DNA from: Chloroflexi bacterium RBG_16_64_32
GTDB taxonomy: Bacteria; Chloroflexota; Dehalococcoidia; SM23-28-2; RBG-16-64-32
Length of the DNA stretch: 24,560 nt
Assembly: GCA_001795235.1 (NCBI GenBank)
Contig: MGNZ01000136.1
Span: forward strand, 1 to 24,560
Reading direction: 5' to 3'
In this document: in pieces, positions 1-24,560 of the stretch
Numbering within the stretch: position 1 is the stretch's first letter
Layout of the letters: each line of letters starts with the position of its first letter
Made by a program: the position numbers and the translations under genes
The notes under the pieces: generated by a model
Databases searched by the model: none
What the model was told of the DNA's origin: nothing
What the model saw: the letters and a program-made list of their open reading frames with translations, nothing else

Positions 1-303
1 AGCCTTGACGAGAAAAGCGTCAACCCGATCGTAAGCGCCCTCAATCTCCTCGGTCGAAACCTGGAGAGAGCGGGCGCGCTCGCCGTGAACGCCGTCGATC
101 TCCTGGTTGTACCGCATTACTGCCGCGTCACCGTGCTCCCTGACATCGCCAAGGATACGGTCAACTACCTCGCCGACGCCCAGCTCCAGCCCGAATACGC
201 GGCGTATGACCTCGCGCACCGCAGGCGGCAGCTCAGCCGCCTCAAGAGGAGCGCGGCGAAGCACCGAGCCTCTCGCGTCGTCCACTCCGCGGGCTATGCG
301 CAA
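1..303 (-). CDS. hisD: Histidinol dehydrogenase, N-terminal part (gene runs off the window start)
   Basis: Not in the ORF track. Manual minus-strand translation from a TTG at 303 gives MRIARGVDDARGSVLRRAPLEAAELPPAVREVIRRVFGLELGVGEVVDRILGDVREHGDAAVMRYNQEIDG...LQVSTEEIEGAYDRV, which matches the HisD N-terminus (V..IL.DVR..GD.A...Y....DG). GAGGGAG SD upstream; lies downstream of hisZ/hisG on the same strand; start overlaps the stop of 294..1052. Confidence 0.9.
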   Translation of the reverse strand, partial: MRIARGVDDARGSVLRRAPLEAAELPPAVREVIRRVFGLELGVGEVVDRILGDVREHGDAAVMRYNQEIDGVHGERARSLQVSTEEIEGAYDRVDAFLVKA

Positions 304-1052
304 CTCAGGTACTCCCTCGCTGCTTCCAGAGCTTCCTCTACGGAGCTATCCATGAACGCCCGGACCCGCTTCTCGGTCAGATAACGGAGCGTCTCATCCG
401 CCAGGTCCGGCAGCGACCGCACGAACTCCCGGAACTGCTCCGGCGTTTCGATCCCGGCCTCCCTGAGGTGACGGCTGGCGATGTAGCGGAACCGGTCCCA
501 ATCCGGAGGATGGTTCACCACGTCCAGGATGACCTCCTGCCATCGACGCAGCGTCTCGGCGTCGATGAGGTCGATCTCCAGCGCCAGGTCCGCGCGGGCG
601 ACCTCATCCAGAACATGGGCCATCAGATCGCGGTCGATGCGCTTCTGGCGGTCGAGGGAGAACTGCATCGCCCGGTCCATGATGTTCGCTCGTATGTTCC
701 CACCCAGGGGAGACCGCTCCCCAAAGAAAGGGCGATAGATCGTGTTGATCCACAGCTCGTCCATAACCAGGTGCGTCACGTAGCCGGCCACGAAGGCGAC
801 CGTGGCCGCGCTCAGCTCGCCCGGTTCGCGCAGCCGCGGGTAAGCCTGGAAGAGGCCCCCTACGCCGCTCTGCTCGTCGAAGTTGGCCAGGTCGAAAAAG
901 TGGGTGCGCCGGCGCTCCCAGCGGGTGATCACGCGGATGTCAGGAGCGGTGGAGCCCAGATAGAGGTTACCCCGCTCCTCTTCCAGAACACGGTGGCGCA
1001 GCCGGTCCGCCACCTCCTTAGCGATGACCGTGTGCAAACCCAGCGGTGGCAT
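294..1052 (-). CDS. Zinc-dependent phospholipase C / P1-S1 nuclease-like metallohydrolase (Zn_dep_PLPC-like)
   Basis: 252 aa with N-terminal H7, GSTAPD(38), TH(51)FF and GYVTH(94)LVMD(98), the metal-ligand pattern of the PLC/P1 superfamily. No signal peptide. Confidence 0.7.
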   Translation of the reverse strand: MPPLGLHTVIAKEVADRLRHRVLEEERGNLYLGSTAPDIRVITRWERRRTHFFDLANFDEQSGVGGLFQAYPRLREPGELSAATVAFVAGYVTHLVMDELWINTIYRPFFGERSPLGGNIRANIMDRAMQFSLDRQKRIDRDLMAHVLDEVARADLALEIDLIDAETLRRWQEVILDVVNHPPDWDRFRYIASRHLREAGIETPEQFREFVRSLPDLADETLRYLTEKRVRAFMDSSVEEALEAAREYLSCA

Positions 1053-1073
1053 CTCACATCTGACCTCGCCGCC

Positions 1074-1082
1074 ATTGTATCA
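1074..1082 (-). promoter_or_regulatory. Possible internal extended -10 promoter (TG-a-TACAAT) for the Zn-hydrolase/hisD segment
   Basis: TGATACAAT on the minus strand in the 36-nt gap between hisG stop and the 1052 start; no recognisable -35. Confidence 0.4.
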
Positions 1083-1088
1083 GACCAT

Positions 1089-2501
1089 CTACCCAGCGTT
1101 CGCGGACATCCGCAGGGATGAAACCACCTGGTCGAACAGCTTGCGGCGGCGTCCCGACAGCACCCGCTCCCTGGACGCAATGACGCAGGTGGTGGAGCGG
1201 AACAGGAGGTCTATCGGCTTGAGCCTGTTCTCGACCAGGGTCCTCCCTGTCTCGGTGCCTTCGATGAGCAGCTCAGCGTCCTCCGGCACGAACCCCTCGG
1301 ACGCCCCGGCGATGGGGATGACCTGATAGCGCCCCAGGTGGCGGCTCCGCGCGAAGGCATCGGCGATGCCAGGAAACTCGGACGCCACGCGGATCATCCG
1401 ATTCCCTTGCGCCCGCCAATGCGCCAGGGCGCCGTCCAGGTCTGACGCCGGCACATCCTCACTCACGACGGCGGCGACATTGAACTGACACCGCTGCAGG
1501 TCCACCAGTTCCTCTGCAGGGCTGGAAGGAAACCGGCTCAGGTGCTCCGTCAAACAATCACGGCCGGTCACTGCCAGGTCAATCTCACCCGTGGCAACGA
1601 GCTGCGGCATGTCGTGGGGACGGATCACTTTTATCTCCAGGCCTGCAAGCGCGCTCTTCGGACGGCGCAGGCACCGCGTTTCGTCATAGCCCGCAAGGGG
1701 CAGCAGGCCGGCCTCCCGCAGCGCCGCCACCACGTGGCGCTGCTGGTGACCGTCCGGCAGCGCCATCCGAAGCGATTGGCGTCGCGCCGGCGCTGGCCGC
1801 TTCTCGCCCGTCCCCGCCGGGAGCGGCGGCGGCAGCCGAAGCGACTGAGCTTCTCCTCTACTCCCGCTGCCCGCCAGCGGGCCTAGCAGGGGGCTCAGGT
1901 CCTTCTTCGCGAGGCTATCTGCGTTGGCGATGAGCCAGGCCGAGCTGCACAGCATGCGAAGCAGAGGGACAAGGCCCTTTGCGGATACGGCCGCCTCGTC
2001 GCCGGCCGCTATAACCGCCAGATCGGCGTCCTCTGGAGGGTAGGCCTCGGCGGCGCCCCACACAGCCTGCACCCGGTATGCGGGCAGCCTGGCCGCCAGA
2101 GCGAACGCCTCCGCTATGTTCGGGAACTCGCTGGCGACGCGGAGGCCTCGGCGGCCCCCTAGGGAGCCTAGGCCCTCTGTCTCGGCGGCGGACGCGACGT
2201 ACAGCCCAAGGCGGCCGACTCCCAGATCACGCAGCGACGCGACGGGGTGCTGAGGGTAGCGGGCCCGTAGCTCCTCAATCCATGCCAGCCCGCAGATACC
2301 GAGGTCGTAGCTTCCCATAGCGATCTGTATGGGGATGTCCTTCTCACGAAAAACCCGGGCGACTGCGCGCTCGTGCCCGCCAACGCTCAGGATGTACGTG
2401 CGGGAGCCCTCGCCGTAGCCTTCGACCTTCAGCCCGACCGACTCCAGGGCATCGGCAACGGGGGTGCGCAGATCACCCGCCGGAAGGGCGAGCTTAATCA
2501 C
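1089..2501 (-). CDS. hisG: ATP phosphoribosyltransferase with two tandem short-form HisG domains
   Basis: Two copies of the HisG fold: aa 1-~205 (KLALP, REKDIP, DLGICG, RVASEFP) and aa ~244-470 (RMALP, RPHDMP, DLAVTGRD, RVASEFP, EGTETGRTLVENRL), joined by a Pro-rich linker. No ACT domain. GTG start overlaps the hisZ stop. Confidence 0.88.
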   Translation of the reverse strand: MIKLALPAGDLRTPVADALESVGLKVEGYGEGSRTYILSVGGHERAVARVFREKDIPIQIAMGSYDLGICGLAWIEELRARYPQHPVASLRDLGVGRLGLYVASAAETEGLGSLGGRRGLRVASEFPNIAEAFALAARLPAYRVQAVWGAAEAYPPEDADLAVIAAGDEAAVSAKGLVPLLRMLCSSAWLIANADSLAKKDLSPLLGPLAGSGSRGEAQSLRLPPPLPAGTGEKRPAPARRQSLRMALPDGHQQRHVVAALREAGLLPLAGYDETRCLRRPKSALAGLEIKVIRPHDMPQLVATGEIDLAVTGRDCLTEHLSRFPSSPAEELVDLQRCQFNVAAVVSEDVPASDLDGALAHWRAQGNRMIRVASEFPGIADAFARSRHLGRYQVIPIAGASEGFVPEDAELLIEGTETGRTLVENRLKPIDLLFRSTTCVIASRERVLSGRRRKLFDQVVSSLRMSANAG

Positions 2502-3720
2502 GACCGGTCTGTCGCAGCGCCTCCGCCACAGCCTCCACGCTAGCCAAACGGCGTCCCTTCCCGCTCACTCCCGACAGCACGTACCCTTCGCCCGACGCCG
2601 CCACCCGCGGGCCGTCATCCGGGGCCGTTCCCGCTACCTGCGCGGCGAGCCCCTCCGCGCGCAGCGTGGCGGCCAGACGGAACGCCGACGCCAGGGACTC
2701 GCCGTCATCTGCCCTGGCAACGACCGTGACGATCTGTCGGGCTTCAGGGGCCTCCGCGGGCAGGAGATCTGCCAGAACAGCGGCTTCCAGCGCGAAACCG
2801 GACGCCGGTACGTGCTCGCCACCGATTAGCGAGACGAGCGCGTCGTAGCGCCCCCCGCTTCCGACCTTCTGGCCGGACACGTCCAGGTGGAACGCTGGCC
2901 CCGTGTAGTACTCGAAATTTCGCACCATCGCCGCCGAAATCAAGCAGCGGCAGCCGAGCGGTTCCAGCGCCCCGACGACGACCGCCAGTTCGTCCAGCGG
3001 CTCTTCCAGGGCAGGAATGCTCTCCACGAAGGTGCTGCGCAAATTGTTCAGGTAGGCCCTGCCCTCGCCCTCCACAGCCAGGAGCATACCCAGAGAGGCT
3101 CCCACATCCGGTAGCCGCTCCTGCAACTCCCGAAGGGCGCCGGCATCTCCATCCAGAATACGGTCATAAACGGCAAGCTGCTCAGCCGCGTCCAACCCGG
3201 CGCGCGCCAGCACTGCGCGCACCAGCCCTGGGTGCGAAACCCTCACGTCGGCGTCCAGGCCGAGGCGAGCCAGCACCTCACGCGCAAGCAGGATAAGCTC
3301 AATGTCGCCCTGAGGCTGGCTCTCCCCGATGAGCTCTACCCCACACTGCCAGTCCTCCCTCGATTCATCGCCCTCAGCGAAGCGGAAGACGCTCTGCACG
3401 TAGAACAGCTTTGCCAGCTTGCCGCCGTCCAGGTACTCCCCGTAGAGCCTTGCCGAAGGGATAGTTGAGTCGGGCCGCATCACCACGCGCTCGCCGCTCC
3501 ACCCATCCCAATCGAGGAACGAGTAGACGCGGCCCAGCATCTGAGGCGAAAGGGTGCCTGAAGAAGTGAACAGATGCAGATGCTCCAGGACCGGGGTGCG
3601 GATCTCCTCGTACCCCCAACCCAAGCAGGCCGTGCGGAACGCCTCTTCCACACGGCGGAAACGCCTCATATCGTCCGGCAGCATGTCTCGCATGCCGCGG
3701 CAGCGTAAGTTTTCGCCCAT
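2494..3720 (-). CDS. hisZ: ATP phosphoribosyltransferase regulatory subunit (HisRS paralogue)
   Basis: GMRDMLP, RPDST, YYTG, GGRYD motifs of the HisRS fold; lacks the HisRS motif-2 loop (RxERPQxGRxRQF is replaced by FAEGDESRED); directly upstream of short-form hisG. Start moved to the ATG at 3720 (AGGAG 9 nt upstream, fits the promoter at 3749-3777). Confidence 0.88.
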   Translation of the reverse strand: MGENLRCRGMRDMLPDDMRRFRRVEEAFRTACLGWGYEEIRTPVLEHLHLFTSSGTLSPQMLGRVYSFLDWDGWSGERVVMRPDSTIPSARLYGEYLDGGKLAKLFYVQSVFRFAEGDESREDWQCGVELIGESQPQGDIELILLAREVLARLGLDADVRVSHPGLVRAVLARAGLDAAEQLAVYDRILDGDAGALRELQERLPDVGASLGMLLAVEGEGRAYLNNLRSTFVESIPALEEPLDELAVVVGALEPLGCRCLISAAMVRNFEYYTGPAFHLDVSGQKVGSGGRYDALVSLIGGEHVPASGFALEAAVLADLLPAEAPEARQIVTVVARADDGESLASAFRLAATLRAEGLAAQVAGTAPDDGPRVAASGEGYVLSGVSGKGRRLASVEAVAEALRQTGRD

Positions 3721-3748
3721 ACTGCACATCTCCTGCGGGATGTGCCTC

Positions 3749-3777
3749 ATTCTAGCGCAGCCCCCGCCCCCATTCAA
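3749..3777 (-). promoter_or_regulatory. Sigma70-type promoter of the his operon
   Basis: TTGAAT (3777-3772), 17-nt spacer, TAGAAT (3754-3749). Confidence 0.65.
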
Positions 3778-3804
3778 CGAACCGACCAGGCCACCCGTTC
3801 ACTG

Positions 3805-3810
3805 TATAAT
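3805..3810 (+). promoter_or_regulatory. -10 element upstream of nfeD
   Basis: Perfect TATAAT 35 nt before the nfeD ATG; -35 weak. Confidence 0.45.
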
Positions 3811-3845
3811 GATGTTGCCTTGTCCTTTCTCCCGCCAGGCCGCCA

Positions 3846-5198
3846 ATGACCGCTGTCCGCCCTGTGTCGCTCTCCCGCTTCCGCTCCCTGCGGCTGACCA
3901 TCGCCCTCGTGTTCCTCATCCTGGGTGTGGCCGGCTTCGCCTGCGGCGGCGGTCCCGGAGCGCCGCCGGACGCCGTCCACGTCCTCACCGCCGACGGCGT
4001 AGTGGGGCCGGTTATGGAGCGCTATCTGGACCGAGGCATTGACGCCGCCGAGGACGAGCAGGGAGAAGCCGTGGTCATCCGTCTGGACACTCCGGGCGGA
4101 CTCATATCCTCCATGAACGACATTGTGAAGCGCATCCTGTCGTCGGAGGTGCCCGTTATCGTTTACGTTAGCCCTCAGGGCGGCCAAGCCGCCTCCGCCG
4201 GTACGTTCATCACCATGGCCGCCCACGTGGCGGCTATGGCGCCGGCCACCCGCCTGGGCGCCGCCACGCCTGTGGGCAGCGGCGGCGAGGAGATTCAGGG
4301 GCCGCTCGGAGACAAGGTGACAAACGACGCGGCGGCCCAGATCAAGGCCCTGGCCGAGCTCAGGGGCCGTAACCAGGAGTGGGCCGAGAGCGCCGTTCGC
4401 GATGCCGTCTCCGCCAATGCCACCGAGGCGCTGGCGCTCAATGTCGTCGATCTCGTCGCTAACGATCTGGATGAGCTGCTAAACTCGGTCGACGGCCGTG
4501 ACATTACCCTGTACTCCGACCGCGAGGTGACCCTCCAGACGGCGGACGCAGAAGTCGTGTTCAACAACATGAGCTTCGTTGAGCGCTTCCTGGACGTCAT
4601 CGCCGACCCGAACATCTCCCTGTTGCTGCTATCGTTAGGCTCTCTGGCTATCTTCATCGAGATCGTGAACCCGGGAGTGATATTCCCCGGTGTGTTCGGG
4701 GTCATCGCTCTGATCCTGGGCTTCTTCTCCCTCAGCGTTCTGCCCTTCAACTGGGCGGGCGTGGCCCTCATCATCTTCGCGTTCGTGCTGTTCGGACTGG
4801 AGATCTTTGTGCCCAGCGGAGGAATATTAGGCGGCGGAGGTGTTGTCGCCCTCATCCTGGGCGGCCTCCTCCTCACGAGCGGTAACCCGCCGGAGTTCCA
4901 GGTGTCTCGTTGGCTGCTCTTCGGGCTGGCTGCGGCCATGGGAGCGATTGTCATCTTCGTCCTGGTCAATATCATGCGCATCCGCATGATGCCGGCCCAG
5001 GTGGGCATAGAGACCTTCGTCGGCCACGAAGCTGTCGTCCGCTCAACTCTCGATCCTCAGGGATTCGTCTTCCTGGACGGGGAGCGCTGGACTGCTGAGT
5101 CGGAAGAGGGCACAATCCAGGAGGGCGAGCGCGTCGTGATCACGGAAGTCCACGGGCTTAGACTCAAGGTCAGAAAGCAAGAGCCGGAAGGAGGCTAG
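3846..5198 (+). CDS. nfeD: NfeD family membrane-bound ClpP-class serine protease (long form)
   Basis: LDTPGG, AASAG (catalytic Ser), DK..ND (Lys), multi-TM middle region, C-terminal OB-like domain (GERWTAES...V...GLRLKV); followed by an SPFH gene. Confidence 0.93.
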
Positions 5199-5200
5199 CT

Positions 5201-6064
5201 ATGTCCACCGAACTGGAGCCCGGCACGCCGACGGGCCCCCGATGGTTGTCAAAAATCCTCACCGCCCTGGGAATGGTGCTGGTCGTGCCCCTCTTCCCCC
5301 TGGCCGTCAAGATCGTGCCCGAGTACCAGCGGGGCGTCATCTTCCGCCTGGGGCGGCTGGTCGGCGCCCGCGGACCGGGGCTGTTCCTCATCATCCCTAT
5401 CGTGGAGCGGATGGTCATCGTGGACCTGCGCATCGTGACGATGGACGTACCGCGACAGGACGTCATCACCAGGGACAACGTCACGGTCAAGGTGGACGCG
5501 GTCATCTACTTCCGCGTGACCGACCCGGATGCCGCGGTCGTCAAGGTGATGGATTACGTTCGGGCGACCTCCCTCGTCGCCCAGACCACCCTCCGCAGCA
5601 TCCTCGGCCAGTCCGACCTGGACGAGCTGCTCAGTAAGCGCGAGCAGCTCAACCAGCAGTTGCAGAAGATCATCGACGACGCCACCGAGCCCTGGGGAGT
5701 CAAGGTGACCATCGTCGAGGTGCGCGACGTGGCTCTGCCCCCTGAGATGGTCCGCGCCATGTCCAAGCAGGCCGAGGCCGAGCGGGAGCGCCGCGCCAAG
5801 ATCATCCACGCCCAGGGCGAGTTCCAGGCGGCCGAGAAGCTGTCCGAAGCGGGCAAGATAATGGCCGCCACTCCCACCACCCTCCAGCTACGCTACCTCC
5901 AGACCCTCACCGAGATCTCGTCTGAGCACCACAGCACGGTCATCTTCCCGGTGCCCATCGATGTCCTCAGTCAGTTCGTGCGGGGCATGAGCGGCGGCGG
6001 CGGCACCGGACAGGGCGCCGGTCGCCGGCAGATTCCGGTGGAGGAAGAGGAGAAGAAGAGCTAG
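5201..6064 (+). CDS. SPFH/band-7 stomatin-like protein (slipin)
   Basis: [56 protein letters not shown]; adjacent to nfeD. Confidence 0.95.
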
Positions 6065-6066
6065 GC

Positions 6067-6105
6067 GGCCCGTCACCCCCTCAGCGCTCAGGGTGACGGC
6101 CCCCG
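6067..6105. repeat. Left copy of an imperfect direct repeat / hairpin (att-like)
   Basis: GGCCCGTCACC-CCCTCA-GCGCTCAGGGTGACG-G-CCCCCG; internal inverted repeat CCGTCACCC (6070-6078) / GGGTGACGG (6091-6099); matches 8757-8797. Confidence 0.7.
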
Positions 6106-6176
6106 TATACCATGCGCACTAATCTAATAGCGGGACCTCACACACCGTTCCGGAGTGCTCCCGAAGGGAGTCGCCC

Positions 6177-6452
6177 ATGGCTCTTCTGGAAGATAGGCGG
6201 CAACGCGCCCACCAAGGTGCCGGAAACGCGATCCAGACAAGAATTGCTCTCAAGGGAGAGGCTTGAACACTACATGGTGCATGACCCTATGTTTCTGGTC
6301 GAACCCGTGCTCGTGATCGGGTGCCGGGTTCCGATACGCTATACGGAGAACAAGCGTGACATTTTCGCTCTCGATCCCCAGGAAACGCGGCGGTCCTGAA
6401 GCTCAGCCGCGGGCAGCCGCAAGATCGAGTCGATATACATTATGGCCTTCAC
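6177..6452 (+). pseudogene. Frameshifted remnant of a NucS-like PD-(D/E)XK endonuclease (end approximate)
   Basis: SD GAAGGGAG plus ATG at 6177. Stitching frames gives MAL/WKIGG...RERLEHYMVHDPMFLVEPVLVIGCRVP...KRDIFALDPQ/GNAAVLKLSRGQPQDRVDI, resembling E..LE..I...P......LLIIGRQV......D.LALD..G..VIIELKRG. Two frameshifts, and the ELK motif is degraded to KLS. Confidence 0.5.
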
Positions 6453-6588
6453 AACCGCGTCAGCGATGTCCTCAAGACATCAGAGCGGCCCATAGGGGAA
6501 GTAGTCCGCAAGAATCACCCTCACGATCCATCGCGGCCAGTGAGGCCCTGTTCGTGGGCCCGCATCGCACGACACAGCACGTTCCCGA

Positions 6589-6617
6589 TTGAGAAATCTC
6601 TCTGACGGGCGGATAAT
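6589..6617 (+). promoter_or_regulatory. Sigma70-type promoter
   Basis: TTGAGA (6589-6594), 17-nt spacer, GATAAT (6612-6617) upstream of the 6676 ORF. Confidence 0.5.
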
Positions 6618-6675
6618 CACTCCGGGTAGGGTGGAACAGGACGACTGCGCAGCCGTATGCGAAGGGAGAAGAGCG

Positions 6676-6939
6676 ATGAAGTTCCTTGATCGCCTGTTGG
6701 GACGCAAAGAGGCATCCCCTGCTGAGGCGGAGGTAGCAGAACCAGACTGTCCGCATGTTGCGTTGGTCCCCTTTTGGGACTCGGCCGAAGATATCGGCGT
6801 ACACGAGAAGATTAGTCGTTACGAATGTGAGAGCTGCAAGGCGGCCTTTACGCGCGAACAGGGCGAGCAAATCCGCGTGGAGGGGGCGGAACGACTGCGT
6901 CTTTCCGAGAAGGACCGACGGGATCGCCTAGCGGAATAG
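6676..6939 (+). CDS. Small hypothetical protein (87 aa), putative zinc-binding (CPH...CESC)
   Basis: SD GAAGGGAG, ATG at 6676, MKFLDRLLG start, CxH plus CxxC ligand set, upstream promoter. Confidence 0.7.
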   Translation: MKFLDRLLGRKEASPAEAEVAEPDCPHVALVPFWDSAEDIGVHEKISRYECESCKAAFTREQGEQIRVEGAERLRLSEKDRRDRLAE

Positions 6940-7289
6940 GACCCCGACCTGCGTGGACGCCAAGCACCTCCGGCGACAGGCGCGCTTGCGGGCACGCACG
7001 ACGACCGCCTTTGCCGATCAGAGACCCCTGTAACCAGTCCGAGAGTGACTAACTCAGCTGAGAGGACAGTATGGTGTCTTGGGGTCGACTCCCAGGCGCC
7101 TCTTGGCGACCCATCTTGACCCCCTGGCTACAATGACGCTCAGAGGTCGCGGCAACCGCGTTCTGGATTGTCGTGTTCCCCCCCTCGGGATCCAGAGTCA
7201 GTCGCGAACTGGGACCCTGTCGAGACGTCCCGTTGGGTCCGCAGTCGGCAACTGGCAGAGCACAGATTTCAATCACGGCTTCAAACAAA

Positions 7290-7436
7290 TCAACGGTCAC
7301 TTTCCGCCAGCAGTGCGCGTATTATCATCGTTTGGAGAAGCTGGAGCGCTGGCCTATCCCCTGCGCTGCGCTCAAAAGCCTCCGCGAGAAGCTCGTCGGT
7401 AGTCCATGCGCTCAGATCCTTCGCCAAAATTCCCAT
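7290..7436 (-). CDS. Small hypothetical protein, 48 aa (below ORF-track cut-off)
   Basis: SD AGGAGG 5 nt upstream of ATG; MGILAKDLSAWTTDELLAEAFERSAGDRPALQLLQTMIIRALLAESDR*; same strand as the upstream small genes. Confidence 0.6.
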   Translation of the reverse strand: MGILAKDLSAWTTDELLAEAFERSAGDRPALQLLQTMIIRALLAESDR

Positions 7437-7481
7437 CAAACCCTCCTATGTGCCGTTCCGCAAGGTGCTAACGCCTTTCCC

Positions 7482-7706
7482 TTAGCGCATTGGTCTAACC
7501 CCCAGCATCTGCGCAGACTGAGGCGGTTGGGTGTGCCGAGCATATGACCCGCTAAAGCTGTTATTGAAGTTGCGCCGAGCGCCGCACCGCTTACAGACTC
7601 CCTCACTCACGGGACCATCTTGCCTTCCGATCAACCAATGGTGCGAGTCGCCGACGAAGCTAAGGCCGTCGACGGGAGGGCCGCTACCACTGCGGCTGTC
7701 TACCAC
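7482..7706 (-). CDS. Small hypothetical protein with HHW...CxxC putative metal site
   Basis: SHHWLIGRQDGPVSEGVCKRCGARRNFNNS; GTG start overlaps the RRM stop; start and SD uncertain. Confidence 0.5.
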   Translation of the reverse strand: MVDSRSGSGPPVDGLSFVGDSHHWLIGRQDGPVSEGVCKRCGARRNFNNSFSGSYARHTQPPQSAQMLGVRPMR

Positions 7707-8011
7707 CGTTCGCGACCGTAGTTGGAACCGCCCGAGCGCGCACCCGATCTGTCTCCGTCGCGCCGTGCAGGACGCGCCTCTTCCACCCTGATCACTCGTT
7801 CTCCCAGCGTCTTGCCATTCAACTCAGCGATCGCCCGCCGCGTTTCGGCATCGGTGGACATCTCGACGAAGCCGAAGCCTTTGGAGCGACCGGAGTCCCT
7901 ATCGGTGATGACGGTCGCTGACTGGACCGTGCCTGTCTGCTGGAAGAACGTCTTAAGCTCTTCGTCCGCAGTGTCGTATGAGAGACCGCCTACGTAAAGT
8001 TTGTTGGCCAT
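7700..8011 (-). CDS. RRM (RNP-1) RNA-binding protein
   Basis: RNP2 KLYVGGLSY, RNP1 RSKGFGFVEM, Gly/Arg-rich tail; start at ATG 8011 with SD AGGAGG. Confidence 0.93.
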   Translation of the reverse strand: MANKLYVGGLSYDTADEELKTFFQQTGTVQSATVITDRDSGRSKGFGFVEMSTDAETRRAIAELNGKTLGERVIRVEEARPARRDGDRSGARSGGSNYGRERW

Positions 8012-8152
8012 TGAGTATTCCTCCTCTTGCCCGGCTTTCATCTAGCCGAACAATGTGTTGTCAGTTCTTTTGGATGTTCCTAGCCGGTCCTGCTGCGGGC
8101 ACCGCCAACTAAGGTGGCTCCTGAGGCTACTGTGCTTGGAGCGGGCGGGCGT

Positions 8153-8434
8153 CCGAAGCAGTTACAGCGCTAGGCTGAACGACCCTTGCGGGCTCAATAA
8201 CGACCTGTGGCCGCTTCTTGCGATCGGGACGATTGCGGCGTGGAGCTAGCGCGGGTGTGACCGATAGCCAGCACCCCCGCTATCACGACGCGCATCTTCG
8301 CGTGACCTCCAGCAGCTATGGCAGCGTTTAGGTTGGTCGTATCCTAGTTCACCAGATAGCCCTTGTTCTTCGGCGCTGAAGGTGAAGGACAGACTGCAGT
8401 CGCGACAGGTGAGATTCTTGTCCTGGTAGCTCAT
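8153..8434 (-). pseudogene. Zinc-ribbon (zf-trcl-like) plus degraded CxxC-x17-CxxC protein; open frame 8246..8434
   Basis: SD GAGGAG, MSYQDKNLTCRDC..FTFSAEEQ...GY..PKRCHSC; in-frame TAG at 8246-8248 followed by LHAAI and frameshifted PD...QV..EP.QGS...CNCF resembling the usual second domain. Confidence 0.55.
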
Positions 8435-8535
8435 GGGTGATCTCCTCTCTTCCAAAGTTGGATCAGTTCGGGTCACCACGAGCCCAGGTCGCTAGGCTAA
8501 AGCCTGAGGGGGCCTAAACGTTCGCCACTGGCAAG

Positions 8536-8546
8536 AGTATACCACA
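8536..8546 (-). promoter_or_regulatory. Extended -10 promoter (TGTG-G-TATACT) for the minus-strand small-gene cluster
   Basis: TGTGGTATACT ~100 nt upstream of the 8434 start; the same TGGTATACT core precedes rnpB. Confidence 0.55.
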
Positions 8547-8756
8547 GTTGTCCGCAAGCGGACTCGGTCATGGGGTTACGGCCGTCGGAGCCAAACCCAA
8601 GACGAGACCATTGCGGTCCTAGAGGAGTCCGCCAGCCTCGCCGAGCCACGAGCGCTCTCTCCGTTGTCTTGACGCCCCGCCGGCTGGTTCCGGGCATCCC
8701 GATGGCCTCCATCAGCAGCCTCGGCCTATCGCGGTCTGCAGCCTGCCGTGAAGCAG

Positions 8757-8797
8757 GGCCCGTCACCTCGCCTAGGCGCTCAGGGTGACGTCCCCCG
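8757..8797. repeat. Right copy of the imperfect direct repeat, overlapping the last codons and stop of birA
   Basis: GGCCCGTCACC-TCGCCTAG-GCGCTCAGGGTGACG-T-CCCCCG; identical blocks of 11, 15 and 6 nt shared with 6067-6105. Confidence 0.7.
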
Positions 8798-9551
8798 CCT
8801 CCACGGTGGCCAGGGAGCCATCGTCGCGCCGGATGAGGAGGCTTCCTTCGGCGTTGACATCCTCGGCCACGCCCTCCTCTACACGCTCGCCGAGGGTGGC
8901 GCGGACGCGGCGGCCCAGCGTCTCCAGCCGCGACCGCCAGGCGCGGAACGGGGCGTCGCCCTCGAGCGCCTCCGCGTAGCGCGACTCGAAGGCGTTAAGA
9001 AGCGCCGCCAGCACCTCCTCCCGCGAGCCCTCGCGGCCCAGCTCCCGGCGCACGCTGGTCGCGATGCCGGCGATCTCCGGCACCGCCTCCACGTCGAGGT
9101 TCACGTTCACCCCCATCCCCACCAGGGCGTACTTCACCGCTTCGCCTGCCAGGTCGGCCTCGATGATCACGCCCGAGATCTTGCGACCCCGGACGAGCAC
9201 ATCGTTGGGCCACTTGATTCGGCAGCTCAGCCCGGCAGCCGCCTCCAGCGCCTCCGCTACTGCCAGCGGCGCGACGATGCTCAGGAACCTGAGCCGACTG
9301 GCAGGCGGCCGCATGACCAGGGTGAGGTACAGGTTCTTTCCAGCCGGTGAGACCCATGGACGACCCAGACGGCCGCGTCCGCCGGTCTGCTCCTCGGCCA
9401 GCACGGCGGTGCCGCTGGGGGCGCCTTGCTCCGCCTCCGCGCGGGCGACGTCCTGGGTGGAGGCCGTGCGCGTGAGGTACAGGAGGTGTCTCCCCACGTA
9501 ACGAGTGGTCAGCCCTTCCTCGACCAGGGCCAGGTTCAGCCACAGAGCCAT
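8772..9551 (-). CDS. birA: Biotin--[acetyl-CoA-carboxylase] ligase, without HTH domain
   Basis: STQD, AEEQTGGRGRLGRPW.SP, KWPNDVL..GRKISGVIIE, GMGVNVN; no N-terminal HTH. Start placed at ATG 9551 because the longer frame runs through a terminator. Confidence 0.93.
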   Translation of the reverse strand: MALWLNLALVEEGLTTRYVGRHLLYLTRTASTQDVARAEAEQGAPSGTAVLAEEQTGGRGRLGRPWVSPAGKNLYLTLVMRPPASRLRFLSIVAPLAVAEALEAAAGLSCRIKWPNDVLVRGRKISGVIIEADLAGEAVKYALVGMGVNVNLDVEAVPEIAGIATSVRRELGREGSREEVLAALLNAFESRYAEALEGDAPFRAWRSRLETLGRRVRATLGERVEEGVAEDVNAEGSLLIRRDDGSLATVEAGDVTLSA

Positions 9552-9578
9552 CGCATTGAGGATAGCTGTAGAGGGCAA

Positions 9579-9610
9579 CAAAAAACCAGCCGGTTTCGGC
9601 TGGTTTTTTG
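9579..9610. terminator. Bidirectional intrinsic terminator
   Basis: CAAAAAACCAGCCG-GTTT-CGGCTGGTTTTTTG perfect inverted repeat with T tracts on both strands. Confidence 0.85.
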
Positions 9611-9648
9611 TGCTAGGCACGCAGACCTGTCCACGCGCCTTTCAGCTA

Positions 9649-9720
9649 TTACACCTGCACCTCAGAGAGGTGACGGTGCGAATGGACAGGCCTACGGCCA
9701 TCGCTAGGTTTATCGCCCAT
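9649..9720 (-). CDS. 23-aa small ORF (MGDKPSDGRRPVHSHRHLSEVQV) in a structured transcript
   Basis: Perfect SD AAAGGAGGTGA (9736-9726), 8 nt from GGAGG to ATG, double stop TAA TAG, own promoter and terminator. Confidence 0.5.
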   Translation of the reverse strand: MGDKPSDGRRPVHSHRHLSEVQV

Positions 9721-9746
9721 TCACATCACCTCCTTTCCTGCCCAGC

Positions 9747-9775
9747 ATCGTATCACGGGCGTCAAGGCCCTACAA
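9747..9775 (-). promoter_or_regulatory. Sigma70-type promoter for the sORF/structured RNA unit
   Basis: TTGTAG (9775-9770), 17-nt spacer, TACGAT (9752-9747). Confidence 0.5.
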
Positions 9776-9810
9776 GCCCGCGGGCGAAGATTGAAGGATA
9801 TAGGAAGCCG

Positions 9811-11325
9811 TTATCCGCGCGCCGGGAACAGCTCCCGCAGCACCCGCCGGGCCACCTCGCGGTCATCGCAATCGTAGGAGCCGCCGGCCAGGTGCACCTC
9901 GCGCTCGTGCCCCTTGCCGGCCAGAAGCACCACGTCCTCGTCCACCGCCATCGCCAGCGCCTGCGCGATCGCCTCGGGGCGGTCGGGCACCGGGGCAAAG
10001 TCGTGCCCCTCCTTCCTGCCGGCCTCGCGCAGCCCCCGTGCAATCTCAGCTATGATCGCGTCCCGGTCCTCCGAGTACGGGTTGTCGTCCGTCACGTACG
10101 TGTAGTCAGCCAGCTCGGCCGCAACCTGTCCCATCGCATATCGCCGCTGTTTGTCCCGCTCCCCTATGCACCCAAACACAGCGATGACGCGGCCGCGGCT
10201 GCTGGCCCGCAGCTCCTCCAGCACCCGCCGCAGCGACTCCGGCGCGTGGGCGAAATCGACGACGACGCTGAAGGGCTGGCCCTCGTCCACCCGCTCCATG
10301 CGGCCCGGCGCCCCCGGCCAGGACTCCAGCCCGCGCACGATGGTCGGCAGCTCCAGGCCCAAGGCCAATCCGGCCGCCGTGCCTGCGAGGGCGTTCGCGA
10401 CGTTGAACGCTCCCGGCCGGGCCAGACGGATGTCCGCCTCTCCAGCCGGTGTCCGCAACCGGCACCGCGTACCCCATCCCTCCGGCCGCACGTCCGTCCC
10501 CGATACGTCCGCCTCCGTGCCACGCCCGTAAGTAGCGATCCGGGCGGCCGTAAGCGACTGAAAGTAGCGGTGGGCGGGATCGTCGGCATTGAGCACCGCC
10601 GTCTTGACAACGCCTTTGTCCAGAGCGCCATCCAGCATCTCGAACAGGCGCCCCTTGGCTGCCAGGTACTCCTCCCGCGAAGGGTGAAAGTCCACGTGGT
10701 CGCTGCCCACGTTGGTCATTACCGCCAGATCGAACTCGCATCCGTCCAGCCGGTGCAGGGCCAGCCCGTGAGAGGTGGCCTCCAGCACAGCGTAGCGACA
10801 GCCCGCCTCCACCGTCTGCGCCAGCATACCCTGTACCTGGGGCGCCTCCGGTGTGGTGAAGCGATCGCTATCCGCCAGCGCTCGCCCGGCCGCACGATTC
10901 TCCGCTGTGCTCATCAGCCCCACGCGCTCGCCGGCCGACTCCAGGACGTGAGCGATGAGATGGCTTAGGCTCGTCTTGCCGTCGGTGCCCGTAACACCGA
11001 TGACGATGAGCTGGCGCGCGGGCCAGTCGAAGAGAGCGGCAGCAGCAGCGGCCAGCGCTGTGCGCGTGTCCGGCACGACCACGCCGGGCACGTCCAGCGC
11101 TGCCCAGTCGGTTCGACGGTCCGCCTGCACCAGAAGCGCTGCGGCGCCGGCGGCCACCGCCTGGCGGGCGAAATCGTGGCCGTCGACGCGGAATCCCGGC
11201 ACGGCCACGAACAGGGCCCCCGGCCGGACCCGGCGCGAGTCATACTCGATCGCGTCGAAGCCGATATCGCCGGAGCCGATAATCTTCGCCCCTGGAAGGT
11301 GAGCCGCTAGTTCCCTCAGAATCAT
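9811..11325 (-). CDS. murE: UDP-N-acetylmuramoyl-tripeptide synthetase (Mur ligase E)
   Basis: YDSRRV, DGHDF, GVTGTDGKTS P-loop, TTPEA, EATSHGL, NVGSDH.DFH, DFAH, GERD, DDNPYSED, AGKGHE. ATG at 11325 preferred. Confidence 0.93.
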   Translation of the reverse strand: MILRELAAHLPGAKIIGSGDIGFDAIEYDSRRVRPGALFVAVPGFRVDGHDFARQAVAAGAAALLVQADRRTDWAALDVPGVVVPDTRTALAAAAAALFDWPARQLIVIGVTGTDGKTSLSHLIAHVLESAGERVGLMSTAENRAAGRALADSDRFTTPEAPQVQGMLAQTVEAGCRYAVLEATSHGLALHRLDGCEFDLAVMTNVGSDHVDFHPSREEYLAAKGRLFEMLDGALDKGVVKTAVLNADDPAHRYFQSLTAARIATYGRGTEADVSGTDVRPEGWGTRCRLRTPAGEADIRLARPGAFNVANALAGTAAGLALGLELPTIVRGLESWPGAPGRMERVDEGQPFSVVVDFAHAPESLRRVLEELRASSRGRVIAVFGCIGERDKQRRYAMGQVAAELADYTYVTDDNPYSEDRDAIIAEIARGLREAGRKEGHDFAPVPDRPEAIAQALAMAVDEDVVLLAGKGHEREVHLAGGSYDCDDREVARRVLRELFPARG

Positions 11326-11338
11326 CGCCACAGATAAC

Positions 11339-11356
11339 AACGGCCTCGCGGCCGTT
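11339..11356 (-). terminator. Hairpin after rnpB (weak terminator or processing hairpin)
   Basis: AACGGCC-GCGA-GGCCGTT with GNRA loop on the minus strand, followed by GTTATCT (poor U tract). Confidence 0.4.
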
Positions 11357-11371
11357 GCGTTTCCCTAGAGC

Positions 11372-11753
11372 GGCCCAGCAGACCTGTAGGCCGAGTTCTG
11401 TAGTCCGCCAGGGCGGACCGGTGACCATCAATCTAGCCCCGCCGTTGCCAGCGGGGTCCAGCGGCCAACCCGAGAGCGTCGGGCCGGGCGCCCTTTCCCG
11501 CCCGTGGCGGGAGCCCTCCTATTTGGCCTTGCTCCGCGCGGGGTTTAGCCGGCCTCCGGCTCACACCGGAGCCGGTGGGCTCTTACCCCACCATTTCACC
11601 CTTACCCCGATTGCTCGAGGCGGTATGTTTCTGTGCCACTTTCCGTCGGGTCACCCCGCCTGGGCGTTACCCAGCGCGCTGCCCGGTGGAGCTCGGACCT
11701 TCCTCCCGTCCCCGCCCAGGGCGGGAACCGGCGGTCACCCGGTCTGCTGGACC
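11372..11753 (-). ncRNA. rnpB: RNase P RNA, bacterial class A
   Basis: Minus strand has GAGGAAGGUCCGAGCUC near the 5' end, GAAAGUG.CACAGAAA, GGGUGAAA.GGUGGGGUAAGAGCCCACC, GGCUAAACCCC...GGAGCAAGGCCAAAUAGG, and ACAGAACUCGGCCUAC near the 3' end; P1 helix CCAGCAGACC / GGUCUGCUGG. Confidence 0.97.
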
Positions 11754-11759
11754 AACCAC

Positions 11760-11768
11760 AGTATACCA
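11760..11768 (-). promoter_or_regulatory. Extended -10 promoter of rnpB
   Basis: TG-G-TATACT ending ~6 nt before the predicted P1 5' end. Confidence 0.65.
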
Positions 11769-11857
11769 TCGTTGGGCTTGACCAGAACGTAACGCAAACG
11801 CGGCGGCGGCATCCTAAGCTTGTTCGTGCTGGGGTGAAGGCTCAGGAGGTGGATGAG

Positions 11858-12061
11858 GTGGAATGTCCCATGTGCCGCGGCAACCGGAGTTGCCCGGAGT
11901 GCGATGGCCTGGGCGAGGTGACCTGCGACGCCTGCGACGGCCGTGGCACTGACTGCGAGCAGTGTCACGGTGAGGGCCGCTACATTTGCAGGCCATGCGA
12001 TGGCACCGGCGCTTGCCCGCGCTGCAAGGGCGAGGGAGAGATGCAGCCGGAGCGACCGTAG
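11858..12061 (+). CDS. Stand-alone DnaJ-type CxxCxGxG zinc-finger protein (67 aa, 12 Cys)
   Basis: Six CxxCxG(xG) repeats: CPMCRG, CPECDGLG, CDACDGRG, CEQCHGEG, CRPCDGTG, CPRCKGEG; SD AGGAGG 8 nt before GTG 11858. Confidence 0.8.
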   Translation: MECPMCRGNRSCPECDGLGEVTCDACDGRGTDCEQCHGEGRYICRPCDGTGACPRCKGEGEMQPERP

Positions 12062-12064
12062 CCC

Positions 12065-12478
12065 CTAGCCGCGATCGAGCGCTTCGTTTGCCAGCTTGTC
12101 GGCGCGGCGGTTCCCGTCCCTCCGCACGTGCCGCACACTGAACGACGTGAACCGCCATTGCAGGTCTTTCACGCGTCCAAACAGACGCCGCAATGAGGGA
12201 TTACGTACCTTGTACCGCGAGTCGAGCTGGCGAACCACCAGCTCGGAGTCCATACGCAGCTCTACGTCGCGCGCACCCAGGGCCAGGGCCGCCTCTAGAC
12301 CGGCGATAGCAGCGCGATACTCCGCCTCGTTGTTCGTTGCCCGGCCAATGCGGCGGGACACGGTGTGGACCTCCTTCCCGGCCTCATCGAAGAGGGCAGC
12401 CCCGACCGAGGCGGGCCCGGGATTCCCGCGCGAGGCGCCGTCAACGTAGATGACCCACTTGGCGGCAGCCGCTCCCAC
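12065..12478 (-). CDS. rnhA: Ribonuclease HI (short RNase HI-like family)
   Basis: YVDGASRGNPGPA, TNNEAEY, DSELVVRQ, NRRADKLAN: D/E/D/D active site intact. Confidence 0.93.
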   Translation of the reverse strand: MGAAAAKWVIYVDGASRGNPGPASVGAALFDEAGKEVHTVSRRIGRATNNEAEYRAAIAGLEAALALGARDVELRMDSELVVRQLDSRYKVRNPSLRRLFGRVKDLQWRFTSFSVRHVRRDGNRRADKLANEALDRG

Positions 12479-13875
12479 TACAGCCTCAGGAAGACCTCGA
12501 CACCATCGTCGCGCACCACCACCCGCTCCAGGAGCTGGCGTAGCACCTCATAGCGCTCCGGGAACGTCAACTGCTCCCACTGCTCGCGGCACCGGGTCAA
12601 CGCATCCTGCTGCCGCTGCCGCCGTTCCGCCACCGAGGTCCGCTGCTGGGCCAGCCGCCGTCGCTCCGCGAGGGCTTCCTCGGTGGAGAGTTGCTCGCCG
12701 GCCACCTCAAGACCCAATGAACGAAGCCGTTCATCATTGATGCGACCGCTGGAGGCGGCATCCAGATATTGCTCGAGCCGCCGATCGAGCCGCCGCATCT
12801 TGTCTCGGAGCTTCTTCGTCTGTGCCTCGACGCGAGCCCGCTCATCATCCGCCACGGACCCCGGCATCTCCGCCTGGCCGCTCACAAGTGCGCTCTGTAC
12901 CTCGTCGTCCAGAGCCTCGGCGCGGCGGGTGTGGTAGTCACACAAGCTGCGGTTGGTGCGCGACTCGCACTGATAGTACCGGTAGAGTGCAGAGCGCATC
13001 TCCCCGTCGCTCCGTCTCTGCCAGCGCTGCCTGCGGGTGACGCCGATCATCTTGTTCCCGCAGTAGCCGCAGTGGGCCAAGCCGGAAAGCAAGAACCGAG
13101 ATGTCTCACGGACAACAGACTTGGGGCGACGCTGGTCGAGCTGCTCCTGCACGCGGCCGAAGTCCGCAGGCGAAATCAGGGGCGGATGGCTGGCCGGCAC
13201 TCTCACCCCGAAGCGACTGTAGGTGCCCACGTATGCCCGATTGCGCAGGATGTCCCGCACAGTCACCATGCTCCAGAGACCGCCGCGGCGGGTGTGCAGC
13301 GCTTCCTCGTTCAGGCGCCGGGCGATGCGCCGTATGCCCAAGCCATCCTTTATATACAGCCGGAAGATATATCGCACGACCGAACCCTCTTCCGGCACGA
13401 CCTGAAGCCGCCGCCGCGGTCCTACGCAGTACCCGTACGGCGGGCGGCCCAGAGCCTCACCCTTGACCGCCTTCCTGCGCATGGCGGCCCGCACCCGTTC
13501 TCCCAGGCGGCCGTTCTTGCGGGCTGCCGCCCACTGCGTCAGCAGCTCGGTCCCCGCGTCATCGCCATCGTCCATCGTCACCACGCTCGCACCCAAACTG
13601 GAAAGCTCGAAGTATCGCCGCGCCGACTCCGTCAGGTCGTCGCCCAACCCTGCCAGATCAGGCACGGCCACCAGCATAAACCCACGCTGGCGCTGATTGC
13701 GGAGGAACCCCACCAACTGCTGGAAGCCTACAACTTCATCAGGCATCTGAGTGGATTCGAGGAAGACGGCCGCCGCTTCATAGCCGTTGCGGCGACAGAA
13801 CTCCAGGAACGCCTTGCTCTGCTCCGCCAGCGGCATCTTGTCCTTCCGCTCCCTGAAGTAGCCTATCGCCCGCAT
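12478..13875 (-). CDS. Large serine recombinase-family protein (resolvase, recombinase, zinc ribbon, coiled coil), apparently catalytically inactive
   Basis: GRPPYGY, VRYIFRLY...IARRLN...W....VRDILRNRAYVG, HPPLIS, LLSGLAHCGYCGNKM, YYQC...C. N-terminal YFRER replaces YxRVS; AGLGD replaces DRLxR. Confidence 0.88.
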   Translation of the reverse strand: MRAIGYFRERKDKMPLAEQSKAFLEFCRRNGYEAAAVFLESTQMPDEVVGFQQLVGFLRNQRQRGFMLVAVPDLAGLGDDLTESARRYFELSSLGASVVTMDDGDDAGTELLTQWAAARKNGRLGERVRAAMRRKAVKGEALGRPPYGYCVGPRRRLQVVPEEGSVVRYIFRLYIKDGLGIRRIARRLNEEALHTRRGGLWSMVTVRDILRNRAYVGTYSRFGVRVPASHPPLISPADFGRVQEQLDQRRPKSVVRETSRFLLSGLAHCGYCGNKMIGVTRRQRWQRRSDGEMRSALYRYYQCESRTNRSLCDYHTRRAEALDDEVQSALVSGQAEMPGSVADDERARVEAQTKKLRDKMRRLDRRLEQYLDAASSGRINDERLRSLGLEVAGEQLSTEEALAERRRLAQQRTSVAERRQRQQDALTRCREQWEQLTFPERYEVLRQLLERVVVRDDGVEVFLRL

Positions 13876-13876
13876 G

Positions 13877-14578
13877 TTAGTTCACCAGCAGAATCCGCTC
13901 GCAGTTAACACACCGGACCAGGCCGAGGCCGGAGCGCGCCTTTTGGAGGAGGGACATGGGCAAGGTGATGCGGCACCCCCGACAGAGGCCCCGTTCGACT
14001 ATGGCCACGGCCGGTCCCTGCCAACGCTCCCGGAGAGCCTGGTAAATGCTAAGGGCCGCTGCGTCCATGCCGTCCACCTGACCGTCACGCTTGGCCTCAA
14101 GGGCCTCAATGTCTTCCTTGAGCGTCGCCTGCGTGGCCCTAAGGGAAGCCTGGCTGGCCTCCCAGGAAGCTTCGATCTCCTCCAGCGCAGCCTCCGCATC
14201 CTTGAGGGCGGTCTCAGCCTCATCCAGCTCCAGCATTACCTCCAGCAGGGCGTCTTCGCGCTTCCTCAACTGCGCACGCAGTGAGGTAAGGTCGGCCTGC
14301 AAGTCTTCCAGTTCTTTGGGGTTGCGCACGTTACCAGCGTAGAGCCTCTTTTCAATATCGCTGGCTTTTCCCCGCACCTCTTCCGCCTCCCAGTCCAACC
14401 CCTTCTGACTATTCCGCAGCTGCTCAACCTTCTCCCGACACGGGCCCACCCGCTCGCGGGCGGTGATTAACTCCTCTATCTCGCCAAGCTGGGCCTCAAC
14501 GTCGGTCAGACTTGCCACGGTACCATCGATAGCCAGATCAGTTTCCTGAAGCGCATACAGCTCAGCAGCGGTGGTCAT
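13877..14578 (-). CDS. Coiled-coil protein with C-terminal C4-type zinc ribbon (DUF164-like)
   Basis: Long heptad region, then AVAIVERGLCRGCRITLP...CVNCERIL; start at ATG 14578 (M..AAELYALQETD). Confidence 0.88.
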   Translation of the reverse strand: MTTAAELYALQETDLAIDGTVASLTDVEAQLGEIEELITARERVGPCREKVEQLRNSQKGLDWEAEEVRGKASDIEKRLYAGNVRNPKELEDLQADLTSLRAQLRKREDALLEVMLELDEAETALKDAEAALEEIEASWEASQASLRATQATLKEDIEALEAKRDGQVDGMDAAALSIYQALRERWQGPAVAIVERGLCRGCRITLPMSLLQKARSGLGLVRCVNCERILLVN

Positions 14579-14643
14579 CGCAAAAGAGCAAGGGCGGCCT
14601 CTCGGGACGGTTGATGAACGGGCTGGACAATGCCTGCAGCGTG

Positions 14644-14672
14644 ATAATAGACTTAGCCCTGGGCGTTGACAA
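14644..14672 (-). promoter_or_regulatory. Sigma70-type promoter for the zinc-ribbon/recombinase/rnhA operon
   Basis: TTGTCA (14672-14667), 17-nt spacer, TATTAT (14649-14644). Confidence 0.6.
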
Positions 14673-14750
14673 GGTGCCAGCACGCGTCCAGCGTGAACAT
14701 CTTGGCCAAGTTCTGTCCGGCACGGATGAGACCGTCAGGGTTTTGCTACG

Positions 14751-15281
14751 ATGCGATTTCGCGTTTCCCAAGAGTTGCGCCAGGCCGTCGGAACGGAGTT
14801 CTCCCTTGAGCTCCGGCGAGGGAGTCTATTCCTGGACGACCAGGTCGCCCTCTCCGACCTGGAGGGCAGTGCGCGCCTCCTCAGGACTGACCGCGGCCTC
14901 CTTGTCAGCGTGCGCGCCCGCGCCCTCATCGGCGGCACGTGCAGCCGCTGTGTGAGCCCTTTGCAGTCGCCCATCGAATTCAATCTTGAGGAGGAGTTCA
15001 TCCCCATCGTGGATCCGGTCTCCGGCGCACACATCACTGCCGCCGAGGCAGAGGAGAGCTTCGTCATCGACGCCGGGCTAACGCTGGACCTGGGCGAGGC
15101 CCTCCGCCAATATGCGCTCATCTCTTCGCCCAGCAAACCGCTCTGCCGGCCGGACTGTGCCGGCATCTGCCCCACATGCGGGGCCAATCTAAACGATGGC
15201 CGTTGCACCTGCCCTCCGCGGATAGACGCGGGGTGGGAGGCCCTCGCCGCCATCAACACCAATGACCAGGAAGGGAGTTGA
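14751..15281 (+). CDS. yceD: YceD/DUF177 family protein
   Basis: CSRC, LCRPDCAGICPTCGANLN...C.C, D..W..L; immediately upstream of rpmF. Confidence 0.9.
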   Translation: MRFRVSQELRQAVGTEFSLELRRGSLFLDDQVALSDLEGSARLLRTDRGLLVSVRARALIGGTCSRCVSPLQSPIEFNLEEEFIPIVDPVSGAHITAAEAEESFVIDAGLTLDLGEALRQYALISSPSKPLCRPDCAGICPTCGANLNDGRCTCPPRIDAGWEALAAINTNDQEGS

Positions 15282-15284
15282 CGG

Positions 15285-15494
15285 ATGCCCCCTCAGCCGA
15301 AGAAGAAGACCTCCAAGTCGCGCCAGGGGCGAAGACGGGCCCATCTGTCCTTGGTCGCGCCGCACTTGGTCGTCTGTCTCCAGTGCCGCTCGCCGCGGCC
15401 CTCGCACCAGGTGTGCCCCGTCTGCGGTACCTATCGCCGCCGCGATGTCTTGAACGTAGCCGCTCGTGCAGCCCGCCGCTCCGGCGGCCAGTAG
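15285..15494 (+). CDS. rpmF: 50S ribosomal protein L32 (Zn-binding form)
   Basis: MPPQPKKKTSKSRQGRRRAH, CLQC...HQVCPVCGTY. Confidence 0.96.
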   Translation: MPPQPKKKTSKSRQGRRRAHLSLVAPHLVVCLQCRSPRPSHQVCPVCGTYRRRDVLNVAARAARRSGGQ

Positions 15495-15524
15495 AGGCGC
15501 GGCTTCTCTGCCATCAGGATCTCG

Positions 15525-15533
15525 TGCTATACT
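15525..15533 (+). promoter_or_regulatory. Extended -10 promoter (TG-C-TATACT)
   Basis: In the rpmF-15565 gap, upstream of the small ORF and fabD. Confidence 0.5.
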
Positions 15534-15564
15534 TCGCCTGGCCACGTAGGACTGTGCTTCAAAC

Positions 15565-15762
15565 ATGCGACGTAGACTAGCTATCATCCTCCTGCCGTTG
15601 AGCCTTATCCTTGCCGGCGCCGCTGCCGTTACCTACTTCGTCTGGTGGGACGCCACTCACTGCACGTTCTGCCGCGAGCGGCTGGACGAATTGGGGCGCT
15701 GTCCCAACCCGGACTGCCACCTGGGACGGCTCACCAAGGAGCTAGAAGGTCAGGAGGCCTAG
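15565..15762 (+). CDS. Small membrane-anchored hypothetical protein (65 aa) with CxxC...CxxxxC
   Basis: Basic N-terminus, hydrophobic helix (LAIILLPLSLILAGAAAVTYFVWW), then HCTFC...CPNPDCH. Confidence 0.7.
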   Translation: MRRRLAIILLPLSLILAGAAAVTYFVWWDATHCTFCRERLDELGRCPNPDCHLGRLTKELEGQEA

Positions 15763-15771
15763 GGACGCCCC

Positions 15772-16755
15772 ATGCCTCAGGCGTCGTCAGCACTCGCCTC
15801 GCATCTCAACGATGGGCTCCGCTCCGCACCCCGAGACGCCAGCCTGGCCATCATCTTTCCCGGCCAAGGCTCCCATCAGGTGGGGGCAGGACGCGATCTC
15901 TATGACGCATACCCCCTGGCCAGAGAGGTCTTCCGGCGGGCCGATGAGACCCTGGCCATCCCCCTGACAAAACTTTGCTTCGAGGGCCCGGAAGACCATC
16001 TGCGCGACACAGCCAACGCCCAGCCGGCGATCCTCACGGTCTCCCTTGCCTGCTTGGCCGCCGCCCTGGAGAGCGGCGCCCTGCGGCGGCAACCCGCCTT
16101 CGTGGCCGGACACAGCCTGGGCGAGTTCTCAGCCCTCGTTGCCGCCGGCGCCCTGGACCTCGAGGACGCGCTCTCCCTGGTCGCTACCAGGGGACGCCTC
16201 ATGCGAGACGCCTCCCAGAGGCGCCCTGGGACGATGGCGGCCCTCATCGGCCTCAGTGACGCGGCGCTGGACGAGGTCTGCCGGGACTCAGGGGTCGAGC
16301 CCTGCAACTACAACTCCCCGTCGCAGGTGGTGATCGGCGGTCCGGTGGCCGCCGTGGAGAAGGCGTCACGCCTGGCCAAGGAGCGCGGGGCACGAGCCCT
16401 GCCCCTCAACGTCTCCGGCGCGTTCCACACGTCGCTCATGGAGCCCGCCGCTCAGGGGTTCGCCGCCGCCGTCGATGTTTGCCCCATCCGTGATCCGTCC
16501 ATCCCCATCGTCGCCAACGCCACCGCCGAGCCCCTGACCACCGCCGCCGCCGTCCGCCAGGAGCTGCGGCAGCAGATCATCCGGCCTGTCCTATGGCGCC
16601 AATCCGTACTGAAGATGACCTCAGCCGGCGTCACCACCTTCGTAGAAGCCGGCCCCGGACGCGTCCTCAGCGGCCTTGTCAAGCGGGCCGGGCGCGGCCT
16701 CACAACCCTGAGCCTGGACAGCGCGGACTCCCTGGACACACTGAGACATGCTTGA
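15772..16755 (+). CDS. fabD: Malonyl-CoA:ACP transacylase
   Basis: FPGQGS, QPAIL, GHSLGEFSAL, VSGAFH, EAGPGRVLSGL; exact start uncertain. Confidence 0.95.
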   Translation: MPQASSALASHLNDGLRSAPRDASLAIIFPGQGSHQVGAGRDLYDAYPLAREVFRRADETLAIPLTKLCFEGPEDHLRDTANAQPAILTVSLACLAAALESGALRRQPAFVAGHSLGEFSALVAAGALDLEDALSLVATRGRLMRDASQRRPGTMAALIGLSDAALDEVCRDSGVEPCNYNSPSQVVIGGPVAAVEKASRLAKERGARALPLNVSGAFHTSLMEPAAQGFAAAVDVCPIRDPSIPIVANATAEPLTTAAAVRQELRQQIIRPVLWRQSVLKMTSAGVTTFVEAGPGRVLSGLVKRAGRGLTTLSLDSADSLDTLRHA

Positions 16756-17494
16756 CCTTACGGGCCGCGCCGCCCTCGTCACGGGCGCCTCCCGCGGCAT
16801 CGGGCGCGCCATCGCCCTTCAGCTCGCCCGGCAGGGCGCATCCATCGCCATCAACTACCTCAGTAACGAGGCTGCTGCCAAGGGGGTGCAGGAGACGATA
16901 AGCTCCTATGAGGGTCAGGCAATCCTAGTCCAGGGTGATATCAGCGCGCCCGAGCAGGCGGATCGAGTGGTGGAAACGGCCCATGACGCGTTTGGGCGGC
17001 TTGATATTCTGGTCAACAACGCCGGATTCAACCGTGACACGCTACTCCTCCGCATGTCTGTACAGGACTGGGACGAGGTTATGGCCACCAATCTGCGCGG
17101 GGCATTTCTCTGCACCAGGGCGGCGCTGCGGTACATGCTGCGCCAGCGCTGGGGGCGGATAGTGAACATCGGCAGCGTGTCCGGCATCGCCGGCAACGCG
17201 GGGCAGGCCAATTACGCGGCGGCCAAAGCGGGGCTCACCGGCTTCACCAAGGCCGTCGCACGTGAGATGGGCTCCCGCGGCATAACCGCCAACGTCATCG
17301 CTCCCGGCCTGGTGAGAACGGAGCTCACGGAAGACATACACCAGCAGATCGTCGAGACGGCGATGCAGCGCATATTCGTGGGCCGCCTGGGTACGCCCGA
17401 AGACATCGCCGCCTGCGTCGCGTTCCTCGCCTCCGAGGAGGCCTCGTACATCAGCGGGCAGGTCCTGCCGGTCGACGGAGGGCTGGGGAACTAG
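16748..17494 (+). CDS. fabG: 3-oxoacyl-ACP reductase
   Basis: TGASRGIG, NNAG, GNAGQANYAAAK, ISGQVL.VDGG. Confidence 0.95.
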   Translation: MLDLTGRAALVTGASRGIGRAIALQLARQGASIAINYLSNEAAAKGVQETISSYEGQAILVQGDISAPEQADRVVETAHDAFGRLDILVNNAGFNRDTLLLRMSVQDWDEVMATNLRGAFLCTRAALRYMLRQRWGRIVNIGSVSGIAGNAGQANYAAAKAGLTGFTKAVAREMGSRGITANVIAPGLVRTELTEDIHQQIVETAMQRIFVGRLGTPEDIAACVAFLASEEASYISGQVLPVDGGLGN

Positions 17495-17496
17495 CC

Positions 17497-17910
17497 ATGG
17501 CTGGCAAGAGGCGCAAGGCCCGCATCGTCGCCCTCAAGACCCTCTTCGAGATCGACTCCGTGAGTCACTCGCCGGAGCAAATCCTAGAGCGGCTAAGGGA
17601 GGAGCTTCCCCTCCCGGATGACGCCGCGGAGTTCGCCCGCGACCTCGTCCACGGGGTGATCGAGAATCGCAAACGCCTGGACGATATAATTCGCAAGAAC
17701 GCCCCCGCCTGGCCTCTGGAGCAGGTGGCTGCCATCGACCGCAATATCCTGAGGCTTGCGATCTACGAGATCGTCATCGATAATAGGGTGCCGATGCGCG
17801 CAGCCATCAACGAAGCCATCGAGCTCGCTAAGGAGTTCGGTGGTGAGGCATCACCTAAATTCGTCAACGGAGTTCTCGGTTCAGTAGCGGCGACGGGCAC
17901 AAGGAGGTGA
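17497..17910 (+). CDS. nusB: Transcription antitermination factor NusB
   Basis: RRKARIVALKTLFE, IDRNILRLAIYE, AINEAIELAKEFG, FVNGVL. Confidence 0.96.
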   Translation: MAGKRRKARIVALKTLFEIDSVSHSPEQILERLREELPLPDDAAEFARDLVHGVIENRKRLDDIIRKNAPAWPLEQVAAIDRNILRLAIYEIVIDNRVPMRAAINEAIELAKEFGGEASPKFVNGVLGSVAATGTRR

Positions 17911-17913
17911 CAG

Positions 17914-18180
17914 TTGGCAACCGTCTTTGAGCGGGTACGCAAGATTATCGTGGAGCAACTGGGGGTGGACGAAGGCGATGTAGCCCCTGCAACTTCCTTT
18001 GTTGACGACCTGAACGCCGACTCGTTGGACCTGGTGGAGCTCATCATGGCGATGGAGGAGGAGTTCAGCAACGAAGGCAAGGGGATGGAGATCTCGGACG
18101 AGGACGCCGAGAAGATCGCCACCGTCCAGGACGCCGTAAACTACATCATGGAGCAGGGGATCGCCGAGGACGAATCTTAG
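17914..18180 (+). CDS. acpP: Acyl carrier protein
   Basis: [19 protein letters not shown] phosphopantetheine motif; TTG start after SD AGGAGG. Confidence 0.96.
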
Positions 18181-18206
18181 CGGCCGCCAGCCGAATCGCA
18201 CGTTCA

Positions 18207-18236
18207 AGGCCCCACCGCTCGGTGGGGCCTCTTTTG
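18207..18236 (+). terminator. Intrinsic terminator after acpP
   Basis: AGGCCCCACC-GCTC-GGTGGGGCCT followed by CTTTTG. Confidence 0.8.
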
Positions 18237-18276
18237 CCTCGCGTATAATGGAATTGACGGTCTCTATCAAGAGCGA

Positions 18277-18678
18277 ATGAGCATGGACTTCCTGGGAATT
18301 GGCCTGCCGGAGATAGTCCTCATCCTTATCGTCGCCGTCATCGTGGTCGGCCCCAAGCGCTTGCCGGAGGTCGCCGTCCAACTGGCCCGCGTAATCCGCC
18401 AGTTGCGCGGTTACGCCACCGACGTCACGTCACAGATGCGGACCGAGATCGATGAGCTCACCCGGGAGTACGAGCAGGTACGCAAGGAGCTGCAGGAGGT
18501 CCGTGATTCCACCTCCAAGGACATTGAGTCCGTGACTCGGGAGGTCGACCGCACCGTGAGTGCGGTCGACAAGTCCATTCGCGAGGCGCCGGCGATCATC
18601 GAGTCCAGCGCCGAGGAGAAGCCTCGGACACCGCCCTCTCCCCCAAAGGAGGAGACCGCGTCAGATGACGGCTCCTAG
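18277..18678 (+). CDS. tatB: Twin-arginine translocase subunit TatB (TatA/B family)
   Basis: GIGLPEIVLILIVAVIVVGPKRLPE, amphipathic helix and long charged tail; precedes tatC. Start could be the ATG at 18283. Confidence 0.82.
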   Translation: MSMDFLGIGLPEIVLILIVAVIVVGPKRLPEVAVQLARVIRQLRGYATDVTSQMRTEIDELTREYEQVRKELQEVRDSTSKDIESVTREVDRTVSAVDKSIREAPAIIESSAEEKPRTPPSPPKEETASDDGS

Positions 18679-18717
18679 CGCTGCCTTCCCTCGCTTCCAC
18701 ATGGCGGCAACCCCAGA

Positions 18718-19497
18718 ATGACCCAAGCCGCCCCCCCAGAACCTGCGAGCGAAGCCCCCGAAGAGGTCTCCACCGAGCGCTACATGACGTTGCTGGAGCA
18801 CCTGGAGGAACTCCGCTTTCGCCTGTTTATCTCCGCGCTCTTCATCGTTATCGGCCTTGGCATATCGGTGTACTTCGGACAAGACATCATCGAATTCCTG
18901 AAGAAGCCCGCCGAGGCGCGCAACCCCAACTCCGAGTTCGAACTTCAGTTCATCGAGCCCTTCGAGCTTTTCGTCACCTACTTCCGCGTGTCTCTCCTGG
19001 GGGGCCTCATCCTGGGCATGCCCATGATGGTCTACCAGGGGCTCCGGTTCGTCTCCCCCGGCCTCGCCTCCAACGAGCGCCGCTGGCTGTACGCCACCGT
19101 GTTCGGCACCTTTCTGCTGTTCCTGGGCGGCGTGGCATTCGCATACTACGTGGCCCTGCCGCCGGCCATGGACTTTCTGCTGAACTTCGGCGACGGTGAA
19201 ATCGCCCAGCCCAACATCCGGGTGGGCAGCTACGTCGACTTCGTGACTCGCCTGCTATTCTGGACCGGCGTCGCCTTCCAGACGCCCCTGGTGGTGATGT
19301 ACCTCTCCCGCTTCGGCATCGTCACCCCCGGCCAGCTCCTGCGCTGGTGGCGCTTCGCCCTCGTAGCCGCCTTTGTCGTCGCCGCCATCGTCACCCCTAC
19401 TATCGATCCCGTAACCCAATCGCTGGTGGCCGGCCCCATCATCGTCCTCTACTTTCTGGGAATCATCCTGGGCGTCCTCGTGCGACGCAGCCGGTAA
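18718..19497 (+). CDS. tatC: Twin-arginine translocase subunit TatC
   Basis: MTLLEHLEELRFRL, FVSPGL...ERR, six hydrophobic segments, AAIVTPTIDP.TQ. Confidence 0.96.
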   Translation: MTQAAPPEPASEAPEEVSTERYMTLLEHLEELRFRLFISALFIVIGLGISVYFGQDIIEFLKKPAEARNPNSEFELQFIEPFELFVTYFRVSLLGGLILGMPMMVYQGLRFVSPGLASNERRWLYATVFGTFLLFLGGVAFAYYVALPPAMDFLLNFGDGEIAQPNIRVGSYVDFVTRLLFWTGVAFQTPLVVMYLSRFGIVTPGQLLRWWRFALVAAFVVAAIVTPTIDPVTQSLVAGPIIVLYFLGIILGVLVRRSR

Positions 19498-19648
19498 AAC
19501 GTCGAGATTCGTTGCCCGACGTTCCTGGCGGAATCCCAGATGGACGCCTCTGCCGGTCCTCGAGAGCGCAGATGGCAGGGACATTGGCGGCACGGATGGC
19601 AAGTGGCGCGACATAAAAGGATGAAACACTATCCTTGAACGATTTTCA

Positions 19649-19678
19649 TTGACCTCTGTCCAGCGCCGGTGCTATCAT
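19649..19678 (+). promoter_or_regulatory. Promoter of udg-rnj-ftsK
   Basis: TTGACC (19649-19654), 18-nt spacer, TG-C-TATCAT (19670-19678). Confidence 0.6.
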
Positions 19679-19689
19679 CCCCACGACTC

Positions 19690-20298
19690 ATGAGCGAGCT
19701 CGAAGAGCTGCACCGGCGCATCGCTTCCTGCCCCGACTGCGGCCTCTGCCGCACCCGCACCCACGCCGTCCCCGGTGAAGGCCCGCCCGACGCGGAAGTG
19801 CTTTTCGTTGGTGAGGCGCCTGGCTTCAACGAGGATCAGCAGGCCCGCCCCTTCGTCGGGCCGGCAGGCCGCTTCCTGGACGAGCTCATCGCCTCCATCG
19901 GCCTGCGGCGGGATCAGGTGTTTATCGCCAACGTCATCAAGTGCCGCCCCCCCAACAACCGCGACCCGCTTCCCGGCGAGATCGACGCCTGCCGCAAGTA
20001 CCTGGAGCAACAGATCGAGATCATCCGACCGAAGGTCGTCGTCAGCCTGGGCCGCTACTCCCTGGCCTGGTTCTCGCCGCGGGACACAATCAGCAAGGTG
20101 CACGGCCAAGCCCAGGTGAAAGACGGCGCCTACTTCGTTCCCATGTACCACCCTGCGGCGGCCCTCCACGCCGGCAGCATGCGTAAAGTGATCGAAGAAG
20201 ACTTCCGGAATATACCCGCGGTCATGGAACTGGCTCGCCAGTCGCCCCCGGTACAGGTTGCCCAGGAGCCTGAACCGGAGCAGATGCGGCTCTTCTGA
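19690..20298 (+). CDS. udg: Uracil-DNA glycosylase, family 4 (Fe-S type)
   Basis: CPDCGLC...C Fe-S ligands, GEAPG..ED...PFVGPAG, NVIKCRPPNNRDP, YHPAAALH. Confidence 0.95.
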   Translation: MSELEELHRRIASCPDCGLCRTRTHAVPGEGPPDAEVLFVGEAPGFNEDQQARPFVGPAGRFLDELIASIGLRRDQVFIANVIKCRPPNNRDPLPGEIDACRKYLEQQIEIIRPKVVVSLGRYSLAWFSPRDTISKVHGQAQVKDGAYFVPMYHPAAALHAGSMRKVIEEDFRNIPAVMELARQSPPVQVAQEPEPEQMRLF

Positions 20299-20302
20299 GC
20301 AG

Positions 20303-21970
20303 ATGGCTGACAAGCTCCGCGTAATCCCCCTGGGCGGGCTGGGGGAGATTGGCAAGAACATGATGGTCTTCGAGCTTGGCGAAGACCTCATCATAGTCGA
20401 TGCCGGGCTCATGTTCCCTGAAGAGGAGATGCTAGGCGTTGACCTGGTCATCCCCGATGTCTCTTATGTCACCAACCGCATTAACAAGCTCCGCGGCATC
20501 GTGATCACCCACGGGCACGAGGACCATACGGGCGCTCTACCCTACATCCTGCCCCAACTGCGCCTTCCCAACGGCAAGACCCCACCCATCTACTGCACCC
20601 GCCTCACCCACGGCCTGATCTCCGTCAAGCTACAGGAGCACAAGCTCGACAAACACACATCCTTGCACATGGTCCGGGTGGGGGAAACGATCCGCCTCGG
20701 CAAGTTTGAGGTCGAGTTCGTGGGCGTGACGCACAGCATACCGGACTCAGCCGGCCTGGCCATCCGCACTGCAGTGGGCAACATCTTCCACACCGGCGAC
20801 TTCAAGCTGGACCATACTCCCGTCATGGGGGAGCCAACGGATCTCCACCGCATCTCCGAACTGGGGCGCGAAGGAGTCCTCCTGCTGCTCTCTGACTCAA
20901 CGTACGCTGAGACGCCCGGCTACACACCATCCGAATACGTGGTGGGCGACGCGCTGGAGCAGATTATGGCCCATTCCCCGGGAAGGGTCATCGTCGCCAC
21001 TTTCGCCTCTCTGATTTCCCGCGTGCAGCAGATTATCGACGCCTCCTCCGCCTGCGGCCGCCACGTGTTCGTCACCGGTCGCAGCATGATGGACAACGTC
21101 AGGATGGCCCTCAAGCAGAAGTACCTGTCGGCCCCGGAGGATATCCTCGCTCCCTTGGACCGGATGCAGGGCCTGCCGGCGGAACAGGTCACCATCATCA
21201 CCACCGGCGCCCAAGGCGAGCCCACCTCCGCCCTGGTGCGCATGGCCAACCGCGACCACCGGCACATCGAAATCTTGAAAGGAGACACGGTGGTCCTCTC
21301 TTCCTCTCCCATCCCCGGCAACGAGCTCCTCATCAACCGCACCGTAGATAACCTCTACCGTCTGGGAGCAAGCGTGCTTTACAGCCGCATCGCCAACGTT
21401 CACGTGCACGGGCACGCAGCGCAAGAGGAACTCAAGGTCATGCTGAGCCTCGTTAAGCCTCAGTACTTCGTTCCGGTCCACGGCGAATATCGTCACCTCG
21501 TGATGCACGCCGGCATTGCGCGGGCGATGGGGGTGGCGGAGGAAAACGCCTTTGTGCTGGAGGACGGCGATATCCTGGAGGTCGACCGTCACGGCGCTAA
21601 GGTCGTCGGCCGCACGCCGGCCGACTACGTGTACGTGGACGGACTGGACGTAGGCCTCGATCACGTCGTTTTGCGAGACCGCCGCCACCTCGCCAGCGAC
21701 GGCGTCATCGTCGCCATAGTCACCATCGACAGGCATACGGGTAAACCTATCGGCCGCCCCGACGTTGTATCAAGGGGATTCATCGAGGCGGAGATGTCGG
21801 ACAGTCTTATGGAAAGAGCGGGAGACGTCATACTGGCTGCGCTGGCCGGCGCGGAGCACGTCGCCGACAGAGGCGACTTCAGCGCCCGCGTGCACCAGTC
21901 GCTCTCCCGCTTTCTGTATGACGAGACTCACCGCCGCCCCATGGTCCTTCCCCTGAGCGTCGAGGTGTAA
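20303..21970 (+). CDS. rnj: Ribonuclease J
   Basis: IPLGGLGEIGKNM, THGHEDH, THSIPDS, HTGDFKLD, GAQGEP, HVHGHA, PVHGE; start at ATG 20303. Confidence 0.96.
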   Translation: MADKLRVIPLGGLGEIGKNMMVFELGEDLIIVDAGLMFPEEEMLGVDLVIPDVSYVTNRINKLRGIVITHGHEDHTGALPYILPQLRLPNGKTPPIYCTRLTHGLISVKLQEHKLDKHTSLHMVRVGETIRLGKFEVEFVGVTHSIPDSAGLAIRTAVGNIFHTGDFKLDHTPVMGEPTDLHRISELGREGVLLLLSDSTYAETPGYTPSEYVVGDALEQIMAHSPGRVIVATFASLISRVQQIIDASSACGRHVFVTGRSMMDNVRMALKQKYLSAPEDILAPLDRMQGLPAEQVTIITTGAQGEPTSALVRMANRDHRHIEILKGDTVVLSSSPIPGNELLINRTVDNLYRLGASVLYSRIANVHVHGHAAQEELKVMLSLVKPQYFVPVHGEYRHLVMHAGIARAMGVAEENAFVLEDGDILEVDRHGAKVVGRTPADYVYVDGLDVGLDHVVLRDRRHLASDGVIVAIVTIDRHTGKPIGRPDVVSRGFIEAEMSDSLMERAGDVILAALAGAEHVADRGDFSARVHQSLSRFLYDETHRRPMVLPLSVEV

Positions 21971-21980
21971 CCGAATCCGT

Positions 21981-24437
21981 ATGCCCGTAAAGACCCGCTC
22001 CCGTCCCAAACCACGCAGCACAAGCTACCGGCCTCCCGCCAGAGGCAGGCCGCGGCGACGCCCGGCGTCCCGGTCCGGGCGCAGGCTGCCGCTGGGCTCC
22101 GGACAGCCCATTGCGCCGTGGCTGGCGCTGGCTGTGGTGGCGGTCTTGGCGGTCTCCATGCCCTGGCTCGCCCCGCTCATCGTGGAAGCCTTTGAAGATG
22201 CCTTTAGGCTTTTCGGCTTCGGTCTGGCCCTGGTTGTCGCCGCCGTCTCCGCCAACGTTAGGATCGCCCTTAGGCGCAGCCTGACCATCGACCGCAGGTT
22301 CCTGCGCATCTGGGGCGGCCTCCACCTCATGCTTCTGTTCGCCCTCGGCCTGCTGGGCTTTTTTCGGCCAGAGTGGAGCGTGGGAGATGTCCCCTTTGCG
22401 GATGTCAGCGCTGGCGGCAACGCCGGCTTGCTGCTGGCGAGCAGCGCCCTCGGCATCCTGGCCTGGGTGGCCGCCTCGCTGACCGGTCTGGGCTTGCTCT
22501 GGCCACCGGGCGCGCGCGCGTCAGGACGGGCCGGGATGGCCGTGCTACGATGGCTCGTCTCGCTGGACATTCCCGAGCGCGCCGGCGACGCGCTGCGATC
22601 GTTGTTTACGGCGCTCCTGCCAGACAGCTCCGACGAGGAAGATAACAAAACCCCGGGTGAGCCGTACGTCTCGACCTGGGACGAGGAGTGGTCCGGCCCC
22701 CCGCAAGCGACAACGGAGATGGAGAGCGAACCCGATCACGAGGCTACGCCCGAGACCGAGACCAAGGCGCCGAAGACGGCGGCTGCGTCCGCCGAGGCGC
22801 CGCCCGATCAAGCCGAGGACTCGATTCTTGTCACCTCCGATCCGGAGGAACAGCCGTCCGCGTACCAGCGTTCGCTGCCCATGGGCCGGCCTGCCGGCCA
22901 TGGCTGGGAGTTGCCGCCCCTCGACCTCCTTTCGGAGACGGCGGAGGAGGACGTGCGGCCCGTGGACAATGTGGCGCGGGCCCAGTTGATTGTGGACACG
23001 CTGGCCTCCCTTGGCGTCAGCGTCCGCATCGTCAGCACCAGCCAGGGCCCCACCGTCACCCAGTTCGGTGTAGAGCCCGGCTGGGAGACGAAGACCCGCA
23101 CCGTCATCGCCCGGGACGAAAAGGGCAAGCCCACGTACGACAAGGATGGCAAACCCCAGTACCGTACGGAGGTTGTCTCCAGAACTCGGGTGCGGGTGAA
23201 CCGCATCACCACGCTGGCCAACGACCTGGCACTGGCCCTGGCGGCGCCCACCATCCGCATCGAGGCGCCGGTGCCGGGCCGTCCCATCATCGGCATTGAG
23301 GTGCCCAACCATAGCACCTCGCTCGTCGCGATGCGCAGCGTCATCGAGAGCACCGCATTCCAGCGAGTGGCGGCCCGCACCCACCTCGCCCTCGCCCTGG
23401 GCAAGGGGGTATCCGGCGAACCCGTCGCCGCCGACCTGGCCAAGATGCCTCATTTGCTCATCGCCGGCGCTACCGGCAGCGGCAAGAGCGTCTGCATCAA
23501 CTCCGTTATCGGCTGCCTGCTCATGCACAACACGCCTGAGGACGTCCGTTTCATCCTCATTGACCCCAAGCGCGTGGAGCTGGCCAACTTCGCCGGCATA
23601 CCCCATCTGGCCTTCTCCAAGATCATCACCGACGTTGAGGAGGTGGTGGGTACGCTGCAGGCGATCATCCATGAGATGGACAGCCGCTACCGCCGCTTCG
23701 CTTCCGTGGGCGTGCGAAATATCGAGGCCTTTAACAAGAGCCCGCGCGCCACCCATAAGCTCTCCCACTGGGTAGTCATCATTGACGAACTGGCCGACCT
23801 CATGATGGCAGCACCCGTGCAAGTGGAGCGCCAAGTCTGTCGGCTGGCCCAACTGGCGCGGGCCACCGGCATCCACCTCGTCATCGCCACCCAGCGCCCA
23901 TCGGTGGACGTCGTCACCGGCCTCATCAAGGCCAACTTCCCGACGCGGATCGCCTTCGCCGTCTCATCCCAGGTCGACTCCCGGACCATCCTGGATGGGG
24001 GCGGCGCCGAGAAGCTCCTGGGCCGAGGCGACATGCTGTTCATGCCTACGGACGCGTCCAAGCCAAAGCGCCTTCAGGGCTCCTACGTATCCGACGCCGA
24101 GCTAGACCGCATCGTGGCCTGGTGGACCACCGACCGCTTCCGTCACCTTAAGCCGGACACCATGGATCACCTCATGGCCGAAGCAGCGGATGGGATCGGC
24201 GATGGGGTGAACCGCGATGAAGATGAGGACCCCCTGTATGAGTCTGCAAAGGAGCTGGCCGTGCAGCATTCGCGGGTCTCCACATCCCTCCTCCAGCGCC
24301 GGCTGCACGTCGGCTACCCGCGCGCCGCTCGCCTCATCGACCTGCTGGAGGAGGCAGGGATCGTCGGCGCGGCGGAAGGAGGCCAGTCCCGCATGGTGCT
24401 CGCCGAAGCTACGGACGAGATGGAATCGGTGGAGTAG
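21981..24437 (+). CDS. ftsK: FtsK/SpoIIIE DNA translocase
   Basis: N-terminal TM segments, acidic linker, RIEAPVPG, PHLLIAGATGSGKS (Walker A), IIDELADLM (Walker B), LATQRP-like IATQRPS, EKLLGRGDML, gamma domain STSLLQRRL.VGYPRAARLID. Confidence 0.97.
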   Translation: MPVKTRSRPKPRSTSYRPPARGRPRRRPASRSGRRLPLGSGQPIAPWLALAVVAVLAVSMPWLAPLIVEAFEDAFRLFGFGLALVVAAVSANVRIALRRSLTIDRRFLRIWGGLHLMLLFALGLLGFFRPEWSVGDVPFADVSAGGNAGLLLASSALGILAWVAASLTGLGLLWPPGARASGRAGMAVLRWLVSLDIPERAGDALRSLFTALLPDSSDEEDNKTPGEPYVSTWDEEWSGPPQATTEMESEPDHEATPETETKAPKTAAASAEAPPDQAEDSILVTSDPEEQPSAYQRSLPMGRPAGHGWELPPLDLLSETAEEDVRPVDNVARAQLIVDTLASLGVSVRIVSTSQGPTVTQFGVEPGWETKTRTVIARDEKGKPTYDKDGKPQYRTEVVSRTRVRVNRITTLANDLALALAAPTIRIEAPVPGRPIIGIEVPNHSTSLVAMRSVIESTAFQRVAARTHLALALGKGVSGEPVAADLAKMPHLLIAGATGSGKSVCINSVIGCLLMHNTPEDVRFILIDPKRVELANFAGIPHLAFSKIITDVEEVVGTLQAIIHEMDSRYRRFASVGVRNIEAFNKSPRATHKLSHWVVIIDELADLMMAAPVQVERQVCRLAQLARATGIHLVIATQRPSVDVVTGLIKANFPTRIAFAVSSQVDSRTILDGGGAEKLLGRGDMLFMPTDASKPKRLQGSYVSDAELDRIVAWWTTDRFRHLKPDTMDHLMAEAADGIGDGVNRDEDEDPLYESAKELAVQHSRVSTSLLQRRLHVGYPRAARLIDLLEEAGIVGAAEGGQSRMVLAEATDEMESVE

Positions 24438-24499
24438 AGGACCGCCTCACGCTGAACCGAACCTGAACTCAAATCCCCACTCCCGCTTCCCCTGCCATC

Positions 24500-24528
24500 T
24501 TGACAGCCCATGGCGCCGGTGCTATACC
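24500..24528 (+). promoter_or_regulatory. Promoter for the next gene beyond the window end
   Basis: TTGACA (24500-24505), 17-nt spacer, TG-C-TATACC; SD-like GGAGGTG at 24550-24556. Confidence 0.55.
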
Positions 24529-24560
24529 TGTAGACAGGTCAAGATGACTGGAGGTGATGA

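Follow-up and report, generated by a model that had tools for sequence, protein, structure and literature searches.

A predicted metal-dependent phosphoesterase of the PLC/P1 superfamily lies between hisG and hisD in Dehalococcoidia and is a tentative candidate for a histidinol-phosphate phosphatase

The his locus and its surroundings

The window, by which we mean the whole stretch of 24,560 nucleotides analysed here, is one entire contig (C136) of the metagenome-assembled genome of Chloroflexi bacterium RBG_16_64_32 (1.67 Mb, 72% complete). At its left end four genes form a row on the minus strand: hisZ, hisG, an open reading frame that we call X, and the 5' end of hisD (Table 1). The C-terminal part of hisD is found on another contig of the same assembly, where G000:C107:7451-7990 matches hisD positions 214-393. 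A sequence-only reading of this DNA had described X as a gene between hisG and hisD whose stop codon overlaps the hisD start by 10 nt and whose product has no signal peptide. All of this holds. The 252-aa frame is a real gene with his neighbours on the same strand, the overlap can be read directly from the two codons, and the N-terminus of the protein lacks a hydrophobic signal-like stretch, with helix 1 beginning at residue 4 in the structural model described below. The overlap implies that X and hisD are probably translationally coupled.

Table 1. Coordinates of the his genes and associated features in the window
Feature	Position	Strand	Remarks
hisD 5' part (histidinol dehydrogenase), first 101 codons	1..303	-	Pfam Histidinol_dh and TIGR00069; truncated by contig end
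X stop/hisD start overlap, 10 nt	294..303	-	TAG 296-294, TTG 303-301, read from sequence
X, ORF of 252 aa	294..1052	-	N-terminus MPPLGLH; Pfam PF00882, 23.6 bits
hisG-X spacer, 36 nt	1053..1088	-	GAGG Shine-Dalgarno-like motif about 12 nt before ATG
hisG, tandem two-domain short form, 470 aa	1089..2501	-	two HisG stretches in Pfam and TIGR00070
hisZ (ATP phosphoribosyltransferase regulatory subunit), first gene of the operon	2494..3777	-	tRNA-synt_His domain; TIGR00443, 185.6 bits

The tandem hisG is 53-78% identical to the hisG genes of relatives. The tandem form is kept across the order and is found in Dehalococcoidia without X too; a long-form hisG (HisG + HisG_C) occupies the same position in other lineages. 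Divergent from the operon, a plus-strand pair of genes for NfeD (450 aa) and an SPFH/stomatin protein (287 aa) is located at 3846-6064, and the same neighbours recur in genome G037. The following 2.7 kb (6064-8748) contain no ORF of at least 150 aa, no tRNA gene and no Rfam match, and have a slightly lower G+C content (0.60 versus about 0.65). Further along, a bacterial class A RNase P RNA is encoded on the minus strand at 11371-11750 (269.8 bits). About 0.7 kb from it lies a minus-strand gene for a large serine recombinase with Resolvase, Recombinase and zinc-ribbon domains (12478-13875), and an integrated element may have its boundary in this region.

Predicted fold and metal site of X

The sequence-only reading had also assigned X to Zn-dependent PLC/P1-like phosphoesterases. 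In a profile search the assignment stands in part: X has a real match to the Pfam family Zn_dep_PLPC (PF00882), limited to residues 7-98, but the score of 23.6 bits does not reach the gathering threshold of 26.8. Relatives of X score between 22 and 33.7 bits, and some homologues carry a precomputed PF00882 match. X has no match in NCBIfam. A profile search of solved structures with the X alignment returned no meaningful match, and the Protein Atlas returned only X's own family. An AlphaFold2 model, built from an alignment of 58 diverse relatives, is entirely helical and of high confidence (pLDDT 95.4, pTM 0.92). Foldseek found nothing for this model in the PDB at E <= 0.001. The relationship was recovered solely by an exhaustive structural alignment to 48,161 chains (VIA), in which the top six chains are all PLC or S1/P1 enzymes, bearing out the proposed fold. 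The top three are zinc-dependent phospholipases C, namely Clostridium absonum alpha-toxin (1OLP, Z 8.8), Bacillus cereus PLC (1AH7, Z 8.2) and Listeria PLC (8CQM, Z 8.2), and ranks 4-6 are S1/P1 nucleases (5FB9, 3W52 and 8QJL, Z 6.3-6.6), while the following match reaches only Z 3.6.

The alignment to phospholipases C covers 157-170 residues and spans the entire X model, so that the all-helical fold is common to both, with identity of only 13-14%. Unlike these enzymes, X is predicted to be cytoplasmic, lacks a signal peptide, and is embedded in a biosynthetic operon. It begins with a conserved Met-Pro (residues 1-2) and not with the mature N-terminal Trp of the phospholipases; a protein with this N-terminus does not qualify as secreted. 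S1/P1 nucleases, with which X shares the superfamily fold, are likewise secreted, as well as glycosylated and three-zinc, whereas X has neither a conserved third site nor a nucleic-acid context. S1/P1 nucleases also hydrolyse phosphomonoesters (3'-nucleotidase activity).

Conservation was counted over 173 distinct relatives of X. The residues named in the sequence-only reading (H7, D38, H51, H94 and D98) are confirmed: D38, H51, H94 and D98 are invariant, as is R47, and P2 together with H7 is kept in 169 of the 173, the remaining four being cut at the N-terminus. At least 97% of the relatives keep P2, H7, G33, P37, F87, G90, Y91, F110, D126, R127 and Q130, and at least 91% keep R40, R107, D134, W171, W185, R187 and R194 (more than 93% for R187 and R194). 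The resulting spacing of H ... D-x13-H ... H-x3-D plus the N-terminus is shared with the zinc-dependent phospholipases C and corresponds to the two-metal core of the PLC/P1 superfamily. The residue equivalence between X and PLC comes from the Pfam alignment and from spacing, and not from residue-level superposition. On these grounds X is predicted to retain the core ligands of a two-metal site, i.e. the N-terminus, H7, D38, H51, H94 and D98. The third zinc site of the superfamily (His, His, and Glu or Asp after H-x3-D) appears to be lost. We found no conserved His beyond H94 in the 173 relatives, nor a conserved Glu at this site, and D126, Q130 and D134 line one helix face where the third zinc would be bound. 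In S1/P1 nucleases an Arg located soon after the catalytic Asp binds phosphate, a residue presumably comparable to R40 and R47 of X.

Two distant Chloroflexota homologues encoded outside his operons keep the metal core and differ from X at positions 40, 107, 126 (His or Leu), 127, 130 and 187. R40, R107, D126, R127 and Q130 therefore look like putative specificity residues of the his-linked clade. Overall, X is best described as a predicted cytoplasmic metal-dependent phosphoesterase of the PLC/P1 nuclease superfamily. Our data show its fold, its conserved metal ligands, its place in the operon and the purifying selection on it; its substrate and reaction are inferred.

Distribution, gene order and selection

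The X family is large. A large protein collection contains about 980 matches, all annotated as 'hypothetical', which form 396 clusters at 50% identity. In species-representative genomes X is present in at least 418 loci, all of them from Chloroflexota or Dehalococcoidia MAGs. The family is restricted to the class Dehalococcoidia; beyond it we found no more than partial or distant homologues, in unrelated contexts. Within the class X is present in 88 of 151 good genomes, presence being all-or-none by family, and it is single-copy in 56 of 61 relatives.

We found that the gene order around X is strongly conserved. The order hisG-X-hisD is seen in 29 relatives' loci, and the longer arrangement hisZ-hisG-X-hisD-hisC-hisB in 80 species-representative loci examined. 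In another 80 loci from marine metagenomes, which carry a subfamily 27-39% identical to X, hisD-hisC-hisB comes after X wherever the flank is present. In total, X is linked to his genes in about 190 loci examined, at identities down to 27%. Homologues without such linkage, which the sequence-only reading would have counted against a histidinol-phosphatase role, are clearly not the rule. The spacing is tight on both sides. The stop codon of X overlaps the earliest start codon of the hisD frame that follows it by 4 nt in 53 of 136 loci and by 10 nt in 34 of them, and the median gap between hisG and X is 10 nt (83 loci). An apparent tendency of X to stay with hisD when hisG is elsewhere was ruled out, as a long-form hisG precedes X in those loci. 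Since X is positioned between hisG and hisD across hundreds of Dehalococcoidia species, a role in histidine synthesis is very probable.

In X-less relatives the operon is otherwise the same, but hisG adjoins hisD and nothing takes the place of X. Three X-less genomes belong to X-bearing families, and hisD was not seen in any of the three either. One X-less family has, in the usual place of X between hisG and hisD, small ORFs together with a HEPN-domain gene (L153, G322:C1, 5371-6695), probably a toxin-antitoxin insertion. In a one-contig genome with two family mates that lack X, the X gene contains an in-frame TGA (G343:C1:1331441-1332181, plus strand) and may be a decaying gene or an assembly error.

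Where it is present, X is under purifying selection, also beside HisN: dN/dS is 0.14-0.29 in the subclade of the window, all members of which have HisN (see below). The divergence of X exceeds that of HisD by a factor of 1.1-1.8. As a possible sign of relaxed selection on X beside HisN or HisJ, the X/HisD distance ratio at middle distances is slightly higher with these enzymes (1.60) than otherwise (1.23), for pairs that are non-independent and with a trend that is absent among close pairs.

Candidate reactions for X in histidine synthesis

Two steps of histidine synthesis concern us here. According to GapMind 2026 (PMC13759103), 20% of prototrophs lack a histidinol-phosphate phosphatase (HolPase) and 9% lack a PR-ATP pyrophosphatase, which makes these two the commonest unexplained steps of amino-acid biosynthesis. 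In the literature searched, we found no link between the PLC/P1 fold and histidine biosynthesis. Canonical enzymes for both steps occur together in only 6 of the 88 X-bearing genomes. We consider it evenly balanced whether X represents a new PLC/P1-fold family that acts as HolPase or as PR-ATP pyrophosphatase, possibly as both in one promiscuous enzyme. If it does, the family would fill one of these two gaps in histidine biosynthesis.

As a specific assignment, a HolPase acting just before HisD is the most economical, and we tentatively suggest that X is a second or alternative HolPase, with the reservation that the evidence for it as the missing pathway enzyme is weak. X, probably co-transcribed and translationally coupled with hisD, would convert L-histidinol phosphate by hydrolysis to L-histidinol, the substrate of HisD, and would thus complete the late block hisB-hisC-X-hisD. 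For the window genome this would mean a second HolPase, non-orthologous to the canonical HisN present there; about half of the X-bearing lineages would have no other recognisable HolPase. Known HolPases (HAD HisB-N, PHP HisJ/HisK, IMPase-type HisN, the HAD PSP-like PA0335 and the N. maritimus HisN) have no sequence or fold relationship to X; they possibly catalyse the same reaction and show the same kind of his-gene linkage (PMC5516325, PMC9798254, PMC10804674). X shares with this functional class the conserved linkage to his genes (about 190 loci), but it does not fill an otherwise empty step.

The histidinol-phosphatase proposal of the sequence-only reading thus keeps the support of the fold and of the his-operon position, but it is weakened by a canonical enzyme in the genome and by the distribution of X. 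The window genome encodes an IMPase-family protein (G000:C76:7558-8331, plus strand) that scores 296 bits with the HisN model TIGR02067, for which the cut-off is 275. Among solved structures it is best matched by the histidinol-phosphatases of M. tuberculosis, Z. mobilis and Medicago (166, 143 and 131 bits), with SuhB at about 95. Its motif 5 is rich in aromatic residues and its motif 6 has the non-glycine position, both as described in PMC5516325. The gene is not near other his genes. A canonical histidinol-phosphatase in the genome was one of the findings that the sequence-only reading had set against its own proposal, and in the window genome this HisN contradicts X as the missing pathway enzyme. 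The two can even share an operon. Family f88 has hisZ-hisG-X-hisD-hisC-hisB-hisN, in which a HisN-type IMPase gene at the operon end abuts hisB (G426:C1, L140, 6016-6813, minus strand); the best solved relative of this IMPase is the M. tuberculosis HolPase (180 bits versus 80 for SuhB). In G364, of the same family, hisB and hisN are separated by an inserted DNA methylase gene. Other organisms, too, are documented to have redundant HolPases (PMC5516325, PMC12220765).

Due to the proposed role, one could expect X and canonical HolPases to replace each other across genomes. We compared X with HisN (at least 225 bits) and HisJ (at least 85 bits) in the 151 good genomes, 145 of which have hisD. The phylogenetic profile, a check proposed with the original reading, revealed no complementarity: a canonical HolPase is present in 38 of 88 X-bearing genomes versus 8 of 63 X-less ones (6 of 57 among X-less genomes with hisD), i.e. 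it is commoner with X, and no anticorrelation of X with HisN, HisJ, HisB-N or HisE was found. In family f78 the two do alternate, G419 having X without HisN and G318 having HisN without X. No HisN, HisJ or HisB-N above or near the cut-off was found in 50 of the 88 X-bearing good genomes, and in X-bearing lineages without a recognisable HolPase the only IMPase is SuhB-like and adjoins argS. X-less relatives are also mostly without a known HolPase; therefore, the class should contain a HolPase outside the known families, with or without X.

Several other roles have to be weighed against a HolPase. X may instead perform, a reading that we rate only slightly below a HolPase, an accessory hydrolysis tied to histidine synthesis but outside the textbook steps. 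It might, for example, remove a phosphorylated or nucleotide by-product that is damaged or inhibitory, or an effector of ATP phosphoribosyltransferase. The sharing of an operon with a genuine HisN (f88) and with HisE (f20), in both cases with all core residues of X intact, is consistent with this, as are the six genomes that have X and both canonical enzymes, and as is the dispensability of X in sister lineages with the same operon, set beside its purifying selection where HisN exists. The conserved arginines R40, R47, R107 and R127, together with R187 and R194, hint at a strongly anionic substrate; yet no specific substrate can be named, and no known his side reaction needs such an enzyme. 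Moreover, operon-embedded hydrolases of initially unassigned role have usually proved to be HolPases. X as a non-orthologous PR-ATP pyrophosphohydrolase, an analogue of HisE acting on the product of HisG, is in our estimate unlikely. X does follow hisG of either type, whose product is PR-ATP, and attack at the phosphodiester-like alpha-phosphate would fit PLC/P1 chemistry. This is also the only his step without a candidate in the window genome, which is 72% complete, and the second commonest gap in prototrophs (PMC13759103). The HisE model TIGR03188 was not found in nine good genomes from families f1, f2, f6 and f7 (eight in the order of the window and one outside), and 54 of the 88 X-bearing genomes likewise gave no match to HisE; their hisI is stand-alone and about 110 aa long. 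But HisE or a fused HisIE is present in the other 34 of 88, HisE-less genomes without X are common (47 of 63), the coupling of X is tightest to hisD, and family f20 has hisE-hisG-X-hisD in one operon. A tandem MazG-like protein found in HisE-less genomes with and without X could do the step. HisE itself (PRA-PH) is a MazG-like all-alpha NTP pyrophosphatase, and X has no match to it in Pfam or NCBIfam (TIGR03188/PF01503); the reaction may be analogous, without homology. Like X, hisE adjoins hisG in some operons, and in f20 both do so together. Altogether, 101 of the 151 good Dehalococcoidia genomes (145 of 151 with hisD) gave no match to HisE, again with a stand-alone hisI of about 110 aa, which points to a pathway step without an assigned enzyme across Dehalococcoidia. 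In the HisE-less genomes we found only tandem MazG-like proteins with weak PRA-PH matches (e.g. G019:C1:2517811-2518026 and G357:C1:79078-79299). A link to soluble pyrophosphatase was considered and dropped: a membrane H+-PPase is present in X-bearing genomes, and four of five lack a family I PPase, a pattern that does not discriminate.

The remaining explanations do without a catalytic step in the pathway. The original reading had allowed for an unrelated gene captured in the operon, and we rate as improbable that X was captured once, inherited vertically and kept for a function outside histidine metabolism. The distribution, all-or-none by family, would fit one ancient insertion with subsequent losses, distant homologues elsewhere in Chloroflexota lack his linkage, and X is dispensable in sister clades. 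Against this stand the position and hisD overlap held down to 27% identity, the conserved residues proper to the his-linked clade, the joint absence of X and hisD in three informative cases, and a dN/dS of about 0.2; given such conservation and purifying selection, capture is an unlikely origin. We give even less credence to X as a protein that is not primarily a hydrolase but a metal-handling or regulatory partner, either of the zinc enzyme HisD or of HisG and HisZ. Translational coupling to hisD does suggest matched protein amounts, and the ligand set of X binds zinc in relatives. However, residues of the catalytic type, including an Asp at the general-base position and the arginines, are invariant, which is typical of an enzyme, and such a partner has no precedent in the PLC/P1 fold and no robust X fusion in its favour.

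Depending on its reaction, X could enlarge a classic example of non-orthologous replacement by a further fold, or it could reveal an extra reaction attached to a textbook pathway. At least 418 species-level genomes have it fixed in their his operon, in a class that is abundant and for the most part uncultured (Dehalococcoidia of soil, groundwater and the deep ocean). Current annotations of X genes read 'hypothetical' or 'phospholipase C', and the pathways reconstructed for their hosts are scored as incomplete. A Rosetta-stone search for fusions of X with his enzymes among longer proteins gave two matches only, neither of them robust. P0272 was rejected as a frameshift artefact. P0271 (610 aa), which resembles an X-HisD fusion, was not trusted: it joins residue 246 of X to residue 52 of HisD, with a 29-aa gap in HisD, and is either an erroneous sequence or, perhaps, a fusion that occurs rarely in nature.

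Follow-up and report, generated by a model that had tools for sequence, protein, structure and literature searches.

A conserved small RNA gene between murE and birA of a Dehalococcoidia genome, predicted to adopt two mutually exclusive folds and to carry a short reading frame with a drifting peptide

Introduction

Dual-function small RNAs such as SgrS/SgrT, RNAIII/hld and SR1/SR1P encode a peptide that is conserved and functional, and they also carry a base-pairing seed with known targets. The aapA3 mRNA of Helicobacter pylori contains hairpins within its ORF that arise while it is being transcribed and mask its ribosome-binding site (PMC6733600). These hairpins of the aapA3/IsoA3 type I toxin mRNA (PMC6733600) are the closest described mechanism to the one considered here, although the features that define a toxin are not found at our locus.

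We analyzed a 24,560-nt stretch of DNA from Chloroflexi bacterium RBG_16_64_32 (the window), in which a preliminary description had pointed to a hidden transcription unit upstream of birA. All of the features that it had read there, namely the promoter, ribosome-binding site, start-stop, ORF, stems, terminator and a TATCCT box, were found again where it had placed them, and their coordinates are collected in Table 1. The reading that we favor, to which we assign a probability of about 0.6, is that the unit is an independent small RNA of ~160 nt acting as a self-gating mini-messenger, in which the open frame and the RNA are selected and the peptide is not.

Table 1. Predicted features of the murE-birA region, by position in the window.
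Feature	Position	Strand	Remarks
murE	9811-11340	minus	Pfam-confirmed
-35 box TTGTAG	9775-9770	minus	17-nt spacer to the -10 box
Extended -10 box TG-n-TACGAT	9755-9747	minus	TACGAT 9752-9747, TG 9755-9754
Ribosome-binding stretch AAAGGAGGUGAU		minus	between promoter and ORF start
5' tail AGGAAAGGAGGUGAUGUGAAUGG	9739-9717	minus	14-nt ribosome-binding site, AUG-UGA and start codon
Ribosome-binding site core GGAGGUGAU	9733-9725	minus
AUG-UGA start-stop	9726-9721	minus	non-conserved
Start codon AUG	9720-9718	minus	8 nt after GGAGG
23-codon ORF with UAA	9720-9649	minus	in-frame UAG next at 9648-9646
P1 5' strand, open fold	9699-9680	minus	pairs with 9636-9616
Anti-tail	9687-9666	minus	closed fold: pairs with the tail; open fold: inner 5' strand of P1 and 5' strand of P2
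P2 hairpin GCACC..CACCUC / GAGGUG..GGUGU	9679-9651	minus
P3 mini-hairpin GCU-GAAA-GGC	9646-9637	minus	absent in some groups
P1 3' strand, open fold	9636-9616	minus	in the closed fold forms local hairpin 9640-9615
Intrinsic terminator	9609-9580	minus	A-tract, GC stem and U-tract
birA own start region	9564-9549	minus	TATCCT 9564-9559, 7 nt, ATG 9551-9549; without ribosome-binding site
birA, biotin-protein ligase gene	8772-9551	minus	Pfam-confirmed

Results

The 260-nt gap between murE and birA contains the complete RNA unit (9775-9580, minus strand). The element is present as a single copy in its own 1.67-Mb MAG, which rules out a repeat or mobile element. Directly upstream of murE we found a bacterial RNase P RNA of class A (11371-11750, minus strand, 269.8 bits). 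The distant homologous loci L090, L104 and L131 also have an RNase P RNA close by, and the gene order RNase P RNA, murE, RNA, birA is therefore old. Just past the RNase P RNA lies a large serine recombinase (12478-13875, minus strand) with Resolvase, Recombinase and Zn_ribbon_recom domains, which may be the mark of an integrated element. Downstream of birA, the region 7700-8479 (minus strand) encodes a 113-aa RNA-binding protein of the bacterial RRM_1 type and a small protein of 77 aa with a treble-clef zinc finger (zf_Tbcl), and an 89-aa ORF without a family (8497-8766) stands between birA and these two genes.

The preliminary description had made its claims depend on conservation and covariation in relatives, and both were found. 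With the 216-nt region as the BLAST query the element was detected in 31 of 41 related genomes, including 22 of the 24 same-family relatives and several other families of the same order, and the stems of both folds described below covary among them. Conservation in these relatives begins abruptly at CAGGAAAGG and extends to the terminator, and the DNA upstream varies freely. We also searched 185,579 species genomes with a pattern that was taken from the nearly invariant 5' stretch and fixed most of the tail. This returned 111 loci, ~100 of them genuine and nearly all from MAGs labelled Dehalococcoidia or Chloroflexota; the homologues are related by descent and counts over them overstate independent events. 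Single-linkage clustering into independent groups chained nearly all homologues into one cluster and was not used. Evenly drawn samples contained the element in 10 of 151 genomes of the class (covariance model) and in 4 of 401 genomes of the phylum (exact pattern), which indicates a family of certain Dehalococcoidia lineages and not of the whole phylum. The shape of the RNA body varies between groups and is a three-way junction, a two-helix stack or a long rod. One MAG chromosome (CP070630.1) contains the murE-RNA-birA segment twice, at ~0.22 Mb (L086) and ~1.52 Mb (L111). Its two RNA copies do not differ, and the repeat reflects either genuine duplication of the segment or an error of assembly or binning.

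Checked against Rfam, as the preliminary description had suggested, the element matches no family. At the gathering threshold of Rfam 15 the RNase P RNA alone passes in the whole window, a permissive search of 9450-9900 gave best scores of 14.6-19.6 bits against thresholds of 35-97, and no match overlaps the element in 15 diverse homologous loci. Pfam and NCBIfam searches with the peptide returned no match, and our literature search on a birA leader or the motif found nothing relevant. 6S RNA was considered and rejected as an anatomical misfit, the 5' tail being free or internally paired, with neither a stem closing the 5' and 3' ends nor a central bubble. A search with the 6S RNA model RF00013 found none in 21 same-order genomes (G000-G032, 12 of high quality), with only 5 of 14 control genomes positive, and this model may be too narrow for the lineage. 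Judged by its conservation, the element is a real and undescribed small RNA gene.

The promoter is conserved together with its spacing. In 63 of 74 homologues the end of a TAnnAT box lies exactly 7 nt ahead of AGGAAAGG, the extended TG is present in 67 of the same 74, and 63 of the 74 homologues having a recognizable -10 carry a TTGnnn box 16-19 nt upstream of it. The fixed 7-nt distance from the -10 to AGGAAAGG predicts a transcription start at 9740/9739, which we favor over the earlier proposal of 9745. The RNA most likely has its 5' end there and would start almost directly with the ribosome-binding site; we infer that it runs from ~9740 to 9580 on the minus strand, a predicted length of ~160 nt. 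A consensus promoter scan of both strands found no promoter, the actual boxes being under the scan threshold, and since it missed even the sense promoter it is uninformative on an antisense promoter. At the other end of the unit, a GC-rich hairpin follows right after the RNA body in 29 of 30 order-level relatives, the sequence of the remaining one (L009) stopping at the contig end. These hairpins are mostly followed by a U-run, which is weak in some, and both sides of the stem changed in 9 of 17 pairs. The terminator could be active in both directions. The conserved promoter and terminator bear out the hidden promoter-to-terminator unit of the preliminary description, and the unit, being independent of its neighbors, is predicted to stand alone in the manner of a dual-function small RNA, a possible reading that was raised earlier.

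The ribosome-binding site covers the full 3' tail of the 16S rRNA. The 16S genes of one same-family and one same-order relative end in GGAUCACCUCCUUUCU, and positions 9738-9725 are complementary to the last 14 nt of this 3' end, as read in these two relatives. The perfect Shine-Dalgarno sequence noted earlier is thus confirmed, and its match to the 16S rRNA is longer than had been recognized. The 12- to 14-mer of the site is unique in the 1.67-Mb genome. In the 30 order-level relatives, which BLAST found without a constraint on the tail, the tail is nearly invariant; this invariance is unbiased only for these 30, the ~100 pattern-collected homologues having been preselected on it. The 14-bp pairing with the 16S rRNA might hold ribosomes instead of promoting translation. 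Two features emphasized in the preliminary description, the AUG-UGA start-stop and the HSHRH motif of the peptide, are present here but do not define the family. The start-stop occurs in just 35 of 96 distinct homologues, as the stop-containing form of a variable triplet, and HSHRH is confined to one subgroup. The AUG-UGA also lies 2 nt from the GGAGG core, a spacing too short for a likely start. We considered a mimic of 16S helix 45, as GCCGUAGG is common to the RNA and the 16S 3' end, and judged the likeness coincidental since it occurs only in this subgroup.

The RNA is strongly structured. A 171-nt stretch has a minimum free energy of -82.1 kcal/mol compared with -55.7 +/- 4.2 kcal/mol for dinucleotide shuffles (z = -6.4; none of 200 reached the native value), which together with the covarying stems agrees with the earlier claim of a perfect ribosome-binding site and short ORF within a structured RNA. 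In the open fold the tail is free and the body forms a three-way junction, part of which is the 13-bp stem of 9695-9683 with 9633-9621. The closed fold joins 9733-9726 to 9673-9666 and also 9725-9713, where the AUG lies, to 9687-9677. Because the segment 9687-9666 is common to both folds, they exclude each other. The two exclusive folds proposed in the preliminary description are therefore retained with one enlargement: the alternative pairing that it noted between the ribosome-binding site and the body exists and extends over the start codon. G-U pairs make both folds strand-specific.

Compensatory changes were found in both folds. Among 30 relatives, 90.6% of alignment cells are paired in the open fold and 18 pairs changed on both sides; in P1 93-94% of cells are paired, and both sides changed in 6 of 19 pairs. 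In a covariance-model alignment of 66 sequences, which was fitted to the open fold, 91.8% of cells are paired compared with 32-44% for slid partners, with 30 of 33 pairs doubly changed, and in the outer helix of P1 both sides changed in 10 of 12 pairs. The inner stem of P2 is altered on both strands in L019 and L022, where its loop is 3 nt longer. L026-L031 represent a group without P3, and still other groups have a body in the form of a rod. RNAalifold chose the closed fold unprompted. The start-codon helix of this fold is 99% paired, and on the same open-fold-fitted alignment 90.4% of the closed-fold cells are paired versus 31-63% in slid controls, with 41 doubly changed cells versus 11.9 +/- 3.9 in shuffles. 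Only three positions of the tail vary, and they always covary with their partners. In 96 distinct homologues the first forms U-A or U-G in 49 and C-G in 47 with no mismatch, the second forms G-C in 90 and C-G in 2 and always matches its partner, and the third forms A-U in 39 and G-C in 55, again with no mismatch. In the RNA of the window, 9723:9679 and 9721:9681 are among the covarying pairs. The local hairpin of the closed fold (9640-9615) is 98% paired in 23 relatives with hardly any covariation. Kept by compensatory changes on this scale, both folds are in all likelihood under selection.

The two folds are also predicted to be similar in energy. Constrained folding of 95 homologues gave a mean difference, closed minus open, of +0.15 kcal/mol (median +0.5) on totals of roughly -40 to -130, these values being nearest-neighbor estimates with some 3' ends arbitrary, and the two values for the RNA of the window are -73.7 and -72.0 kcal/mol. 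This near-equal stability would make ribosome access switchable. In a growing transcript the closed fold is predicted at 70-115 nt, the switch at ~120 nt and the open fold from ~125 nt, when the 3' strand of P1 is present. Mutually exclusive helices over the ribosome-binding site are what the expression platform of a riboswitch has. The invariant unpaired nucleotides of a riboswitch-type aptamer core are absent, the junctions and internal loops being the most variable positions of the RNA.

We then asked what kind of selection the ORF shows. Each of the 96 distinct homologues has 15-25 codons, in most cases 22-24, from the AUG to the first stop, and the other frames run for 1-93 codons. The first 14 codons of the 96 contain no in-frame stop triplet, as opposed to 24 and 179 (203 together) in the other two frames. 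Indels are of 3 or 6 nt within the ORF and of any length beyond its stop, and the ORF keeps its length across RNA bodies of unequal length and varied shape. Most likely it is translated. These properties, together with an AUG that is invariant at ideal spacing in the BLAST-found relatives, argue against a non-coding RNA that is never productively translated, in which the tail would be a decoy or seed for the 16S tail or for CCUCC-containing RNAs (a 30S sponge or sensor) and the ORF a side effect. Such an RNA would fit the 14-nt complementarity, which spans the entire 16S tail and is longer than any other site in the genome, as well as a substitution pattern that is not protein-like and a very stable P1 that begins ~21 nt after the AUG. 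The openness of the ORF could in principle be a by-product of RNA constraints. Given the frame-preserving indels and the guarded length, we consider the untranslated decoy or sponge unlikely.

The peptide itself behaves differently from its frame. Entropy at codon positions 1, 2 and 3 is 0.43, 0.58 and 0.54, without codon periodicity and with the greatest variation at position 2. The variable codons are the unpaired positions of the RNA and undergo radical replacements (R/L/H/P at codon 16, S/F/N/Q/I at codon 19). Peptides are well conserved inside the closest group and unrelated in sequence between groups, and the common CACCUC motif is translated in different frames in different groups. This pattern, and the lack of any match in Pfam or NCBIfam, makes it quite doubtful that the locus is an ordinary small-protein gene in which a ~23-residue peptide is functional and the folds merely tune its synthesis, even though the ribosome-binding site is strong and followed by an AUG, frame and length are conserved, and the closest group shares a well-conserved peptide. 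We conclude that selection probably acts on the RNA, on the open frame and on the length of that frame, and not on the peptide. An open frame of fixed length with a drifting peptide suggests that the frame is kept for the traverse of a ribosome and not for its product. The median distance from the 3' end of the anti-tail to the start of the stop codon is 15 nt, which is about the trailing half of a ribosome footprint. With the stop at this distance, a terminating ribosome would have just crossed the anti-tail.

The position of the unit raises the question of its relation to birA, for which the preliminary description had offered two answers. One was a cis-acting leader or attenuator, in which translation of the ORF or a ligand would set read-through of the terminator into birA. 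That birA lies on the same strand 150-550 nt downstream of the RNA in most groups, distant ones included, is in its favor, but the remaining evidence is not. The terminator hairpin forms in the minimum-energy fold as well as in the open and closed ones, which leaves no terminator-antiterminator competition, and a pairing of the freed 3' strand of P1 with the terminator was sought and none was found. The ORF lacks the conserved regulatory codons of attenuators, His codons occurring in one or two groups only and in none of the others. There are no aptamer-like conserved junction nucleotides, and P3 is dispensable. Nor is the downstream gene co-oriented in all members: it is convergent in two groups, where it is a gltD-like gene or an ArsA gene. 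The complete 3.6-Mb genome G185 has its single RNA copy at 0.81 Mb, ~970 kb away from birA at 1.79 Mb, and the region upstream of that birA contains no such element. We therefore regard control of birA as improbable.

The other answer, a unit independent of a birA that is leaderless from TATCCT, agrees better with the data. birA possesses a separate -10-like box followed by an ATG of the leaderless type, and the arrangement TATCCT-7 nt-ATG is conserved in the two closest groups (A and B); in another group birA has TATAAT and a short leader. From this arrangement birA appears leaderless. The putative -35 region of birA would extend into the U-tract of the terminator ahead of it. In the complete genome with the distant birA, the stretch directly before birA (L145:1420-1476, plus strand) contains a short motif in repeated form, CTGAAAGACTGA / CTGACAGACTGA / CGACTGAAAGACT. 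The adjacency of murE, RNA and birA looks like inherited gene order more than a regulatory link, although its persistence next to birA in most groups counts against the stand-alone reading.

The last option of the preliminary description, a type I toxin mRNA kept untranslated by its own structure, is highly improbable, for although the predicted folding order resembles the ribosome-binding-site-sequestering hairpins of aapA3 (PMC6733600) and covariation backs a closed fold in which the mRNA hides its own ribosome-binding site, the peptides are hydrophilic and not the hydrophobic, membrane-active kind (GRAVY -1.27 here, mean -0.63 over 96, highest 11-residue window 1.3) and are not conserved, the locus is single-copy, syntenic and vertically inherited, and the G-U pairs make the folds strand-specific.

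Discussion

Starting from what the comparisons establish, namely the anatomy of the unit, its conservation, the covariation of both folds, the openness and length of the ORF and the independence from birA, we propose that the RNA works as a self-gating mini-messenger in the following way. Its first nucleotides would pair with the whole single-stranded 3' tail of the 16S rRNA, and the AUG behind them would open the 23-codon ORF. In the closed fold codons 12-19 of this ORF, the anti-tail, would mask the ribosome-binding site and the start codon. The open fold would instead form P1 and P2 from the anti-tail and sequence further downstream, thereby freeing the tail. To judge from the predicted folding order, the closed fold would form first during transcription, and the open fold would become competitive once the 3' strand of P1 has been synthesized. 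The regulated event in this proposal would be the loading and passage of a ribosome.

A more specific version, which we offer tentatively as possible though not probable, is that the RNA is a ribosome-operated switch that senses or buffers free ribosome capacity, its product again not being the peptide. The 14-nt tail would capture a free 30S subunit by the whole of its 3' tail, pulling the bistable RNA open. The ribosome would then unzip P1 and P2 and halt ~15 nt past the anti-tail, and the RNA could re-close behind it, such that one ribosome would be admitted at a time or the 3' strand would be transiently exposed. We know of no RNA of such a class, sensing ribosome capacity, that has been described in bacteria.

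Whichever form the mini-messenger reading takes, the locus gives a large and mostly uncultured bacterial class one more RNA gene, which is deeply conserved and absent from RNA catalogues. Two exclusive folds that are both backed by compensatory changes and predicted to be of equal energy are rare in natural RNAs. An ORF that stays open at a fixed length while its peptide drifts points to translation as a regulatory or mechanical step. Given the small size of the element and a ribosome-binding site complementary to the universal 16S tail, which is the same in E. coli, the switching could be tested directly in E. coli extracts.

Among known systems, the RNA resembles aapA3/IsoA3 in that a sequence internal to the ORF pairs with its own ribosome-binding site, and in that an early hairpin is predicted to yield later to another fold. 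The two differ in that our peptide is hydrophilic and unconserved and has no known antitoxin RNA, in that the start codon is sequestered here as well, and in that our RNA has two approximately isoenergetic folds where aapA3 has an inert mRNA, locked by 5'-3' pairing, that needs processing. With SgrS/SgrT, RNAIII/hld and SR1/SR1P it shares the plan of a stand-alone structured RNA that has its own promoter and terminator and a short ORF preceded by a ribosome-binding site. Unlike in these dual-function RNAs, the peptide drifts and the ORF fills most of the structured body. The trpL and hisL attenuators likewise have a short ORF and alternative RNA pairings followed by an intrinsic terminator. 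In contrast to them, the terminator here lies outside the alternative pairings, runs of regulatory codons are absent, and the downstream gene is not always co-oriented or near. Finally, in translational riboswitches and in the delayed folding of the MS2 maturation gene, exclusive helices gate a ribosome-binding site and start codon and the timing of folding relative to transcription matters, as is predicted for this RNA. It differs from both in being without a conserved ligand pocket, in regulating only its own tiny ORF and in carrying the competitor strand inside that ORF.

Follow-up and report, generated by a model that had tools for sequence, protein, structure and literature searches.

A catalytically disabled large serine recombinase domesticated in a zinc-ribbon/RNase HI operon of Dehalococcoidia

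Introduction

Why would a gene with the architecture of a large serine recombinase (LSR) be kept among housekeeping genes when its product has lost most of the residues that such an enzyme needs for catalysis? The question is raised by a locus in a stretch of 24,560 nucleotides from Chloroflexi bacterium RBG_16_64_32 (hereafter the window), in which a COG1579/CT398-like zinc-ribbon gene is followed by the recombinase-like gene, the RNase HI gene, rnpB, and murE, with yceD lying divergently on the other side (Table 1). The product of the recombinase-like gene is referred to here as the dead LSR. A preliminary description, made from the DNA alone, had read it as an integrase-derived, catalytically disabled protein that was domesticated in the zinc-ribbon/RNase HI/rnpB neighbourhood, and the synteny, clade structure, and dN/dS values presented below bear this reading out.

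Table 1. Features of the dead-LSR locus (positions are those of the window; aa, residues of the dead LSR)
Feature	Position	Strand	Basis or remark
Dead-LSR gene	12478..13875	-	465 aa; stop TAG 12478-12480 counted in
N-terminal resolvase-fold domain, aa 1-122	13510..13875	-	Pfam Resolvase (PF00239), residues 3-140, 28.7 bits vs cut-off 23.3; 3bvp fold match; alignments
Helix E and linker, aa 123-145	13441..13509	-	sequence ...RVRAAMRRKAVKGEALGRPP
Recombinase (DNA-binding) domain, aa 146-250	13126..13440	-	Pfam Recombinase (PF07508), residues 161-249, 79 bits
Zinc-ribbon domain, aa 251-340	12856..13125	-	Pfam Zn_ribbon_recom (PF13408), residues 262-329, 46 bits; Cys269, Cys272, Cys303, Cys312
Coiled-coil insert, aa 341-435	12571..12855	-	helices 343-375, 381-411, and 415-435 in AF2 model
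C-terminal helix and strands closing the zinc-ribbon domain, aa 436-465	12481..12570	-	
COG1579/DUF164 (CT398/HP0958-like) gene	13877..14578	-	coiled-coil hairpin and C4 zinc ribbon
RNase HI gene, 137 aa	12065..12478	-	RVT_3 (PF13456) 89 bits; RNase_H (PF00075) 50 bits
rnpB (RNase P RNA, class A)	11371..11750	-	Rfam RF00010, 269.8 bits; downstream, own -10 box
Operon promoter, sigma-70-type, TTGTCA-17-TATTAT	14644..14672	-	predicted; conserved across the order

Domain architecture

In the AF2 model of the dead LSR (mean pLDDT 86.3), an N-terminal resolvase-fold domain with a beta-alpha-beta core leads via helix E into the recombinase domain, which is followed by the zinc ribbon and a long helical coiled-coil insert (residues 343-435). 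The fold of the N-terminal domain matches the catalytic domain of TP901-1 (3bvp, TM 0.71) and gamma-delta resolvase (2rsl, TM 0.69), and the top PDB matches of the model are full-length serine integrases, namely SPbeta SprA (9dxh), PhiC31 (9tep), Bxb1 (9iu2), and A118 (4kis). The full LSR architecture with DNA-binding, zinc-ribbon, and coiled-coil parts that the preliminary description had claimed is thus found again by Pfam, by the model, and by the PDB matches: the protein has the resolvase fold, followed by PF07508 and a four-Cys PF13408 domain with a coiled-coil insert, as the LSR family demands. XisF is the best NCBIfam match, although its 72.7 bits lie far under the cut-off of 375.

In serine recombinases, helix E serves both as the dimer helix and as a DNA arm. 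Alignments of the dead-LSR family reveal nearly no variation in this helix and its linker, and the columns of the adjoining recombinase domain, where constraint is strongest, are near-invariant. The four zinc-ribbon cysteines are invariant or near-invariant among relatives. Gly377, located in the turn between the first two helices of the coiled-coil insert, is invariant among closer relatives and nearly so throughout the class. The recombinase domain is also very rich in Arg.

Catalytic residues and the mosaic of their loss

Residue equivalences were taken from alignments to gamma-delta resolvase and to the active relative P0258. The dead LSR of the window starts with MRAIGYFRER, where Tyr6 and Arg8 correspond to Y6 and R8, and the nucleophilic Ser of the Y-x-R-x-S motif is absent, its position being occupied by Arg10. 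E40 stands at the D36 position and V48 at the R45 position, whereas A75-G76-L77-G78-D79 (AGLGD) aligns to D-R-x-G-R; the Arg at position 10 and the AGLGD in place of the arginine motif, both noticed in the preliminary description, are therefore confirmed by the two alignments. At the positions of R8, S10, D36, R45, D67, R68, R71, and R125, the window protein reads R-R-E-V-A-G-D-R, so that two of the eight catalytic residues are left (R8 and R125). Among its nearest active relatives, Y6, R8, S10, D36, R45, R68, and R71 are present in 10 of 10, and 9 of 10 have D67 and R125 as well. The Ser and the arginines R68 and R71 are each essential in Tn3/gamma-delta resolvase. Judged by its residues, the window protein is catalytically disabled.

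Across the family, the loss is a mosaic. Position 10 is free to vary among the 223 distinct members, with Thr in 77, Arg in 35, Ser in 29, Ala in 25, and other residues in the rest (G, K, D, P, and Q also occur), while Tyr6 is found in 218 and Arg8 in 202. The consensus of a typical member is YFRET with D40 and R52. One subclade retains DRLGRD (D67, R68, R71, and R125) without the Ser; its member L032 has seven of the eight catalytic residues, and L033 retains the same four residues, with its R45 position not resolved in the alignment. The expectation that the loss of the Ser would be conserved stands insofar as none of the 223 members combines S10 with R68 and R71; it does not hold for the residue itself, since in a sample of 80 species, position 10 is Ser in roughly one quarter and Thr in another, in no case together with the Arg68/Arg71 pair. 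The tree suggests an early loss of the Ser, at the root of the family, followed by later, independent losses of the arginines.

Genomic context

The stop codon of the zinc-ribbon gene (TAA, 13879-13877) is separated by one base from the ATG of the recombinase at 13875, and the last base of the recombinase TAG stop (12480-12478) is also the first base of the GTG with which the RNase HI gene starts (TAGTG); the sequence at both junctions agrees with the 1-nt gap and the stop/start overlap given in the preliminary description. The GC content of the dead-LSR gene is similar to that of its neighbours, which are housekeeping genes. The COG1579 gene likely starts at Met36 of a 268-aa open reading frame, giving a product of 233 aa, and its orthologues all have about this length. 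The protein matches CT398_CC (PF24481, 58 bits), Zn_ribbon_9 (PF02591, 25 bits, just below the cut-off of 29.1), and the NCBIfam model CdsZ (49 bits, under the equivalog cut-off), and its four zinc-ribbon cysteines are invariant in 38 orthologues. For RNase HI, NCBIfam matches of 139 and 133 bits were obtained, the former being the RNase H half of a bifunctional RNase H/acid phosphatase; the catalytic carboxylates were recognized by eye. A TATACT-type -10 box precedes rnpB by 7-9 nt in nearly all loci. No terminator-like sites were found in the scanned interval 11300-15300.

The zinc-ribbon gene lies directly upstream of the dead LSR in 76 of 78 loci, with a spacing of 1-8 nt in nearly all of them, RNase HI follows the dead LSR immediately in 57 of 77, and rnpB is downstream in 52 of 64. 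The same housekeeping context was encountered at 130 or more loci, unlike the variable locations of a mobile element. Eight genomes of the families f41 and f9 (92-100% complete; positive controls of the search at 222 and 175 bits) carry the dead LSR and have no COG1579 homologue anywhere. Because these two families retain the dead LSR without that gene, the COG1579 partnership is not obligatory, and the zinc-ribbon/rnhA synteny that had been proposed as conserved is frequent rather than strict. In three f41 genomes without the COG1579 gene and RNase HI at the locus, rnpB still follows the dead LSR after ~30-80 nt; four other f41 genomes have no rnpB near it. A neighbourhood of a COG1579-type gene with rnhA and rnpB has been published in other phyla (PMC3372290). 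In three genomes that have no dead LSR, RNase HI comes directly after the zinc-ribbon gene, and rnpB comes next in the two of them that were scanned for RNA genes. The dead LSR was therefore inserted between the zinc-ribbon and RNase HI genes.

Searches for dyads of the att or operator type, for motifs upstream of rnpB, and for conserved synonymous sites identified no DNA target site of the dead LSR. Between 11300 and 15300, only two weak inverted repeats were detected, one inside yceD and one inside rnpB, and neither is att-like, which agrees with the lack of att-like flanks already pointed out for this gene. Upstream of rnpB, no motif particular to recombinase-carrying genomes was found, only the shared -10 box, which is present also in genomes without the dead LSR. 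Synonymous-codon conservation along the three operon genes gave no clear outlier window; the windows with the lowest synonymous variation coincide with Cys/Tyr-rich stretches, where possible codons are few. The sequence CGCAGGCATTGTCCA, just downstream of the operon -10 box, looked like an operator because it occurs once in the genome and is conserved throughout the order, but its ordinary explanation is the -35 element (TGGACA) of the divergent yceD promoter at the same position, and it was rejected.

Distribution, descent, and selection

The dead LSR is single-copy in its source genome. About 150 of 301 sampled Dehalococcoidia genomes have one best match each above ~250 bits; among the one or two matches per genome listed for the other Chloroflexota classes, all are ordinary LSRs of at most 219 bits, and the one that was checked reads YTRIST. 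A scan of one genome per species returned at least 555 dead-LSR loci, the best 80 of which all stem from uncultured Dehalococcoidia/Chloroflexota MAGs. In the tree, the family forms one clade on a long branch apart from the active LSRs, and this clade is confined to the class Dehalococcoidia. Pairwise divergence within the family is correlated with that of the adjacent gene (r = 0.69, reached by 0 of 2000 permutations), and mean pairwise identity is 45% for the recombinase versus 37% for the COG1579 protein.

Whole-gene dN/dS in unsaturated pairs is 0.12 (dS 0.41) and 0.08 (dS 0.51), as would be expected from the purifying selection across Dehalococcoidia orthologues that had been predicted. 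The ratio falls to 0.04-0.05 in the block of residues 123-250 (helix E and recombinase domain) and amounts to 0.10-0.20 in the N-terminal domain and 0.09-0.15 in the coiled-coil insert. By these ratios, all domains of the dead LSR are under purifying selection.

The nearest active relatives are compact LSRs of 459-491 aa from metagenomes (P0258, P0269, P0270, and similar), of which P0258 is 29% identical to the dead LSR over 407 residues. Two of their loci were looked up (P0258 and P0270), with readable neighbours at one: P0258 adjoins a Cro/CI-type repressor gene and small open reading frames and its locus looks phage-like, and the 1.5-kb contig of P0270 carries that gene alone. The dead LSR is best explained as a domesticated descendant of a compact LSR from a mobile element.

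Proposed function and alternative explanations

Catalytic residues have been lost, yet strong selection persists at one locus, and the dead LSR is therefore best understood as an enzyme of mobile elements that has been put to a new use in which no DNA is cut. Its degenerate catalytic motifs might also be those of a recently decayed pseudogene or of the integrase of a still-mobile element. Against this reading stand the 465-aa frame intact throughout the class, a dN/dS of ~0.1, the single copy, the constant housekeeping context, and the absence of cargo and att sites, so that it can be considered refuted.

We favour the view that the dead LSR is a domesticated, catalytically disabled LSR that probably binds DNA site-specifically without cutting it, as an architectural factor. 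In a forebear of the Dehalococcoidia, a compact LSR of ~465 aa would have become lodged between the genes for the COG1579 zinc-ribbon protein and RNase HI and then been passed on vertically. The protein would still dimerise via helix E, and its recombinase and zinc-ribbon domains, the most constrained parts, would bind a pseudo-symmetric DNA site that stays uncut, making it a site-specific DNA-binding or architectural factor whose conserved coiled coil may connect sites or partners. Such binding, or the synapsis suggested in the preliminary description, would follow from the intact and highly constrained domains. The protein would in most lineages be made together with the COG1579 factor and RNase HI, with strict dependence on neither, and this co-production hints at a function in transcription or in RNA-DNA handling. 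As a more tentative extension, which we regard as possible, the dead LSR could be a class-wide host factor that marks or bridges chromosomal sites by integrase-style long-site recognition and coiled-coil pairing, accompanied in most lineages by an RNA-polymerase-associated zinc-ribbon factor and RNase HI; it would then be the first exaptation of a dead serine recombinase to be described.

Other functions were weighed against these readings. The dead LSR could work through protein contacts, as a regulatory subunit or adaptor for the COG1579/CT398-like factor and thereby for RNA polymerase, with its DNA-binding domains turned from site-specific DNA reading into an interaction platform. In nearly all loci, only 1-8 nt separate the two genes, their divergence is correlated, both proteins have long coiled coils, and a preprint (2026) predicts that the COG1579 homologues ML1638 (mycobacterial) and CT398 (chlamydial) bind the beta' subunit of RNA polymerase (bioRxiv 10.64898/2026.07.15.738315). 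We nevertheless consider such an adaptor unlikely, given the eight nearly complete genomes from two families with a dead LSR and no COG1579 homologue and the higher conservation of the recombinase relative to its supposed partner. Co-folding of the two proteins gave a score of 0.00, which neither supports nor opposes binding. Binding of RNA or RNA-DNA hybrids, in cooperation with RNase HI and RNase P RNA and perhaps in the recognition of R-loops or the handling of stable RNAs, would agree with the persistence of RNase HI and rnpB as neighbours, with the proximity of rnpB in the three f41 genomes stripped of the COG1579 gene and RNase HI, and with the Arg-rich recombinase domain. However, the CT398-like/RNase HI/rnpB order also exists without the recombinase, consistent with its predating the insertion, and is reported beyond Dehalococcoidia (PMC3372290); rnpB has its own -10 box everywhere, recombinase-less genomes included, and is missing nearby in the four other f41 genomes. 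We found no literature report of an RNA-binding LSR domain, and an RNA-directed role seems rather improbable.

Active LSRs beside tRNA genes are common in Dehalococcoidia, and with its DNA-binding, dimerisation, and coiled-coil parts retained, the dead LSR might act as an immunity decoy that occupies an attB-like chromosomal site or poisons incoming integrase tetramers, thereby blocking LSR-carrying elements. Rapid turnover and a patchy distribution are usual for defence genes, whereas the dead LSR is vertical across the class at a housekeeping locus and its DNA-binding domain evolves very slowly; moreover, mixed oligomers with active LSRs are unlikely because the nearest active relatives are only ~29% identical. 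A decoy function thus has little probability. Residual DNA chemistry (nicking, recombination, or a topoisomerase-like reaction) via Thr/Ser10, Tyr6, or a Ser of the loop that follows strand 1 is conceivable in some lineages because about half of the 80-species sample has Ser or Thr at position 10 and the DRLGRD subclade (L032, L033) exists, and the near-invariance of Tyr6 and Arg8 and the purifying selection on the N-terminal domain point the same way. Against this stand the free variation of position 10, the mutual exclusion of its Ser and the R68/R71 pair, the essentiality of each of these residues in the resolvases, the two catalytic residues out of eight in the window protein, and the constant location of the gene, which together leave residual chemistry very improbable.

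Significance

To our knowledge, the serine recombinases that hosts are known to have recruited, among them invertases and developmental excisionases, are all active enzymes. A review of mobile-element exaptation (2022) lists no case of an inactive serine recombinase (PMC8987985), and our literature search found no paper on the dead-LSR family or on a serine recombinase described as inactive or domesticated. Relative to the preliminary description, the lack of the S10, R68, and R71 combination in the 223 sequences, the dispensability of the zinc-ribbon partnership in two families, and the compact active LSRs as nearest relatives are new. An LSR that is permanently dead yet strongly conserved across hundreds of species would illustrate cleanly how an integrase can become a host factor of the pseudoenzyme type, and it would offer a natural, non-cutting scaffold for long-site DNA binding. 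The mosaic of residue loss is a natural experiment on which parts of an active site matter after the chemistry is gone, and the protein could illuminate the COG1579/RNase HI/rnpB cluster, which occurs widely in bacteria and is poorly understood. If the site-marking or bridging reading is true, the dead LSR would represent a bacterial transcription or chromosome-architecture protein of a new kind, with its origin in a mobile element.

Comparison with known systems

The upstream neighbour has well-known counterparts: the COG1579/DUF164 proteins HP0958/FlgZ, CT398/CdsZ, and MSMEG_4306/ML1638 combine a coiled-coil hairpin with a C4 zinc ribbon, as does the product of the upstream gene. We found no published case of a recombinase-like gene inserted behind a COG1579/DUF164 gene.

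The dead LSR shares its domain order and fold with the large serine integrases of phages and ICEs (SprA/YokA 9dxh, A118/LI 4kis, Bxb1 9iu2, PhiC31 9tep). Unlike them, it lacks the nucleophilic Ser, R45, D67, R68, and R71, and it resides off mobile elements, with no att sites or directionality factor, as a single-copy gene inherited vertically in a housekeeping operon. The compact active LSRs are of similar length and start with MRAVGYFRVS... instead of MRAIGYFRER..., and they carry the full YxRVS...SG..R...DRFGR set that the dead LSR is missing. XisF of Anabaena and SpoIVCA of Bacillus are, like the dead LSR, LSRs recruited by their hosts, but they keep the catalytic set and still excise DNA elements, whereas the dead LSR has no element and, to judge from its active site, would be unable to excise one. 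Dimers of Tn3/gamma-delta resolvase bind DNA without cleaving it at the accessory sites II and III or when repressing their own promoter, which provides a precedent for the architectural role proposed here. In that system, the same active enzyme fulfils both roles, while the loss of catalysis in the dead LSR is permanent.

Fold and active site of the recombinase

The protein encoded between the COG1579 gene (a DUF164 zinc-ribbon gene) and the RNase HI gene carries all three domains of a large serine recombinase (LSR) by Pfam, and an AlphaFold2 model with 46 orthologues as input (mean pLDDT of 86.3) predicts an intact LSR fold consisting of a resolvase-type beta-alpha core, helix E (residues 124-138), the recombinase domain, a zinc ribbon, and a long helical insert (residues 343-435). 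The top Foldseek matches are the full-length serine integrases SPbeta SprA (9dxh), PhiC31 (9tep), Bxb1 (9iu2), and A118 (4kis), and the N-terminal domain by itself resembles the catalytic domain of TP901-1 (TM 0.71) as well as gamma-delta resolvase (TM 0.69). Domain search and structure prediction thus bear out the complete LSR architecture of the preliminary description, and the gene junctions are as it had noted: a single base separates the COG1579 stop codon (TAA) from the recombinase ATG, and the final base of the recombinase stop codon (TAG) is the first base of the RNase HI start codon (GTG). The gene occurs once in the source genome, and its GC content equals that of its neighbors.

Features of the recombinase gene and its surroundings
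Feature	Location	Strand	Remarks
Recombinase gene	12478..13875	-	465 aa
Resolvase domain	aa 3-140		Pfam 28.7 bits, weak but above cut-off (23.3)
Recombinase domain	aa 161-249		Pfam 79 bits
Zn_ribbon_recom domain	aa 262-329		Pfam 46 bits
COG1579-operon promoter	within 14624-14672	-	TTGTCA-17-TATTAT
yceD-rpmF promoter	within 14624-14672	+	TGGACA-18-TAGACT
Cys-rich small ORF	11633-12061	+	in the RNase HI-rnpB interval; converges on the operon
RRM_1 RNA-binding protein	7700-8041	-	in low-GC stretch
Treble-clef zinc-finger protein	8246-8479	-	in low-GC stretch

Residue equivalences were taken from the family N-terminal profile against gamma-delta resolvase and from a direct alignment to P0258, a compact active LSR from a metagenome (29% identity across 407 residues), and both agree. 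The residue set for the chemistry is absent: only R8 and R125 of eight canonical residues are retained, and both alignments uphold the claimed loss of the nucleophile and of the D67/R68/R71 motif. Among the ten nearest active LSRs, Y6, R8, S10, D36, R45, R68, and R71 are present in all, and D67 and R125 in nine.

Active-site positions in the window protein and in 223 distinct family sequences (window-protein numbering)
Window residue	Canonical residue	Family
Y6	Y6	Y 218
R8	R8	R 202
R10	S10 (nucleophile)	T 77, R 35, S 29, A 25, others
E40	D36	D 198
V48	R45	R 44
A75	D67	D 23
G76	R68	R 10
D79	R71	R 17
R127	R125	R 160, K 53

Decay of the active site across the family

When active Chloroflexota LSRs serve as the outgroup, the tree shows the family as a single clade on a long branch, within which catalytic residues are missing in different combinations from member to member. 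Deep-branching members carry K, P, D, E, R, G, T, or D at position 10; a subclade (L032, L033, L030, L019, and L027) retains D/E-R-L-G-R/K with Asp or Phe at position 10, and some members read YFRES or YFRET, yet lack the arginines. The expectation of a conserved serine loss holds in part: none of the 223 sequences combines S10 with R68 and R71, but 29 do have Ser at position 10. The simplest interpretation places loss of the nucleophile at the root of the family, followed in most lineages by independent decay of the arginines, by then useless; Ser or Thr at this variable position would be secondary.

Several members show peculiarities of their own. L033 (genome G089), which keeps VDRLGRD, has an SRP RNA (1172-1437; Bacteria_large_SRP, 158 bits) directly downstream instead of rnpB. 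In L038 (genome G138, 4498-5946), several zinc-ribbon cysteines are gone (CGDGGSRM... and YYQNVARTNQSVGEYH) and the rest of the orthologue is conserved. The orthologues L046-L048 (family f3, in the window's order) have 407-423 residues with about 45 coiled-coil residues deleted and carry GYFPG at the N-terminus; with scores of 310-407 bits, they have diverged far more rapidly than the order's other members. Cys27 (helix A, FLEFC) is invariant in three class-wide alignments (A1, A2, and A3; 80 of 80 sequences in an 80-species sample); it pairs with K in P0258, the sole active relative compared.

Distribution, selection, and origin

More than 1349 relatives came up in a word-indexed search; the best 120 are all about 465 residues long (61-99% identity) and, where a source is named, stem from Dehalococcoidia or Chloroflexi MAGs. 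A scan with one genome per species gave at least 555 family loci; the best 80 all belong to uncultured Dehalococcoidia/Chloroflexota MAGs, whose isolate names suggest groundwater, peatland, and lake samples. Of the 301 Dehalococcoidia genomes sampled, 210 have a match at E <= 1e-10 and about 150 have one single best match above ~250 bits. The 301-genome tallies and one row of the 48-locus context set discussed below include an unpublished genome (G244), on which no claim depends. In other Chloroflexota classes, the best matches score no more than 219 bits, with one or two per genome listed and mostly longer frames (474-793 aa); the only one with its N-terminus checked (L067) reads YTRIST. Two active LSRs of Dehalococcoidia genomes without the family (L069 and L070) both read YARVSS.

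A missing active site could mark a decaying pseudogene, and an integrase fold a mobile element. The former is ruled out by the uniform length of the top relatives and by dN/dS values of 0.12 (dS 0.41) and 0.08 (dS 0.51) in two unsaturated pairs, which also confirm the proposed purifying selection; by region, the same pairs give 0.04-0.05 for helix E plus recombinase domain, 0.10-0.20 for the N-terminal domain, and 0.09-0.15 for the coiled coil. The latter is ruled out by one match per genome at a constant locus and by scores that track taxonomy (754-830 bits for genomes of the same family, 250-650 bits for genomes of the same class). We consider it very likely that the recombinase is domesticated and noncatalytic.

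Among 1.84 billion representative proteins searched, degenerate members of the family score from 685 down to ~245 bits, and directly below them follow compact LSRs of 459-491 residues with the full catalytic set and an N-terminus akin to that of the family (MRAVGYFRVS..., MRAVAYYRVSTQRQ...). One adjoins a Cro/CI-type HTH repressor and small ORFs, a phage-like context; the second contig looked up holds no other gene. Active LSRs of family-lacking Dehalococcoidia genomes in turn adjoin tRNA genes. The ancestor was accordingly an ordinary mobile-element integrase.

Gene neighborhood and promoters

At the window locus, yceD-rpmF-fabD-fabG lie on one strand and the COG1579 gene, the recombinase, RNase HI, rnpB, murE, and birA on the other. 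The same order is found at 64% identity on two contigs (2.4 Mb and 407 kb) and in 48 loci across Dehalococcoidia. In an independent 80-species set, the COG1579 gene is directly upstream in 76 of 78 loci (gap typically 1-8 nt), RNase HI directly downstream in 57 of 77, and rnpB next, in the same orientation, in 52 of 64, so that the suggested synteny extends across the class. Published work on other phyla also reports DUF164 together with rnhA and rnpB (PMC3372290). In three complete or near-complete genomes without the family, RNase HI directly follows the COG1579 gene (with rnpB next in both of those scanned), which implies that the recombinase either was inserted into an older pair or was lost from those lineages. 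Its divergence correlates with that of the COG1579 protein (r = 0.69; none of 2000 permutations as high), which fits joint vertical descent, and it is the more conserved of the two (mean pairwise identity of 45% vs 37%).

The operon has a single sigma-70-type promoter, located 5' of the COG1579 gene; no terminator-like site turned up anywhere in the scanned region. This promoter and the divergent yceD promoter overlap face-to-face. A block in the region, AGTCTATAATCCCGyCGCAGGCrTTGTCCA, is conserved order-wide and unique in the source genome; the conserved sequence past the operon -10 box was rejected as a special site because it coincides with the -35 box of the yceD promoter. No att-like dyad was found at the locus; the operon has no island of synonymous-site conservation and the region upstream of rnpB no extra motif, with rnpB keeping its own -10 box in all lineages. 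The C-terminal ~70 residues of the Cys-rich ORF contain four CxxCxGxG-like repeats of the DnaJ type, with weak matches in Pfam to DUF7895 and DnaJ_CXXCXGXG; L002, another locus, has a 72-aa gene in the same position, and the recombinase lies ~700-770 nt from rnpB with the Cys-rich insert and otherwise ~460-540 nt. Elsewhere in the window, positions 6100-8750 have a GC content of 0.60 (versus 0.65-0.70) and small ORFs only, which, apart from the two in the feature table, lack a Pfam match.

Lineages without the COG1579 gene

The recombinase is retained in two families, f41 (five genomes) and f9 (three genomes), in which a profile search found no COG1579 homologue (92-100% complete, several single-contig); two control genomes gave 222 and 175 bits with the same profile. 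The f41 gene stands by itself, opposite yceD, and in three of seven genomes rnpB follows after ~30-80 nt and then murE. In f9 the next gene is RNase HI, and the variant (L052 and L159-L161; ~412-442 aa) has an N-terminal domain not recognized as Resolvase. L052 reads 117-aa ORF, recombinase variant, RNase HI, metallophosphoesterase; upstream of the variant, L052 and L159 carry the inverted repeat GTGCTAA(A/C)ATTT(A/G)CGAAGCAC. The partnership with COG1579 is not obligatory, and the recombinase thus has a function of its own.

Proposed function

In the recombinase, the DNA-binding domains, helix E, and coiled coil have all remained intact and are under constraint. The protein would dimerize through helix E and, in the manner of integrases, recognize a long pseudo-symmetric DNA site without cleaving it; we regard such site-specific binding as somewhat more probable than not. 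The conserved coiled coil, in which Gly377 at the turn between the first two helices is nearly invariant, could pair dimers or touch a partner. As conserved polar residues remain in the former active-site pocket (Y6, R8, E9, Q19, D40, R52, Q53, R87, and Y88), the N-terminal domain appears to be more than a spacer and may still dock on the DNA backbone. The mycobacterial and chlamydial COG1579 homologues (ML1638 and CT398) are predicted to bind the RNA polymerase beta' subunit (bioRxiv 10.64898/2026.07.15.738315). Co-expression with the COG1579 factor and RNase HI would point to transcription or RNA-DNA handling; that the recombinase acts with a COG1579/RNA polymerase module is a tentative proposal, somewhat less probable than its opposite.

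Comparison with known systems

We found no published report on the family and no NCBIfam model for it; XisF comes closest in NCBIfam, scoring 72.7 bits where the cut-off is 375. In a review of mobile-element exaptation, the serine recombinases given are active ones only (PMC8987985).
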